Shown: in pieces, positions 1-64,000 of the stretch
Numbering within the stretch: position 1 is the stretch's first letter
Layout: each line of letters opens with the position of its first letter
Source of the DNA: an uncultured Bacilli bacterium
GTDB taxonomy: Bacteria; Bacillota_I; Bacilli_A; RF39; UBA660
DNA length: 64,000 bases
Assembly: GCA_944332635.1 (NCBI GenBank)
Contig: CALVKI010000010.1
Span: forward strand, 21,579-85,578
Direction of reading: 5' to 3'
Program-made: the position numbers and the translations under genes
Notes under the pieces: generated by a model
What the model saw: only the letters and a program-made list of their open reading frames with translations
What the model was told of the DNA's origin: nothing
Database searches by the model: none

Positions 1-534
1 GAAGTAGGAAATAAATTTAGTAAAACATCTTATATTTTTATTTTAATATTTGTAGTATCTCAATTTATTGCAGTATTTAAAGAAACTAATATAGGTGTAA
101 TCATTACAGCTTGGTTAGCAAATCTATTGGAACACTTAGAATTTAGTGGTATCCCATTAATTATTATTACGCTAATAATTATAGCTTTATCAAATTTAGT
201 GTTGACAAGCCCTACAACTAAGTGGATGATATTTTCACCTATTGTAGTTCCTATGTTTATGCAAACAAATATTTCTCCTCAATTTGCACAAGTAGTTATG
301 AGAATAGGAAATTCTATGACCAATGGATTTACTCCAATATTAGCATCCTTTGTAATTTATGTAGGATATTTAAATATATATAATTTAAATAAAAATAAAC
401 CATATACTATTAGAAAATGTCTAAAAATAATTACACCATATTTCTTAATTATATTTGCTACTTGGATTTTAATAGTGATAGGATGGTATATTACTGGATT
501 ACCACTCGGACCAGGAGTATTTCCAACATTATAA
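1..534 (+). CDS. AbgT-family transporter-like membrane protein, C-terminal portion (5' end outside window)
   Basis: Frame 1 is open from nt 1 to the stop at 534. The product is hydrophobic and TM-rich. The motif RIGNSMTNGFTPILASF resembles the AbgT/MtrF C-terminal region. Confidence 0.5.
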   Translation, partial: EVGNKFSKTSYIFILIFVVSQFIAVFKETNIGVIITAWLANLLEHLEFSGIPLIIITLIIIALSNLVLTSPTTKWMIFSPIVVPMFMQTNISPQFAQVVMRIGNSMTNGFTPILASFVIYVGYLNIYNLNKNKPYTIRKCLKIITPYFLIIFATWILIVIGWYITGLPLGPGVFPTL

Positions 535-704
535 ACACCAAAGGTGTTTTTTTTATAAATAAATAACATATAATAGCTTATTATGATATTAGAAGATAAT
601 TAAATGGCGTTAATCTTAATTATATATATAGGGCAAAATTTAAATCTCAAATTAGCAAAAAATCAATTTGATGTGATATAATAAAAAAAGAAAAGAGGTA
701 TATT

Positions 705-1805
705 ATGAGTTTAACAGCAGGAATTGTAGGATTGCCTAATGTAGGTAAATCAACACTTTTTAATGCAATTACAAATCAAAAAATATTAGCAGAAAATTAT
801 CCCTTTGCAACTATAGAGCCAAATGTAGGGGTAGTAACAGTGCCAGATGAGAGAATGGAAAAATTAAAAGAAATGTATGAACCTAATAGATTCATACCAA
901 CAGCATATGAATTTACAGATATTGCTGGTCTTGTAAAAGGTGCATCGCAGGGAGAAGGTTTAGGAAACAAGTTTTTATCACATATTAGAGAGGTAGATGC
1001 TATAGTAGAAGTTGTGAGATGCTTTGAAGATGGAAAAATTATTCATGTAGATGGAAATATTAACCCAGTAAGAGATATAGAAACTATTAATTTAGAGCTT
1101 GCAATTGCAGATTTAGATGTAATTAACAATAGATTAGAACGAGTATCCAAGAAAGCACGTACAACTAAAAATAAAAACGATTTAACAGAATTAGAGGCTT
1201 TAAAAAAAGCAAAGATTGCTTTAGAACAAAATAAAGCCTTAAGGCAAGTAAGATTTACAGAAGATGAGTTAAAATCACTAAAATCATATAGTTTTTTAAC
1301 ACTAAAACCAATTATATATCTAGCAAATATTAAAGAAAGTGAATTAGGAAATCCTGATAATGAGTATGTAAAAGAAGTAAAAAAATATGCAACAAACGAA
1401 AATGCAAAAGTGGTAAGTTTATGCGCAAAGGTAGAAGAAGATTTAAGCGAATTAACTAAAGAAGAAAAAGAAGAAATGTTAGAAGCATTAGGACTAGAAG
1501 GTTCAGGAATAGATAATTTAATTAAAGCAACTTATGATATTTTAGGACTAGCAACTTACTTTACTGTTGGAAAAGATGAAGTTAGAGCTTGGACATTTAA
1601 AAAAGGAATGAATGCAAAACAGTGTGCAGGAATTATTCATACGGATTTTGAAAAAGGATTTATACGTGCCGAAGTAATATCATATAATGATTTAATGAAA
1701 TATGGGAATGAATTAAAAGTCAAGGAAGCAGGACGTGCTAGACTTGAAGGAAAAGAATACATTATGGAAGATGGAGATATTTGTCACTTTAGATTTAACG
1801 TCTAA
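705..1805 (+). CDS. ychF: Ribosome-binding ATPase YchF (Obg-like GTPase family)
   Basis: 366 aa with a G1 P-loop GLPNVGKSTLFNA, a C-terminal TGS domain and an RBS GAGG upstream. Confidence 0.9.
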   Translation: MSLTAGIVGLPNVGKSTLFNAITNQKILAENYPFATIEPNVGVVTVPDERMEKLKEMYEPNRFIPTAYEFTDIAGLVKGASQGEGLGNKFLSHIREVDAIVEVVRCFEDGKIIHVDGNINPVRDIETINLELAIADLDVINNRLERVSKKARTTKNKNDLTELEALKKAKIALEQNKALRQVRFTEDELKSLKSYSFLTLKPIIYLANIKESELGNPDNEYVKEVKKYATNENAKVVSLCAKVEEDLSELTKEEKEEMLEALGLEGSGIDNLIKATYDILGLATYFTVGKDEVRAWTFKKGMNAKQCAGIIHTDFEKGFIRAEVISYNDLMKYGNELKVKEAGRARLEGKEYIMEDGDICHFRFNV

Positions 1806-1825
1806 TATTGTGAGGCGAACTTATT

Positions 1826-2620
1826 ATGAATAAATATAGACTAATAATATTTGAAAGTAATAAAAAAGATGGATGTATGAGTTTAGCAAAAAAATTTTAT
1901 CCAAAAGGAACTACTGAAGATGAAATAAAATTAAAATTATCAGAAATAAAAAATAAAATAGGAAAAAAATATCATTTTGATGGTAAACATATTATTCAAC
2001 CATGTCAAAAAGATGTGGAATTGAATGTTGATTACCCAGATGGTGCATATACTAAAATATCACAAAAAAAATTAACACAAAAAGATTATTGGTATGAAAA
2101 ATTCCCTTGTGATATTCTTTTAATTGATACCAAATGTCCTAATATTGTAATAGGACATAGAATGGCTGATTGCCCTGTCATAATTGCAGAAGATATAAAA
2201 AATCAAGTAGTAGCAGTTTCACATTGTGGTGCAAAACAAATAAATAGAGAAGTTCCAAAATGGACTATAAAAGCCTTAAAAAAAGAAGTAAATAGTGATT
2301 CTAAAAATATAAAAATATATATAGGAAGTTGTATAAAAAGAAAAAATTATCAATATAACCAATATCCCAAATGGGCTACTAATAAAAAAGTATGGAAAGA
2401 AAGCATCACTAAAGAAGGAAATATTTATTATATAGACTTAGTATCTTCAATAAAAAGTCAATTAATAGAAGAAGGGATAAAGGAAGAAAACATAAAAGAA
2501 AGTCCTATAGATACATACAGTAATAAAAATTATTACTCACATACAAAAGAAATAAGAGATAACGAAAAAGACATAGGGCAAAATTTTGTTGGTTGCTTTT
2601 ATCAAGAAATAAGTGAATAA
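1826..2620 (+). CDS. YfiH/PgeF (LACC1) family laccase-domain protein, divergent
   Basis: Contains the motif HRMADCPVII...AVSHCGAKQ, matching the Cys/His pattern of the PgeF family, in a 264-aa protein. Confidence 0.5.
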   Translation: MNKYRLIIFESNKKDGCMSLAKKFYPKGTTEDEIKLKLSEIKNKIGKKYHFDGKHIIQPCQKDVELNVDYPDGAYTKISQKKLTQKDYWYEKFPCDILLIDTKCPNIVIGHRMADCPVIIAEDIKNQVVAVSHCGAKQINREVPKWTIKALKKEVNSDSKNIKIYIGSCIKRKNYQYNQYPKWATNKKVWKESITKEGNIYYIDLVSSIKSQLIEEGIKEENIKESPIDTYSNKNYYSHTKEIRDNEKDIGQNFVGCFYQEISE

Positions 2621-2709
2621 TTCAATTATTCACTTATTTCATTTTTTTTACACAATAAATTCACTAATTTGACACATATATTTTATAAACTGTATTAAAG
2701 GAGAAATTT

Positions 2710-3686
2710 ATGAAGAGAATTGTATATTTCGACAACATAAAAGGCATTTTAATATTATTTATTATTTTAGCTCATGTACTAAGTCTTTGCTCAAAATATT
2801 ATAACTACAATGATGACTTTTTTAAATTTGCTTCCTTATTTATGCTTCAATGTTTCTTTTTTATATCCGCCTATTTTTCATCTAAAAATAAAGAAAAAAA
2901 TGTAAAAGAATAATAAATTTATTAAAAACTTATCTCTTATGGCAAACTATTATTACCATTTATTATGCATATATTTTACGAATAATAGATTTTAGCTTTA
3001 ACTATTTTATACCAAGATATACATTATGGTTTCTTATTACTATGACTTTATATAATATATTTGAATTTATCTTAGAAAGAGCTGATTATAAAACAATGAT
3101 ACCACTTTCTATTGTAATAGGAATATTAGTGGGATTTATCCCTTGGATAGGTTCTGAACTATCTTTATCCAGAACTTTTGTGTTTTTTCCATTTTATGTT
3201 ATTGGTTATTATGCAAAAGAATTAAACATATTACCAAGAATAAATACAAAAAAGGTAAGACATATTACAATTATTGTATCCATATTAATTTTGATATTAA
3301 TTTTAAACTATAATGATATTTTATCAATTAAAATACTGAAAGGAAAATATAGTTATTATGATATTGGAAATATAAAACCGATTATAGCATGTATAGAACG
3401 TATATTATTTTATATGTTCAGTATTATTGTAAGTATAAGTTTTTTAAATCTAGTTCCTAGAAAAGAAGGAATATTAACTATATTAGGTAGAAATACATTA
3501 TATATATATCTAACACAGGGAATGATTTTAAAAACATTTATAACAGAAAAAATATTGTTTAATAATAAAGTTATTGGAACATTATTTTTATTTATATGTG
3601 CAATTATTATGACGATAATATTAACAAAAATGATAAAAGAGATAAAGAAAGGTAAAATTTATAGATTGGAGGAAGTAAATGGATAA
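2710..3686 (+). pseudogene. Acyltransferase-3 (OatA-like) family membrane protein, split by a -1 frameshift in an A7 tract (2894-2900)
   Basis: The N-terminal ORF (2710-2913) starts MKRIVYFDNIKGILILFIILAHV and has an FFFISAYF motif typical of acyltransferase_3. A different frame is open from 2892 and continues through 3686 as a multi-TM protein. A8 instead of A7 would restore a roughly 325-aa protein. Confidence 0.7.
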
Positions 3687-4926
3687 AAAATTTCGAGAAT
3701 TCAAAAAACAATTAAACAGAATATATACCAATAATAAAATTTATCATAAAAAAATGCAGGAAAAACATCTAATGCCTAATGATATTACTGACTGGAATGA
3801 TATAAAAAAATTACCTTTAACAACAAAAGAAGATTTACTTAAAGATTATCCTAATGGATGGAACTGTGTTGATGAAGAAAAAATTAAAATATATCATGCA
3901 TCTAGTGGAACAACTGGCAAACCATTAATTGTAGGATTAACAGAAAAAGATATATTATTACGTGAAGATACAATTATAACAAATGCTATGTTTGCAGGAA
4001 TTACAAAAAACGATATCGTTCAAATATGTTATGGTTTTGGAATGTTTACAGGAGGATTTAGCTTTTATGATGGATTAAAAAAATTGGGATGTAAAATAAT
4101 TCCAACAGGAACATTATCAACGCAAATGCAATTATTTTATATGAAAAAATTAAATCCAACGGTATTAATAACAAGTCCATCTCATGCTATGCATTTATAT
4201 GAAAAAGCAAGACAATTAGAAATCGACATAAAAAAAATACCATTAAGAATCATACGTGTAGGAAGTGAATTATTAACAGAAACAATGAGAAAGAAAATAA
4301 AAAAAGCGTGGGGTGAAAGGGTAAGTGTAACACAGGACTATGGTATGACAGAAACACTAGGTCCAGGACTAGGAATGGAATGTCAACATGAAAATGGAAT
4401 GCATTTAAATGATAGTTATTATTTTGAATTAATAGATCCTATAACTAAAAAGCCAACTACTAGCAATGTAGGAGAATTAGTAGTAACAACAATTTATAAT
4501 GAATGTTTTGGCTTGATTCGTTATAAGACAAATGATTTGGTTGAAATAAGTACAGAAAAATGTAGTTGTGGAAAGGAAAGTCCTAGAATAATTAAATTTA
4601 TAGGAAGAACGGATGATATGTTGAAAGTAAAGGGTGTAAAAGTGTTTGTAAGTCAAATAGAAGATTTTCTTTTTACCTACCCTTATTTTTCTCATCAATA
4701 TGAAATTGTTCTTTCAAATGAAAACTACAAAGATATTTTAACTATAAATATAGAAACCAAAGAAGAAGTGATTGCTGAAGTAAATAACAATAAAAAATTA
4801 GTAGAACAAGAATTTAAAAACAAATTTGGCATTACAAGTGAAATTAATATATTAGAAAGTAATACATTATCAACAAAATTGGGAAAAGTAAAAAGAGTAA
4901 AAGATTTGCGTGGAGTAAAAATATAA
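3679..4926 (+). CDS. PaaK-like adenylate-forming enzyme (phenylacetate-CoA ligase / CapK family)
   Basis: Has the AMP-binding motif YHASSGTTGKPLIV, is 415 aa, and overlaps the upstream acyltransferase by 8 nt, suggesting an operon. Confidence 0.75.
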   Translation: MDKKFREFKKQLNRIYTNNKIYHKKMQEKHLMPNDITDWNDIKKLPLTTKEDLLKDYPNGWNCVDEEKIKIYHASSGTTGKPLIVGLTEKDILLREDTIITNAMFAGITKNDIVQICYGFGMFTGGFSFYDGLKKLGCKIIPTGTLSTQMQLFYMKKLNPTVLITSPSHAMHLYEKARQLEIDIKKIPLRIIRVGSELLTETMRKKIKKAWGERVSVTQDYGMTETLGPGLGMECQHENGMHLNDSYYFELIDPITKKPTTSNVGELVVTTIYNECFGLIRYKTNDLVEISTEKCSCGKESPRIIKFIGRTDDMLKVKGVKVFVSQIEDFLFTYPYFSHQYEIVLSNENYKDILTINIETKEEVIAEVNNNKKLVEQEFKNKFGITSEINILESNTLSTKLGKVKRVKDLRGVKI

Positions 4927-5028
4927 AATAATGCTAGACAAAGAAATAAATAGTTGCTATAATACTAACGAGTATTTTAAATACTCCTTGCTACTATGTA
5001 GCCAATAGTCCAAAAGGAGGTGTTAGAA

Positions 5029-5316
5029 ATGAGAAAGTATGAAATTATGTTCATCGTAAGACCAGATATGGAAGAAACTGAAATTAATAAAACAGCAGAA
5101 AATTTAAAAAAGGTTTTAGAAGATGGAAAATCAAAAATGTTAGAAGAAAAGGCAATGGGTCCTAGAGAATTGGCATATGAAATAAAAAAATTCAAAACAG
5201 GATATTATTACTTATTCGTAGTAGAGGCAACTCCAGAAGCAGTTGCTGAATTCGACCGTGTTGTAAGAATTAATGAAAATTTACTTCGTCACTTAATTGT
5301 AAAAGTAGAAGACTAA
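5029..5316 (+). CDS. rpsF: 30S ribosomal protein S6
   Basis: The sequence MRKYEIMFIVRPD is typical of S6. An RBS AAGGAGG lies 9 nt upstream of the ATG at 5029. The ORF-track start at 5020 is a GTG inside the RBS spacer. Confidence 0.9.
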   Translation: MRKYEIMFIVRPDMEETEINKTAENLKKVLEDGKSKMLEEKAMGPRELAYEIKKFKTGYYYLFVVEATPEAVAEFDRVVRINENLLRHLIVKVED

Positions 5317-5330
5317 AAAAGAGGTAGAAT

Positions 5331-5822
5331 ATGAATAAAGTATTTTTAATAGGAAGATTAACTAGAGACCCAGAATTAAGATATACAGGAAGCAATACTG
5401 CTGTTGCCACATTTTCCTTAGCAGTAAATAGAAATTTTAGCAATGCAAATGGAGAAAGAGAAGCTGATTTTATAAATATTGTTGTTTGGAGAAAACAAGC
5501 TGAAAATGTAAAAAACTACTTATCTCAAGGAAGCCAAGTGGCAATTGATGGACGCATTCAAACAAGAAGTTATGACGACCAAAACGGTCAAAAAAGATAT
5601 GTAACTGAAGTTGTAGCAGATAATGTTGAATTCTTAAGTTCCAAAGGGTCATCTAATAATGTAAATGCAAGTAGCAACGCACAATATTCATCAAACAATG
5701 CAGGGCCTACACCATACGATTTTGGTTCTGATAATGAGCCAAAAGGAACAGATGTAGATAGCAATCCTTTTGTTGATTTCGGATCTAGTATCGAAATAAG
5801 TGATGATGAATTACCATTCTAA
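5331..5822 (+). CDS. ssb: Single-stranded DNA-binding protein
   Basis: Has an OB-fold N-terminus, a Gly/Asn/Ser-rich linker and the acidic tail DDELPF. Confidence 0.9.
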
Positions 5823-5838
5823 AAAAGGAGGAAATAAA

Positions 5839-6054
5839 ATGGCAGAATTTGGACGTAAAAAGAAAAAAGTATGTATGATGTGTACTGGTGCAACAGTTGA
5901 CTATAAAAATCCAGAAACATTAAAAAGATATATAAATGAAAAAGGAAAAATTGTTTCAAGAAGAATAACTGGTAATTGTGCTGAACATCAAAGACATATT
6001 TCACAACAAATAAAAAGAGCAAGAGCAATCGCTTTGATGCCTTATACAAGATAA
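5839..6054 (+). CDS. rpsR: 30S ribosomal protein S18
   Basis: Begins [17 protein letters not shown]. An RBS AAGGAGG precedes the ATG at 5839. Confidence 0.9.
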
Positions 6055-6060
6055 TTAATT

Positions 6061-6085
6061 GAGTTCTTTTAAGAACTCTTTTTTC
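6061..6085 (+). terminator. Rho-independent terminator of rpsF-ssb-rpsR
   Basis: Stem GAGTTCTT / AAGAACTC with a 2-nt loop, followed by TTTTTT. Confidence 0.7.
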
Positions 6086-6142
6086 ATTTTACAAACACAT
6101 GAAAGTATTATATAATAAGAAAGAGAAATACAGGAGGAAACG

Positions 6143-7132
6143 ATGAAGATTATAGAGCAGAGAAAACAGTTAAATAAACGTATAAAAAAAGCAAAGATTA
6201 TCTTCCTAATGGCTCATAAAGATTTAGATTTAGATGCATTAGGCAGTTGTATTGGTTTAAGCCTAATCTTAAAGCAAAGAAAAAAAACTTGTTATATAAT
6301 TGTAGACGATAAAACTCATGAATTGGGTGTTGAAAAAATATTAAAAGAATTAGATGGCTGTATTCCAATTATTCACGGAGAAGAATTAGACAAATATCTT
6401 TATCCCAATAACAAGAAAAATCTTTTGATTATATTAGACACAAATAAAGTAGAATTATTACAGAATAAAGATATACTAAAAAAAATAGATGAAAAAATTA
6501 TAATTGATCATCATGACATAGGAAAATCTACTGTCAAGGATGCATTGATAATCCATGATTCTGAAGTGTCTAGCACTTGTGAGATGATTACAGAATTAAC
6601 AGAATTTTACGATGTAGAATTAGATCCATATTATGCTACTGTATTATTATCTGGAATTGTATTAGATACTAACAACTTTACTTTAAAGACAAGTGCTGAA
6701 ACATATTATGCAGCATATTATTTAGCTAATTTAGGTGCTAGTGCTAAAAAAGTTCAATATTTATTAAAACAAGATGTAGAAGAGTATACTGAACGTCAAA
6801 AGTTGTTAACTGATATTGAAACAATTAATAAAAAAATTGCTTTTACAAAAGCTAGTCCATATACAATATATAGAAGAGAAGATTTGGCTAAAGTTGCTGA
6901 TACATTACTTTTCTTTAATAATATTGAAGCTTCATTTGTCATTGGAAAAGTTGGAAAAGATACAATTGGAGTAAGCGCAAGAAGTCTAGGAAACTTTAAT
7001 ATAACTAAAATTCTAGAATCCTTAGGTGGAGGCGGAGATGATTATAACGGAGCTGCTAGAATTGAAAAAACAACAATCAGTAAAGTAGAACAAGAATTAA
7101 AGAAAGCTATTGCGAAAGAAGAAGGTGAATAA
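6143..7132 (+). CDS. DHH/DHHA1 family phosphoesterase (short GdpP/NrnA-like)
   Basis: Has the DHH motif IIIDHHD and the DHHA1 motif GGGGDDYNGAARIE. It sits between rpsR and rplI, where Bacillus carries gdpP. Confidence 0.7.
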   Translation: MKIIEQRKQLNKRIKKAKIIFLMAHKDLDLDALGSCIGLSLILKQRKKTCYIIVDDKTHELGVEKILKELDGCIPIIHGEELDKYLYPNNKKNLLIILDTNKVELLQNKDILKKIDEKIIIDHHDIGKSTVKDALIIHDSEVSSTCEMITELTEFYDVELDPYYATVLLSGIVLDTNNFTLKTSAETYYAAYYLANLGASAKKVQYLLKQDVEEYTERQKLLTDIETINKKIAFTKASPYTIYRREDLAKVADTLLFFNNIEASFVIGKVGKDTIGVSARSLGNFNITKILESLGGGGDDYNGAARIEKTTISKVEQELKKAIAKEEGE

Positions 7133-7133
7133 A

Positions 7134-7574
7134 ATGGAAGTAATTTTTATTAAAGACTTAAAAAATCAAGGTAAAAAAGGACAAATAAAAAAGGTAAAAG
7201 ATGGTTATGCTGAAAATTTTTTAATTAAAAATGGTTATGCAGTCATTAAAAATAAAGAAAATATGGCGAAATTAGAAAAAGAAAAAAAAGCAAAAGCTGC
7301 CACAGATGCTAAAAATAAAAAAGAAGCAGAAGAATTAAAAAAAGAATTAGATAAATTAATATTAGAATTTAAAGTAAAAACAGGAGAAGGAGACAAGGTG
7401 TTTGGCAGTGTCAGTATCAAACAAGTAAGAGATGAATTAACAAAATATGGCTATAAAATAGAAAAAAGTCAAATAGAATTGACAACAGCGATGGCAAGTC
7501 TTGGATTCCATCATATAGATATTAATCTATATCCAGGCGTAAAAGCAACTATAAAAGCACATATCATAAAATAG
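7134..7574 (+). CDS. rplI: 50S ribosomal protein L9
   Basis: Begins MEVIFIKDLKNQGKKGQIKKVKDGYAENFLI. The ATG at 7134 has an RBS GAAGGTGA upstream. Confidence 0.9.
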   Translation: MEVIFIKDLKNQGKKGQIKKVKDGYAENFLIKNGYAVIKNKENMAKLEKEKKAKAATDAKNKKEAEELKKELDKLILEFKVKTGEGDKVFGSVSIKQVRDELTKYGYKIEKSQIELTTAMASLGFHHIDINLYPGVKATIKAHIIK

Positions 7575-7584
7575 AGGTGAAATA

Positions 7585-8934
7585 ATGCCAATAAAAACGT
7601 TACCAAATAACATCGAAGCAGAGGAATCTGTTTTAGGTGCATGCTTTTTATCAAAATATGCATTACAAAAAGCCTGTGAAAACTTATCTCCAGACTCTTT
7701 TTATGATGAAAAAAATGGTAAGATATTTGCTGCGATGAATGCTTTAGTAGAAGAAAAAACTCCAATTGACATCACAACGGTGACTGGATATTTGAAAAAA
7801 AATAATCAATTAACTGAAATTGGAGGAGTAGAATATTTAACAGAAGTATTAAACTTTGTTCCTACAGCAAGTAATATAGATTACTATATAAAAAATGTAG
7901 AAGATGCTTCTATTTTAAGAAAATTAATTGAAACAGCAACAGATATTGCATCAGAAGGATATCGAACAGATGAGACGGTAAATGAGATTTTAGATAATTC
8001 AGAGAAAAAGATTTTAAATATTGTAAAAAATAGAAAATCAAGCGAATTTAGATCAATAAAAGATATATTACAAAAAACTCAATTAGATTTAGAAAGATTA
8101 TCAGAGCATAAAGGAGAAGTAACAGGTCTTGCTACTGGATGGTATGATATAGATAAATTAACAACAGGATTGCATCCAAATGAACTAATTATAATAGCAG
8201 CAAGGCCTGCCATGGGAAAAACTGTTTTTGCTCTAAATCTAGCTACTCACGCAGCTATGACACAAGATAAGTCAGTAGCACTATTTAACTTAGAAATGAG
8301 TGCAGAGCAATTAGCGATGCGTATTATTTCTTCTTTAGGTCAAGTGGATGGCTTTAAACTACGTACAGGAAATTTAATGAATACAGACTGGAAAAGAATA
8401 AATGAAGCGATATCACAATTATCTAATACTAATTTGGTGATGGATGATACACCAGGTATCACAATTGGAGAAATTAGAGCCAAGTGTCGAAGATTAGCAT
8501 CCAGTGAAAAAGGATTATCTTTAGTAGTAATCGATTACTTACAATTAATATCTGGTGGTAAAAATTATGGTGCTAACAGACAGCAAGAAGTATCAGATAT
8601 ATCTAGAAGTCTAAAAACATTGGCCATGGAGCTACAAGTACCAGTAATAGCTTTATCACAATTATCTCGTAGTGTAGAGGCTCGTGAAGATAAAAGACCA
8701 ATTATGAGTGATTTACGTGAGTCTGGATCTATTGAACAAGATGCTGACATTGTTGCATTTTTATATAGAGATGATTATTACAAAAAAGAAGCAAGAAATG
8801 AAGATAATACAAGTATAGTAGAATTAATCATAGGAAAACATCGTAATGGTCCAACTGCAACGGTGGAATTACTATTTAAAAAAGATACTTCTACTATGCT
8901 TAATTTAAGCAAAGGAAATAGGGGTGAAGAATAA
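7585..8934 (+). CDS. dnaB: Replicative DNA helicase DnaB
   Basis: 449 aa with a Walker A motif AARPAMGKT and RecA-like fold motifs. Confidence 0.9.
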   Translation: MPIKTLPNNIEAEESVLGACFLSKYALQKACENLSPDSFYDEKNGKIFAAMNALVEEKTPIDITTVTGYLKKNNQLTEIGGVEYLTEVLNFVPTASNIDYYIKNVEDASILRKLIETATDIASEGYRTDETVNEILDNSEKKILNIVKNRKSSEFRSIKDILQKTQLDLERLSEHKGEVTGLATGWYDIDKLTTGLHPNELIIIAARPAMGKTVFALNLATHAAMTQDKSVALFNLEMSAEQLAMRIISSLGQVDGFKLRTGNLMNTDWKRINEAISQLSNTNLVMDDTPGITIGEIRAKCRRLASSEKGLSLVVIDYLQLISGGKNYGANRQQEVSDISRSLKTLAMELQVPVIALSQLSRSVEAREDKRPIMSDLRESGSIEQDADIVAFLYRDDYYKKEARNEDNTSIVELIIGKHRNGPTATVELLFKKDTSTMLNLSKGNRGEE

Positions 8935-10421
8935 TGAATAAGAAAATATCTAGAATATTAATAGTACTAATTTTAGCCATTACTCTTCCATTATTATCAG
9001 CTTATACCAACGTAACACCCAAAAGCTTATATCGTGTCTATTTACATGGTAAATCAATTGGATTAATAGAATCTAAAAAAGAATTAGAAAACTATATTGA
9101 TAAAAAGCAAAAACAGATAAAAGAAGAATTTGGTGTAAATAAAGTATATTTACCAGAGGATTTAGATATAGAAAAAGAGATAACTTTTGATAACAATATT
9201 TTATCAGTAAGAGAAGTTTATAATAAAATTAAAGATATCTCTCCGTTTACTATAAAAGGCTATGCTATAACAATTGGAGCAGTAGATTCTCAAGCAGTAG
9301 ATGGAACAGAAGTAAAAGGAAAAAAACAAACTATTTATGTGTTAGATAAAAAAATTTTTAAAGAATCAATAGATAATATAGTACATTCTTTCATATCAGA
9401 AACAGATTATGAAAATTATGCGAACGATACCCAAGAAGAAATAAAAGATACTGGAAAAAGAGTGGATGAAATATATATAGAAAATAAAATAACAATCAGT
9501 AAGAAAAATATTCCTGTTGATAAAACTATTTACCAAGATACAAATTCATTGAGTCGTTATTTAATGTTTGGTACGACAAAAGATCAACAAAAATATACAG
9601 TACAAGCAGGCGATACAATAGAACAAATAGCCTTTAGTAACAAAATATCAACTGAAGAATTTTTAATTGCTAATCCAGAATTTAGTAGTGCAAATACATT
9701 GTTATATGTTGGACAGACAGTAACATTAGGAATATTAAAACCACAAATTAGTGTTGTAGAAATTGATCATGTTGTTTTGGATGAAGAAACCAACTATCAA
9801 ACGGAAACACAATATGATAATAATAAAGAAGTTGGTTATAGTGAAATAATTCAATCAGGTGTAAAAGGAATTACTAGAAAAACTCAAAAGGTTAAGAAAA
9901 TAAATGGAGCAACTGTATCGGTAACACCAGTAGGTAATGGAGAAGTATTGAAAGAACCAGTCAATGAAATTGTAGTAAAAGGTGGTAAAAAGTCAAGTTA
10001 TTCTGGTTATGGTACAGTAGTAGCAACACCAGGAGAATGGGGATGGCCTGCTACATGTTCTTCTGTATCAAGTCCATTTGGATATAGGTGGGGAACTTTA
10101 CATGATGCCATTGATATAGCTGGATGTGGTTATGGATCAAATATATTTGCAGCAAAAGATGGTATTGTAGTTCAATCTTCATATAAATACGATAATGGAG
10201 AGTTTGTAACAATTGATCATGGAAATGGTTATTATTCACTATATGCACATATGGTATCTGGCTCAAGAAAAGTTAAAGTAGGTGACTATGTAGTAAAGGG
10301 ACAAATTATAGGAAGTATGGGAATGACTGGAGCAGCAACAGGAGTACATGTACACTTTGCTATCTGGCGAGGTTATCCATATCGTGGTGGAACACCTTTA
10401 AATCCATTAGCATTCTACTAA
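8934..10421 (+). CDS. Secreted M23 (LytM) peptidase with LysM and G5 domains
   Basis: Has a signal peptide or TM anchor, a LysM segment YTVQAGDTIEQIA and a G5-like block. The C-terminal LytM motifs are HDAIDIAG and GVHVHFAI. Confidence 0.8.
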   Translation: MNKKISRILIVLILAITLPLLSAYTNVTPKSLYRVYLHGKSIGLIESKKELENYIDKKQKQIKEEFGVNKVYLPEDLDIEKEITFDNNILSVREVYNKIKDISPFTIKGYAITIGAVDSQAVDGTEVKGKKQTIYVLDKKIFKESIDNIVHSFISETDYENYANDTQEEIKDTGKRVDEIYIENKITISKKNIPVDKTIYQDTNSLSRYLMFGTTKDQQKYTVQAGDTIEQIAFSNKISTEEFLIANPEFSSANTLLYVGQTVTLGILKPQISVVEIDHVVLDEETNYQTETQYDNNKEVGYSEIIQSGVKGITRKTQKVKKINGATVSVTPVGNGEVLKEPVNEIVVKGGKKSSYSGYGTVVATPGEWGWPATCSSVSSPFGYRWGTLHDAIDIAGCGYGSNIFAAKDGIVVQSSYKYDNGEFVTIDHGNGYYSLYAHMVSGSRKVKVGDYVVKGQIIGSMGMTGAATGVHVHFAIWRGYPYRGGTPLNPLAFY

Positions 10422-10422
10422 A

Positions 10423-11178
10423 ATGAAAGTAAAAACAATTGCTAGTGGATCAAAAGGAAATTGTTCAATAGTATTATGTGAGAATACAAGTATAATTATA
10501 GATATGGGAATTTCCTACTTGACTCTGAAAAGGAGTTTAGAAGAAAATTCCCTTTCTTTTGAACAATTTTCTGGTATTTTAATTACACATAGTCATAAGG
10601 ATCATATAAACGGATTAAAATCAGCTATAAATCATACAAATTTGGCTGTCTATATACCAGAAAAGATGTATGAGGAATTAGAAGAGATAGTACCGAGATA
10701 TCGTTGTATATTTATACAAGATAAATTTGCAATACAAGATGTGGAAATAGAATTAATTCACACCTCACATGATACAAATTGCTCTGTTGGATATATAATA
10801 TCTTACAACAATAAATCACTTGTTTATGTAACAGATACCGGTTATATAAACAGAAAATATTTAGCAAAAATGACAGGAAAAGACATCTATATTATAGAAG
10901 CGAATCATGATGAAGTAATGTTAATGGATGGACCATACCCCCGATTCTTAAAGGAAAGAGTAATTAGTGATAAAGGACATTTATCCAATAAAACAACAGC
11001 TAAATATCTAAAGAAAATAATTGGAAAAAATACTAAATATATAGTATTAGCCCATCTAAGCGAAAAAAATAATACAGAAGACAAAGCATTAGAAGCAGTT
11101 TGCGAAGAGTTGGGAGATACAAAAATACAGATACTAATTGCTAGACAGTCAGAAGAAAGTCCAATGTTAGAGGTGTAA
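10423..11178 (+). CDS. MBL-fold metallo-hydrolase (YycJ/WalJ-like)
   Basis: Has the metal-binding motif HSHKDH. It is adjacent to rlmH, as in the Bacillus yycJ-yydA arrangement. Confidence 0.7.
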   Translation: MKVKTIASGSKGNCSIVLCENTSIIIDMGISYLTLKRSLEENSLSFEQFSGILITHSHKDHINGLKSAINHTNLAVYIPEKMYEELEEIVPRYRCIFIQDKFAIQDVEIELIHTSHDTNCSVGYIISYNNKSLVYVTDTGYINRKYLAKMTGKDIYIIEANHDEVMLMDGPYPRFLKERVISDKGHLSNKTTAKYLKKIIGKNTKYIVLAHLSEKNNTEDKALEAVCEELGDTKIQILIARQSEESPMLEV

Positions 11179-11179
11179 T

Positions 11180-11635
11180 ATGATAAAAATAATTGCTGTA
11201 GGAGCATTAAAAGAAAAATATTTAAAAGAAGCTGTAGAAGAATATCAAAAAAGAATAAGAAAATATACGGATATAGAAATAATTGAGATAAAAGATGAAG
11301 GACTATTACCACCTATCCAAGCAATGGAAAAAGAATCAGAAAAAATAAAAAAACATATATCCGAAAAAGAGTATATAATTACTTTAGAAATTGATGGCAA
11401 ACAATTTACTTCAGAAGAATTTTCAAAGAAAATAGAAGATATACAAATGATTAATAGTAATATTACATTTATTATAGGTGGAAGTTATGGAATTGATCAA
11501 AGTATAAAAGAAAAAACAAAAATGCATCTTTCTTTTTCCAAAATGACTTTTCCGCACCAACTATTTAGAGTGTTATTACTAGAACAAATATATAGAGCAT
11601 TTAAAATAATGAATAACGAAAGTTATCATAAATAG
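11180..11635 (+). CDS. rlmH: 23S rRNA (pseudouridine1915-N3)-methyltransferase RlmH
   Basis: 151 aa of the SPOUT family, beginning MIKIIAVGALKEKYLKEAVEEYQKRI. Confidence 0.85.
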   Translation: MIKIIAVGALKEKYLKEAVEEYQKRIRKYTDIEIIEIKDEGLLPPIQAMEKESEKIKKHISEKEYIITLEIDGKQFTSEEFSKKIEDIQMINSNITFIIGGSYGIDQSIKEKTKMHLSFSKMTFPHQLFRVLLLEQIYRAFKIMNNESYHK

Positions 11636-11645
11636 AGGTAGAAAT

Positions 11646-12203
11646 ATGAAGTATCTTAAAGTAATGGATAATATCCAATCAAATGCTAACCCAAAAGTAG
11701 TTTATAAAATTAATGAAGTAAATGTTGCACAAAATTGGAATAAAAATGCCACAACACCAGAGAAAATGGGAGGTTTTAACTTTTCCACAGAAGACAAAAT
11801 TTTAAGATGGTTACTAAGAGGAAATACCATTTATGAGGTAATAATTCCAGAAGGGGCAGAAGTAATTGAATGTGAGTCACCTTCTGCTCCACATGGAGTA
11901 TTTAGAACTAATAAAATAATAATAAAAAATCCAAAAGAAATAACAGACGATGTAGCTCTAGATTTGTATAAAAAATCTGATTTACCATGGAAGTCTTATA
12001 TTCAAATATTATCTTATCTAGCTGCATCTAATTACAAAAATACATCATATAAAATAGTAGAAGAAAAAATAAATCAGATTAATGCTACAGAAGCATTAGA
12101 AATATATGATACTTTTCTAAAAAGAAAAATGGATCCAATGCCGGAACTTTATTTAGAAGTAAAAGAAAAAATAAAGAGCTTGCAAAATGAGAAAGAGGGA
12201 TAA
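11646..12203 (+). CDS. Hypothetical protein
   Basis: 185-aa ORF with an RBS. No family was recognised. Confidence 0.4.
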   Translation: MKYLKVMDNIQSNANPKVVYKINEVNVAQNWNKNATTPEKMGGFNFSTEDKILRWLLRGNTIYEVIIPEGAEVIECESPSAPHGVFRTNKIIIKNPKEITDDVALDLYKKSDLPWKSYIQILSYLAASNYKNTSYKIVEEKINQINATEALEIYDTFLKRKMDPMPELYLEVKEKIKSLQNEKEG

Positions 12204-12204
12204 A

Positions 12205-12867
12205 ATGATAGGCAATAACTGGGATGAATTATTAAAGCAAGAATATCAAAAGGAATACTTTAAAAACCTAATGGACTTTATTAAAGAAGAATATAAAATA
12301 AAAACTGTATATCCTAAACAAAGTGATGTTTTTAATGCCTTCCGTTATACAGATTTTGACAATGTAAAAGTTGTAATACTAGGGCAAGACCCATATCATG
12401 GACCAAATCAAGCAGAAGGATTATCTTTCTCAGTAAGTAACGAAGTATTAAAACCCCCATCATTAAAGAACATTTTTAAAGAACTAGAAAGTGATTTGGG
12501 AATCTTATTTCCAGAACATAACTCACTTAAGCCCTGGGCAAAAGAAGGTGTGCTACTATTAAATGCTGTATTAACAGTAGAAGCACACACACCAACATCA
12601 CATAAAAATCATGGCTGGGAACAATTTACGGATCAAGTGATAGAAATAATTAATAAAAAAACAACACCAGTAGTATTTATTCTCTGGGGCAGCTATGCTA
12701 GAGCAAAAAAGAAACTAATTACAAATCCTATTCATTATGTAATAGAGTCAGCTCATCCATCTCCATTTTCCGCATACAACGGATTTTTTGGTAGTAAACC
12801 ATTTTCTAAAACAAATAATTTTCTAAAAAGTAAAGGATTAAAACCAATTAATTGGAGAGTAGAGTAA
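12205..12867 (+). CDS. ung: Uracil-DNA glycosylase (family 1)
   Basis: Has the motifs GQDPYHGPNQA and HPSPFSA. The ATG at 12205 has an RBS AGAGGGA. The ORF-track start at 12187 overlaps the upstream gene. Confidence 0.9.
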   Translation: MIGNNWDELLKQEYQKEYFKNLMDFIKEEYKIKTVYPKQSDVFNAFRYTDFDNVKVVILGQDPYHGPNQAEGLSFSVSNEVLKPPSLKNIFKELESDLGILFPEHNSLKPWAKEGVLLLNAVLTVEAHTPTSHKNHGWEQFTDQVIEIINKKTTPVVFILWGSYARAKKKLITNPIHYVIESAHPSPFSAYNGFFGSKPFSKTNNFLKSKGLKPINWRVE

Positions 12868-12918
12868 ATGTTTGTTTTCAAAAAAATAGAATTATTCAAG
12901 ATAATTCATCACAAAAAT

Positions 12919-12942
12919 AAGGAAGTTATAAACAACTTCCTT
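12919..12942. terminator. Bidirectional rho-independent terminator between ung and pta
   Basis: Stem AAGGAAGTT / AACTTCCTT with a 6-nt loop and T-rich flanks on both strands. Confidence 0.6.
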
Positions 12943-13938
12943 TTATTTATTTTGTGCTTGAACAGCAGTAATAGCAACTACTCCAACAATATCATCTGCA
13001 GAGCATCCTCTTGATAAATCATTGACAGGAGCAGCGATTCCCTGCGTAACAGGACCATAAGCTTCTGCTTTTGCAAGTCTTTGTACTAATTTATATCCAA
13101 TATTTCCAGCATCTAAATCTGGAAATACTAATACATTAGCATGTCCAGCAACTTTACTGTTAGGAGCTTTAGAAGCAGCTACTTCTGGAACAATAGCAGC
13201 ATCTAATTGTAATTCTCCATCGATTTTATATTGTGGATAATTTTCTTTTGCGATTTTTACTGCCTCAACAACTTTATCAACATCAGGATGAGAAGCACTT
13301 CCCATAGTAGAATGAGACAACATTGCAACGATAGGTTCTTTTTGTACTAATAATTCGAATGTTTCAGCGCTAGAAGCAGCAATTGCAGCTAATCTCTCAG
13401 GAGTAGGATTTTGTTCTAAACCACTATCAGCAAAGATAAAAGTTCCATGCTCTCCATAATTACAATCTGGAACAACAATTAAGAAAAAGGCTGAAACTAA
13501 CATCGTCCCTGGTTTTGTCTTTATAATTTGTAAAGCTGGTCTTAACGTATTAGCAGTAGAATGACAAGCACCACTAACAACACCATCAGCTCTACCAGTT
13601 TTAACCAACATACATGCGTAATACATATAATCTTCTAATAATAATTTTTTAGCCTCTTCATGTGTAAGACCTTTATTTTTACGTATTTCTACTAATTTTT
13701 CAATTAATTCATCAGTTAAAGGAGAAGTAAATGGATTAATAATAGTAGCTTTATTAATATCAAAACCTTTACTACTTTCTTCTATTTCTTCATCTCTACC
13801 AATTAATATAATATCTGCTATATCATCTTTTAATATTTTTTGTGTAGCTTCCATAATACGACGATCCATCGTTTCTGGTAAAACAATTGTTTTTTTATCA
13901 CTTTTTGCTCTCTCTTTTATAGTATCAATAAATGACAT
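12943..13938 (-). CDS. pta: Phosphate acetyltransferase
   Basis: 331 aa beginning MSFIDTIKERAKSDKKTIVLPE, with Pta/PTA_PTB family signatures. Confidence 0.9.
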   Translation of the reverse strand: MSFIDTIKERAKSDKKTIVLPETMDRRIMEATQKILKDDIADIILIGRDEEIEESSKGFDINKATIINPFTSPLTDELIEKLVEIRKNKGLTHEEAKKLLLEDYMYYACMLVKTGRADGVVSGACHSTANTLRPALQIIKTKPGTMLVSAFFLIVVPDCNYGEHGTFIFADSGLEQNPTPERLAAIAASSAETFELLVQKEPIVAMLSHSTMGSASHPDVDKVVEAVKIAKENYPQYKIDGELQLDAAIVPEVAASKAPNSKVAGHANVLVFPDLDAGNIGYKLVQRLAKAEAYGPVTQGIAAPVNDLSRGCSADDIVGVVAITAVQAQNK

Positions 13939-13952
13939 ACTAAACCTTCTTT

Positions 13953-14489
13953 CTAATTATCTTTTAAAATTTCATAGATTTCTCTTTTTTCATGATTATA
14001 AAACTCTTTTCTTCTATATCCAAAAAATAATCGAATAATATTAGATGGAAAAGATACAATAAGTTGATTAAAGGTAACAACCGTATCATTATAAAACTTA
14101 ATTGAAGCAACTAGGTCAATTTCATTAGCATTTAAATCATCAATAATATGTACTAAAGACTCACTTTTAAATAGCTTTTCATTATCGTCTAAAATTTGAA
14201 ATAATTCATTATAAGACTTTTTTAATAAATCATTTAATTCAAAATGATTTAAATCAGGAACAATTTCACTATCTAATTGATCTAAAAAATCTTCCAACTT
14301 TAATTCTTTAATAATAACTTGTCTAGCTCTTTTTAGTAAATCTAATTTCCTTTGTAAAAATAAGTCGATATTATTCTCTGCTTCTTCCATTTTAACAATA
14401 GAGATACGAAATTTATTATGATATGAAATAAATATAATTCCTATCAATGCAACCACAACAATACAGCCTAAAACAACTTCTATCATCAT
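13953..14489 (-). CDS. LemA family protein
   Basis: Has an N-terminal TM helix. The C-terminal FYNDTVVTFNQLIVSFPSNIIRLFFGYRRKEFYN matches the LemA consensus. Confidence 0.65.
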   Translation of the reverse strand: MMIEVVLGCIVVVALIGIIFISYHNKFRISIVKMEEAENNIDLFLQRKLDLLKRARQVIIKELKLEDFLDQLDSEIVPDLNHFELNDLLKKSYNELFQILDDNEKLFKSESLVHIIDDLNANEIDLVASIKFYNDTVVTFNQLIVSFPSNIIRLFFGYRRKEFYNHEKREIYEILKDN

Positions 14490-14754
14490 ATCACCTCATC
14501 ATTATCATTATATCAAACAAACCCTTAAAAAGAAATATAGCAATAAATAAAACCAAAAAATTTCTTATTTTTATTTTTATAATAAGTTTTAATCTTTTCT
14601 CTACTTACTTCTATTTCTTGATCTGTCATTACTCCTTGGAATCTACTTTGTTCTGTAGAATAGATTGGTAAATCTTTAATTATTTGATCTTTAGTAAGGT
14701 GATAAACAGTAGAAGTATCTAGTTTAGTTTTGCTATCCGAATTTGTAGTATTAA

Positions 14755-16016
14755 TTAGATTACTACGTTTAGTACACTTCTCTTGTTTTTGTGAGTTCCT
14801 AACTTTTTTGGTAATTTGTTTTTTCTTTTTAAAATAGCTAACTGTAATGACTTTTTAGTAGCTAGATAATTTTCAGCAATATCCTTAAAAGAAGAAGCTA
14901 AAGAACACTCTAAATCTTTGTGAGAGATAGTAAAAGCTTTTTTAACCCCTTTTCTATAGGAAATTTCAATATCGTTAAATTTAAAAGACTTATTTAAAAT
15001 TCCTGATAATAATTCTTTTTTTATTGCAGAAAACATCATATTTAAAAATTTTTTATTTTTTAAATCCCTAGGTTTAAGACAAAAATATTCCTTTAATTGT
15101 TTCCTATCAAGTCTAGATAAATAATCAATTTTTTCATCAACAACATTAGAACTTACTAAATCAACTAATGTCATTCTTTCATCATCCTGCTTTAAAGGTA
15201 CTCTTGGTTGGTCAGCAACCATTCTTTTAAATACTTTAGAAAAAATATGATGAGTAATCTCTTCAGCTTTTTTACTATTAGCATGATTAGCAGATTCGTA
15301 TCCAATCCATCCATCAACAACCCCACTAAAAACTGGAGGATGATAAATATGTTTCTTTAAGTCGTCATCATCTTTTACTATCTCTTGTAATATTTGATAA
15401 TAGTCAGGAAGATGTTCTGAATCAGAATTAATAGTAAAGGAATTATCACAGCCGCATTTACTACAAGCATTAAATAAATATGGAATATTTTTTTCTTCAC
15501 ATTTATCTAAAAACTTTGTAGCAATTTTATGAAGATAATCTAAATCAACATTAACATATAAAATATGTTCTATATCAAAAGGTGAACGTTTAGTATTTCT
15601 ATCCTGTTCGTGAATATCAACAGAACTAGTTTGGTGACTGTTGTGAGAAATATCAAATAACGTATTTGAATATTTTGCTCTTCGTTTATATTGAAAAGCT
15701 ACAACGGCATCTTTCCATGTTGTAACATCTTTTACATTTTTAAAATATTGTTGAATTGAATATAATGAACTTGTACGAGGAATCTTTACTGTTGTTAAGT
15801 TCTTTTTCCAATAATTAAAAATTATAGTGTAAAAAGTGTTAAAATCATCACGATAATAAACATTACTTCCTTGTGAATAAACATGACCAATATTGACATT
15901 ATATTCAGAATCTAAAAATTATGTTTTGCATATGCAGTAATCAACGCATCGAAATTCTTGTAATCAAGAATTGGATTTTGAATTTTTTTATAAAATTCTT
16001 CTAAATTAGTTATCAT
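14755..16016 (-). pseudogene. Hypothetical ~420-aa protein, split by a -1 frameshift in a T5/A5 tract (plus-strand 15914-15918)
   Basis: The N-terminal frame (ATG at 16016, RBS AGGTGGA) reads MITNLEEFYKKIQNPILDYKNFDALITAYAKHNF and then stops. A second frame is open from about 15920 to 14755 and continues LDSEYNVNIGHVY...MVADQPRV. A T6 run would fuse the two frames. Confidence 0.55.
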
Positions 16017-16073
16017 AATAATCCACCTATAAATAACGCGTATATTACACCCAAAAAAAATAAAAAATGTCAA

Positions 16074-18047
16074 TTAAGTAGGCTTGACATTTTCCACTTT
16101 AGAGTCGAACACTTCCTGATCAGTACTAACAGGTTCTGTTCCCTTAATAAAATACATCATTTTTTTCTTTTTATCGCTATCTGTTGCTAAGCGTCCAGAA
16201 ATTGGTTCTACTAATACAGCAGATACATTTTTTGGCATTTCATACCATTCATCTCCAGGTGTAATATTTCGTTCGTAATACTCAATAGATTTATACCATA
16301 TATCTTGAGCATATTTATATTCGCTTGTTTTTAAAGCTTGATTATCATCATATCCAACCCAAACAGCACAAACTATATTATTGTTAAAGCCAATGTCCCA
16401 ATTATCTGTTTGAGTGGTACCACTCTTCAAAGCATATTTATGTGTAAGTTTAGGAGCAAGACCAATAGCCGTAGGGTAGTTATAATCTATATAATCACTA
16501 TCATAAGTAGCTGTTAATAAGTTATTTAAAATAAAAGTAATACTAGGATTTAATACTGCTTCTTTAGAATTTTTTGCCTCATATAAAACAGTACCATCCG
16601 AATCTTCTACTTTTTCAATAAAATGTGGAGTAACTTTGTTTCCTAAATTAGCAAATGCAGAATATCCAGCCGCCATTTCCAAAATATTAATCTCATTAGT
16701 ACCTAATGGAAGAGATGGGACATTTTCTAATTTGGAAGTAATACCGACACGCCTAGCAACATTAATTAGTGCATCACCACCTAAAAAAAGATGAGTTTTA
16801 ACTGCATAAATATTTTCTGAGTACGCAATAGCTGTACCCATAGAAATTGGTTTGTTTCCATAGGTTTTATTATAGTTTTGTGGAGTGTAATCTTCCTGAT
16901 CATTAAAAACAAAAGTAGTTTCTTCACTAGTAAAAGCGGAGCTAGAGGTAAAACCGTTCTCTAAAGCTGCATAATATAAATAGGGCTTCATAGTAGAACC
17001 CACCTGTCGAAAAGAATCTGTTGCTCGATTAAAAGCAGATTCATTATAATCTTTTCCTCCTACTAAAGACAAAACTCCACCTGTATTTGGATCCATCAAT
17101 ACAACAGATGTTTGAATTTTAGAATCTTCTGGAATAGCTTGTTTAATATTTTCTTCCACTTTTTTTTGTAAATCTAAATCTAAATTAGTATAAATTTTTA
17201 ATCCGCTAGTATCAGAATAAGATTTAGGTATACTATCTATAGATTCTAATTCATCCATAACAGCATCATGATAAAACATAACGGTAGTCAATTCATCTCT
17301 TTCCTTTTCACCAATAAATGTTAATTCTTCATTATAAGCATTTTCTTTTTCTTCTTGTGTAATAACACCATTTTCCACTAGTAAGTTTAAAATAAGTAAT
17401 TGCCTATTTTTAGCGGCTTCTAAATTGATAAGAGGAGAAAAATTTGAAGGTGATTTAGGAATGCCAGTTAATATGGTTGCTTCCGCTAAACTTAAATCTT
17501 TTGCGCTCTTTCCAAAATAGTAATTACTAGCATTTTCAATTCCATACATTCCATGTCCGTAATTAATTGTATTAAGATAGCCTTCTAATATTTCATCTTT
17601 AGAGTAAGTAGACTCAATTTTTATGGTATACCACATCTCATCCCATTTTCTTTTCCAAGTTTTATCAAAAGATAAAAACAGATTTTTTGCATACTGTTGA
17701 GTAATAGTTGAAGCTCCCTGCTTAGTAGTTCCACTAGTTAAGTTAATATAAAAAGCTTTTAGAATTCTAAGATAATCAAAACCATGATGTTTGTAAAAAT
17801 TTTTATCCTCTGTATAAATAGTAGCATCAACAACATAAGGTGAAATATCATCAAGAGATACCCATTCTTTTTCATCATTTCCTTGAAAAAAGACTTCATT
17901 ATTCTTATCGTATAGAAAAACACTATTTGTAGTATTAATAACTACCTTAGGAGAAAGTTTAACATAAAGCTGTATTCCTAAATAACAAAGAAAAATAATA
18001 ATAATAACAAAGCCAAAAACTTTTGCAAGTTTTTTTAAAATACGCAT
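16074..18047 (-). CDS. Penicillin-binding protein 1A family (bifunctional GT51 transglycosylase/transpeptidase)
   Basis: Has an N-terminal TM helix, the GT51 motifs EDKNFYKHHGFD and the transpeptidase SxxK motif GSTMKP. Confidence 0.9.
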   Translation of the reverse strand: MRILKKLAKVFGFVIIIIFLCYLGIQLYVKLSPKVVINTTNSVFLYDKNNEVFFQGNDEKEWVSLDDISPYVVDATIYTEDKNFYKHHGFDYLRILKAFYINLTSGTTKQGASTITQQYAKNLFLSFDKTWKRKWDEMWYTIKIESTYSKDEILEGYLNTINYGHGMYGIENASNYYFGKSAKDLSLAEATILTGIPKSPSNFSPLINLEAAKNRQLLILNLLVENGVITQEEKENAYNEELTFIGEKERDELTTVMFYHDAVMDELESIDSIPKSYSDTSGLKIYTNLDLDLQKKVEENIKQAIPEDSKIQTSVVLMDPNTGGVLSLVGGKDYNESAFNRATDSFRQVGSTMKPYLYYAALENGFTSSSAFTSEETTFVFNDQEDYTPQNYNKTYGNKPISMGTAIAYSENIYAVKTHLFLGGDALINVARRVGITSKLENVPSLPLGTNEINILEMAAGYSAFANLGNKVTPHFIEKVEDSDGTVLYEAKNSKEAVLNPSITFILNNLLTATYDSDYIDYNYPTAIGLAPKLTHKYALKSGTTQTDNWDIGFNNNIVCAVWVGYDDNQALKTSEYKYAQDIWYKSIEYYERNITPGDEWYEMPKNVSAVLVEPISGRLATDSDKKKKMMYFIKGTEPVSTDQEVFDSKVENVKPT

Positions 18048-18141
18048 GGAATCATTCCTTTCTTTAGTATTATCTCTACTTAGAAAAAAAATATGTATAT
18101 AACTAAAGAAATTAAAAATAATAGGAAAAATAAGACTTTTA

Positions 18142-18150
18142 TGTTATAAT
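18142..18150 (+). promoter_or_regulatory. Extended -10 promoter element TGTTATAAT upstream of the DUF1934-argS operon
   Basis: A TGnTATAAT match lies about 30 nt upstream of the start at 18180. Confidence 0.4.
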
Positions 18151-18179
18151 CTAAACTAGAAATTGAAGGGAATAAAAAT

Positions 18180-18536
18180 ATGCCAAAAATTAATGTAAAA
18201 ATAACTTTAACAACAGCAGATAAAGTTATAGAAAAAATATATAATGCTATTTTTCATCCAACCGAGCAAGAAGTTATATATCAAGAAGAAGATAAAACAA
18301 AAGTAAAAATTAATTTAAAAGAAATGAAGCTCAGGCGAGAAAATAAAGAATTGTGGATGGAGTATACATTTGAACAAAAAAAATCAACAATAGGAATAAT
18401 AAAAATAAAACAAATTAATAAAGAAATAATGCTAAAAATAAAAACAAAAAAAATTTCTAAAAAGAATAAAAACATAAAAATAGAATATCAATTAGAAGAT
18501 GAAAATTATCAATATGAATTAGAGGTGATATCATGA
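18180..18536 (+). CDS. DUF1934 (YwiB-like) protein
   Basis: 118 aa, translationally coupled to argS as in the Bacillus ywiB-argS pair. Confidence 0.55.
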   Translation: MPKINVKITLTTADKVIEKIYNAIFHPTEQEVIYQEEDKTKVKINLKEMKLRRENKELWMEYTFEQKKSTIGIIKIKQINKEIMLKIKTKKISKKNKNIKIEYQLEDENYQYELEVIS

Positions 18537-20281
18537 GTATAATAAAAAAGTTAAACACAGATTTAGAAAAATTGGTAGAGAGTGCCGGATACAGTGTAGA
18601 AAATTTAGTATTGCAGCCCTCTGGAAGAAGAGATCTAGGACAGTTCCAATTAAATGACGCCATGACATTATCAAAAATTTATAAAAAAGCTCCAAGACTG
18701 ATAGCTGAAGATATTATTAAAGTTATAGAACAAGACAACAGATTTACAAACATAAATATCGCCGGACCAGGATTTATTAATATAACATTAACAGATGAGT
18801 ATTTGGCTGAACTATTGACAGAAATCTATAATGATAATAGTTTGAATATTGATAAAAGAACAAAAAAGAAAATAGTGTTAGACTACGGAGGAGCAAACGT
18901 TGCAAAAGCGCTACATGTAGGACATTTAAGAAGTGCAAATATTGGAGAAGCCTTAAAACGTTTAGCAATATTACTTGGATATGAAGTAATAGGTGATGCT
19001 CATCTTGGTGATTATGGAAGACCATTAGGTCTTGTGGTTTTAGAAATCAAAAAAAGATATCCAAATCTTGTATATTTTGATAAAACATATACTGGAGACT
19101 TTAGTGAAGTAGAACCTCCAATTACAAATGCAGATTTAGAAGCACTATATCCATACGCATCTAATAAAGCCAAAGAAGATGCCATGTATCTAGAAGAAGC
19201 AAGGGAAATAACTTTTAAAATACAAAATCATGAAAGAGGCTATTATGATTTATGGAAAAAGGTTGTGGAAATATCAAAAAGAGACATTAAGCAAGTCTAT
19301 GATACATTAAACGTAAATTTTGAATTATGGTTAGGCGAAAGTGATGCGACAGAATATCTAAATGAATTGGATGAAATATATAAAAACAGTCATGTTTTAA
19401 CAAATAGTGAAGGTGCTCAGATAATCGAAGTAAAAGAAGAAAGTGATACTTCTCCTATGCCACCATTATTATATAAACGTTCAAATGGTACAGTATCCTA
19501 TGAAACTACGGATTTAGCAACAATATTACAACGTAAAAAAGAATTAAATCCAGATGAAATATGGTATTGTGTAGATGCAAGACAATCTTTACATTTTGAT
19601 CAGGTGTTTCGTGCAGCCAGAAAAGTAAAATTAGTAGAAGATAGAGTGGAACTAGAGCATATAGGATTTGGGACTATGAATGGTAAAGATGGAAAACCAT
19701 TTAAAACAAGAGATGGAGGTGTAATGAGTCTAAAGGGATTAATAAATTTAGTTGAGCAAGAAACAAAAAAGAAAATTAACCCAGATACAGTAGAAGAAAA
19801 CAAAAGAGAAGAAGTTGCGAAAATCGTTGCTATTGCAGCTCTAAAATATGCTGATCTTTTACCATTTAGAGGAACAGATTATATATTTGAACCAGAAAAA
19901 TTTGCAGATTTAGAAGGAAAAACAGGACCATATCTTTTATATTCCACAATTCGTATGAAATCACTTTTAAAAAAAGGTGTAAATGAAAATATAGGAAAAA
20001 TAACTAAATTTAAAACGGAAACAGAAAAAGATATTGCATTAACAATTATAAGGTTGCCAATTATTTTAAATAAAGCCTTTGATTCTAGAAGTTTAAATGA
20101 TATTACAGAATATATCTACAAATTGACATCTCTATATAACAAATTTTATACAGAAAATAAAATTTTAACTGAGGAAGATAAAGAACTAAAAGAATCTTGG
20201 TTAACATTAACAAAAATTGTCTATGATATAAACATGATGCTATTAGATGTATTGGCAATAAAAGTTCCAGAAAAAATGTAA
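18533..20281 (+). CDS. argS: Arginine--tRNA ligase
   Basis: 582 aa with a class I HIGH-type motif HVGHLRS and an anticodon-binding C-terminus. Confidence 0.9.
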   Translation: MSIIKKLNTDLEKLVESAGYSVENLVLQPSGRRDLGQFQLNDAMTLSKIYKKAPRLIAEDIIKVIEQDNRFTNINIAGPGFINITLTDEYLAELLTEIYNDNSLNIDKRTKKKIVLDYGGANVAKALHVGHLRSANIGEALKRLAILLGYEVIGDAHLGDYGRPLGLVVLEIKKRYPNLVYFDKTYTGDFSEVEPPITNADLEALYPYASNKAKEDAMYLEEAREITFKIQNHERGYYDLWKKVVEISKRDIKQVYDTLNVNFELWLGESDATEYLNELDEIYKNSHVLTNSEGAQIIEVKEESDTSPMPPLLYKRSNGTVSYETTDLATILQRKKELNPDEIWYCVDARQSLHFDQVFRAARKVKLVEDRVELEHIGFGTMNGKDGKPFKTRDGGVMSLKGLINLVEQETKKKINPDTVEENKREEVAKIVAIAALKYADLLPFRGTDYIFEPEKFADLEGKTGPYLLYSTIRMKSLLKKGVNENIGKITKFKTETEKDIALTIIRLPIILNKAFDSRSLNDITEYIYKLTSLYNKFYTENKILTEEDKELKESWLTLTKIVYDINMMLLDVLAIKVPEKM

Positions 20282-20390
20282 AAAAAGTGTTGCATGTCTA
20301 ATAGATATATGTTATAAGTTTATTGGTATTTTTTTTACCATAACAAATTTGAAATTTTAGCATATAATGTTTTGAATATAGGAGGGCATT

Positions 20391-20831
20391 ATGAGTCTTA
20401 GTAAAATGAACAAAGAAGATTTAGAATTATTGTCAAATAAAGATATCACTAACTTAATCTTAGAAGAAAGTAAAACGTCTATGAATACAGCAGAATTATT
20501 TAAAGAGATAATTAGATTATTAGAATTACCAGATAGTGTTTTTGAAACTAAAATTGGTGATTATTATACAGCACTTTCTACAGATAAAAGATTTATTTTA
20601 TTAGATGATGGAAAATGGGATTTAAGAAGTCGTCACACATCGGATAAAGTTGCAAAGATAATAGAAGAAGATGAAGAAGAAGAATCTGAAAATGAACCAG
20701 AAAAAGAAGAAATAGAAGAAATTGATGAAGACAACTATGATGATACAGAAGAAGAATACGATGAAGATGCGAATGAAGAATTAAAAGATTTAGTGGTAAT
20801 AGATGAAGATGAATTAGAACTAGAACAATAA
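20391..20831 (+). CDS. rpoE: DNA-directed RNA polymerase subunit delta
   Basis: Has an N-terminal HARE-HTH with DKRFILLDDGKWDLRS and a long acidic Glu/Asp-rich C-terminal tail. Confidence 0.8.
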   Translation: MSLSKMNKEDLELLSNKDITNLILEESKTSMNTAELFKEIIRLLELPDSVFETKIGDYYTALSTDKRFILLDDGKWDLRSRHTSDKVAKIIEEDEEEESENEPEKEEIEEIDEDNYDDTEEEYDEDANEELKDLVVIDEDELELEQ

Positions 20832-20894
20832 TCTAGTTTTTTTCTTCATGAAATTATGTTATAATACCAGTGATTACCAAGAAAGGGTGAGAAT

Positions 20895-21962
20895 ATGATT
20901 GAGCGATTAGAAGCTACACTAGCAAAGTATAACTATTTACAAGAAGAACTAACAAAGACAGAAATTTTAAGCGACATAAAAAAAACAAGAGAATATTCTA
21001 AAGAGATAGCTTCCTTAGAAGATGTTGTGAATTGTTATAAAAGATATAAAAAAGTCTTAGAGGAAATAGAAAGTACAAAAGAAATGATAAAAGATCCAGA
21101 ATTAGGAGAAATGGCTAAAGAAGAACTTAAGGAATTAGAATCAGAAAAAGAAAAGTTAGATGGAGAATTGGAAGTTCTTTTGATTCCTAAAGACCCTAAT
21201 GACGATAAGAATGTTGTTATTGAAATTCGTGGTGCAGCTGGAGGGGATGAAGCAAATATATTTGCTGGAGATCTATTCAGAATGTATACAAGATATGCAG
21301 AAAAAAAAGGTTTTTCATATCAAGTATATAATTCAGTAGATGGTACAGCCGGAGGATTTAGTCAAATTGAATTTATTGTTAAAGGGAAAAATGCATATTC
21401 ATTATTAAAATATGAAAGTGGCTCTCATAGAGTACAAAGAGTTCCTGTGACAGAAGCTAACGGAAGACTTCAAACATCAACGGCAACAGTATTAGTAATG
21501 CCTGAAGCTGATGAAGATATAGAAATAGAAATTAATCCCAATGATTTAAGAATCGATATTTATCGTTCTAGTGGTTGTGGAGGCCAAGGAGTAAATACAA
21601 CTGACTCTGCTGTAAGAATTACTCACCTACCAACCAACACAGTGGTTACTTGTCAAAATGAAAGAAGTCAGATACAAAATAAAGAGCAAGCAATGAAAGT
21701 ATTAAAAACTAGACTTTATGAGATGCAATTAAGGGAGCAACAAGAAGCAGCTGGAGCAGAAAGAAGAAGCAAAATTGGTACGGGTGATCGTGCTGAAAAA
21801 ATTAGAACTTACAATTATCCACAAAATAGAGTAACTGATCATAGAATAGGGTTTACTACTAAAAACTTAGATAGAGTTATGGATGGAGATTTAGATGACG
21901 TTATTAATGCGTTGATTCAGGAAGATCAAAAGAGAAAATTGCAAGGAGAAACAGAAGCATAA
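20895..21962 (+). CDS. prfA: Peptide chain release factor 1
   Basis: Has the GGQ motif SGCGGQGVNTT and the RF1-type PxT region. Confidence 0.9.
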   Translation: MIERLEATLAKYNYLQEELTKTEILSDIKKTREYSKEIASLEDVVNCYKRYKKVLEEIESTKEMIKDPELGEMAKEELKELESEKEKLDGELEVLLIPKDPNDDKNVVIEIRGAAGGDEANIFAGDLFRMYTRYAEKKGFSYQVYNSVDGTAGGFSQIEFIVKGKNAYSLLKYESGSHRVQRVPVTEANGRLQTSTATVLVMPEADEDIEIEINPNDLRIDIYRSSGCGGQGVNTTDSAVRITHLPTNTVVTCQNERSQIQNKEQAMKVLKTRLYEMQLREQQEAAGAERRSKIGTGDRAEKIRTYNYPQNRVTDHRIGFTTKNLDRVMDGDLDDVINALIQEDQKRKLQGETEA

Positions 21963-22786
21963 TGACAGTAGAAGAGCTTCTGTTTTTTGCTAAACAGCAT
22001 ATTCATTCAGATCATGCTAAGATTTTAATTGCTGAACTTTTAGGATGTAACCCTCTAGAATTATTAAATCATTTAGACGAAATAGTAATAAATAACAAAG
22101 TAGAATTATTAAAAGAAGAAGTACTTGCAATCAAAAACAATAAACCTCTACAGTATGTATTAGGAAATGTTAATTTTTATGGAAATAAATTTTACATAGA
22201 TGAAAGAGTTCTGATACCAAGATTTGAGACAGAAGAGCTTGTGGAAAATACTATTATATATATTAAAGAGTTTTTCACAAGTCCTGTGGATATTATAGAT
22301 TTAGGATGTGGCAGTGGAGTAATTGGTTTGACTTTAGAAAAAAAAGTTTCCACAAAAACGGTGGATTTAATTGATATAAGCGGAGAAGCCTTAGAAGTAA
22401 CTAAGAAAAACTGTATAAAGTTAAAATCCACTGCAAACATCATTAAAAGTGATATGTTTGAAAATGTAAATAAAAAATATGATGTAATTATCAGTAATCC
22501 TCCATATATAAAAACAACAGAAGAAATAGAAGATATTGTTAAGGAAAATGAACCATCATTGGCCTTATATGCTGGAGAAGATGGAATGGACTGTTACAAA
22601 AAAATATTTAAAAACATAAAAGAACACATGAAAGAAAAATGTCTTGTAGCTTTTGAAATTGGTATGACACAAGCAGATGATATTCAAAAATTAGTAGATA
22701 AATATTTACCAGGTACAAAAACAAAAGTAAAAAAAGATATGTCAGAAAAAAACAGAATGTTTTTTATATTTTTTGGAATAAATTAA
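21962..22786 (+). CDS. prmC: Release factor glutamine N5-methyltransferase
   Basis: Has the NPPY motif VIISNPPYI and overlaps the prfA stop codon. Confidence 0.85.
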   Translation: MTVEELLFFAKQHIHSDHAKILIAELLGCNPLELLNHLDEIVINNKVELLKEEVLAIKNNKPLQYVLGNVNFYGNKFYIDERVLIPRFETEELVENTIIYIKEFFTSPVDIIDLGCGSGVIGLTLEKKVSTKTVDLIDISGEALEVTKKNCIKLKSTANIIKSDMFENVNKKYDVIISNPPYIKTTEEIEDIVKENEPSLALYAGEDGMDCYKKIFKNIKEHMKEKCLVAFEIGMTQADDIQKLVDKYLPGTKTKVKKDMSEKNRMFFIFFGIN

Positions 22787-22843
22787 AATTTATGAATAAA
22801 AAAAACTATTTTCTTTCACTATATAGATGAAAGGAAGATAGGA

Positions 22844-23362
22844 ATGAAAAAATTAATCATTATACTAGCAATAATCGTATCTATATTGGTCATAAATAAA
22901 GAAGAAAAAATAATAATACCAAAAGAATCAATCCGTTTTAGAGTGATTGCGAACAGTGATAGTGATAATGACCAAATTATAAAAAAGAAAGTAGTAAATA
23001 ATTTAAATGAAGAAATAAGAAAAATAACTACGTTAAATAACTCACTAACAAATTCTAGAAAAAATATAAAAGAAGAAATACCAACATTTGCAAATGTAGT
23101 AAAAAAAACTTTAGAAGAACAAGAGACTAATCAAACATTTACCATAGATTATGGAATGAATTATTTTCCTGAAAAACAATATAAAGGAATAGTTTATGAA
23201 GAAGGAGAATATGAATCATTAGTAATTACATTAGGAAATGGTTTAGGAGAAAATTTTTGGTGTGTATTATTTCCTCCGTTATGTCTATTGGATACAGAAG
23301 AGGAAGCAGAAAATGTAGAATATACATCTTTTGTAAAAGAATTAATAGACAAGTATTTTTAA
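22844..23362 (+). CDS. spoIIR: Stage II sporulation protein R
   Basis: Has the motifs IRFRVIANSDSDNDQ and WCVLFPPLC conserved in SpoIIR. It sits next to prmC, as in B. subtilis. Confidence 0.8.
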   Translation: MKKLIIILAIIVSILVINKEEKIIIPKESIRFRVIANSDSDNDQIIKKKVVNNLNEEIRKITTLNNSLTNSRKNIKEEIPTFANVVKKTLEEQETNQTFTIDYGMNYFPEKQYKGIVYEEGEYESLVITLGNGLGENFWCVLFPPLCLLDTEEEAENVEYTSFVKELIDKYF

Positions 23363-23396
23363 ATGGTAAAATAAATAAAATATATAAGGTGATATT

Positions 23397-23930
23397 ATGA
23401 ATGACAACTTTATATATTTTTTTATGGCTATAGGATTGAGTATGGATGCCTTTTCTTTGGCATTGGCATATGGGACTACAAAAATACCAATAAATAAAAA
23501 AATAATATTAAGTCTAACTGTAGGAATATTTCATTTTTTTATGCCTAAGATTGGGGGAATATTATCAACAGAACTGTTGTTGAATTATGTAGCTAAAGCC
23601 AATTATATAGTAGGAATAATATTTATAATTTTAGCTATAGAAATGTTTTTATCAAAAAATGATAAAAAAAAGGGAACAATAACTAATATAATATCGATTA
23701 TTATTTTTGCTTTTACGGTAAGTATTGATAGTTTCTCTGTAGGTATAGCATTATCATTGACAACTAAAAATATTAGTACTGCATGTTTTATTTTTGCGAG
23801 TGTAAGTACAATATTTACATTTTTAGGAGTAGAATTAGGAAATAAGATTGCCCAAAAGTTTGAAAGTAAAGCCGAATATATAGGAATTATAATTTTATTA
23901 CTATTAGGAATAAAATATTTTTTGTTTTAA
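23397..23930 (+). CDS. DUF204 membrane protein (MntP manganese efflux pump / YtaF-like)
   Basis: Begins FFMAIGLSMDAFSLALAYG and has six predicted TM helices. Confidence 0.7.
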   Translation: MNDNFIYFFMAIGLSMDAFSLALAYGTTKIPINKKIILSLTVGIFHFFMPKIGGILSTELLLNYVAKANYIVGIIFIILAIEMFLSKNDKKKGTITNIISIIIFAFTVSIDSFSVGIALSLTTKNISTACFIFASVSTIFTFLGVELGNKIAQKFESKAEYIGIIILLLLGIKYFLF

Positions 23931-23983
23931 AACTATAAAAAATATGATAACATAAACATATAAACAATCAGAAGGAGTGACCT

Positions 23984-24571
23984 ATGAATAAACTAGAAGC
24001 GGAAATTATATATAATAATGCAAAAGAAAATAGTATTGGAGGAGAAAAAAAATCCCCAGCAAAAAGATATAAAATAAATGTTCCTTTATCTGTTACAACA
24101 GCAACATTAATAAGCATAATCACAATTGCTGGTTGTATTGCAATTAATAATGATAAACAAACAAACCCTACAGATATACAACAAGAAATTAGTTATCTAA
24201 CCGAAATTGATGGATACAGTATAAGTGACTTAAGCATTTATCAAAATTTAAGGGTATATGATTTATTGGATAAAAATGGTTTTACTGATTACGAAGGTAG
24301 TGGATATAATAGGACATATAATTATACAAAAGAAGATTTTCAAAAGTTAAAAGGAATAGACGAAAATTATTTATATGGATTTTACTGTGCAACATCAGAG
24401 GATAATTTTAAGGATATATTAAGTGTAATAGGATATGATTCACTTGACAGTTATTTAATACATAGAAATTATGTGGATAATCAAGGCAATCCTAGCATAG
24501 AAGCTTGGAATAATTCAACTATGCAAGAAATGGCCAATCTATTAAAATCAGAAAAGGGGAAAGTAAAATAA
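23984..24571 (+). CDS. Hypothetical membrane-anchored protein
   Basis: 195 aa with a single TM helix around residues 40-60. Its stop overlaps the downstream start. Confidence 0.4.
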   Translation: MNKLEAEIIYNNAKENSIGGEKKSPAKRYKINVPLSVTTATLISIITIAGCIAINNDKQTNPTDIQQEISYLTEIDGYSISDLSIYQNLRVYDLLDKNGFTDYEGSGYNRTYNYTKEDFQKLKGIDENYLYGFYCATSEDNFKDILSVIGYDSLDSYLIHRNYVDNQGNPSIEAWNNSTMQEMANLLKSEKGKVK

Positions 24572-24804
24572 TGGAACAAGAAATGGTAGTACTGGAAAAT
24601 GGAAAAAAATGTATAATAATAGCTGAAATTTTCTCCGATAATACTAAATATATATATCTAACTAACATAGAAAACAGTAAAGACTATACAATTAGAAAAG
24701 AAGAAAACGATAGTTTAGTTGGGTTAGATAATGAAAAAGAATTTTTAAAGGCAATGAATTTATTAATAAAAAAAACATTAACAGAAGAAAAATTACAAAA
24801 TTAA
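24571..24804 (+). CDS. DUF1292 family protein
   Basis: 77 aa containing VVLENGKKCIIIAEIFSDNTKYIYLTNIE, typical of DUF1292. Confidence 0.55.
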   Translation: MEQEMVVLENGKKCIIIAEIFSDNTKYIYLTNIENSKDYTIRKEENDSLVGLDNEKEFLKAMNLLIKKTLTEEKLQN

Positions 24805-24817
24805 GGAGAATAATAAT

Positions 24818-26743
24818 ATGAATAAGATAAATGTAGATATTAAAGTAAATAACATTGATATGAAAAATTTGTTTAATTCAAAAGTTATTGAAATAAATGA
24901 TAATTTAAATTTATCTAATAATTCTTCGATAATATCAAGTAAATCTATTAATTCTAATGTAATTGAAACATTGGATATATATGAAAATAACAATAAGATA
25001 GAAGACTTAAAAATAACGGATAATGAACAAGAAAATTCTCAAACAAAAAAATATTCTCCTAATTCATATTCAGATAAAGACAATATATATATAAACAAAC
25101 TCTCAGATATAATGACATGTGTAAAAAATGATTTAGGAGAAGAAAATTATAAAATATATACAAAATATTTAGAAGGAAAAAAAATATCAGAAATTTGTAC
25201 TAATGATGATAAATTAAGTTTAATTACTGATGAATTAATAATAACCAAGATTTTAAAAGAAATGCAAATTGATAAAGATGCTCATCAAGTGATGAAAGAA
25301 ATAAATCAAGTGTTACAAAATAGTTCTTTTGATGGAAGTACCTTGAGTACAGAAATGAAAAATTCCACAATTATAGAGGTAGAAAGTACTGATAGTGGAT
25401 ATGATGCTTTTGTATTAAAAAATTCAGTAGATAATTATGTAATTGTTAATTCATGTACAAATGGTAATACTGCAGAGGATATTGCTACTATTGTTTATAT
25501 ATTATCGTTACAACTAGTAGGTGATGAAGAATTAATATCCTTGGCGATAAACAATATTTTACCAACTATAAAAAATAACAATATAGAAAGTGCTGATTTT
25601 GCCAGTATTTTAATAAACGGAGGCACAGATTATTTAAAAGAAAAAAGTCAAGGCCAATTACAAGATAATAAAAAATTAATAGAAAAATATGCAATAAAAG
25701 CTCAAGAAGAAGGAACAAAGATAGAATTAAATGGTTATTCGTTAGGTGGGGGCATTCAATTAGCAGCATATAGTCAGATATGTATTGAAAATCCAAATAT
25801 AGAAAATATAATAGAATCTGTTTCAGTATTTAATCCTTTTATATCTTTTGTAGAACAACAGAAAAGAAATACAGGATTTTTAAAAAAAATATTTGATAAC
25901 AATCTTAAAGAACCTAATCTAATTGAATATTTAGCATCATCAGAAAAATTAACAATATATGCATGTCAAGAGGATATGGTATCAACCTTTAATACAAGTA
26001 TAGAAGAATTGAAAGATAAGTTTGTTTTTTTGAATGCAAAAGATATTGAAGAAGGAACTGTTCAAGACATAACACAATTAACTAAGATTGTTTTAGGAGA
26101 GGAAAGTAATCACGACTTTAGTGCTATAAATCAAGAATATTTTAATGAAACTGGGAATATTATAAAAGCTGGTGAATATATTCCAATTACTGAAACTGTG
26201 GCAGATGCAACAAATCAACAAACTATTTTAACAAATATGGCAAAGCCAGTAAATAAAAAAATATATGATACAAACTACGAATATTTATCTAAGGAAATAT
26301 TATCATTAGCAGGAATAACTGATGGGATACAAAATATAGATCCTAGTGCTAAATTAATAGCAATGGAAGTAATGAATTATATAGAAAATAATATAGGAAA
26401 TATAAGTTATGCCGGGTTAGCAGACAGTATAACTAATGGATGTTGGTATGCAATTAAAGATAAAATTAATAATGAATGGTACAGTTTTTTAGGTACTTTT
26501 GCTAATGAAAATACATTTAAAGAGTCGATGAATCAATGGTTGAATGAAGAAGGAACTAAGGAAAGAATAATAGAGATAATAAGTAATTTACAAGCAAATA
26601 ATAATGAAGCTGCAAAAGAAGGCATTCAAGAATTGATAAATAAATTAGATGAAACATATTCCAATAAAATATGGGGAATAGACTTGGTGAATAATACTAT
26701 AAAAAATGAATTTATCAATCAACTAAAAAATATGTTTATATAA
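24818..26743 (+). CDS. Large alpha/beta-hydrolase-like protein (DUF2974/Mbeg1-like lipase-type nucleophile elbow GYSLGG)
   Basis: 641 aa with a GxSxG elbow in ELNGYSLGGGIQLAAY, no signal peptide, and long N- and C-terminal extensions. Confidence 0.45.
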   Translation: MNKINVDIKVNNIDMKNLFNSKVIEINDNLNLSNNSSIISSKSINSNVIETLDIYENNNKIEDLKITDNEQENSQTKKYSPNSYSDKDNIYINKLSDIMTCVKNDLGEENYKIYTKYLEGKKISEICTNDDKLSLITDELIITKILKEMQIDKDAHQVMKEINQVLQNSSFDGSTLSTEMKNSTIIEVESTDSGYDAFVLKNSVDNYVIVNSCTNGNTAEDIATIVYILSLQLVGDEELISLAINNILPTIKNNNIESADFASILINGGTDYLKEKSQGQLQDNKKLIEKYAIKAQEEGTKIELNGYSLGGGIQLAAYSQICIENPNIENIIESVSVFNPFISFVEQQKRNTGFLKKIFDNNLKEPNLIEYLASSEKLTIYACQEDMVSTFNTSIEELKDKFVFLNAKDIEEGTVQDITQLTKIVLGEESNHDFSAINQEYFNETGNIIKAGEYIPITETVADATNQQTILTNMAKPVNKKIYDTNYEYLSKEILSLAGITDGIQNIDPSAKLIAMEVMNYIENNIGNISYAGLADSITNGCWYAIKDKINNEWYSFLGTFANENTFKESMNQWLNEEGTKERIIEIISNLQANNNEAAKEGIQELINKLDETYSNKIWGIDLVNNTIKNEFINQLKNMFI

Positions 26744-26747
26744 TCTT

Positions 26748-26790
26748 AAAAAGAAAGATTAATAGAATTTTTATCTTTCTTTTTCTTTTG
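26748..26790 (+). terminator. Rho-independent terminator
   Basis: 12-bp stem AAAAAGAAAGAT / ATCTTTCTTTTT followed by a T-rich tail. Confidence 0.5.
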
Positions 26791-26837
26791 ACAAACAATA
26801 GAATATTGCTTATGATATATATGAAAGGTGGCACATT

Positions 26838-27683
26838 ATGTTAGTAAATTTTAATGAAATGTTAATAAAAGCAAAAAAGGGAAAATATGCAATTCCACAT
26901 TTTAATATAAATAATTTGGAATGGACAAAATATATTTTAGAGAAATGTAATGAGTTACAAATTCCTGTAATATTAGGAGTTAGTGAAGGAGCAGCAAAAT
27001 ATATGGGAGGATTTGATTCAATTACTGGTATGGTAAAAGGTTTACTAAAAGATTTAAATATATCAATTCCTGTATGTTTGCATATAGATCATGGGAGCAA
27101 TAAAGAAATATGTAAAAAAGCAATAGACGCTGGTTTCACTTCAGTAATGATTGATGCATCACATCATGAATTAGAAGAAAATATAAGAATTACTAAGGAA
27201 GTTGTTGAATACGCACATAAAAAAGGAGTAAGTGTAGAAGCAGAGGTAGGACATATTGGTGGAACAGAAGATAATGTTGTTTCAAGCACCACTAATGCCA
27301 CATTAGAAGACTGTATAACTATGTATGAAAATACAGGAATAGATGCTTTAGCTCCTGCACTAGGAAGTGTCCATGGATTTTATAAAGGAGAGCCTAATTT
27401 GGATTTTAATACTATGGAAATTATTAATAAAAATTTAGCAATCCCTTTAGTATTACATGGTGGCACTGGAATTCCTGAAGATAAGATTAAAAAAGCGATA
27501 TCTTGTGGAATCTCAAAGATAAATATTAATACAGATTTACAATCAGTATGGAGTAAAGCTGTAAGGCATTTTTTGGAAACAAACAAAGAAGTTTATGATC
27601 CAAGAAAAATTATTGGAAGTGGAGAATTAGCTATAAAGAATCGCATTGAGGAAATAGTAACCCTATTTGGTACAAAACGATAA
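26838..27683 (+). CDS. fba: Class II fructose-bisphosphate aldolase
   Basis: Has FBA_II/TBP-aldolase motifs [13 protein letters not shown] and CLHIDHG. Confidence 0.85.
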
Positions 27684-27712
27684 AATATAGTAAAACAACA
27701 AGGAGGTAAAAA

Positions 27713-28966
27713 ATGAAAATAATGGAGATAGAGGGCAACAGAGAATTAAATGGAACAATACGAATTAGTGGAGCTAAAAATGCAACTGTTGCATTAATAC
27801 CAGCTGCAATTTTAACTGATGAGGAAGCTACTATCTGTAATATTCCAGAAATTACGGATACAGAAGCATTATGTGATATATTAAATGAGTTAAACGTAGA
27901 TGTAAAAAGAGCAAGTGAAAGTATAGTAATAAATCCTCAAAACATGAAAAATGTAGAAATAGAAGAAAAATTTTCAAAAAAATTACGTGCATCATATTAT
28001 TTTATGGGGGCATTACTAGGTAAATACAAGAAAGCGGTAATGTATTTTCCTGGTGGTTGCTCTATAGGCGCAAGACCCATCGATTTACATCTAAAAGGGT
28101 TTGAGGCATTGGGTGCAACAGTAAAAAATGAAAAAAATAAATATATTGTAGAAGCAAAAGAACTTCATGGAGCTAATATTTATTTAGATATTGCATCCGT
28201 TGGTGCAACAATAAATATTATCTTAGCAGCAGTAAAAGCTAAAGGAATAACAGTAATCGATAATGCTGCAAAAGAACCAGAAATAGTCAATGTTGCTACA
28301 TTTTTAAATAACATGGGAGCACGCATCAGTGGGGCAGGAACATCAACTATTAAGATTGAAGGAGTAGAAAAGTTACATAAGTGTTTTCATGAAGTAATAC
28401 CAGATAGAATAGAAGCAGGAACTTATATTATTATTGGAGCTTTGTGTGGAAAAAATCTAAAAATAGATAATATAATACCAGAACATCTAGACTCACTGCT
28501 TTCAAAATTAGAAGAAATTGGTACAGAATTAGAAGTAGGAACAGACTATGTGATGATTTCTAAATCGGATGATTATAAGTCAACTACAATAAAAACATTA
28601 GTATATCCTGGTTTTCCAACAGACTTACAACAACCATTTACAGTTTTACTAACTCAATGTAATGGCAAATCAAAAGTGACAGAGACCATCTGGGAAAACC
28701 GTTTTATGCATATCCCCTATTTAAAAGATTTAGGTGCAGATGTTACAGTAAAAAATCAAACTGCAACAATTATTGGACCAACTAAGTTGACAGGAACCTC
28801 AGTAGTTGCAACCGATTTACGCGCCGGTGCGGCTATGGTAGCAGCTGGACTACTGGCTGAGGGAACTACTACAATAACTAATGTAGAACATATATTAAGA
28901 GGATACGAACAAATAATAGAAAAATTAACCAGTGTTGGTGCTAAAATAACCATACGAGAAATATAA
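27713..28966 (+). CDS. murA: UDP-N-acetylglucosamine 1-carboxyvinyltransferase
   Basis: 417 aa of the EPSP-synthase fold beginning MKIMEIEGNRELNGTIRISGAKNA. It is downstream of fba, as in the Bacillus fbaA-murAB arrangement. Confidence 0.9.
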   Translation: MKIMEIEGNRELNGTIRISGAKNATVALIPAAILTDEEATICNIPEITDTEALCDILNELNVDVKRASESIVINPQNMKNVEIEEKFSKKLRASYYFMGALLGKYKKAVMYFPGGCSIGARPIDLHLKGFEALGATVKNEKNKYIVEAKELHGANIYLDIASVGATINIILAAVKAKGITVIDNAAKEPEIVNVATFLNNMGARISGAGTSTIKIEGVEKLHKCFHEVIPDRIEAGTYIIIGALCGKNLKIDNIIPEHLDSLLSKLEEIGTELEVGTDYVMISKSDDYKSTTIKTLVYPGFPTDLQQPFTVLLTQCNGKSKVTETIWENRFMHIPYLKDLGADVTVKNQTATIIGPTKLTGTSVVATDLRAGAAMVAAGLLAEGTTTITNVEHILRGYEQIIEKLTSVGAKITIREI

Positions 28967-28967
28967 T

Positions 28968-28990
28968 GAAATAGTTATATTTCTTTTTTT
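28968..28990 (+). terminator. Rho-independent terminator of fba-murA
   Basis: Stem GAAATA / TATTTC followed by TTTTTTT. Confidence 0.6.
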
Positions 28991-29001
28991 ATGGAGGTAT
29001 T

Positions 29002-29742
29002 ATGATAAAAAAACATTATAAGTTGATTATATTTTTACTAATAATTCTTTTGATTTTTTTAATTTATAAAACAAATCATAATAATTATATTAACTATACA
29101 TCATTAGGCGATGGTTATGCATTAGGAATAAATTCTTATGGAAACGAAGATTATGGATATAGTGATTTTATTAAAGATGAATTACAAAAAGAAAGTAAAT
29201 TAAATATTTATACAAAAAAATTTGCTGAAAAAGACCAATCAATTAACCATTTATACGAAAAGATAGTAACTAATGAAAGAATTAATGTAGGTAAAGCAGA
29301 AAAAAATATAAAGCAAACATTAAGAGAATCAGATTTAATTACTATGACAATTGGTTTAAACGATCTTATTTATCAAATATCTATTACTCCTAATATGAAC
29401 GATTATAAACTTAAAGGAATAATTAATGAATTACAAAAGGATATAAAAATTTTGATAAAAGAAATAAAAGCTTATTATCCAAAACAAATATTAATAATAG
29501 GTTATCCTGAAATACCAATAAAAAACGACTATATAAAAAAAGGAATCAAAATGTTGAATAAAATATATAAAAATCAAGATGATATTATATACATTTCAAC
29601 TGAAGATATAATTAATAATAAAGATTTCCTATATTCAGAAAGTTTTTATTTATCGAAAGAAGGATATAAAAAAATTGCAGATAAAGTAATAAAAAACTTG
29701 AAAAAAAAAAATATATATGATACACTAATAACGCTAATTTAA
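29002..29742 (+). CDS. SGNH/GDSL-like hydrolase family protein, membrane anchored
   Basis: Has an N-terminal TM helix and a block III-like GLND motif. The block I Ser is in SLGDG. The canonical C-terminal DxxH is not evident. Confidence 0.45.
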   Translation: MIKKHYKLIIFLLIILLIFLIYKTNHNNYINYTSLGDGYALGINSYGNEDYGYSDFIKDELQKESKLNIYTKKFAEKDQSINHLYEKIVTNERINVGKAEKNIKQTLRESDLITMTIGLNDLIYQISITPNMNDYKLKGIINELQKDIKILIKEIKAYYPKQILIIGYPEIPIKNDYIKKGIKMLNKIYKNQDDIIYISTEDIINNKDFLYSESFYLSKEGYKKIADKVIKNLKKKNIYDTLITLI

Positions 29743-29783
29743 TTACTATGATTTTTTAAAATCATGGCGGAAGGAGAGATAGT

Positions 29784-30002
29784 ATGAAAAAAGGAATACA
29801 TCCAGAAGTAAAAGAATGTACAGTAACATGTGCGTGTGGAGAAACATTTACTTGCAAGTCAACTAAAAATAATATCAATGTTGAAGTGTGCTCTAAATGC
29901 CATCCATTTTATACAGGAAAACAAGGTAGAGCATCTCGTGCTGGACGTGTTGACAAATTTAATAAAAAATATGGATTTGATAAACAAGAAACTGCTGAGT
30001 AA
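29784..30002 (+). CDS. rpmE: 50S ribosomal protein L31 (type A, zinc-binding)
   Basis: Has the Zn-ribbon motifs CACGETFTC and [12 protein letters not shown]. Confidence 0.9.
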
Positions 30003-30014
30003 TAGCAGTTTTTA
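29991..30014 (+). terminator. Rho-independent terminator of rpmE
   Basis: Stem ACTGCT / AGCAGT overlapping the stop codon, followed by TTTTT. Confidence 0.55.
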
Positions 30015-30335
30015 ATTTCATTAAAATCTTCTATGACAAAAAGTTAAATACAAATTCATCAATCAAATGAATAAGTTTACATAAAATATAAAAAGCGCAA
30101 TCCAAAACTAATAAAAAGAAATAATAATATAATAAAATAAATGAAAAAAAATTAAAGAAGTGATATAATAAAATCAATAAATTATAATTATAAAACAATA
30201 TTCAACTAATATTAAATATTAAAAGATAAAATGAATAAAAGAGTTTAAAATTTTGAAAAATAATTATTAAAATTAGTAAATAACTAGAAAATTAAGATTT
30301 TAATGAGAAAACATAAAAAGAAAGAAGGAATTTAT

Positions 30336-30782
30336 ATGATAAAAATAGGAATAGCGAGTGATCATAGAGGCTATGTTTTGAAGCAACAAATTATAGATAG
30401 ATTAATAAATCAATATGATATTACAGATTGTGGAACCACATCTATGGAATCTGTAGATTATCCAGATTATGCTTTTAAACTTGGAAATTTAGTAGCAAAA
30501 AAGGAAGTAGATTTTGGAATAGCAATTTGTGGAACCGGAATAGGAATTAGTATAGCTTGTAATAAAGTAAGAGGGATACGTTGTGCCAAGGTAGATACTT
30601 TAGAAGAAGCAATCGCTACAAGAAATGATAATGATTCAAATATTATAGCCTTTGGAGAAAATACACCACTAGATAAGGCGATAAAACTAATAACTACATT
30701 TGTAAAGACTAAATCATCAACTGATGCAAAACATGTACGTCGAAGAAACAAAATTGCAGAATATGAGGCAGAAAAATGCTAG
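30336..30782 (+). CDS. rpiB: Ribose-5-phosphate isomerase B (RpiB/LacA/LacB family)
   Basis: Begins MIKIGIASDHRGY and has GICGTGIGISIA. The ATG at 30336 has an RBS AAGGA. The ORF-track start at 30303 is upstream of that RBS. Confidence 0.8.
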   Translation: MIKIGIASDHRGYVLKQQIIDRLINQYDITDCGTTSMESVDYPDYAFKLGNLVAKKEVDFGIAICGTGIGISIACNKVRGIRCAKVDTLEEAIATRNDNDSNIIAFGENTPLDKAIKLITTFVKTKSSTDAKHVRRRNKIAEYEAEKC

Positions 30783-30973
30783 GTAAATTATTATTATATA
30801 CATTTGTAACAATAATTGTTATTTGGTCAATGGATGCAGTAAATATTAACCAAATATTCAAAAAAAATCATATAATTCAAGCAAGAGTATTTTATTTTTT
30901 ATTAGGTGTTTCAATTATTTATTTAGTTACTAATTTTTTGATGGATTTATTTATTTCTTCAAAATTATTTTAA
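30776..30973 (+). CDS. Small hydrophobic protein (65 aa), hypothetical
   Basis: Overlaps the rpiB stop and has two predicted TM helices. No homology was recognised. Confidence 0.25.
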   Translation: MLGKLLLYTFVTIIVIWSMDAVNINQIFKKNHIIQARVFYFLLGVSIIYLVTNFLMDLFISSKLF

Positions 30974-31024
30974 AATAAGTATAATTCTTTTTTTTTTGTC
31001 AAAACTTATAATGAGGTGAAAAAA

Positions 31025-31669
31025 ATGAGAAGAATAAAATTGAAACCATATGTCTTACCTACTCTAATGATTGTAGCAATTGTCAGTGTAATGTTTGGAA
31101 CTGCAATAATAAGAACTAATTTAAAAAAGAATAATACAGAAGATGAATTAACAAGTTATGTAACAAGCACAGTTTTAGAAGAAAAAGAACCAGTAATAAA
31201 AGAAAGTACAATGATTGTTAATCCTTACACAGATACAACCGTTAGCATAGGGAAAAATTACTATGATTATAAAGCAGATTCTGCTACTCAAGAAAAGTCA
31301 ATTATATATCATGATAATACATATATGCAAAACTCTGGTACTGATTTTATAGGAGAAAAAACTTTTGATATTGTATCAGTGTTAGATGGCAGTGTTACAG
31401 ATGTTAAAGAAGATGAAACTTTAGGAAAAGTAGTAGAAATAAAACATGATAATGGATACGTTAGTATTTATCAGAGTTTATCTGAGGTGAATGTAAAAAA
31501 AGGAGATATGGTAACACAAGGGCAAGTAATAGGAAAAAGTGGTACCAATGAATTAGACAAAGATATGGGAAATCACTTGCACTTTGAATTATATATAAAT
31601 GGTAAAGTAGTAGATCCAATTCTTTACTTAAATAAAGAATTACAAACTTCTGAAAATAAAGAGCAATAG
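31025..31669 (+). CDS. Membrane-anchored M23 (LytM) peptidase, possibly SpoIIQ-like
   Basis: Has an N-terminal TM helix and the motifs KHDNGYVSIYQSL and HLHFEL. An RBS GAGGTGA precedes the ATG at 31025. It lies immediately upstream of mbl/mreB. Confidence 0.75.
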   Translation: MRRIKLKPYVLPTLMIVAIVSVMFGTAIIRTNLKKNNTEDELTSYVTSTVLEEKEPVIKESTMIVNPYTDTTVSIGKNYYDYKADSATQEKSIIYHDNTYMQNSGTDFIGEKTFDIVSVLDGSVTDVKEDETLGKVVEIKHDNGYVSIYQSLSEVNVKKGDMVTQGQVIGKSGTNELDKDMGNHLHFELYINGKVVDPILYLNKELQTSENKEQ

Positions 31670-31767
31670 ACTCTTTTTTTTTTTTTATTTAAAAAATATG
31701 AATATATTCTATTATAAAATTGAAATTTTATGATAAAATATTAATGACAGAAAAGGAAGTGACATAT

Positions 31768-32763
31768 ATGTGGTCTAAAGATATTGGAATCGACTTAGGA
31801 ACAGCAAATGTTTTAATATATGTTAAAGGGCAAGGAATAGTATTAAATGAACCAAGTATAGTTGCAATAGATACTGATTCCAAAAGTGTTATTGCAGTAG
31901 GAACGGAAGCAAACGAAATGTTAGGAAGGACGCCTGGAAAAGTTAAAGCAATTAAACCAATGAAAGATGGTGTTATTGCAGATTTTGAAATTACAGAGAT
32001 TATGTTAAATGCATTTATCAAAAAAATTAAAGCCAAGAAACTATTTTCTAGACCTAGAATTTTAATATGCTGCCCAACCAATATTACTCCAGTAGAAAAA
32101 AATGCTATCAAAGAGGCTGCTGAAAGAACAGGAGCAAGAAAAGTATATATTGAAGAAGAACCAAAAGTTGCTGCTATTGGGGCTGGAATGGATATTTCTA
32201 AACCAACAGCAAATATGGTGATAGATATCGGTGGAGGAACAACAGATATTGCAATTTTATCTTTAAATGATATTGTGTCGTCTACTTCTATAAGGATTGC
32301 TGGAAATGTATTTGATCAAGATCTTATTAAGTATATAAAAGAAAAATATAAATTATTAATTGGTGAAAGAACTGCGGAAGACATAAAAATAGAATTTTCA
32401 AATATATATAATCCAAGTAAAAAAGAAAAACTTGAAGTAAGAGGAAGAAATCTAATTACGGGATTACCAGATACCATAGAAATAACACAGGAAGAAACGA
32501 AACTAGCTTTAGAGGAAAGTATACAAAAAATTGTAAAAGCAACAACTAATGTTTTAGAGCAAACACCACCAGAATTATCCGGTGATATTGTAGAGAAAGG
32601 CATTATTTTAACTGGTGGAGGTGCAATATTACGTGGATTACCGGAAATACTGGAAAAAGAATTACAAGTGCCTATCCTAATTGCAGAATCTCCATTGACT
32701 TGTGTTGCAGAAGGAACAGGAACATTATTAAATAATATTACATTATTAGAAGAAGACCAATAA
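31768..32763 (+). CDS. mreB: Rod-shape determining actin homolog MreB/Mbl
   Basis: Begins MWSKDIGIDLGTANVLIYVKGQGIVLNEPS. The ATG at 31768 has an RBS AAAGGAAGTGA. Confidence 0.9.
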   Translation: MWSKDIGIDLGTANVLIYVKGQGIVLNEPSIVAIDTDSKSVIAVGTEANEMLGRTPGKVKAIKPMKDGVIADFEITEIMLNAFIKKIKAKKLFSRPRILICCPTNITPVEKNAIKEAAERTGARKVYIEEEPKVAAIGAGMDISKPTANMVIDIGGGTTDIAILSLNDIVSSTSIRIAGNVFDQDLIKYIKEKYKLLIGERTAEDIKIEFSNIYNPSKKEKLEVRGRNLITGLPDTIEITQEETKLALEESIQKIVKATTNVLEQTPPELSGDIVEKGIILTGGGAILRGLPEILEKELQVPILIAESPLTCVAEGTGTLLNNITLLEEDQ

Positions 32764-32825
32764 ATTGGTTTTTTTCTTTTCTATTAAAAATAATTTTGAT
32801 ATAATTTTAATAGGAAGTGACAAGA

Positions 32826-33920
32826 ATGAAAGAACAAGTTCTAGATGCAAGTAAAATAGTCTTGATTACATTTTTATTTACTGCAATAATAATGCCGGTG
32901 ATAAAAAATATTGCTATTCATATTGGTGCAATAGATGTCCCACGCCTCGATGAAGGTCATAGACATATCCATAAGAAAGCAACACCAATGCTAGGAGGAG
33001 TAGGAATATTTTTAGGCTTTTTGTTTGGATATATGTTATTTGGAGAACAAAGTATTAGAATGAATTCTATACTAATTGGAAGCTTCATTATTATATTGAC
33101 TGGAATTATTGATGATATAAAGCCTATCAGAGCCTACCAAAAACTGATAGGACACATAGTAGCTGCATGTATCATAGTATTTTATGGACAAATAACATTA
33201 AATAATATAACTGCATTTGGTTTTTCTTTATCCTTTGGCATAATAGCACCATTGATTACAATTTTGTTTATTGTAGCCTGTACTAATATTATAAATTTGA
33301 TAGATGGCGCGGATGGATTAAGTGGTGGAGTATGTTCTATATTTTATCTGACTATAGGTATTATTGGATTCTATCAAGGAAGAGGAGGAAGTTTAGTTAT
33401 GATTTTAACATTTATTATGTTAGGATCTACATTAGGCTTTTTGCTACATAATTTTTATCCTGCCAAAATATTTGCCGGAGATTGTGCAACTTTCATGGGA
33501 TTTATAATATCAATAATAACATTATTAGAATTTAAAGGACCTGCTTTGACATCTTTCTTTGTTCCAATTATGATTTTAGGCATACCCATTTTAGACACAT
33601 TATTTGCTATTATAAGAAGACTTTTGAAAGGGCAACCTCCATTTCAAGCTGACAAAAAACACCTTCATCATCAATTATTAGGCATGAATTTTTCACAAAG
33701 AACTACCGTTCTAATTATCTATGGTATAAATCTATTATTTGCAGCAGCATCAATTCTTTATACAATTAAAGACCCTGTTTTAGGAAAAATAGTCTATATC
33801 ATCATATTTATTATTGTATTATGGTTTGTTTTACATACTACAATAATTTCTGATAAAACACCTACAAGAACAAAGAAAATAGAAGAAAGAATCACTTTCT
33901 TTAAAAGAAAAAAATCCTAA
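32826..33920 (+). CDS. tagO: Undecaprenyl-phosphate GlcNAc-1-phosphate transferase (GT4 MraY/WecA/TagO family)
   Basis: Has the motifs NLIDGADGLSGG and DDIKPI and multiple TM helices. The ATG at 32826 has an RBS AGGAAGTGA. Confidence 0.8.
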   Translation: MKEQVLDASKIVLITFLFTAIIMPVIKNIAIHIGAIDVPRLDEGHRHIHKKATPMLGGVGIFLGFLFGYMLFGEQSIRMNSILIGSFIIILTGIIDDIKPIRAYQKLIGHIVAACIIVFYGQITLNNITAFGFSLSFGIIAPLITILFIVACTNIINLIDGADGLSGGVCSIFYLTIGIIGFYQGRGGSLVMILTFIMLGSTLGFLLHNFYPAKIFAGDCATFMGFIISIITLLEFKGPALTSFFVPIMILGIPILDTLFAIIRRLLKGQPPFQADKKHLHHQLLGMNFSQRTTVLIIYGINLLFAAASILYTIKDPVLGKIVYIIIFIIVLWFVLHTTIISDKTPTRTKKIEERITFFKRKKS

Positions 33921-33923
33921 GAC

Positions 33924-33955
33924 AAAACTGCTAACAAAAGCAGTTTTTCTTTTTA
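33924..33955 (+). terminator. Rho-independent terminator of tagO
   Basis: Stem AAAACTGCT / AGCAGTTTT followed by TCTTTTT. Confidence 0.65.
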
Positions 33956-33992
33956 TAAATACTGGAAAAAATTGGAAAAAAAGGAGATTAAT

Positions 33993-34724
33993 ATGATAAA
34001 TTTTATAATTTGTGAAGATGAACAAGAATTATTGAGAGAATATAAAAATCAAATTGATAAATTTATGATGAAATATGACACTGAATATAAATGCCATACC
34101 TTTACATGTTATGATAAACATTGGGATTATGAAATAAAGAAGATAAAAGGTTTCAAAATATATTTATTAGATATAAAAACTGATACGGGATCTGGAATAA
34201 ATGCAGCGAGAAAAATTAGAGAAGAATATGATGATTGGGTATCAATGATTATAATGATTTCTGGATATGCAGAGTACAAATATGAAGCCTTGGGAAAGAG
34301 ACTAATGCTTGTGGATTTCATTAATAAATTAGATCACTCGGAAAAGAAGCTACAAGATGCCTTATTAATTTGTATTAAAAATTATGATAATAAATATAAT
34401 ACATTAAAATATACATATAGAAATATCGCTTATAATGTAGAATATAGAAGTATTATAAAAATAGAAAAAGAGATGGATAGCAAGAGATGCATAATACATA
34501 CAGAAGAAGACGATTATCCAATTCAAGGGACTTTAAATGATGTGTTAAAAAAATTGGATAAAAGATTTTTTAAATGTAATAGAGCAATCGCTATTAACAT
34601 AGAGCAAGTACAATACTATAATCTTAGTAAAAATGTAGCAGTTCTAAAAAATGGAGAAGAATTTAACGAAATATCAAGAAGTAGAAAAAAGGAGATGTTT
34701 AATCGTGTTAGAGGTGTTTATTAG
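33993..34724 (+). CDS. Two-component response regulator, REC + LytTR DNA-binding domain (AgrA/VirR-like)
   Basis: Begins MINFIICEDE and has the phosphoacceptor in YLLDIKTD. The C-terminal LytTR block is RCIIHTEEDDYPIQGTLNDVLKKLDKRFFKCNRAIAINIEQV. The ATG at 33993 has an RBS AAGGAGA. Confidence 0.85.
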   Translation: MINFIICEDEQELLREYKNQIDKFMMKYDTEYKCHTFTCYDKHWDYEIKKIKGFKIYLLDIKTDTGSGINAARKIREEYDDWVSMIIMISGYAEYKYEALGKRLMLVDFINKLDHSEKKLQDALLICIKNYDNKYNTLKYTYRNIAYNVEYRSIIKIEKEMDSKRCIIHTEEDDYPIQGTLNDVLKKLDKRFFKCNRAIAINIEQVQYYNLSKNVAVLKNGEEFNEISRSRKKEMFNRVRGVY

Positions 34725-36006
34725 AATCTTTTGTGCAATCATTTTAGTGTTGAGTGGAGATTATATAATAAGAATGATTGTAAATCCTTATAAAAAAATT
34801 GAAATATATAAAAAAATTATACTCATATTAGCACTAGTAATATTATTAGTAGTAACATATCAAACTGATTATAAAGGATTAAATTCAGTAATGTTTTTTA
34901 TTTTGGGAATCATAGTTTGTAAATATATTTATCAAATATCTATAGAAGAAAGTACAATAATATTTGCAATTTTAGTATTAATGATAGCATTAAGTGATAT
35001 AGTAACATCGTTGCTTTTTATGTCCAGATTTACTGTAACAGAAATTAGAACCAATGAAATAATATTTTTATTTTCTAATATAACAGTTAATGTTATAACA
35101 ATAATCATAATTAATATTAAGATAATAAGAAATTCTTTAAATAAATTTTATAATACGATTTTACAAAAGAGCTCAATAACAAATATTATATTTTTTATAT
35201 TATTAATAATAGGGTTCAGTTATTTATTATATAATATAGGAATATCTCAATTTTTTAATAAAGATTATATTATAAGTTTTACAGTCTTTATTATATTTAC
35301 AATAATCACATGTATATTCATTGAAAATCAAAATAAATATAAAAAATTAGAAGAAGAGTATGATGTACTTTTTAATTATATTCAAACATTTGAAGAATGG
35401 ATAGAAAAAGAACAACTTAATCGTCACGAATATAAAAATCAACTTGCAGTTTTGCGTTGCTTAGCAAAAGAGAAGAAGGTAAAAGAAAAAATAGATGAAA
35501 TTTTAGAAGATAACATAAATATTGAGGGACAAGCAGTAACGAATTTGAAAAATTTACCAAAAGGAGGGATTAAAGGATTAATGTACTACAAAGCTGCAAT
35601 TGCTCAAAAATTTAAAATTAATTTAACTACAGATGTATGTATTGAAGAAGATGGAATATTAAGTAAATTATCCGAAAAAAATATCAGAATTTTATGTAAA
35701 TTAATTGGAATATATTTTGATAATGCAATAGAGGCTGCTTCTGAAAGTAGAAAGAAAAATCTTACAATAGAGGTATATGAATTTAGAGAAAAAGTAAAGT
35801 TTGTATTTTCTAATACTTTTAAAAAACATAAAAATATGAAAGACAGAAATAAAAAAGGAATTTCATCAAAGGGAACAGGAAGGGGAAATGGATTGTATTT
35901 TGCTTCTAAATTAATTAAAGAAAATAAATGGTTAGAAGAAAAGCAAGAAATAATAGATAATTATTATATTCAAGAAATTATTATAAAAAAAGAACAATCT
36001 TTATAA
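34705..36006 (+). CDS. AgrC/VirS-like sensor histidine kinase (HPK10, HATPase_c_5) with polytopic N-terminal sensor
   Basis: Has 6-7 predicted TM helices, then an H-box NRHEYKNQL, an N-box LIGIYFDNAIEA and a G-box GTGRGNGLYFASKL. A GTG start at 34705 with an RBS GGAGA overlaps the end of the response regulator. Confidence 0.8.
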   Translation: MLEVFIRIFCAIILVLSGDYIIRMIVNPYKKIEIYKKIILILALVILLVVTYQTDYKGLNSVMFFILGIIVCKYIYQISIEESTIIFAILVLMIALSDIVTSLLFMSRFTVTEIRTNEIIFLFSNITVNVITIIIINIKIIRNSLNKFYNTILQKSSITNIIFFILLIIGFSYLLYNIGISQFFNKDYIISFTVFIIFTIITCIFIENQNKYKKLEEEYDVLFNYIQTFEEWIEKEQLNRHEYKNQLAVLRCLAKEKKVKEKIDEILEDNINIEGQAVTNLKNLPKGGIKGLMYYKAAIAQKFKINLTTDVCIEEDGILSKLSEKNIRILCKLIGIYFDNAIEAASESRKKNLTIEVYEFREKVKFVFSNTFKKHKNMKDRNKKGISSKGTGRGNGLYFASKLIKENKWLEEKQEIIDNYYIQEIIIKKEQSL

Positions 36007-36550
36007 AATGTTCAACAGGAGTATATTATAAATATAGTTGGTAAAATATTTACCTCTGTACAAAAATCAAATTTGATAGAATAAATATTTAAAATCAAAT
36101 ATTTGGGAATAAAATGGATATACATAAATTTAAATATTAAAAGCAATAATATTCATATTATATATAATAAACTATATTCCACATTATAAGTGTAAAATAT
36201 TAATAAATTATAGAATTTTATCTTTTATATAATAATTATTACTTTTCCTTATAGTTCGTAAATAGAACTTTCATAATAAAATCTGTAATACTAGTTTTAT
36301 TTGCTAAAATGATTTTAAGTATATAAAATTGTACAATAAGATAAAAAATACATCTTTCATAGTTATGAAAAATCAAAAAGTCCTATTAGTATTATAAAGT
36401 AATAATTAGATATATTAAAAAGGAGTTAAACATGAAACAAATCTCAAAAATATCCATAAAATATTAAATATTATTATGATAATAGAATAAATAGTCAATT
36501 AAATTTGTTTTGGATATATAAAATGTATAACTTTTTTGAGGTTATTTTTA

Positions 36551-36589
36551 ATTAAAACGAACGAAAAAGGGTGATGTAAAATCACCCTT
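36551..36589 (-). terminator. Rho-independent terminator downstream of agrD (minus strand)
   Basis: A perfect 9-bp stem AAGGGTGAT / ATCACCCTT with a 5-nt loop, followed on the minus strand by TTTTTCGTTCGTTTT. Confidence 0.65.
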
Positions 36590-36644
36590 AAATATTGATG
36601 CCTTTATAAAATTATTGCTATCAACACTATTTGTTAACGAATCT

Positions 36645-36767
36645 CTAGTCTTGAAATAAATTGTTACTAGTAGGTTCTTCCATTACAAATAAAATACACC
36701 CTAGACTAGCAGATCCTGTTACTAATATAGCAAGTGCCATCAATATCTGTGATAATCTTTTTTTCAT
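36645..36767 (-). CDS. agrD: AgrD-like autoinducing peptide precursor (40 aa), not in ORF track
   Basis: The product is MKKRLSQILMALAILVTGSASLGCILFVMEEPTSNNLFQD. It has an N-terminal amphipathic helix, a single Cys followed four residues later by the conserved E-E-P motif, and a charged tail. It lies 44 nt downstream of agrB on the same strand, with RBS AAAGGAG. Confidence 0.7.
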   Translation of the reverse strand: MKKRLSQILMALAILVTGSASLGCILFVMEEPTSNNLFQD

Positions 36768-36811
36768 ATTAATTCATACACTCCTTTATAAAAATAATAT
36801 ATTAAACGCCT

Positions 36812-37413
36812 TTAGGCGTTTAACCCTTTGTAATTATTGTATGGTTGTTTAAATAACCAATATGTGATTGGACTAACTATAATAGCTTGAACAATTAATG
36901 CTGATAAAAAAATAGCAGTCCAATATTTATCTTGTAATAAAATAATTAATAATGTATAAATGAAACCAATCATAACGGTAATAATCTTACGAATGATTCT
37001 CTTTCTTTTATTTGAAAGAGGTCTTTTTTTGTATCCGCTGGTGCAAAAAACAAATAATGTAAAATGCAAATTGCACAAATGACACATATAGAAAAATTAG
37101 ATAATTGTATATGTAACAATAAAAATGGTATTACAATAAAGTTAAAAGTAGAAAACAATAAGCACTGATAACTTTTCTCAGCATGAAATCCGAAACCGGT
37201 ATAACGAATGACATTAAAACAAATGATAACCAAAATAAGTTCTCTTAACATATCTAAAATAATTGCAAGAATAATTAATATTACCATTTTTGAAATAGTA
37301 AGATAAAGTCCTTCTAAACCGTATTTTATCCTCTTTTTATCGTAGTCAGAAATGGATTGGTATTTACTAATAAAATTCATGCTACAATCTAAAAATAATC
37401 GTTTCATAAACAA
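36812..37413 (-). pseudogene. agrB: AgrB family AIP-processing membrane peptidase, -1 frameshift in an A7 tract (plus-strand T7 at 37024-37030)
   Basis: The N-terminal frame (37413-36970) contains IRYTGFGFHAEKSYQC and FAPADTKK, matching the AgrB catalytic His/Cys region and the APAATKKKPI motif. The second frame (37087-36812) continues KKRPLSNKRKRIIRKIITVMIGF, like the AgrB C-terminus. A8 would fuse the two into a roughly 198-aa protein. Confidence 0.8.
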
Positions 37414-37653
37414 TCACCATAACCTCTAACAAAACAATTATACAATTAAACAAATATTAGAACAAAAAAATCCATAAATTGTAAAAAAAAATAAATTCTT
37501 TGTCGAATTTTGTCGAAAATTAGGAAAATATTACCAAATAAGTTAATCATATAATCAATTAGAGGAATTTTTATCAAAATAATGATAAAAATTGGTATTA
37601 TTAAAACACCAAGAGGCATGGTATGTAATTGGTAGAAATGAGGTGTAAGCAAG

Positions 37654-37872
37654 ATGGTTGGACGCGTAAAGTGGTTCAATAATGATAAAGGATACGGCTT
37701 TATAGAATACAAAGAAAATGAAGATGTATTTGTTCATTACTCTGCTATAGAGTTAGAGGGTTATAAGACTTTATCAGAAGGACAACTAGTAGAATTTAAA
37801 TTGGTAGAAACAAGCAAAGGATACCAAGCTTTAAATGTAAAATTAGTTAAAGAAGCTGCTACTGTTAAATAG
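37654..37872 (+). CDS. cspA: Cold-shock protein (CspA family)
   Basis: Begins [19 protein letters not shown] and has RNP motifs. An RBS GAGGTG is 8 nt upstream. Confidence 0.9.
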
Positions 37873-37884
37873 TAGTTTTTTTTT
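37858..37884 (+). terminator. Rho-independent terminator of csp
   Basis: Stem GCTACT / AGTAGT overlapping the stop codon, followed by T9. Confidence 0.6.
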
Positions 37885-37923
37885 CTAAATTATGTTATAA
37901 TAAAAATATAAGGAGGTGATAGT

Positions 37924-38454
37924 ATGGAAATTATTATTCATGGGGATAAACTAAAAGTTACTGATGCTATGAAAGAGTATATTGAAGAAAAACTAGAAAA
38001 ATTAAATAAATACTTAGAAAATAGCGAAAGTATTCGCGCATCTGTCATAGTTAAAGTAAAAAATCACGAACAACGAGTAGAAATTACCATACCACTAAAA
38101 GCATATATTTTAAGATCAGAAGAATCTAAAGAAGACTTCTATGCTGCTGTTGATAAAACAGTAGATAAGCTAGAAAGGCAAATAAGGAAAAATAAAACTA
38201 AAATTATGTCAAAACAAGTAAAAACAAATCGTGACTTTTCTATATCTGCATTTGCTGATGAAGAAGATTCGGATGACAAAAAGGTCTTAAAGAGAAAGAA
38301 AGTTGAAGTAAAACCGATGAATGAAGAAGAGGCAATACTTCAAATGGAGCTCTTAGGTCACCAATTCTATATGTATAAAGACAGAGATACAGACCAAGTT
38401 GCAGTTGTATACAAGAGAACAGATGGAAACTATGGCGTAATTGAATCTGAATAA
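37924..38454 (+). CDS. hpf: Ribosome hibernation-promoting factor (long HPF/YvyD)
   Basis: 176 aa with an N-terminal RaiA fold and a C-terminal dimerisation domain. It lies upstream of secA, as in B. subtilis. Confidence 0.85.
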   Translation: MEIIIHGDKLKVTDAMKEYIEEKLEKLNKYLENSESIRASVIVKVKNHEQRVEITIPLKAYILRSEESKEDFYAAVDKTVDKLERQIRKNKTKIMSKQVKTNRDFSISAFADEEDSDDKKVLKRKKVEVKPMNEEEAILQMELLGHQFYMYKDRDTDQVAVVYKRTDGNYGVIESE

Positions 38455-38465
38455 TAAGAAAAAGG

Positions 38466-38497
38466 AAGAATAATCTTTTATTCTTTCTTTTTTTTTG
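38466..38497 (+). terminator. Rho-independent terminator of hpf
   Basis: Stem AAGAATAA / TTATTCTT with loop TCTT, followed by a T-rich run. Confidence 0.6.
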
Positions 38498-38526
38498 ATA
38501 AAATAAATAGTTAAGGAGATGTCAGA

Positions 38527-41019
38527 ATGAAATTATTTAGAAAAATTTTTGATCATGAATACAAAGAATTAAAAAAATTTGCAGTTTTGGCAGATAAAAT
38601 TATAGATTTAGATGAAGAATATTCAAAATTAACCGATACAGAATTAAAAGCTAAAACTGAAGAATTTAGAGAGAGATTACAAAACGGAGAAACATTAGAG
38701 GATATTTTAGTAGAAGCTTTTGCAACAGCAAGAGAAGCGTCTTTCCGTATCTTAGGAGAAAAGCATTTTTATGTACAAATCCTTGGCGGTTTAGCGATTC
38801 ATTATGGTAATATAGCAGAGATGAAAACAGGCGAAGGAAAAACATTGACTTGTGTACTTCCTGGTTATTTAAATGCATTAACTGGTGAAGGTGTTCATGT
38901 CATTACCGTCAATGAATATTTAGCGGGGCGTGATGCAGAGTGGATGGGAGATATCTATCGTTTTCTAGGGTTGACTGTTGGCGTTAATACAAGAGAATTA
39001 AGTGCCAAAGAAAAACAAGAAGCATATAATTGTGATATTTTATATTCTACTAATAACGAAATAGGATTTGACTATTTAAGAGATAACATGGTAATTAGAA
39101 AAGAAGATCGTGTTCAAAGACCTTTAAATTTCGCAATTATCGATGAAGTGGATTCTGTTTTAATAGATGAAGCCCGAACACCTTTAATTATTTCAGGTGG
39201 CCAAATGAATAGTGCTAACTTATATTTAGATGCAGATCACTTTGCAAAAGGATTAAAAGCTGAAGATGATTATGTGTATGATGAGAAAACAAAAGCTGTA
39301 ACTCTAACTGAAAAAGGTAGTGAAAAAGCAGAAAAATCATTCCATGTAAAAAATCTATATGATATTGAAAATGCATCCTTAGTACATTATATCAATCAAG
39401 CATTGCGTGCAAATTATGCAATGAAAAATGATGTTGACTATGTAGTACAAGATGATGAAGTAGTAATTGTTGATCAATTTACTGGACGTTTGATGAAAGG
39501 TCGTGCATATTCAGATGGGCTTCATCAAGCTATAGAAGCAAAAGAAGGAGTAACTATCAACCAAGAAACTAAAACTTTAGCAACAATAACTTTCCAAAAT
39601 TTATTCAGAATGTATAAAAAATTATCTGGTATGACAGGTACTGCAAAAACAGAAGAAGAAGAATTTAGAAACATCTATAATATGTATGTTATAGAAATCC
39701 CAACAAATAAAGAAGTAATTCGTATTGATGCACCAGATTTAGTATATGCAACTAAGGAAGCTAAATATAAAGCAATTATACAATTTGTTAAGGAACGTTA
39801 TGAAAAAGGGCAACCAGTCTTGATTGGTACGATTGCAATCGAAACAAGTGAATTAATTAGTGATTTATTGAAAAAAGCACATATTCCACATGAAGTTTTA
39901 AATGCTAAAAATCATGCCCGTGAAGCAGAAATTATTTCAAAAATAGGACAACAAAAATCTGTAACAATTGCAACTAATATGGCTGGACGTGGAACTGACA
40001 TAAAGTTATCTGACGATATACGTAAGTTAGGTGGCCTTTGTGTAGTTGGTACAGAGCGTCATGAATCGCGTCGTATTGACAATCAGTTACGTGGTCGTTC
40101 TGGACGACAAGGAGATCCAGGATATACCCAGTTCTTTGTATCCATGAAAGATGATTTAATGGTTCGCTTTGGTTCTGATAGAATCGGGGAAATGATGAAA
40201 TCTATGGGACTTGGGGAACAAGCTATTCAGAGTAAAACTTTCACAAGATCTATTGGAACTGCACAAAAACGTGTAGAGGGAAATAACTTTGATATTCGTA
40301 AACAATTACTACAATACGACGATGTTATGAATGATCAAAGAGAAATAATGTACGCAAAAAGAAATAGAATTTTAGATAGTGAATCAATTCATGAAATGGT
40401 TTTAGACACTTTCCGTCACCACATAGAGGATTTAGTAAAATCACATTTAGCCCCAGAAGGTATTTTAGGAAAGCAAGACTATGAAGAAATAGCAGAGTAT
40501 GTAAACGAAAATTTACTAAAAAAAGATATAAAGGTAACAGAGATAGATGGATTATCAGATGAAGAGACAATAGATGTGTTAGTAAAGAAGATTACTAGCG
40601 AGTACGAAGAAAAAATAAAAGAAATTCCATCAGAAGTAACTGATGAATTTGAAAAAGCAATTACTTTACAAGTAGTAGATAATTATTGGATGGAACACAT
40701 TAACACAATGTCGCATTTAAGAGAAGGTATTCATCTAAGAGGATATGCACAGGAGGATCCACTTAGAGCTTATACAATGGAAGGATATAACATGTTTGAT
40801 GAGATGTTACAAAAAATTGATAAAGATGTAACAACTTTCTTATTAAGAGCAGAAATAAGACAAAATATTGAACGCAAAGAAGTATCAAAAAAGAAAATAA
40901 CTAACGAAGGTGGAAAAGAACCTGCAAAAAAAACACCCAAAAGAGTAAAAAAGATTGGTCGAAATGATCCTTGCCCATGTGGCTCAGGGAAGAAATATAA
41001 ACAATGTTGTGGTAAATAG
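38527..41019 (+). CDS. secA: Preprotein translocase ATPase SecA
   Basis: 830 aa with DEAD-like motor motifs and a C-terminal zinc-binding tail CPCGSGKKYKQCCG. Confidence 0.95.
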   Translation: MKLFRKIFDHEYKELKKFAVLADKIIDLDEEYSKLTDTELKAKTEEFRERLQNGETLEDILVEAFATAREASFRILGEKHFYVQILGGLAIHYGNIAEMKTGEGKTLTCVLPGYLNALTGEGVHVITVNEYLAGRDAEWMGDIYRFLGLTVGVNTRELSAKEKQEAYNCDILYSTNNEIGFDYLRDNMVIRKEDRVQRPLNFAIIDEVDSVLIDEARTPLIISGGQMNSANLYLDADHFAKGLKAEDDYVYDEKTKAVTLTEKGSEKAEKSFHVKNLYDIENASLVHYINQALRANYAMKNDVDYVVQDDEVVIVDQFTGRLMKGRAYSDGLHQAIEAKEGVTINQETKTLATITFQNLFRMYKKLSGMTGTAKTEEEEFRNIYNMYVIEIPTNKEVIRIDAPDLVYATKEAKYKAIIQFVKERYEKGQPVLIGTIAIETSELISDLLKKAHIPHEVLNAKNHAREAEIISKIGQQKSVTIATNMAGRGTDIKLSDDIRKLGGLCVVGTERHESRRIDNQLRGRSGRQGDPGYTQFFVSMKDDLMVRFGSDRIGEMMKSMGLGEQAIQSKTFTRSIGTAQKRVEGNNFDIRKQLLQYDDVMNDQREIMYAKRNRILDSESIHEMVLDTFRHHIEDLVKSHLAPEGILGKQDYEEIAEYVNENLLKKDIKVTEIDGLSDEETIDVLVKKITSEYEEKIKEIPSEVTDEFEKAITLQVVDNYWMEHINTMSHLREGIHLRGYAQEDPLRAYTMEGYNMFDEMLQKIDKDVTTFLLRAEIRQNIERKEVSKKKITNEGGKEPAKKTPKRVKKIGRNDPCPCGSGKKYKQCCGK

Positions 41020-41045
41020 TGATAAATAAAGGGTTTGCGAGGATT

Positions 41046-41163
41046 TTGTCCACGTAAAAAAACTCCAAAAAAGGCTATTTGTCCACATTTTATCCACGTA
41101 AATTAAATATTGTGGACAAAAAATCATGATTTATATAAAAATTTAGTATATTAATGTGGACAA
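41046..41163. promoter_or_regulatory. Cluster of five DnaA-box-like 9-mers
   Basis: The boxes are TTGTCCACG (41046-54, +), TTGTCCACA (41079-87, +), TTATCCACG (41090-98, +), TGTGGACAA (41111-19, -) and TGTGGACAA (41155-63, -). Each is within one mismatch of TTATCCACA. Confidence 0.5.
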
Positions 41164-41233
41164 ACATGTTGGATAAAGTCATCAAATTTGATGGCTTTTT
41201 TGTTTACCAAAATTTAGGAAAGAGGTATAAAAA

Positions 41234-41311
41234 ATGGTAAGCGTAAGAAAACGTGATAAGGTATATGAATACAGAATCGAAATAGCATCAATTGATGGAG
41301 TAAGAAAGTGA
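41234..41311 (+). pseudogene. Tyrosine recombinase (phage-type integrase) N-terminal stub, 25 codons
   Basis: MVSVRKRDKVYEYRIEIASIDGVRK followed by TGA. This is the canonical integrase arm-binding N-terminus (M..RKRG..W.YRI). It has an RBS GAAAGAGG. All frames downstream are closed. Confidence 0.5.
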
Positions 41312-41633
41312 ATTAAAACAAAATAGAATTCACAAAAAATTGAATTAGCAAGCTGACAAAACTGTGTTAAAATTAAATAGTTCTTTTGATATAATTAAAA
41401 CATCTATAATAAAAAGACTTACACAATGACAACAAATTAATTAAAAAAATAAAACATTATACAAATTTATTTAATAAATAATTAATAATAAATAAGGAAT
41501 AAAAAGATAATTTACATGATTTTTTAAAGAGGAAAAACATGTAAAGTGACAATCAAAAATAAAGCTTTCTATTTTAAAAAAAGAATAAATAAGAAAACTA
41601 ATGATATAATAAAAATATGAAAGGTAGGTAAAA

Positions 41634-42689
41634 ATGAAAGGACTAAATATATTTCAATATGGAGTAGGAAAGATGAGCGTTTATACTATGCGATATGTAA
41701 TAGAAAATGGAGGAACTATTGTAGGAGCAGTTGACATCAATCCTCAGGTTATAGGAAAAGATATTGGAGAAGTAATGAAGACAGAAAATACAGGTATAAA
41801 AGTTGAAAGTGTTGATAAAGCTGAAGAACTATTAAAAAAATTAAAACCTGACTGTGTTATTGTAACTACGATGAGCTTACTTGCTGATGTGGAGGATGCA
41901 TTAATGCTTTGTGCTAAATGTGGAGTAAATGCAATCACCACATGTGAAGAAGCATTTTTTCCAATGAATTCTAATCCAACATTAACAACAAAGATTGATA
42001 AACTTGCAAAAGAAAATAATTGTACTATTACGGGTAGTGGTTATCAAGATGCCTTTTGGGGTAATTTAATCACAACATTGGTAGGATCTAGTCATAATAT
42101 ATCAAAGATAAAAGGTAGTTCTTCCTATAATGTAGAAGATTATGGAATAGCATTAGCAAAAGCACATGGAGCAGGATTAACAAAAGAAGAATTTGACCGG
42201 GAAGTTGCTAGTGCTGATGACATAACTGATGAAGATAGACAGAAAGTAATAGAAAGTGGAAAATATGCACCTTCATATATGTGGAATGTAAATGGATGGA
42301 TATGTGATAAATTAGGGTTAACAGTAATAAGTCAAAAACAAAAATGTGTACCACAATTTAACGATTATGATATTGAATCCAGCACGTTAGGTATGACTGT
42401 AAAAGCAGGAATGGCAACAGGAATGAGTGCTGTAGTAACAACAGAAACAAAAGAAGGCATCACGTTAGAAACTGAATGTATAGGAAAAGTATATAATAAA
42501 GATGAATTTGATAGAAATGAATGGACTGTCTATGGAGAACCGAATACAACACTTACAATAGAAAAGCCAGCAACAGTAGAATTGACATGCGCAGCTATTG
42601 TTAATAGGATACCAGATGTTATAGCATCAAAGCCTGGATTTATTCCTACTTCTCGCATGGGTGAATTAAAATATATTAATAAAAAATAA
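41634..42689 (+). CDS. DapB-like NAD(P)-binding oxidoreductase (2,4-diaminopentanoate dehydrogenase Ord-like)
   Basis: 351 aa with an N-terminal Rossmann GxGxxG-like YGVGKMS...GAVDIN and a DapB-like architecture. Confidence 0.45.
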   Translation: MKGLNIFQYGVGKMSVYTMRYVIENGGTIVGAVDINPQVIGKDIGEVMKTENTGIKVESVDKAEELLKKLKPDCVIVTTMSLLADVEDALMLCAKCGVNAITTCEEAFFPMNSNPTLTTKIDKLAKENNCTITGSGYQDAFWGNLITTLVGSSHNISKIKGSSSYNVEDYGIALAKAHGAGLTKEEFDREVASADDITDEDRQKVIESGKYAPSYMWNVNGWICDKLGLTVISQKQKCVPQFNDYDIESSTLGMTVKAGMATGMSAVVTTETKEGITLETECIGKVYNKDEFDRNEWTVYGEPNTTLTIEKPATVELTCAAIVNRIPDVIASKPGFIPTSRMGELKYINKK

Positions 42690-42990
42690 AGTATAGAAAA
42701 AATCTATACTTTTTAATTAGAACATCAATAATAAATTATATATAGTTAGAATTATTATGAAATTAACATTTCAAGAACAAAATAGGAGTCAAAAATGACT
42801 CCTATATCTATTTACAGAGGATCTTCACACGTAACAGTGAACCTTCCTCATTTATAATATATGCAAGACATATAAATATATACAAAAATATTCAAATATA
42901 TTGAGAAAAGATAAAAAATATGTTACTTTATCATTGAATTTAAGAAAGAATAGAAAATAAAAATTAGTACAAACTATAAAGGAGAACAAA

Positions 42991-44089
42991 ATGGAATTAA
43001 AAGAAATAAAAGAACAATTAAATCAAAGTAATAAGCAACTAAAAGAATTATGGAGGTCACTTTGACATAGATAATAGAAAAAATCAAGTAAAAGAATTAG
43101 AAGAAAAAGTAAATGATATTAATTTCTGGAATGATAGAGAAAAAGCCGAGAAAATAATTAAACAATTGAACTCTGAAAAAGAGATAGTAGAAAGTATAGA
43201 AAAGCTATTGATACAAGCAACAGAAAACCTAGAACTAGCTGATTTATTAGAAGTAGAAAATGATGTGGAAAGTAAACAAGAATTAGAACAAGAAACTGTG
43301 AGTATAAAACAAAAAACAGAAGAAATAAGCTTATTTTTACTGTTAGATGGTCCATACGATAAGAATGATTGTATTCTAGAGATTCATCCAGGAGCAGGGG
43401 GGACAGAATCTTGTGATTGGGCATTAATGCTATATAGAATGTATACAAGATGGTGTGAAAAGAAGAAATATAAAATAGAAATATTAGACTATCAAGATGG
43501 GGATGAAGCCGGAATTAAAAATGTTTCAATTAGAGTTAAAGGCCAAAATGCTTATGGCTATCTAAAAAGTGAAAAAGGAGTTCATAGATTAGTTAGACTA
43601 TCACCGTTTGATTCTAATAATAGACGCCATACATCATTTGCTTCAGTGGAAATCACTCCAGAAATAGAACAAGATAATGATATTCAAATAGATGAAAAAG
43701 AATTAAAAATAGATGTCTATCGTTCAACAGGAGCAGGAGGACAAGGTGTTAATACTACAGATTCAGCAGTAAGAATTACACATCTACCAACTAAAATTGT
43801 GGTAACTTGCCAGAATGAAAGAAGTCAAATTCAAAATAAAGAACAAGCTTTAAAAGTTTTAAAGAGCAAGTTATTATTAAATAAAATAGAAAAACAAGAG
43901 CAAGAATTAAATGAAATAAAAGGAGAACAATCAAATATTAATTTTGGCTCACAAATTAGAAGTTATGTTCTGCATCCATATTCAATGGTAAAAGATCATA
44001 GAACTAATGTAGAAACCAGTAATGTTAGTAAAGTATTAGATGGAGATATAGATGAATTTATTGAGGCACAATTAAAACATAAAAAATAA
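42991..44089 (+). CDS. prfB: Peptide chain release factor 2, with programmed +1 ribosomal frameshift at CTT TGA C (43060-43066)
   Basis: Frame 0 reads MELKEIKEQLNQSNKQLKELWRSL and stops at TGA 43063-65. An SD-like GGAGG sits 3 nt upstream of the CTT codon. The +1 frame continues DIDNRKNQVKEL through to the GGQ motif STGAGGQGVNTT. Confidence 0.9.
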
Positions 44090-44103
44090 AGTGAGGGGTG
44101 TAT

Positions 44104-44985
44104 ATGAGTTTTTTGTCAAGAACAAAATATCTAAAGATATTAGAAGAAATTAATTCCAGATCAACTATAAAAAGACATCTTCAATTTGTTTTAGGTTGTT
44201 TTTTAATAGCTGTTTCTTATAATTTGTTTTTAGCACCAAATAATATTGTAGCTGGAGGAGTGGGCGGTCTTGCAATTATTTTAAATTATTTAACAGGACT
44301 AGAAAACTTTGTAGTGATTTTAATTGCTGATGTGATGCTATTAATTTTAAGTTACTTTTTATTAGGAAAGAAAAAGACAAAAGCAACAATTCTTGGTTCA
44401 ATATTATTTCCTTTATTTGTTAGTTTAACTAGTGATATTAGTAGAATCATAGATATAGATACTAATCAGTTATTATTGATATCTGTCTTTGGTGGTGTGG
44501 TATATGGATTTGGAGCCGGGATGATTTACAAAGCAGGATTCACCACAGGTGGAACGGATATAATAAATCAAATTTTATCTAAATATTTAAAGATTAGTAT
44601 GGGAAATAGTATGTTATATTGTGATGGAACAATTGTACTGTTGACAGCTTTTGTTTTTGGACCGACCCACTTTATGTATTCAATTATTGTTTTATATGTA
44701 ATTAGTTTCATATCAGATAGAGTTATTTTAGGTGTGTCAGATAGTAAAGCATTTTATATCGTAACTCAAGAGGAAAGCAAAATAAAAGAGTATATTATAA
44801 AATATTTAAATCATGGAGTAACAGTATTTAATGCAAAGGGAGGATACGCCAAAGAAAATCAAACAGTCTTAATGTGTGTATTACCTACAAAAGATTATTA
44901 TAGATTAAAAGAAGGAATTCATCAGATTGATCCAAATTCGTTCTTTGTAGTAACAGATGCCTATGAGGTCTTTGGAGGTGAATAA
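44104..44985 (+). CDS. YitT family membrane protein (DUF161/DUF2179)
   Basis: Has the motif AGGVGGLAIILNYL. An RBS GTGAGGGG precedes the ATG at 44104. Confidence 0.7.
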   Translation: MSFLSRTKYLKILEEINSRSTIKRHLQFVLGCFLIAVSYNLFLAPNNIVAGGVGGLAIILNYLTGLENFVVILIADVMLLILSYFLLGKKKTKATILGSILFPLFVSLTSDISRIIDIDTNQLLLISVFGGVVYGFGAGMIYKAGFTTGGTDIINQILSKYLKISMGNSMLYCDGTIVLLTAFVFGPTHFMYSIIVLYVISFISDRVILGVSDSKAFYIVTQEESKIKEYIIKYLNHGVTVFNAKGGYAKENQTVLMCVLPTKDYYRLKEGIHQIDPNSFFVVTDAYEVFGGE

Positions 44986-45851
44986 TGGATAATCTTTTTG
45001 AAGAAATAATAAAAAAAGTAAAAAAGAAAGGTATTATTCGTCGTATAATTACATTAGTAATAGCATTGTTCACTCTATCCCTAGTATATAATCTATTTTT
45101 GCTACCAAGTGGTTTAGTAACTGGAGGTATTAATGGTATTGCCATAATTACAAATTATGTTTATGAAATAGATTCTTCAATCATGATTTTTTTAATATCA
45201 GCAACCTGTTTATTATTTAGTTTTATGTACTTAGGCAAGGAAAGAACAGCTGGTTCAATTATAGCTACATTACTCTACCCACTATTCGTAAAAATAACTA
45301 GTTTAATTACACAAAATATTAGTTTAAATTATGAAGATACATTTTTAATGATTATTTTTGCTGGAGTAATAGGTGGATTATCTAATGGCTTTATTTATAA
45401 AACCGGATTTAGTAACGGAGGCCTTCCTATTATTAGTCAAATTTTATATAAATATTTTAAAATTCCTATAACAAAATCAAGTATGGTGATTAATTCCATA
45501 ATTATTATCATTGGAAGCTTTTTCTTTGGATGGTCTATGCTGATGTATGCAATTATTCTCCTTTTTATAAATAATCTAATGATTGATAAAGTACTATTAG
45601 GAATATCTAAAAATAAAGCTTTTTACATTGTAACTAATAAAGAACAAGAAATAAGAGAATATATAGTGAATAAATTACATCATACAACAACAGTTTTTAA
45701 TGTAAAAGGAGCCTTTTTTGAAAGAAGAAAAGTCTTATTAGTAGTAATACCAACAAGAGATTATTATAGAGTAACGGAAGGACTCAAATTAATTGATCCA
45801 GATATATTTTTTGTAGTAGAAGATGCTTATGAAGTAAAAGGTGGAAAATAG
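44985..45851 (+). CDS. YitT family membrane protein (tandem paralog)
   Basis: Has the motif TGGINGIAIITNYV and the same architecture as the upstream gene. Confidence 0.7.
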   Translation: MDNLFEEIIKKVKKKGIIRRIITLVIALFTLSLVYNLFLLPSGLVTGGINGIAIITNYVYEIDSSIMIFLISATCLLFSFMYLGKERTAGSIIATLLYPLFVKITSLITQNISLNYEDTFLMIIFAGVIGGLSNGFIYKTGFSNGGLPIISQILYKYFKIPITKSSMVINSIIIIIGSFFFGWSMLMYAIILLFINNLMIDKVLLGISKNKAFYIVTNKEQEIREYIVNKLHHTTTVFNVKGAFFERRKVLLVVIPTRDYYRVTEGLKLIDPDIFFVVEDAYEVKGGK

Positions 45852-45937
45852 TGTTAATAAGAGGAGATTTCATAAAACTCCTCTTTTGTTATGTCGAAAA
45901 ATATGGTATAATTAAATATACTAAAGTGGAGGTAATT

Positions 45938-46636
45938 ATGGACTTAATAAGATTAAAAAATGTAGAAAAAAAATACAAAAATGGTGTAACAGCAATTTAT
46001 GATTTAAATCTTGCTATTGAAAAAGGGTCTTTTACTTTCGTAATTGGTGGTTCTGGTAGTGGTAAGAGTACCTTAATTAAAATGCTATATCGCGAAGAAA
46101 AACCTACTAAAGGACAGATTATAGTAGGGGGATTAGATGTAGCAAAACTTAGGAATTCTAAAGTTTATAAATTAAGAAGAAAGTTAGGAATAGTATTTCA
46201 GGATTATCGTTTATTACCTAAACTTACAGTGTATGAAAATGTTGCTTTTGCTATGGAAGTAATTGGTGCGACAAAAGAGGCGACCAGAAAAAATGTATTA
46301 CGTGCTTTAGAAGAAGTAGGATTAAAAAATAAAGTTCATAACTATCCAGATCAATTATCAGGAGGAGAACAACAACGAGTAGCAATTGCTAGAGCAATCG
46401 TAAATAACCCTAAATTATTGTTATGCGACGAGCCAACAGGTAACTTAGATCCTGAAAGAAGTATGGAAATTATGAAGGTACTAGAAGATATTAATAAAAC
46501 AAGAGGAACAACAATAATTATGGCAACTCATGATAAAGAAATTGTAAACAGAATGAAAAAGCAAGTTGTCACTTTAAAAGATGGTCATTTGGTTAACTTT
46601 AAGAAGAAAGGAACATATGTAGATGAAAATATTTAG
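45938..46636 (+). CDS. ftsE: Cell division ATP-binding protein FtsE
   Basis: Has Walker A GGSGSGKST and the signature LSGGEQQRVAIARA. The ATG at 45938 has an RBS GGAGG. The ORF-track start at 45851 is a GTG overlapping the upstream gene. Confidence 0.9.
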   Translation: MDLIRLKNVEKKYKNGVTAIYDLNLAIEKGSFTFVIGGSGSGKSTLIKMLYREEKPTKGQIIVGGLDVAKLRNSKVYKLRRKLGIVFQDYRLLPKLTVYENVAFAMEVIGATKEATRKNVLRALEEVGLKNKVHNYPDQLSGGEQQRVAIARAIVNNPKLLLCDEPTGNLDPERSMEIMKVLEDINKTRGTTIIMATHDKEIVNRMKKQVVTLKDGHLVNFKKKGTYVDENI

Positions 46637-47522
46637 AATGTTAGGAAGAAGCATTAGAGATGCATTTAAAAGTGTAATCCGAAACTTTAGCTTATCTTTA
46701 GCATCAATATCGTGTATTACAATTACATTAATTATAGTTGCAATCGCAATAATGGCATCGTTTAATGTTCAAAATTTTACTAAAGAAATAGAAAAAGATT
46801 TAACAATAGTTGTGTTTATGGATAATGATGCTACAGAAGAAGACATCAATCAAATGAAGCAACTTCTAGATACAAAAAAAAATATTGCAAAATATACTTT
46901 TGAAAGTAAAAATGCAGTAAGAAAAGATATGATGGAAGAAAATGATGTTTTTAATTCTGTAATGAAAGACTGGGAAAATGATGAAAATCCATTAAGAGAC
47001 ACTTTCAAAATAAAAGTAAACAATGTAGATAATATGGGCAAAACAGCTGATGCATTGAAAAAAATGGAAAAAGTAGATACTGTTCAATATGGAGAAGGAA
47101 TGGTAGAAAGATTAGTTAATGCTTTTTCGTCAATAGAAAAAGTAGCTTATGGTGTAGTAATAGCCTTAGTAATTGTAACAATTTTCTTGATTATTAATAC
47201 TATTAAGTTAACAATTTTCTCAAGAAAAAGAGAAATTGGAATTATGAGATTAGTAGGAGCTAGTAACTTTGCGATTAAAGTACCATTTATTATTGAAGGA
47301 ATGATTTTAGGTTTTTTTGGAGCAATCATCCCAGTAGTATTGATAACTTATGGATATTTAGCATTCTATAATCATTTTGAAGGTCATTTATTTACTCAAT
47401 TAATCGAATTAATTCAGCCAGAACCATTTATTTATCAAGCATCTTTAATAGTTATTATTATTGGTATAATTGTTGGTATGATTGGTAGTGCTGGAGCTGT
47501 AAGAAAGTATTTAAAGGTGTAA
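46623..47522 (+). CDS. ftsX: Cell division permease FtsX
   Basis: 299 aa with four TM helices and a large extracellular loop. It overlaps the end of ftsE. Confidence 0.85.
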   Translation: MKIFRMLGRSIRDAFKSVIRNFSLSLASISCITITLIIVAIAIMASFNVQNFTKEIEKDLTIVVFMDNDATEEDINQMKQLLDTKKNIAKYTFESKNAVRKDMMEENDVFNSVMKDWENDENPLRDTFKIKVNNVDNMGKTADALKKMEKVDTVQYGEGMVERLVNAFSSIEKVAYGVVIALVIVTIFLIINTIKLTIFSRKREIGIMRLVGASNFAIKVPFIIEGMILGFFGAIIPVVLITYGYLAFYNHFEGHLFTQLIELIQPEPFIYQASLIVIIIGIIVGMIGSAGAVRKYLKV

Positions 47523-47523
47523 T

Positions 47524-48678
47524 ATGAAGAAAATAAAATTAATAATAGTTTTATTGTGTATAGGTGTATTAATTTTACCATCTGCAACACAAGCTGTAAC
47601 ACTTAAAGAATATGAAGATATGGTAGAAAAATATACTAAAGAACTAAAAGAAAAAGAAGCAAAAATGGCAAAAAATGATGAAGAGGTAGCCGAAATAAAA
47701 GCAAAAATTGTAGATATAGAAGTTGAAATCACAAAAGCAGAAGAAGAAATAGAAAATTTAAAGATTGAAATTGAGAAAAGTAATGAAGAAATAAAAGACA
47801 AAGAAAAAGAAAGTAAAAGATTAGTTCAATATTTTCAAGTTATTAGCAATGAAAATACATATTTAGAATATATATTTGAAGCAGATAGCATTACAGATAT
47901 GATTTATCGTGTTTCTGTGGTGGAACAGCTGACTGACTATAATAAAGAAATTATGGATGATTTAGAAAAATTAATTCAAGAAAATCAGCAGAAAACAGAG
48001 GAGTTAGATAAAAAGAATGATGAGTTAGCTGATTTGAAAAAGGAACTAAACTCTGAAAAGGAAAGAATAGAAACAGAAAATAGAGAAATAGAAGGAACTA
48101 TCCCAAGTACTAAAGGACAAATAGAATACTACCAAAAGCAAGTTGATTACTATAAGAGTAAAGGATGTAAATCAAACGATGTTATAGGAGTAACCTGTGA
48201 TAAACCACCAGTTTCTGGAGGTGGAGGAAATTCTGACGGAGGTGCAGGTGCAATTATTGGAGCTAATGGTTTTAGACGACCAATTGTAGGAGGAAGAATA
48301 AGTTGGTATTATGGTAATGGACATAAAGGCGTTGACTATGCCGCAGGATGTGGTACTCCGATATATTCTGTAGCAACAGGTAGAGTATATTATGTCGGAA
48401 ACACATTAGATGCTTGGGGAGCTAAAATGGTATTAATAGTCCATAATTATAATGGTCGATTGGTATTCTCTCAATATGCACATTTACAAGGATATAATGT
48501 TAGTGTAGGACAAAATGTAGGTATTGGTGATGTCATTGGATACGTAGGTTCAACAGGAAACTCTAGTGGTTGTCACTTACATTTAGAAATGTCAGAAGAT
48601 TATGGATGGGTATACAACGGAACATATAGTCAGTATACATCACATATCATTAATCCTTTTAAATATGTACCAAATTAA
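47524..48678 (+). CDS. Coiled-coil M23 peptidase (EnvC/PcsB-like FtsEX-associated murein hydrolase)
   Basis: Has a signal peptide, a long coiled coil, and a C-terminal LytM region with HKGVDYAAGCGT and GCHLHLE. Confidence 0.75.
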   Translation: MKKIKLIIVLLCIGVLILPSATQAVTLKEYEDMVEKYTKELKEKEAKMAKNDEEVAEIKAKIVDIEVEITKAEEEIENLKIEIEKSNEEIKDKEKESKRLVQYFQVISNENTYLEYIFEADSITDMIYRVSVVEQLTDYNKEIMDDLEKLIQENQQKTEELDKKNDELADLKKELNSEKERIETENREIEGTIPSTKGQIEYYQKQVDYYKSKGCKSNDVIGVTCDKPPVSGGGGNSDGGAGAIIGANGFRRPIVGGRISWYYGNGHKGVDYAAGCGTPIYSVATGRVYYVGNTLDAWGAKMVLIVHNYNGRLVFSQYAHLQGYNVSVGQNVGIGDVIGYVGSTGNSSGCHLHLEMSEDYGWVYNGTYSQYTSHIINPFKYVPN

Positions 48679-49457
48679 AATAAAAAATATAATTTTATTA
48701 CACATCATTTACAATTATAGAACCAACAAAAATAAAAAAATCATGGACTTGTTCAAAGTATATCTAAAAAAATTAGTATGATGGAAAACTTAAAACAGAA
48801 ATATATATGGTTATATTTATTATTATAACTATGATAGAAACAAAGAGAAGGATTGTAACCTGTAATTTGCAGATTACAATCCTTTAATTAGATACTATTT
48901 ATAAACCGCCCAACTTTTGAAGTTCAGTTTATTTTTACCATTTATATTTATCTCACAACTTCATTTTTTATACATGATTTTACTTTCTTTTTTAGTTTAA
49001 CTGTATTTATAATTTTTCTAAATCTGAACTATGTTCCCTATTTCTTCTCAAAGATTCACCTATAGGTATCAATTTTTCACAACGAAAAAAAGTATATCAA
49101 TTTCCGTTGTTAATTTATTACCAATCGCAAACGAACATATCTTATCCTCTTTTTTGGCTATATTATAAAAGATAAAAAAGAAAAGACATTCTTCAACTAT
49201 AGTTATACAATAAATGTGTTCTCTTTTTATATAAAAAGTCGAAAGTGTAAATTGTATTGACATAATAAAAAATATTCGTTATTATGAAAAACAAGTGAAA
49301 ATAGGGAAAACATTAAAGCAATAAATAAAGAATACTAAAGACATATATGAAGTTAATCTAAGAAAAATAATTGTCTTTTTTATTAAAGGCATATGAACAA
49401 AAATATTTCAAGGTTAAACATAATAAATAGATAGAATATGTTCTAAAAAGAAAGAAA

Positions 49458-50273
49458 GTGATAAAAATAACAACATATGAAACGGTTCAAAAACTATTAG
49501 AGCAAGATAATGCCCACGAATTTTATAGATTTCAAGGTCATAATAGTTTTGAATATTATAATATTAGAACAAATAGATTTGAAGATGAGGAAAGTCATTA
49601 TGTATACTTTTCTAGAACTATTAACCATCATTATTATTTTACAATAAGAAGAATAAGACAGTTAATTAATACAACCATTTTGAGGGATACTCCGTATAAT
49701 ATTTCAAGAAAGCACTTAAAAAATCAAAATAGCTTTTTGAATATAAAAAACTTGATAATTAATTCTGAAAAGATAAGAAAACTTAATAGTATAGCATTAG
49801 TATGTGATAATATTTACTATGACTTGATAATGGACAACAGTATTAATAACATGAAAAAGACATATCCAAGTATTGTAGAAAGAGTAGATAGAAGGGTTTA
49901 TGGGGGAGGATATGGGATTACTGGAGCTTGGCTTGATTTATTTAATGATTTAGTATATTTTACTTGTTGTACGAGAATTAATATTCAAGATGTAGTGAAT
50001 TTATTAGAACAAATGAGAAGAGGAACTAGTCAATTAAGTCCAATGCTAATACAAAATATTATGGATACTAAAATAAGAACATATAGTATATCAGAAACTT
50101 TGTATGATGACTTTCACAAATATAAAATTATGGAAGATTTAAACAGAATAGAAGAAGAAAAATTGTGGATTCCTGGGAGTGAATTTTCTAAAAATCCTAA
50201 AGAAACAAAAAAGAAAATATTATCAGTATATCAACAAAAAAGAAATCAAATATTATTAAATTATCATAAATAA
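49458..50273 (+). CDS. Hypothetical protein (271 aa), accessory
   Basis: The ORF follows a long AT-rich intergenic region. No family was recognised. Confidence 0.4.
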   Translation: MIKITTYETVQKLLEQDNAHEFYRFQGHNSFEYYNIRTNRFEDEESHYVYFSRTINHHYYFTIRRIRQLINTTILRDTPYNISRKHLKNQNSFLNIKNLIINSEKIRKLNSIALVCDNIYYDLIMDNSINNMKKTYPSIVERVDRRVYGGGYGITGAWLDLFNDLVYFTCCTRINIQDVVNLLEQMRRGTSQLSPMLIQNIMDTKIRTYSISETLYDDFHKYKIMEDLNRIEEEKLWIPGSEFSKNPKETKKKILSVYQQKRNQILLNYHK

Positions 50274-50290
50274 AAAATCCTAATCATAGT

Positions 50291-51323
50291 TGAAGTTGTC
50301 AATTAAAAGTAGATAATAAAAAACACTTATTCAAACCCTGATTGATGTCTATACTCAATTGGGGTTTTATAATCTAATGAAAAACTAGGTCTTAGATAAT
50401 TATGATCATATATAATTAAATTTATATAGTCTTCAACAGTTTCGAAAGTCTTCTTGATTAAAATCAATGTACATTTCTTTCATAAACCAACCATTTTTTG
50501 ATTCAATAATTGGATTACCTGTTGGTATACCGATTCTCGACATAGACCTAATTATGTTATAATCTTTATGTGCATTATTAAATGCCAATGAGGAATATAT
50601 TGTGCCTTGATCTGAGTGAAAAATAGTTTCTTGGCTTTTATATCCTCTTTTTACTTTATTTTGTAACATATTATTTAAAGCATTTCTATGATTAGACATA
50701 CTTACTCCATGATAAAAAGGTTTAATATCTGATCCTATTATAGAATCATCAAATGCATCTACGTAATATGTCCAATCATATCTTTGTTTTTTAAACCAAA
50801 TCGTTTTTATATCGGACGTTATTTTCTCAAAAGGTCGATAAGTTTTCCAATTGTTATTTATAAGATTAGGATATTTTATTGATTCTTCACCTGTTTTTTT
50901 ATAAATGATTATAATATTTTGCTTTACTTCTAATTTTTAGTATTTTGCAAATATTGTGTACTAAATTATCAGATACATACCATCCAATTTCTCGCCTACT
51001 ACAACTGTACCATCTGCTTTCACTAGATAACCTTTTTTCTCGTTCGTTCTAAATCTTTAATCTCATATTTTCATATTTTAGTTATTCTATTTCTGTTAAT
51101 TTTTTTTCGTTTGAATATTTGCATAAATGATTTTCAGGTTTCTTTTTGTTTTTTAAGGATGATCCACCATTTAAAACTTCTTTAATTAATTTTAATTTTT
51201 CTTTTTTTTTGCTCAATACCTACTAGGTTCTTTTCTTATTCTTGCCATATTGTTATACCTACAATTTTATTGTAATTGTAAAAAATGTAGACATATTTTG
51301 CCTACATTTATTTTACAACTTCA
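50291..51323 (-). mobile_element. Decayed IS3-family (IS150-like) insertion sequence with imperfect terminal inverted repeats; orfA and orfB are fragmented by multiple frameshifts
   Basis: The right end TGAAGTTGTCAATTAAAAGTAG (50291-) matches the reverse complement of the left end, TGAAGTTGTAAAATAAATGTAG (51302-51323). OrfB fragments include HSDQGTIYSS (rve DDE core, 50433-50699), ITSDIKTIWFKKQRYDWTYYVDAFDDSIIGSDI and the C-terminal DYKTPIEYRHQSGFE in another frame. OrfA fragments are MARIRKEPSRY and LTEIE..LKYENMRLKIENEREKK. Confidence 0.75.
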
Positions 51324-51342
51324 TAATTATAATTATAGTATT

Positions 51343-51675
51343 TTATCTTGTTAAACGCTTTGTAAAAGGAACTTCATAAGTATTATTAAAAGCACCAATA
51401 TCATTAGTTCCATTATTTAAAAAGCATGTATCAATACCTAAATTATATGCTAAAATTAATCTTTCTGGAGATTGAGAAATATATAAAGTGGGTATATTTT
51501 GTATGCTTTCTAGTAAATTTCGAAATTCTTGAAGATTTGATTGAGGAACAATTTTCATAGAACTACAAGTAACAGACATATGACCTTTTAGAAGATTTTG
51601 GACATTCTCAGCTATCATCTCATCTATCAAAAGAAAATTATAAGTACCAAAAGTATGTTGTTTATTATTTTTCAC
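51343..51675 (-). CDS. Hypothetical protein (110 aa); its 3' end abuts the IS element
   Basis: An ORF with no recognised family. It may be a remnant truncated by the IS insertion 20 bp away. Confidence 0.3.
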   Translation of the reverse strand: MKNNKQHTFGTYNFLLIDEMIAENVQNLLKGHMSVTCSSMKIVPQSNLQEFRNLLESIQNIPTLYISQSPERLILAYNLGIDTCFLNNGTNDIGAFNNTYEVPFTKRLTR

Positions 51676-52270
51676 TATATTCGCCTCCTTACGTGTTCTT
51701 CCATTATAAATAAAAGTGATAGAAAAGTAAAGATTTTTAAATGAGATTACAAAAGAAAATACTTATTTTTCATGTCATTTATATAAGAAGATTAAAATCA
51801 AAATAAAGGTTTATTACATACTAGACATTGCTAAATTAGTTAGATATAATAGCAATGAATTGAGTGTGATATTACCAGTATGAAAAAATTAATACATTTT
51901 TAGATAAATTGATATCTCAGATTATTATAATATGAAGAGTTTATTTATTACTATGAAAACTTCACTCAATAGTATCAGATAAAAACCAAATAAACTAGTT
52001 GATAGATTGTTATTTTAAAAGAACATATCTTCTATTTTGATATCTATAATTTACTTTGTTACAACAGTAGAAAAAGTGTGTATATGATACATGAAATTCT
52101 GAACTTGTAATTATAGTATTATTTGATTTTAACTAATAAGATATATTTCATTAAAATATAATCAGTATGTACAAACAGTAAAGCAGTAAATAAAATAATC
52201 TATATCATATAACTACCAAAAATAAATCTTATATTATCAATTAAGGTATAATTAAGAAAGGAGAAAAAAT

Positions 52271-54223
52271 ATGTTTAAATTAGTATCCAAATTTAAACCT
52301 TCTGGAGATCAACCTAAAGCTATTAATGAATTAGTAAAAGGTATTAAAGAGGGAAAAAAAGAACAAGTGCTGTTGGGAGCGACTGGTACCGGAAAAACAT
52401 TTACAATTGCAAATGTAATAAAAGAAGTCAACAAACCGACATTAGTACTTGCGCATAATAAAACATTAGCAGGGCAATTATACTCAGAATTAAAAGAACT
52501 TTTTCCGGAAAACAGAGTGGAATATTTTGTTTCATATTATGACTATTATCAACCAGAAGCTTACGTCCCTTCAACTGATACATATATTGAAAAAGATTCT
52601 TCTATCAATGATGAGATTGATGAATTACGTCATGCTGCTACTAGTAGTTTATTGTCGCGTGATGATGTAATTGTTGTTGCGAGTGTTTCTTGTATCTATG
52701 GTATTGGAGAAGTAGATGAATATAGAAATAAAATGTTAACGCTATCTGTTGGCGAAGAAGTTGAAAGAAACGCTATTTTAGCGAAACTAGTAGAAATGAT
52801 GTATGAAAGAAACGACTTAGATTTTAAACGTGGAACATTTAGAGTTCGTGGTGATATTATAGAAATAATACCAGCTTATCAAAATACAACAGGATATCGA
52901 GTAGAATTTTTTGGAAATGAAATAGATAGAATTAGTGAAATAGATACTTTAACTGGAGCAATAATCTCTAATAAAAAAAATGTTAGCTTATTTCCTGCAA
53001 GTCATTTTGTTGTAAGTGATGATAAGTTAAAAGCAGCAATCATTCGTATTAAAGAAGAATTAAAAGAAAGATTACAAGAGCTAAAAGAAAATAATAAATT
53101 ATTAGCTGCAGAGAGACTAGAACAAAGAACAAACTATGATATTGAAATGTTAGAAGAAACAGGTTTTTGTTCAGGAATTGAAAATTATTCTGCACCAATG
53201 GCAGGTAGAAAAAAAGGGGAAACTCCGACAACATTAATGGATTTTTTTCCACAAGATTATTTATTAGTAGTAGATGAATCACATGTTACACTACCACAGG
53301 TAAGAGGAATGTATAATGGTGATAGAGCAAGAAAAATGAATCTTGTTGAGTACGGCTTCCGACTTCCTAGTGCATTGGACAATAGACCATTAATGTATGA
53401 TGAGTTTGAAAAGAAAATTAATCAAGCAATTTACGTATCAGCAACACCAGGAGATTTAGAGCTTAAACATACAGGTGGAAAATTTGTAGAACAAATCATT
53501 CGTCCAACTGGATTATTAGATCCAACAATTGAAGTTAGAAAGACAGAAGGACAAATTGATGATTTAGTTGGTGAAATTAAAGATAGAATTGAAAAGAATG
53601 AAAGAATATTAGTTACAACACTAACAATACGAATGTCAGAAGAATTAACAAATTATCTAAAAGAATTAGATATCAAAGTGGCTTATCTTCATTCTGAAAT
53701 CAAAACACTAGAACGACTTCAAATAATTCATGACTTACGTGTAGGAAAATATGACGTGGTTGTTGGAATAAACCTATTACGTGAAGGAATTGATATTCCA
53801 GAAGTATCACTTATTGCTATACTAGATGCTGATAAAGAGGGATTCTTACGTAGTACTAGAAGCCTAATTCAAACAGTAGGACGTTGTGCGAGAAATGCTA
53901 ATGGTCATGTTATCATGTATGGAGATAAAATTACTGACTCTATGAAAGAAACAATAGAAGAAACAGCGAGACGTAGAAAGATTCAAGAAGAATATAATGA
54001 AAAGCATGGAATTACACCTAAAACTATTAATAAAGAAATTAGAGAAGTAATTAGTAACGTAGATGAGAAAACAGTAGAAAAGCCAAAGAAGATGACGAAA
54101 AAAGAATTTGCTAAAACAGTGGAGGCAATTGAGCAAGAGATGAGAGAAGCAGCAAAAGCATTAGACTTTGAACGTGCAATGGAATTAAGAGATATTCTTT
54201 TTGAAATGAAATCAGGAAACTAG
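52271..54223 (+). CDS. uvrB: Excinuclease ABC subunit B
   Basis: 650 aa with helicase motifs GATGTGKT and a C-terminal UVR domain. Confidence 0.95.
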
Positions 54224-54224
54224 T

Positions 54225-55064
54225 ATGGATAAGTATAAAAAAGTATATATAGAAATAACTAATATTTGTAATCTTAATTGTTCATTTTGTTCACCAATAA
54301 GAAAACAAAAACGATTTATGGAAGAAAAAGAATTTGAACACATTCTAAAACAAATATCAAAAGTAACCAAAGTAATTTATCTTCATGTTAAAGGCGAACC
54401 TTTATTACATCCAAAAATAATCAATTTTTTACGAATTGCTGAAAAATATAACGTAAATGTAAATTTAACAACAAACGGAATTTTATTTCCTACGTTAGTA
54501 GAAAAATTAAAAGACTGTAAATCATTACATAAGATAAATTTTTCTCTTCATTGTGAACAAAACATTCCTAACTATGAAGAAGCAATATTTAAAAATGTAG
54601 AAAAATTATCCCCAAATACTGTGATTATTTACCGATTATGGACATTAAAAGATAATAAATTAGATGAAAAGTCTATAAAAACAGTGAAAAAATTAGAAAG
54701 ATATTATAATTTATCCACAGAAACAGTGGAAAAATTAAAAACAGAAAACAATGTAAAGATTTCTTCCACAATATATGTGGATAAAGATAATGAGTTTAAA
54801 TGGCCAGAAATTACAAATCACAAGAGTTGTGGATATTGTCATGGGCTAAAAACTCAACTGGCAATTTTAGTAGATGGAACAGTAGTACCATGTTGTCTTG
54901 ATAGTGATAGCATTATTAATTTAGGAAATATATTTAATGAAACAATAGAAGAAATTCAAAAAAAGGAAAGATATAAAAAATTAAAAAAATCATTTCAAGA
55001 TAGAAAGCCAAGTGAAGCTCTGTGCCAATCATGCACGTTTAAGGAAAGGGATATAAAATGTTAA
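54225..55064 (+). CDS. Radical SAM enzyme with C-terminal SPASM/twitch auxiliary-cluster domain
   Basis: Has the radical SAM motif CNLNCSFC, the GGEPLL-like VKGEPLL, and C-terminal cysteines CGYCHG...VPCCLDSD...GN...CQSC. Confidence 0.75.
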   Translation: MDKYKKVYIEITNICNLNCSFCSPIRKQKRFMEEKEFEHILKQISKVTKVIYLHVKGEPLLHPKIINFLRIAEKYNVNVNLTTNGILFPTLVEKLKDCKSLHKINFSLHCEQNIPNYEEAIFKNVEKLSPNTVIIYRLWTLKDNKLDEKSIKTVKKLERYYNLSTETVEKLKTENNVKISSTIYVDKDNEFKWPEITNHKSCGYCHGLKTQLAILVDGTVVPCCLDSDSIINLGNIFNETIEEIQKKERYKKLKKSFQDRKPSEALCQSCTFKERDIKC

Positions 55065-56242
55065 AAATATATGAAAAGGTATCAAAAACACAAAATAATT
55101 TATTAGGGATTGTAGAAAGAGAAAAGAATAAATCTTTAATAGGAGAGGAACCGTGCTTATTATGTATCTCAGCTCAAACTATGCATCCTAAATCTGTTTT
55201 TGGAATAATAAGAGAAGGAATGCAAGCCGCCAGATTAAGAACAACAGAAGAAATTGGAGCTGGTTATGATATTAAAGATTTTCCTGTGCATTTTTTAGGA
55301 ATGACTTTCCAATCAGATGAACATTATAAAAATCCAGGTCAGGAATTAGCGGAAACACAATTTTTTCCATTATTAGAAGAAGAAGGAAAAAGATTAACAG
55401 AAGAGCAAGTAAAAAATAAGTTTAGAAACATCAATATACTAACCTATTGTAATGGAACGGAAACATATTTAGAAGCTGAAAAACAAACAAAAAAAAGAAT
55501 GGAAGAATTAGGATATAGTCAAGAAGAACAAAATAACATTTTATCCCAAATATCAGTAGTTGCTATAGCAACAATGTCTGATGTTAGTGAAATAAATGCT
55601 TCATGTACTACATTTATTGATGTGAATGATAGTGAAATATGGACACCATTGATAGAATCGTTACAAGAAAGATTAGAAGATGGTCAAAAGAAAATAGATC
55701 AACTACCAATTTCTCTGACAAGCAAGATATGCTATTTCAATGGAAGTGGAACACACTCAATTAAGGAATACTTATTAGACTCATCACTAGCAAAAGCACC
55801 AATCTGTATTTCAATAATATGCAGCTTAAATAATAGCCTCCACAATAAAAAACAAACAGAAAAGCACCCTTATCAACAAGATAATATGTTTTTTAACACA
55901 ACGTTACATTACTATAATAAAATGAAAATATCTCCAGAAGAAATAATTAAAAGGTTAGATAAAAGTGTAGAGTATGAAGGGGTGACTCCAAAAAGCCAAG
56001 AAGTAATAGAATTGTTAAACCACCAAGATAGTTTATGTAAAACAATGTATTATTTACAACAAGAAAATGAATATTTGAGGAAAAAGGAAAAGAGAACATC
56101 AGATAAGTTAGATAGTCTAGTTTCAACAATGTCAGACACATTACCAAAGGACACTTACTACGATATCTTAGTAAAAGGGATAGGTTTTCAAATTCCAGCA
56201 GGAGAACATATAGAAACCGAATTAGGAAAAGGAAAAAAATAA
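55058..56242 (+). CDS. Hypothetical protein (394 aa), co-transcribed with the radical SAM gene
   Basis: Overlaps the radical SAM stop codon. No family was recognised. Confidence 0.4.
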   Translation: MLKIYEKVSKTQNNLLGIVEREKNKSLIGEEPCLLCISAQTMHPKSVFGIIREGMQAARLRTTEEIGAGYDIKDFPVHFLGMTFQSDEHYKNPGQELAETQFFPLLEEEGKRLTEEQVKNKFRNINILTYCNGTETYLEAEKQTKKRMEELGYSQEEQNNILSQISVVAIATMSDVSEINASCTTFIDVNDSEIWTPLIESLQERLEDGQKKIDQLPISLTSKICYFNGSGTHSIKEYLLDSSLAKAPICISIICSLNNSLHNKKQTEKHPYQQDNMFFNTTLHYYNKMKISPEEIIKRLDKSVEYEGVTPKSQEVIELLNHQDSLCKTMYYLQQENEYLRKKEKRTSDKLDSLVSTMSDTLPKDTYYDILVKGIGFQIPAGEHIETELGKGKK

Positions 56243-56262
56243 TCTTTCTTTTTTTTGTTTAA

Positions 56263-56291
56263 TTGACGAACAAATGTTTTTTGCTATAAAA
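56263..56291 (+). promoter_or_regulatory. Putative uvrA promoter (-35 TTGACG, 16-nt spacer, -10 TATAAAA) overlapped by a Cheo-like LexA box CGAACAAATGTTTT (56267-56280)
   Basis: The box matches CGAACRNRYGTTCG at 12 of 14 positions. A second extended -10 TGTTATAAT lies at 56329-56337. Confidence 0.4.
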
Positions 56292-56355
56292 TAATTATGC
56301 AAAATTTGAATAAAAAAAATAAAAAATATGTTATAATATGTGGCAGGTGAAATAT

Positions 56356-59169
56356 ATGGATAAAATTATTGTAAAAGGTGCAAGAGAAAACAATTTAAAA
56401 AATGTAAATATAGAATTACCCAAAAATAAACTAATTGTTATGACTGGGGTATCAGGAAGTGGAAAAAGTAGTCTTGCTTTTGATACTATTTATGCAGAAG
56501 GTCAAAGAAGATATGTGGAAAGTTTATCTGCATACGCTAGACAATTCTTGGGTGGAAGTGAAAAACCAGATGTTGATAGTATCGAAGGATTATCCCCAGC
56601 TATTAGTATTGATCAAAAAACAACTAATAATAATCCTAGATCAACAGTTGGAACTGTAACAGAAATATATGATTATTTGAGGCTTATCTTTGCTCGCGCT
56701 GGTGTGCCATATTGCCCTAATCACAATATTCCTATATCAAGTCAAAGTGTTGAAGAAATGACTAATAAAATATTAGAATATCCAGAAGGAACAAAAATAA
56801 TTGTTATGGCTCCAGTTGTGCATGGAGAAAAAGGAACACAGAAAGATTTATTAGAAAGATTACGCAAAGAAGGTTATATCAGAGTAAGAATAGATGAAGA
56901 AATGATGGATTTATCTGAAGAAATAGTATTAGATAAAAATAAAAAACATAAAATGGATGTTATTATTGACCGCTTAATTATTAAAGAGGGAATAAGATCA
57001 AGAATTTTTGAGGCGATTGAATCCGCTACAAAGTTAGCAGAAGGAAAAGTTGTAGTAGATGTGCTTGGGGAAAATAAAAAAGAAATTGTTTTATCTGAAT
57101 CATTTGCTTGCCCATACTGCGAATATTCATTACCAGAATTAGAACCTAGAATATTCAGTTTTAATGCTCCATATGGGGCTTGTCCAGATTGCAAAGGTTT
57201 AGGAATAAAATTGCAAATAGATGCAGATTTAGTAATACCAGATAAAGATAAATCTATTAGAGAAGGATGCATCAAAACATTAACAGATGATCCGGAAGGT
57301 TTAGATTATCAAAAGCTAGAATGTGTATGCAAGCATTATAAGATTGATATGACAAAACCGTGGAAAAGTTTAACTAAAAAGCAAAAGGATGTCATTCTTT
57401 ATGGTTCGGACGAAATAATTCATTTTCAATATTCTTCTAAAAGTGGTAATAAATATAATAGTAAAGACTTCTATGAAGGGATTATTAATAATTTAGAAAG
57501 AAGATATATGGAAACCAGTTCTACATGGATTAGAGATTGGTTAGAAAACTATATGGTAGAACACACCTGCGAAACTTGTCATGGAGCACGACTTACGGAC
57601 GACGTGTTATCCGTAAAGGTAAACGGGAAAAATATATATGAAGTAACGACAATGAGTATAAAAGAATTAATTCCATTTTTTGATAATTTAGAGTTATCAG
57701 AAGAAAAGAAGGAAATTGCAAAACTTGTTATTAAAGAAGTACAAGATAGATTACATTTCTTGAAAAATGTAGGATTAGAATATTTAACTTTAAGCAGAAG
57801 TGCTGGCACCTTATCCGGTGGAGAAGCCCAACGTATTCGATTAGCAACGCAAATTGGATCACATTTAACAGGTGTTTTATATGTTTTAGACGAGCCTAGT
57901 ATTGGATTGCATCAAAGGGATAACGAAAAATTAATTAATTCTATGTTAGAAATGCGAGACTTAGGAAACACACTAATTGTAGTAGAACACGATACAGATA
58001 CAATGTTAGCATGTGATTATTTAGTGGATATTGGACCTGGAGCGGGTGATCATGGTGGACAAATTGTCGCAGCTGGTACACCAGAAGAAGTTATGAAAAA
58101 TGAAAATAGCTTAACAGGACAATATTTGAGTGGAAAGAAATGTATTGATGTACCAAATACAAGAAGAAAAGGGAATAAAAAGTTCTTAAAAATAAAAGGT
58201 GCCGCAGAACACAATTTAAAAAATATTGATGTTGATATTCCACTAGGTACATTTACATGTATAACTGGAGTATCCGGAAGTGGAAAGAGTAGTTTAGTAA
58301 ATGAGATACTTTGTAAAGAAGTAGCTTCTAAACTATATAATTCAAAAGAACGTCCTGGAAAGCATAAAAAGATTTTGGGATTAGATAATATTGATAAATT
58401 AGTTGCCATCTCGCAGAACCCAATAGGTAGAACACCACGTTCAAATCCAGCAACATATACTGGAGTATTTGATGATATTCGTACTCTTTTTACAACGACA
58501 AAAGAAGCAAAAATGTACGGATTTGAAAAGAACAGATTTTCCTTTAATGTAAAAGGTGGAAGATGTGAAGCATGTCGTGGAGATGGTGTGAAAAAGATAG
58601 AAATGCACTTTTTACCAGATGTTTATGTCCCATGTGAGGTTTGTCATGGAACTAGGTATAATAGAGAGACTTTAAACATAAAGTATAAAGGAAAAAATAT
58701 TGCAGAAGTACTAGATATGAGAGTCTCTGAAGCTTTAGAATTCTTCTCAAATGTTCCAAAAATAAAAAATAAACTCCAGGTGCTAGAAGATGTAGGTCTA
58801 GGTTATATAAAATTAGGACAAAGTGCACCAACTTTATCTGGTGGAGAGGCAGAACGTGTAAAGTTAGCAAAAGAATTACAAAAAAAAGCAACGGGTAAAA
58901 CATTATTTGTACTAGACGAACCTACAACGGGATTACATACAGATGATATTAAGCGCTTACTTGCAATTTTGCAGAAAATAGTAGATAATAAAGACACAGT
59001 AGTAGTAATTGAACACAACTTAGATGTAATTAAGGTTGCTGATTACATTATTGATTTAGGACCAGAAGGTGGAGACGAAGGTGGACAAATTGTTGCCACT
59101 GGAACACCAGAAGAAGTATCTAAGGTGAAAGAATCTTACACTGGACAGTTTCTAAAAAAAATCTTATAA
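56356..59169 (+). CDS. uvrA: Excinuclease ABC subunit A
   Basis: Has two ABC ATPase modules with Walker A motifs GVSGSGKSS, plus zinc fingers. The ATG at 56356 has an RBS AGGTGA. Confidence 0.95.
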   Translation: MDKIIVKGARENNLKNVNIELPKNKLIVMTGVSGSGKSSLAFDTIYAEGQRRYVESLSAYARQFLGGSEKPDVDSIEGLSPAISIDQKTTNNNPRSTVGTVTEIYDYLRLIFARAGVPYCPNHNIPISSQSVEEMTNKILEYPEGTKIIVMAPVVHGEKGTQKDLLERLRKEGYIRVRIDEEMMDLSEEIVLDKNKKHKMDVIIDRLIIKEGIRSRIFEAIESATKLAEGKVVVDVLGENKKEIVLSESFACPYCEYSLPELEPRIFSFNAPYGACPDCKGLGIKLQIDADLVIPDKDKSIREGCIKTLTDDPEGLDYQKLECVCKHYKIDMTKPWKSLTKKQKDVILYGSDEIIHFQYSSKSGNKYNSKDFYEGIINNLERRYMETSSTWIRDWLENYMVEHTCETCHGARLTDDVLSVKVNGKNIYEVTTMSIKELIPFFDNLELSEEKKEIAKLVIKEVQDRLHFLKNVGLEYLTLSRSAGTLSGGEAQRIRLATQIGSHLTGVLYVLDEPSIGLHQRDNEKLINSMLEMRDLGNTLIVVEHDTDTMLACDYLVDIGPGAGDHGGQIVAAGTPEEVMKNENSLTGQYLSGKKCIDVPNTRRKGNKKFLKIKGAAEHNLKNIDVDIPLGTFTCITGVSGSGKSSLVNEILCKEVASKLYNSKERPGKHKKILGLDNIDKLVAISQNPIGRTPRSNPATYTGVFDDIRTLFTTTKEAKMYGFEKNRFSFNVKGGRCEACRGDGVKKIEMHFLPDVYVPCEVCHGTRYNRETLNIKYKGKNIAEVLDMRVSEALEFFSNVPKIKNKLQVLEDVGLGYIKLGQSAPTLSGGEAERVKLAKELQKKATGKTLFVLDEPTTGLHTDDIKRLLAILQKIVDNKDTVVVIEHNLDVIKVADYIIDLGPEGGDEGGQIVATGTPEEVSKVKESYTGQFLKKIL

Positions 59170-59183
59170 AAAAGAGGTAATGT

Positions 59184-59969
59184 ATGGAAAAAGTAGCGCT
59201 AGATTTAGGACCAATTCAAATATATTGGTATTCAATATTTATTTTCATAGGAATGCTAATAGCCTGCATAGTAATTTATAAAGAAGCGAAAAAAAAAGGA
59301 ATTGAAGAAGATTTTTTAGTAAATTTGACATTTAATACAATTATTTTTGGTATTATAGGAGCGAGACTTTATTATGTTCTATTTAACTTATCCTACTATA
59401 TGAATAATCCAATAGAAATTTTACAGGTTTGGAATGGAGGACTTGCAATTCATGGAGGTATTATTGCTGGGTTACTATTTGTAATTTATTATTGTAGAAA
59501 ACATGAAGTAAACTTATGGAAAATGCTAGATATCATCGTTGTGGGATTAATTATTGCTCAAGCAATTGGAAGATGGGGAAATTTTTTCAATAGTGAAGCC
59601 TATGGTCCAGTAACAACAGCAGAAAAATTAGAATCACATGGAATACCAGATTTTATAATTAGTGGTATGTATATTTTAGGAGACTACCGTCAGCCAACAT
59701 TCTTTTATGAATCTATGTGGTGCTTATTTGGTTTTTTAGCAATGCTAATAATACGAAAATATAAAAAATTAAAAATAAGTCAATTAACTAGTTTTTATCT
59801 AATTTGGTATGGAGCTATTAGATTTATTATAGAGGCTATGAGAACAGATTCATTAATGCTAGGACCATTAAAAATAGCTCAGTTTGTGTCAGTGATTTTT
59901 ATTATTTCGGGAATAATAATTTTTATTAAGAGTATAAAAAAAACAGAACAGGAATTATATAATGTGTAA
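59184..59969 (+). CDS. lgt: Prolipoprotein diacylglyceryl transferase
   Basis: Has the Lgt signature GARLYYVLFN...WNGGLAIHGGIIAG. Confidence 0.9.
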   Translation: MEKVALDLGPIQIYWYSIFIFIGMLIACIVIYKEAKKKGIEEDFLVNLTFNTIIFGIIGARLYYVLFNLSYYMNNPIEILQVWNGGLAIHGGIIAGLLFVIYYCRKHEVNLWKMLDIIVVGLIIAQAIGRWGNFFNSEAYGPVTTAEKLESHGIPDFIISGMYILGDYRQPTFFYESMWCLFGFLAMLIIRKYKKLKISQLTSFYLIWYGAIRFIIEAMRTDSLMLGPLKIAQFVSVIFIISGIIIFIKSIKKTEQELYNV

Positions 59970-59983
59970 ATAGGAGGGAAAAA

Positions 59984-60937
59984 ATGCATAAAAAAATTGT
60001 AGTTTTTGGAGGAGGAACAGGAATTTCTTATCTATTAAAAGGATTAAAAGATTTCCCATTAGATATTACAGCCGTTATTACCGTATCAGATAATGGAAGA
60101 TCAACAGGAAAGTTAAGGAAAGAGTTTAATACTCCTGCTGTAGGAGATATTAGAAAGGTTATTACAGCATTATCAGAAATAGATGACCCAATAAAAAAAA
60201 TGGTAGAATATCGATTTAATACATCAAGTGATCTAAATGGACATGCCGTAGGTAATTTGATATTAACGGCGATGCTAGATATAACAGGTTCATTAAAGGC
60301 ATCAATTTCTTCATTATGTAAATTATTTGACGTTAAACATACAGTCTTACCTATATCAGAAGATTCTTCTTTAACATTGATGGGATTAGATAAAGATGGA
60401 AACGTTATTGAAGGAGAAGAAGAAATTACACAATCCCATCACCAATTTCAAAAAATATATTATAAAGAAGAACCAAAAGTGTTACCTGAAGTAATAAATG
60501 CAATTCAAAATGCCGATCTAATTGTATTTAGCATGGGTAGTCTTTACACTAGTATTTTACCAAATGTAATTTGCAATGAAGTAAAAAGCGCATTAAAGGA
60601 AACTAAAGCTCCAATAATGTATTTATGTAATGCTGTTACTCAGCCAGGTGAAACAGATAATTTTACAGTTAGTGATCATATAAAATTATTAAATAAGTAT
60701 TTAGATTTTAGAAAAATTGATGTAGTTATTGCAAGTAATACAAAAATTGAAAAGAAAATAGCCGAAAAATATGCTACAGCTGAACAAAAAGATCCAGTAA
60801 AAATTGATTATACAGCTATTGAGAATCTTGGAACAGAACTTATAGAAGAAGACTTAATCACAATAGAAGATAATACTTTAAGACATAATAGTTTGAAGTT
60901 AAGCTCTTTGGTGTTTAATTATTTAATGAGGAATTAA
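59984..60937 (+). CDS. yvcK: Gluconeogenesis factor YvcK (UPF0052/CofD-like)
   Basis: Begins KIVVFGGGTGISYLLKGLK. It is followed by whiA, as in the Bacillus yvcJKL arrangement. Confidence 0.85.
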   Translation: MHKKIVVFGGGTGISYLLKGLKDFPLDITAVITVSDNGRSTGKLRKEFNTPAVGDIRKVITALSEIDDPIKKMVEYRFNTSSDLNGHAVGNLILTAMLDITGSLKASISSLCKLFDVKHTVLPISEDSSLTLMGLDKDGNVIEGEEEITQSHHQFQKIYYKEEPKVLPEVINAIQNADLIVFSMGSLYTSILPNVICNEVKSALKETKAPIMYLCNAVTQPGETDNFTVSDHIKLLNKYLDFRKIDVVIASNTKIEKKIAEKYATAEQKDPVKIDYTAIENLGTELIEEDLITIEDNTLRHNSLKLSSLVFNYLMRN

Positions 60938-61876
60938 ATGTCATATACGACAGATATAAAAGAAGAAATATCTAAAAACATTGGTTCCAAATCTGAAATA
61001 ATCGCTGAATTGTCGGGGTATATTAGAAATAATGGACATCATACTTTAAATGGGTTTCAATTAACAACAGAAAATCCTTTAATATGTGATAAAATAGAAC
61101 AGCAAATGGAAACTTTATATGAGGTGAATATAAAAAAAGAAATAAAAGATAGCCTAAATTTCAGTAAAAAAGATTTATTTGTATTAACAATTGAAGAAAA
61201 AAAAGACTTTATTTTAGAAGATATTGGCTATCAAGATAAAAAGGGAAATTATCTGCATATACCACCACAATACATTATAGGAGCTAATGAAGAGATAAGA
61301 GCATATTTAAAGGGTGTGTTTTTAAGTTCTGGAAGTATAAATGATCCAAAAACATCAAGATACCATATGGAACTTTTAATAGAAGAACCGAGCGAAGCAG
61401 TCTTTGTTCAAAAATTATTAAATCTATTTGATTTAAATGTAAAAATATTAACAAGAGATAAAGGGTATATGCTATATATAAAAGAGGCAGATAAAATTAG
61501 TGATTACTTAAAAATTATCAGAGCAAATAATGCAGTGCTATATTTTGAAAACCAAAGAATTTATCGTAATCAAAAAAATCAAGCTAATCGTTTAAATAAT
61601 TGCGAACAAGCTAATATGGATAAAATAGTCGCAACAGCAACAGCTCAATTAGATGACATTGTAATTATAGAAGAAAACTTAGGAAAAAGCTTATTAGATG
61701 AAAAAACACAACAAGCTCTAGAATATAGAAAGAAATATCCAGAGGCTTCGTTGAAAGAATTAAGTGAAATTATTTCCATAGAAACTGGGATTAAGATTAC
61801 AAAATCAGGATTAAATCATAGATTTAGAAAGATTAAAGAATTAGCAATCAGATTTAAAAATTTAGAAAAAAAATAG
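60938..61876 (+). CDS. whiA: DNA-binding protein WhiA
   Basis: 312 aa with a LAGLIDADG-like N-terminal domain and a C-terminal HTH. Confidence 0.85.
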   Translation: MSYTTDIKEEISKNIGSKSEIIAELSGYIRNNGHHTLNGFQLTTENPLICDKIEQQMETLYEVNIKKEIKDSLNFSKKDLFVLTIEEKKDFILEDIGYQDKKGNYLHIPPQYIIGANEEIRAYLKGVFLSSGSINDPKTSRYHMELLIEEPSEAVFVQKLLNLFDLNVKILTRDKGYMLYIKEADKISDYLKIIRANNAVLYFENQRIYRNQKNQANRLNNCEQANMDKIVATATAQLDDIVIIEENLGKSLLDEKTQQALEYRKKYPEASLKELSEIISIETGIKITKSGLNHRFRKIKELAIRFKNLEKK

Positions 61877-62397
61877 AACTATCAATAAAACAATTAATAA
61901 GAATAGAAACATTATAAAAAAACGATTGGTTAAAACCATAATTCAATTTTATGATGTGAACACTATTCGATAAACATTTATAAAAAAATCCACACGAAAA
62001 AAATCATTTTCGTGTATGAAAATTTATGTTAACGACATCTATACACGTTATTTGAAACTTATGATAGTTTCTTTTTTTATTTTGAACACCAAAATATAAT
62101 GTACACTCATAGTATTGTTTATTTTCTTAAAAGAAAGTTGTTTTTAACAAAATAACTTAAAATAATTTACCTATGACATTAATTATACTGAATTAAATTA
62201 CTAAAATTTTAGTAATATCTTACTGGACTTTTATTTGTAATATTTGGCTTTTCATTCTTTCAATATTGTATATTATATTTTCACTTAAAATTTCATATAA
62301 ATATTTAATGTAAAAACTCAAACATTTTTCATTAACATTTGACTACATATCTTTTTACTGTATTGATTTAATGACTTATAATGTAACTTTATTATCA

Positions 62398-62973
62398 CTA
62401 TTTTTTAATTACTTTATCTATCAAACCATATAAAACGGCTTCATCTGCATCTAAATAATAGTCTCTTTCAGTATCTTTTTCTATTTTTTTTAAAGGCTTT
62501 TTAGTATTTTTGGATAGAATTTTATTTAATTTTTTGCGAAGTAAGATAATTCTGTCAGCTGCAATTTTAATATCACTAGCTTGACCTTCAGCTCCTCCTA
62601 AAGGTTGATGAATCATAATATCTGCATTTGGCAAAGAATATCTTTTGCCAGGAGTACCACTAGAAAGTAAAAAGGCCCCCATACTAGCTGCCATACCAAT
62701 GCAAATAGTAGAAACATCACTAGCAATAAATTGCATTGTATCATAAATTGCGAATCCAGACGAAACACTACCACCTGGAGAATTAATATAAATAGAAATG
62801 TCATTATGATTAATTGAATCTAAATAAAGCAAGGAAGCAACAACGGTATTTGCTAAAGAATCATTAATTTCCCCACTAATAAATATAATACGTTCTTTTA
62901 ATAATCTAGAAAAAATATCATAACTACGTTCACCATCAAACTCTTTATCAATAACAACAGGAACTAAACTCAT
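62398..62973 (-). CDS. clpP: ATP-dependent Clp protease proteolytic subunit
   Basis: Has the catalytic-Ser motif [11 protein letters not shown] and the His motif IMIHQPLGG. Confidence 0.95.
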
Positions 62974-63078
62974 CTAAATCACCTAGTTTTAGTATAAGTG
63001 TAAAGCAAAAAAAATATGCATATTCTAAAACGACAAAGTATGATATAATAATAAGAGAAAATATAGAGGGTGAAAGAA

Positions 63079-64000
63079 ATGATAGAAACAATTGAAGTGG
63101 AAATAAAAGGTAAAAAATATCAAATAAGTAAAGGAATGACATTAGAAGAAATTTCTACGGAATTTCAAAAACATTTTAAGTATCCTATATTATTAGCAAA
63201 AGTTAATAACAGATTAAAAGAATTAACAAAGACAATAGAAGAATATTCTGTAATCGAATTTTTAGATTTAACGTCAAAAGAAGGAAATAGTACACATATC
63301 AGTGGACTTACCTATGTATTACTTTATGCGGTAAAAAAATTATTTGGTGAAAATGCAGACATTATTGTCCAGCATTCATTAGATAAAGGCGTTTATATAG
63401 AAACAACATTTAAATTAACTGAAAATAAAATTAAAAATATAAAAGAAACGATGATAAAAATAATTGATGCTGACACTCCTATCATTAGGAGCACCGTAGA
63501 TAGATCAGAAGCAATAAAATATTTTAAAAGTAAAAATGATGATTCCAAAGCCGGTGTATTATCATATACAACAAATGGATATGTAACTTTATATAGATTA
63601 GGAAATTGTTATAATTATTTTTATAATCACATGCCAACATCAACAGGAAAAGTAAAAGATTTTGATTTAACATATATAAAAGAAAATGGATTTGTATTGC
63701 AATTTCCAACTGTTTTTCAACCAGATAAAATCCCAACTTATAAACACCATCCACATATGTTTGAGGTTTTTCAAGAATATAGAGATTGGGCTAAGATTAT
63801 AGGTGTGGAAAATTCTGTTGATTTAAATAGATTAGTGTCATTAGGAAAAATTAATGATTTAATTCGCATAGATGAAACATTACAAAGTAATCGGTTACTG
63901 AACTTAGCAAAAGAAATTAATAAGAGAAGAAAAGAGATAAAAATAGTTTTAATGGCTGGTCCTTCTTCATCGGGAAAAACAACAACTTCAAGAAAATTAA
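63079..64000 (+). CDS. TGS-domain / uridine kinase family fusion protein (3' end outside window)
   Basis: Frame open from the ATG at 63079 to the window end. Has an N-terminal ThrRS/TGS-like region and a P-loop VLMAGPSSSGKTTTSRKL at the start of the Udk/PRK-like kinase domain. An RBS AGAGGGTGA lies upstream. Confidence 0.55.
   Translation, partial: MIETIEVEIKGKKYQISKGMTLEEISTEFQKHFKYPILLAKVNNRLKELTKTIEEYSVIEFLDLTSKEGNSTHISGLTYVLLYAVKKLFGENADIIVQHSLDKGVYIETTFKLTENKIKNIKETMIKIIDADTPIIRSTVDRSEAIKYFKSKNDDSKAGVLSYTTNGYVTLYRLGNCYNYFYNHMPTSTGKVKDFDLTYIKENGFVLQFPTVFQPDKIPTYKHHPHMFEVFQEYRDWAKIIGVENSVDLNRLVSLGKINDLIRIDETLQSNRLLNLAKEINKRRKEIKIVLMAGPSSSGKTTTSRKL

What the first reader, a model, noticed from the sequence alone, without database searches (positions are those of the whole stretch)
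54225..56242. Radical SAM/SPASM enzyme plus 394-aa unknown protein inserted inside the uvrB-uvrA pair
uvrB and uvrA are normally contiguous. Here two overlapping genes sit between them, with the radical SAM gene starting 2 nt after the uvrB stop. The 279-aa radical SAM protein has a CNLNCSFC cluster plus a canonical SPASM/twitch cysteine array. That is the hallmark of peptide or protein-modifying maturases such as anSME, sactisynthases and QhpD. The partner protein has no recognisable family and several Cys residues, and may be the substrate or a partner. No small precursor ORF is evident nearby.
Basis: partly seen in the sequence, partly recalled or inferred. Interest (0 to 1): 0.55.

Follow-up and report, generated by a model that had tools for sequence, protein, structure and literature searches.

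The report
uvrB-coupled twitch radical SAM enzyme
An uncharacterised BtrN-like radical SAM enzyme is a conserved downstream partner of the DNA-repair gene uvrB in many uncultured gut Bacilli and sits beside other repair genes in unrelated bacteria, hinting at an unknown nucleic-acid damage function, while the 394-aa gene next to it is unrelated, variable cargo.

Summary
uvrB (52271-54223), a 279-aa radical SAM gene (54225-55064), a 394-aa gene (55058-56242) and uvrA lie in one direction and are tightly packed.

The peptide-maturase reading is not supported. Only a CX12GX4C...CX2C set of auxiliary cysteines is conserved. That is a one-cluster "twitch" domain, not a full SPASM array. BtrN is the best match by both sequence and fold. 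There is no RRE domain and no precursor ORF, and no curated family model reaches its cut-off.

uvrB-rSAM is a deeply conserved, apparently translationally coupled pair. It occurs in about 100 loci of uncultured low-GC gut Bacilli, with rSAM identity as low as 37%. The space around it is a hypervariable slot holding 43 cargo families.

The 394-aa protein is one such cargo. It has an alpha/beta-hydrolase-like fold with invariant Cys131, Asp191 and His233. It occupies this slot only in close relatives and lies elsewhere, without rSAM or uvr genes, in more distant ones.

Outside this clade, family members sit immediately beside recG, uvrC, mutY and an SPL-family gene. They also sit beside rRNA-modification genes and a TSCPD 4-Cys protein.

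Best guess, with modest confidence: an oxygen-independent radical enzyme acting on damaged DNA or nucleotides. The substrate is unknown.

The parts
52271..54223 (+). uvrB (650 aa), first gene of the unit
   Evidence: NCBIfam UvrB equivalog scores 1078 bits against a cut-off of 743. Its last codons contain an AGGAAA Shine-Dalgarno-like sequence that would serve the next gene.
54225..55064 (+). 279-aa twitch-type radical SAM enzyme (BtrN-like architecture, uncharacterised family)
   Evidence: Pfam PF04055 and PF13186 both pass their cut-offs. No NCBIfam model passes. A PDB profile search ranks BtrN first, E 1.5e-12. The AF2 model has pLDDT 86.8. Foldseek ranks BtrN 4m7t first, E 1.6e-11.
54267..54290 (+). 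Codons for C15-x3-C19-x2-C22, the radical SAM cluster motif (CNLNCSFC)
   Evidence: Read from the translation. All three Cys are 100% conserved in 166 homologues.
54837..55034 (+). Twitch (partial SPASM) domain, residues 205-270: C205-x12-G218-x4-C223 C224 ... C267-x2-C270
   Evidence: These residues are invariant in 166 homologues. They align with the BtrN cysteines at chain positions 169, about 188, 232 and 235. The CX5CX3C part of a full SPASM motif is absent.
55058..56242 (+). 394-aa alpha/beta-hydrolase-like protein with a helical, coiled-coil C-terminus. It is variable cargo, not a conserved partner.
   Evidence: No family passes cut-off; Obc1_C scores 21.9 bits against 27. The AF2 model has pLDDT 90.5. 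Foldseek ranks the Obc1 C-terminal hydrolase domain first, E 2.5e-6. C131, D191 and H233 are invariant.
55058..55064 (+). 7-nt overlap (ATGTTAA) between the rSAM stop and the 394-aa gene start, preceded by GGAAAGGGA
   Evidence: Sequence read directly.
56263..56292 (+). Promoter-like site for uvrA (TTGACG, 18 nt, TAAAAT). A LexA/Cheo-like half-palindrome CGAACAAATGTTT (56267-56279) overlaps its first hexamer.
   Evidence: Seen. The box sits at about -70 in close relatives only: 17 of 65 uvrA upstream regions have a box at up to one mismatch, about 13 of them this box at about -70. Only 1 of 72 uvrB upstream regions has one, against a background of 5.8%.
56338..59169 (+). uvrA. The likely true start is ATG 56356 (MDKIIVKG), giving 937 aa.
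   Evidence: NCBIfam UvrA scores 1561 bits against 1147. A public gene call on what appears to be the source contig gives 937 aa.
59184..61876 (+). lgt, a cofD/yvcK-like gene and whiA: conserved downstream synteny, shown as context
   Evidence: ORFs. Pfam labels for the same genes in relatives. The order is conserved.

Best explanation
What it is:
- The 279-aa gene encodes a small 'twitch' radical SAM enzyme with the architecture of BtrN. It has a CX3CX2C SAM-cleaving [4Fe-4S] site on a partial TIM barrel. It also has one auxiliary [4Fe-4S] site, predicted to be held by C205, C223 or C224, C267 and C270.
- It is not a two-cluster SPASM peptide maturase.
- It is a vertically inherited, tightly (probably translationally) coupled downstream partner of uvrB in a large clade of uncultured low-GC gut Bacilli.
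- uvrB, the rSAM gene and, in this sublineage, the 394-aa gene probably form one transcription unit. uvrA probably has its own promoter.

Inferred mechanism:
- The enzyme makes a 5'-deoxyadenosyl radical and abstracts a hydrogen atom from a sugar- or base-type carbon of a nucleoside, nucleotide or DNA substrate.
- The auxiliary cluster acts as the electron conduit.
- This would give an oxygen-independent lesion-reversal or lesion-processing step that works alongside excision repair.
- The invariant extra Cys224-Leu-Asp226 is a candidate H-atom or proton relay.

The 394-aa protein:
- It is an unrelated alpha/beta-hydrolase-fold protein with a putative Cys131-Asp191-His233 triad.
- It was inserted into a hypervariable slot between the rSAM gene and uvrA in a narrow sublineage.

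What is shown: gene structure, domain type, conservation of the uvrB linkage, variability of the cargo, and the recurrent repair-gene neighbours.

What is inferred: co-transcription, cluster ligation, substrate class, and any role in repair.
For: Architecture:
- Pfam Radical_SAM and SPASM hits pass their cut-offs.
- BtrN is the top PDB hit by sequence profile, with the four auxiliary Cys aligned.
- BtrN is also the top Foldseek hit for the AF2 model, E 1.6e-11, TM 0.58/0.65.
- The next fold matches include several sugar- or nucleoside-acting enzymes (AbmM, BlsE, DesII, SpeY) as well as peptide maturases.

Linkage to uvrB:
- uvrB lies immediately upstream in about 50 of 80 GTDB species-representative loci.
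- The same holds in about 45 of 80 metagenome loci.
- These members span 14 of 34 sequence clusters, with rSAM identity to the window of 37-100%.
- The start usually lies 3-53 nt after the uvrB stop.
- In L058, L067, L097, L100 and L104 uvrA is absent downstream but uvrB-rSAM persists.

Independent repair-gene partners elsewhere, same strand and tightly spaced:
- recG in L115, L119 and L130, with a 3-7 nt gap; RecG passes the NCBIfam cut-off in L115 and L130, and L119 is assigned by tblastn only.
- uvrC in L064, overlapping.
- mutY in Vescimonas fastidiosa, 3-nt gap, RefSeq annotation. The family motifs are intact there.
- An SPL-family gene in L070, 82 nt downstream.
- tag, divergent and adjacent, in L053.

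Rough enrichment: 5 DNA-repair partners among about 43-50 distinct tight same-strand neighbours gives P of about 0.008-0.05. This uses assumed background rates of 2.5-4%.

Cargo status of the 394-aa gene.
Against: - No experiment and no identified substrate exist for this family.
- Synteny in this clade also joins functionally unrelated genes (uvrA-lgt-yvcK-whiA). Conserved adjacency alone is therefore weak evidence.
- The uvrB-uvrA interval accepts unrelated insertions from 43 families. The rSAM gene could simply be the oldest insertion.
- Other recurring neighbours point elsewhere. These are RluF-like pseudouridine synthases (L137, L172), RlmH (B. thuringiensis), RsmB/RlmN (L152), MurG or UgtP-like GT28 enzymes, and a TSCPD 4-Cys protein.
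- No LexA/Cheo box above chance lies upstream of uvrB (1 of 72 loci). The same holds upstream of family members in Lysinibacillus, Paenibacillus and others (5 of 75; background 5.8%).
- The family pI is not consistently basic. It is about 6-6.7 in higher-GC taxa, which argues against a dedicated DNA-binding surface.
- The enrichment statistics rest on neighbours first picked out by eye and on assumed background rates.
Confidence: 0.4

Rival explanations
1. The enzyme is a housekeeping radical SAM enzyme unrelated to DNA repair. Candidates are an rRNA or tRNA modification enzyme, or a sugar, cofactor or envelope-precursor enzyme. On this view it merely hitch-hikes in the uvrB operon of streamlined genomes.
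For: - It is adjacent to RluF-like genes in L137 and L172, to RsmB with RlmN nearby in L152, and to RlmH in B. thuringiensis.
- MurG lies directly downstream in 17 gut contigs, and a UgtP-like GT28 gene lies upstream in Lysinibacillus.
- The closest structures are small-molecule sugar or aminocyclitol enzymes.
- The pI is near neutral in higher-GC taxa.
- No SOS box is present.
- Unrelated genes are also syntenic in this clade.
- The family occurs in aerobic Bacillales with unremarkable neighbours.
Against: - DNA-repair genes are the largest single functional class among tight same-strand partners. Five different repair genes appear in unrelated lineages.
- The uvrB coupling survives divergence down to 37% identity while flanking cargo turns over.
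Confidence: 0.35
2. The enzyme is a SPASM-type peptide or protein maturase. Its substrate would be the neighbouring 394-aa protein or, in other lineages, the small TSCPD 4-Cys protein.
For: - The Pfam SPASM domain passes its cut-off.
- Fold matches include SuiB, SkfB, anSME and EpeE.
- The gene overlaps the 394-aa gene by 7 nt.
- In 20 gut contigs an 81-85 aa TIGR03905 TSCPD 4-Cys protein lies directly upstream, in the classic precursor-plus-maturase layout.
Against: - Only the one-cluster twitch cysteines are conserved.
- There is no RRE or N-terminal extension.
- All peptide-maturase NCBIfam models score far below cut-off.
- The 394-aa protein is absent from most uvrB-rSAM loci, and its distant homologues occur without any rSAM.
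- No TSCPD homologue is in the window, and the TSCPD pairing is confined to one sequence cluster.
- Most family members have no small neighbouring ORF.
Confidence: 0.1
3. The uvrB-uvrA interval is a mobile or defence island, and both inserted genes are accessory cargo, for example a viperin-like antiviral rSAM.
For: - The slot is hypervariable, with 43 families, TnpB fragments and an IS110 transposase next to one copy.
- There are weak pVip hits to the N-terminal radical SAM core, 40.5 bits.
Against: - The rSAM gene is the constant element, not a variable one.
- The pVip and NCBIfam viperin matches cover only the generic core and fall far below cut-off (33.6 bits against 180).
- No PADLOC hit exists for the 394-aa protein or for other cargo tested.
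- The family is nearly absent from phage and plasmid collections.
- GC content matches the flanks.
Confidence: 0.03

Closest known systems
BtrN (2-deoxy-scyllo-inosamine dehydrogenase, butirosin pathway; PDB 4m7s/4m7t), the prototype twitch radical SAM enzyme
   Same: - Similar size (about 250-280 aa) and an abridged radical SAM barrel.
- A C-terminal twitch domain with the same C...G-x4-C...C-x2-C spacing.
- The top hit by sequence profile (E 1.5e-12) and by fold (E 1.6e-11).
   Different: - Only 17% identity, with TM about 0.6.
- No aminoglycoside-cluster context.
- Family-specific invariant residues H54, H62, R137-x-W139, F191-x-W193-P and the extra C224-L-D226.
- Conserved coupling to uvrB and other repair genes.
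Spore photoproduct lyase (SPL/SplB), to my knowledge the only characterised radical SAM DNA-repair enzyme
   Same: - It uses radical SAM chemistry and is genetically tied to DNA repair.
- SPL-family genes lie next to family members in L070 and near one in L053.
- An invariant non-ligand Cys near the active region could serve as an H-atom donor, as in SPL (inference).
   Different: - There is no match to the Pfam SPL model (PF20903).
- SPL has no auxiliary cluster or twitch domain and is about 340 aa (established knowledge).
- No lesion is known for the present family.
SPASM peptide and protein maturases (anSME, sactisynthases such as SkfB and CteB, SuiB, PqqE, QhpD)
   Same: - The Pfam SPASM model matches.
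- These proteins appear among the fold matches.
   Different: - They carry the full 7-Cys motif for two auxiliary clusters.
- They are usually larger (320-450 aa), often with an RRE domain, and have a neighbouring substrate gene.
- Here only the twitch subset is conserved, and there is no RRE and no conserved substrate gene.
MoaA (GTP 3',8-cyclase)
   Same: - A radical SAM enzyme with one C-terminal auxiliary cluster that acts on a purine nucleotide.
- NCBIfam MoaA models hit the N-terminal half at 57-59 bits.
   Different: - The scores are far below the MoaA cut-offs of 231-325.
- The C-terminal domain and cysteine spacing differ.
- There is no molybdopterin context.
Obc1 C-terminal domain and dienelactone-hydrolase-like alpha/beta hydrolases (for the 394-aa protein)
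   Same: - The best fold match is 5iky, E 2.5e-6.
- There is a sub-threshold Pfam Obc1_C hit.
- The invariant residues occur in the order nucleophile, acid, His (C131, D191, H233).
   Different: - Query-normalised TM is only 0.41, and there is no sequence-level PDB hit.
- The nucleophile would be Cys rather than Ser.
- There is an extra 130-residue helical or coiled-coil C-terminus.
- The function is unknown.

Membership tests
Radical SAM superfamily | CX3CX2C motif for the SAM-binding [4Fe-4S] cluster, and a PF04055 match above the gathering score | tested here: met
   C15, C19 and C22 are 100% conserved. PF04055 scores 52.4 bits against 29.5. A GGE-like K56-G-E-P motif is conserved.
SPASM subfamily (two auxiliary clusters) | Seven-Cys motif: CX9-15GX4C, gap, CX2CX5CX3C, gap, C | tested here: not met
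   PF13186 matches at 55.4 bits. However, only C205-x12-G-x4-C223 and C267-x2-C270 are conserved. The CX5CX3C element is absent, and C202 and C279 vary.
Twitch radical SAM enzymes (BtrN type, one auxiliary cluster) | An abridged SPASM domain whose four Cys correspond to the BtrN auxiliary-cluster ligands, with a matching fold | tested here: met
   The HMM alignment places C205, C223, C267 and C270 on BtrN C169, about C188, C232 and C235. Foldseek ranks 4m7t first. Actual cluster binding cannot be tested with these tools.
BtrN orthologue (2-DOIA dehydrogenase) | Close sequence similarity and a butirosin or aminoglycoside biosynthetic context | tested here: not met
   Identity is 17%. The neighbours are uvrB, uvrA and lgt, not aminoglycoside genes.
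RiPP or protein maturases (sactisynthase, ranthipeptide, anSME, PqqE, QhpD) | A family HMM above cut-off, an RRE or substrate-binding extension, and an adjacent precursor or substrate gene | tested here: not met
   All such NCBIfam models score 28-51 bits against cut-offs of 300-650. The radical SAM core starts at residue 5-9. There is no conserved adjacent small ORF in the uvrB clade.
Spore photoproduct lyase | A match to PF20903 (SPL) | tested here: not met
   PF20903 is not among the Pfam hits for the window protein. By contrast, neighbours in L053 and L070 do match it.
Prokaryotic viperins (pVip) | A full-length match above the NF038283 cut-off, or a PADLOC pVip match across the protein | tested here: not met
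   NF038283 scores 33.6 bits against 180. The PADLOC pVip hit is 40 bits over residues 7-107 only.
SOS (LexA) regulon member | A Cheo box (CGAACN4GTTCG-like) in the promoter of the transcription unit | tested here: not met
   Only 1 of 72 uvrB upstream regions has a box at up to one mismatch, against a background of 5.8%. A conserved box exists only upstream of uvrA, in close relatives. No lexA gene was looked for in the window.
Alpha/beta hydrolase fold (394-aa protein) | The alpha/beta hydrolase fold with nucleophile, acid and His in canonical order | tested here: inconclusive
   Foldseek ranks the Obc1 hydrolase domain first, E 2.5e-6 but TM 0.41, and other esterases match weakly. C131, D191 and H233 are invariant in the right order. 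Triad geometry could not be measured because no model coordinates were available. Pfam Obc1_C is below its cut-off.

The most novel reading that the evidence does not exclude
The family may be a second class of radical SAM DNA-damage enzyme, after spore photoproduct lyase. On this reading, a twitch enzyme loaded alongside UvrB, RecG, UvrC or MutY directly reverses or pre-processes lesions that form under anoxia and otherwise need excision repair. Candidate lesions are 5',8-cyclopurines and 5,6-dihydropyrimidines. The auxiliary cluster would supply or accept the electron. In some Clostridia a TSCPD 4-Cys protein, related to the redox tail of class II ribonucleotide reductase, would act as the thiol or electron donor. 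The specific lesions and the TSCPD role are my speculation. The evidence does not exclude them.
Probability: 0.17. Interest if true: 0.9.

Novelty: new member of a known kind. Interest (0 to 1): 0.55.

Why it matters
To my knowledge, spore photoproduct lyase is the only radical SAM enzyme known to repair DNA. This finding identifies a widespread, uncharacterised twitch radical SAM family. At least several hundred genomes and thousands of database proteins carry it, including cultivable Bacillus cereus group, Lysinibacillus and Paenibacillus species.

The family is welded to uvrB across a whole clade of gut Bacilli. It independently sits in operon-like positions with recG, uvrC, mutY and an SPL-family gene in other lineages. 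If the link is functional, it would reveal oxygen-independent DNA or nucleotide damage chemistry in anaerobic gut bacteria. Cultivable orthologues make this directly testable.

If the link is not functional, the finding still corrects a tempting misannotation as a RiPP maturase. It also documents the uvrB-uvrA interval as an insertion hot spot.

Tried and rejected
- **Curated family assignment.** None was found. The best NCBIfam hit, TIGR04317, scores 78.8 bits against a cut-off of 380.
- **Literature.** Searches on radical SAM with uvrB, SPASM, twitch, DNA repair, TSCPD, TIGR03905 and operon found nothing on this family.
- **Database names.** All are generic: 'radical SAM/SPASM domain-containing protein' or 'Fe-S oxidoreductase'.
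- **The 394-aa protein as partner or substrate.** Rejected on gene-context evidence.
- **SOS control.** No box lies upstream of uvrB or of non-uvrB family members.
- **Intrinsic terminator after the 394-aa gene.** The A/U hairpin folds no better than shuffled sequence, z 0.49. The consensus scan found no + strand terminator.
- **Defence island.** PADLOC and PHROGs gave only generic radical SAM core hits.
- **Mobile-element carriage.** There was one unverified phage contig and four large non-mobilizable plasmid records. The viral contig scan found nothing. The phage hit L181 is high-GC, and my crude ORF caller could not resolve it.
- **Basic pI as a sign of DNA binding.** Not consistent across the family.
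- **RNA elements.** No tRNA was found. The only Rfam hit is an unrelated L31 leader.
- **Sequence-level PDB hit for the 394-aa family.** None.
Full report
**1. Observation**

The window carries the following genes on the + strand:
- uvrB, 52271-54223
- a 279-aa ORF, 54225-55064
- a 394-aa ORF, 55058-56242
- uvrA, 56338-59169 (probable true start 56356)
- lgt, a CofD/YvcK-like gene and whiA

UvrB and UvrA pass their NCBIfam equivalog cut-offs. One nucleotide separates the uvrB stop from the rSAM ATG. The two inserted genes overlap by 7 nt. Shine-Dalgarno-like purine runs sit inside the preceding coding sequence in both cases. GC content is uniform across the region, 0.25-0.32. The consensus scan found no + strand terminator between 51.5 and 59.3 kb.

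**2. The 279-aa protein**

It passes Pfam Radical_SAM (residues 9-109) and SPASM (residues 205-271). No NCBIfam model comes near its cut-off; the best is TIGR04317 at 78.8 bits against 380.

Three alignments were examined: 14 close homologues, 17 distant homologues and 166 collected homologues. They show these invariant residues:
- C15, C19 and C22
- Y52-L-H54-x-K-G-E-P-L-x-H62
- T82-T-N-G
- N105-x-S107-x-H109
- R137-x-W139
- F191-x-W193-P
- C205, G218, C223-C224-L-D226, G234-N, C267 and C270

The conserved auxiliary cysteines are thus C-x12-G-x4-C ... C-x2-C. The CX5CX3C block of a full SPASM motif is missing, and C202 and C279 vary.

A profile search of PDB sequences puts BtrN first (E 1.5e-12). 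It aligns exactly these cysteines with BtrN positions 169, about 188, 232 and 235. From my knowledge of the BtrN structure paper, those are the ligands of its single auxiliary cluster.

An AlphaFold2 model (pLDDT 86.8, pTM 0.86) again matches BtrN best (4m7t, E 1.6e-11, TM 0.58/0.65). The next matches are SuiB, AbmM, BlsE, SkfB, DesII, EpeE, SpeY and anSME.

The protein is therefore a twitch-type radical SAM enzyme. It starts directly with the core and has no RRE-like extension. Public names for family members are all generic.

**3. The uvrB linkage**

Relatives at 82% and 68% identity have the same uvrB-rSAM ... uvrA layout.

A scan of one genome per GTDB species found more than 571 relatives, of which the best 80 were kept. 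About 50 of these 80 have uvrB immediately upstream. All of those 50 are uncultured 'Bacilli/Tenericutes/Mollicutes/Erysipelotrichaceae'-labelled gut MAGs. A metagenome scan added about 45 more.

In a UPGMA of 166 homologues, the uvrB-linked members occupy 14 of 34 clusters, with identity to the window protein of 37-100%. The rSAM start is usually 3-53 nt from the uvrB stop.

In five loci uvrA is not downstream, yet uvrB-rSAM persists (L058, L067, L097, L100, L104). The rSAM gene therefore travels with uvrB.

Between rSAM and uvrA, and in about 14 loci between uvrB and rSAM, lie 0-3 unrelated genes. In total there are 85 such genes in 43 families. They include:
- a glycosyltransferase
- a HAD hydrolase
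- a holin-like membrane protein
- a zinc-ribbon protein
- a RelA/SpoT protein
- a Cu-oxidase_4/YfiH-type protein
- DUF7666
- TnpB fragments

The rSAM gene is the constant element in a hypervariable slot.

**4. The 394-aa protein**

No family passes cut-off. The only hit is Obc1_C at 21.9 bits against 27. It has 33 homologues in the 5.8-billion-protein set, and a profile finds 661 representatives.

The AF2 model is confident (pLDDT 90.5). Residues 1-245 form an alpha/beta domain, and a helical, coiled-coil region follows.

Foldseek gives the Obc1 C-terminal hydrolase domain first (E 2.5e-6, TMq 0.41). Dienelactone-hydrolase-like enzymes and esterases follow weakly. In BFVD the top match is a Tupanvirus ORFan (E 3e-10). 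There is no sequence-level PDB hit.

Invariant C131 (T-Y-C-D/N-G-T), D191 (D-V-N-D) and H233 occur in the order nucleophile, acid, His.

Homologues at 56-59% identity sit in the same slot after the rSAM gene. Homologues at 45% identity or less sit elsewhere, among unrelated genes, with no rSAM or uvr gene. None of the 80 GTDB loci contains one. It is cargo, not a dedicated partner or substrate.

**5. Contexts outside the uvrB clade**

The family also occurs at 31-45% identity over the full length in:
- Lysinibacillus, Solibacillus, Viridibacillus and Paenibacillus
- the B. cereus group
- Tissierella and Psychrilyobacter
- Draconibacterium and Segatella
- Vescimonas and Lachnospiraceae-like gut contigs

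*DNA-repair neighbours*
- recG, same strand, 3-7 nt gap, in L115, L119 and L130. RecG was confirmed by NCBIfam in L115 and L130; L119 rests on tblastn only.
- uvrC, overlapping, in L064.
- mutY, 3-nt gap, in Vescimonas fastidiosa, followed by tdk. The family motifs are intact there.
- An SPL-family gene 82 nt downstream in L070.
- tag, divergent and adjacent, in L053.
- Nth-like, DinB and LigD genes lie 2-4 genes away in three loci. That is compatible with chance.

*Other recurring neighbours*
- RluF-like pseudouridine synthases in L137 and L172.
- RsmB upstream, with RlmN two genes downstream, in L152.
- RlmH in B. thuringiensis.
- A TIGR03905 TSCPD 4-Cys protein immediately upstream in 20 gut contigs, with MurG downstream in 17 of them.
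- Oxidative-stress genes nearby: rubrerythrin, MsrA, a peroxiredoxin and a TrxB-like reductase.

*Rough enrichment*

Among about 43-50 distinct tight same-strand partners, DNA repair is the largest class, with 5 partners including uvrB. This gives a binomial P of about 0.008-0.05 at assumed background rates of 2.5-4%. Repair or rRNA modification together give 9 partners, P of about 0.0008-0.017. These are rough figures. The neighbours were first spotted by eye, and the background rates are assumptions.

**6. Regulation**

A promoter-like site (TTGACG, 18 nt, TAAAAT) overlaps a Cheo-like half-palindrome, CGAACAAATGTTT. It lies about 70 nt before uvrA and is conserved at that position in close relatives only.

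No such box lies upstream of uvrB: 1 of 72 loci, against a background of 5.8%. None lies upstream of family members elsewhere: 5 of 75 loci.

uvrB, rSAM and the 394-aa gene therefore look like one unit without a recognisable SOS operator. uvrA looks separately promoted. This is inference, since there are no transcript data.

**7. Interpretation**

Firmly supported:
- The protein is a BtrN-like twitch radical SAM enzyme of an uncharacterised, widespread family.
- It is fixed as the downstream partner of uvrB in a large clade.
- The 394-aa alpha/beta-hydrolase-like gene is lineage-specific cargo.

The most likely function is radical chemistry on a nucleoside, nucleotide or DNA substrate connected with damage repair (confidence about 0.4). 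The main rival is an unrelated housekeeping role, for example rRNA modification or sugar metabolism, with hitch-hiking in a compact operon (about 0.35). The peptide or protein-maturase idea survives only through the TSCPD pairing in one clade (about 0.1). A defence or mobile island is unlikely (about 0.03).

**8. Novelty**

The fold and superfamily are known. The subfamily, its uvrB coupling and its recurrent repair-gene partners are not described in the searched literature. I rate it a new member of a known kind. There is a roughly 17% chance that it is a new class of radical SAM DNA-damage enzyme. Cultivable orthologues make the question directly testable.

Noticed in passing
L146-L176 group, e.g. 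L174:5744-7885 and L163:5731-7968: In 20 human-gut contigs an 81-85 aa TIGR03905 TSCPD 4-Cys protein lies immediately upstream of a 262-aa family member. It scores 113-115 bits against a cut-off of 67.7. MurG follows downstream in 17 of the contigs. An MtnN-like nucleosidase lies divergently upstream in at least four (L150, L153, L174, L176), and a Fur-like regulator and a rubrerythrin lie downstream in several. The small protein could be a redox partner or a substrate.
   Followed up: partly
uvrB-uvrA interval in L001-L176 (window 54224-56337): In this clade the interval between uvrB and uvrA is an insertion hot spot. It holds 85 cargo genes in 43 families, including TnpB fragments, and an IS110 transposase lies next to one copy (L093).
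   Followed up: partly
L014, L020, L029, L034, L138, L149 (e.g. L020:5292-6014): A roughly 240-aa Cu-oxidase_4 (YfiH/PgeF-type) gene is inserted between uvrB and the rSAM gene in six loci.
   Followed up: no
L178 (Vescimonas fastidiosa NZ_AP023416.1, 67865-78698): The order is rSAM homologue, mutY, thymidine kinase and a PflA-like '4Fe-4S cluster-binding' radical SAM protein, all in one direction on an 861-kb replicon that PLSDB lists as a plasmid.
   Followed up: partly
window 43055-43075 and 43166-44089: A GGAGG ... CTT TGA C sequence lies upstream of the RF2 (prfB-like) ORF. By eye it looks like the canonical +1 programmed frameshift site. This ORF and the neighbouring ftsE- and ftsX-like ORFs were identified by eye only.
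   Followed up: no
window 48700-52270: A roughly 3.6-kb low-coding stretch lies between the M23/PcsB-like peptidase (47524-48678) and uvrB. It contains a 271-aa ORF with no family hit (49458-50273). It also contains an 88-aa remnant with a sub-threshold integrase-core (rve) match (50433-50699, minus strand) and a 110-aa ORF that is conserved upstream of uvrB in relatives.
   Followed up: partly
window 29746-29776: An L31-Firmicutes ribosomal-protein leader is the only Rfam hit in the window, at 33.8 bits against a gathering score of 33.3. No tRNA genes were found in the 64 kb.
   Followed up: no
394-aa protein model (window 55058-56242): The best BFVD fold match is a Tupanvirus 'ORFan' of 661 aa (E 3.2e-10). 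This suggests the alpha/beta-plus-helical architecture also exists in giant viruses.
   Followed up: no
window 56267-56279 and equivalent sites in L001-L003, L008, L010, L011, L037, L093, L095, L096: A Cheo-like box, GAACAAATGTTT, is conserved about 70 nt upstream of uvrA and overlaps the -35 hexamer. No lexA gene was looked for in the window.
   Followed up: partly
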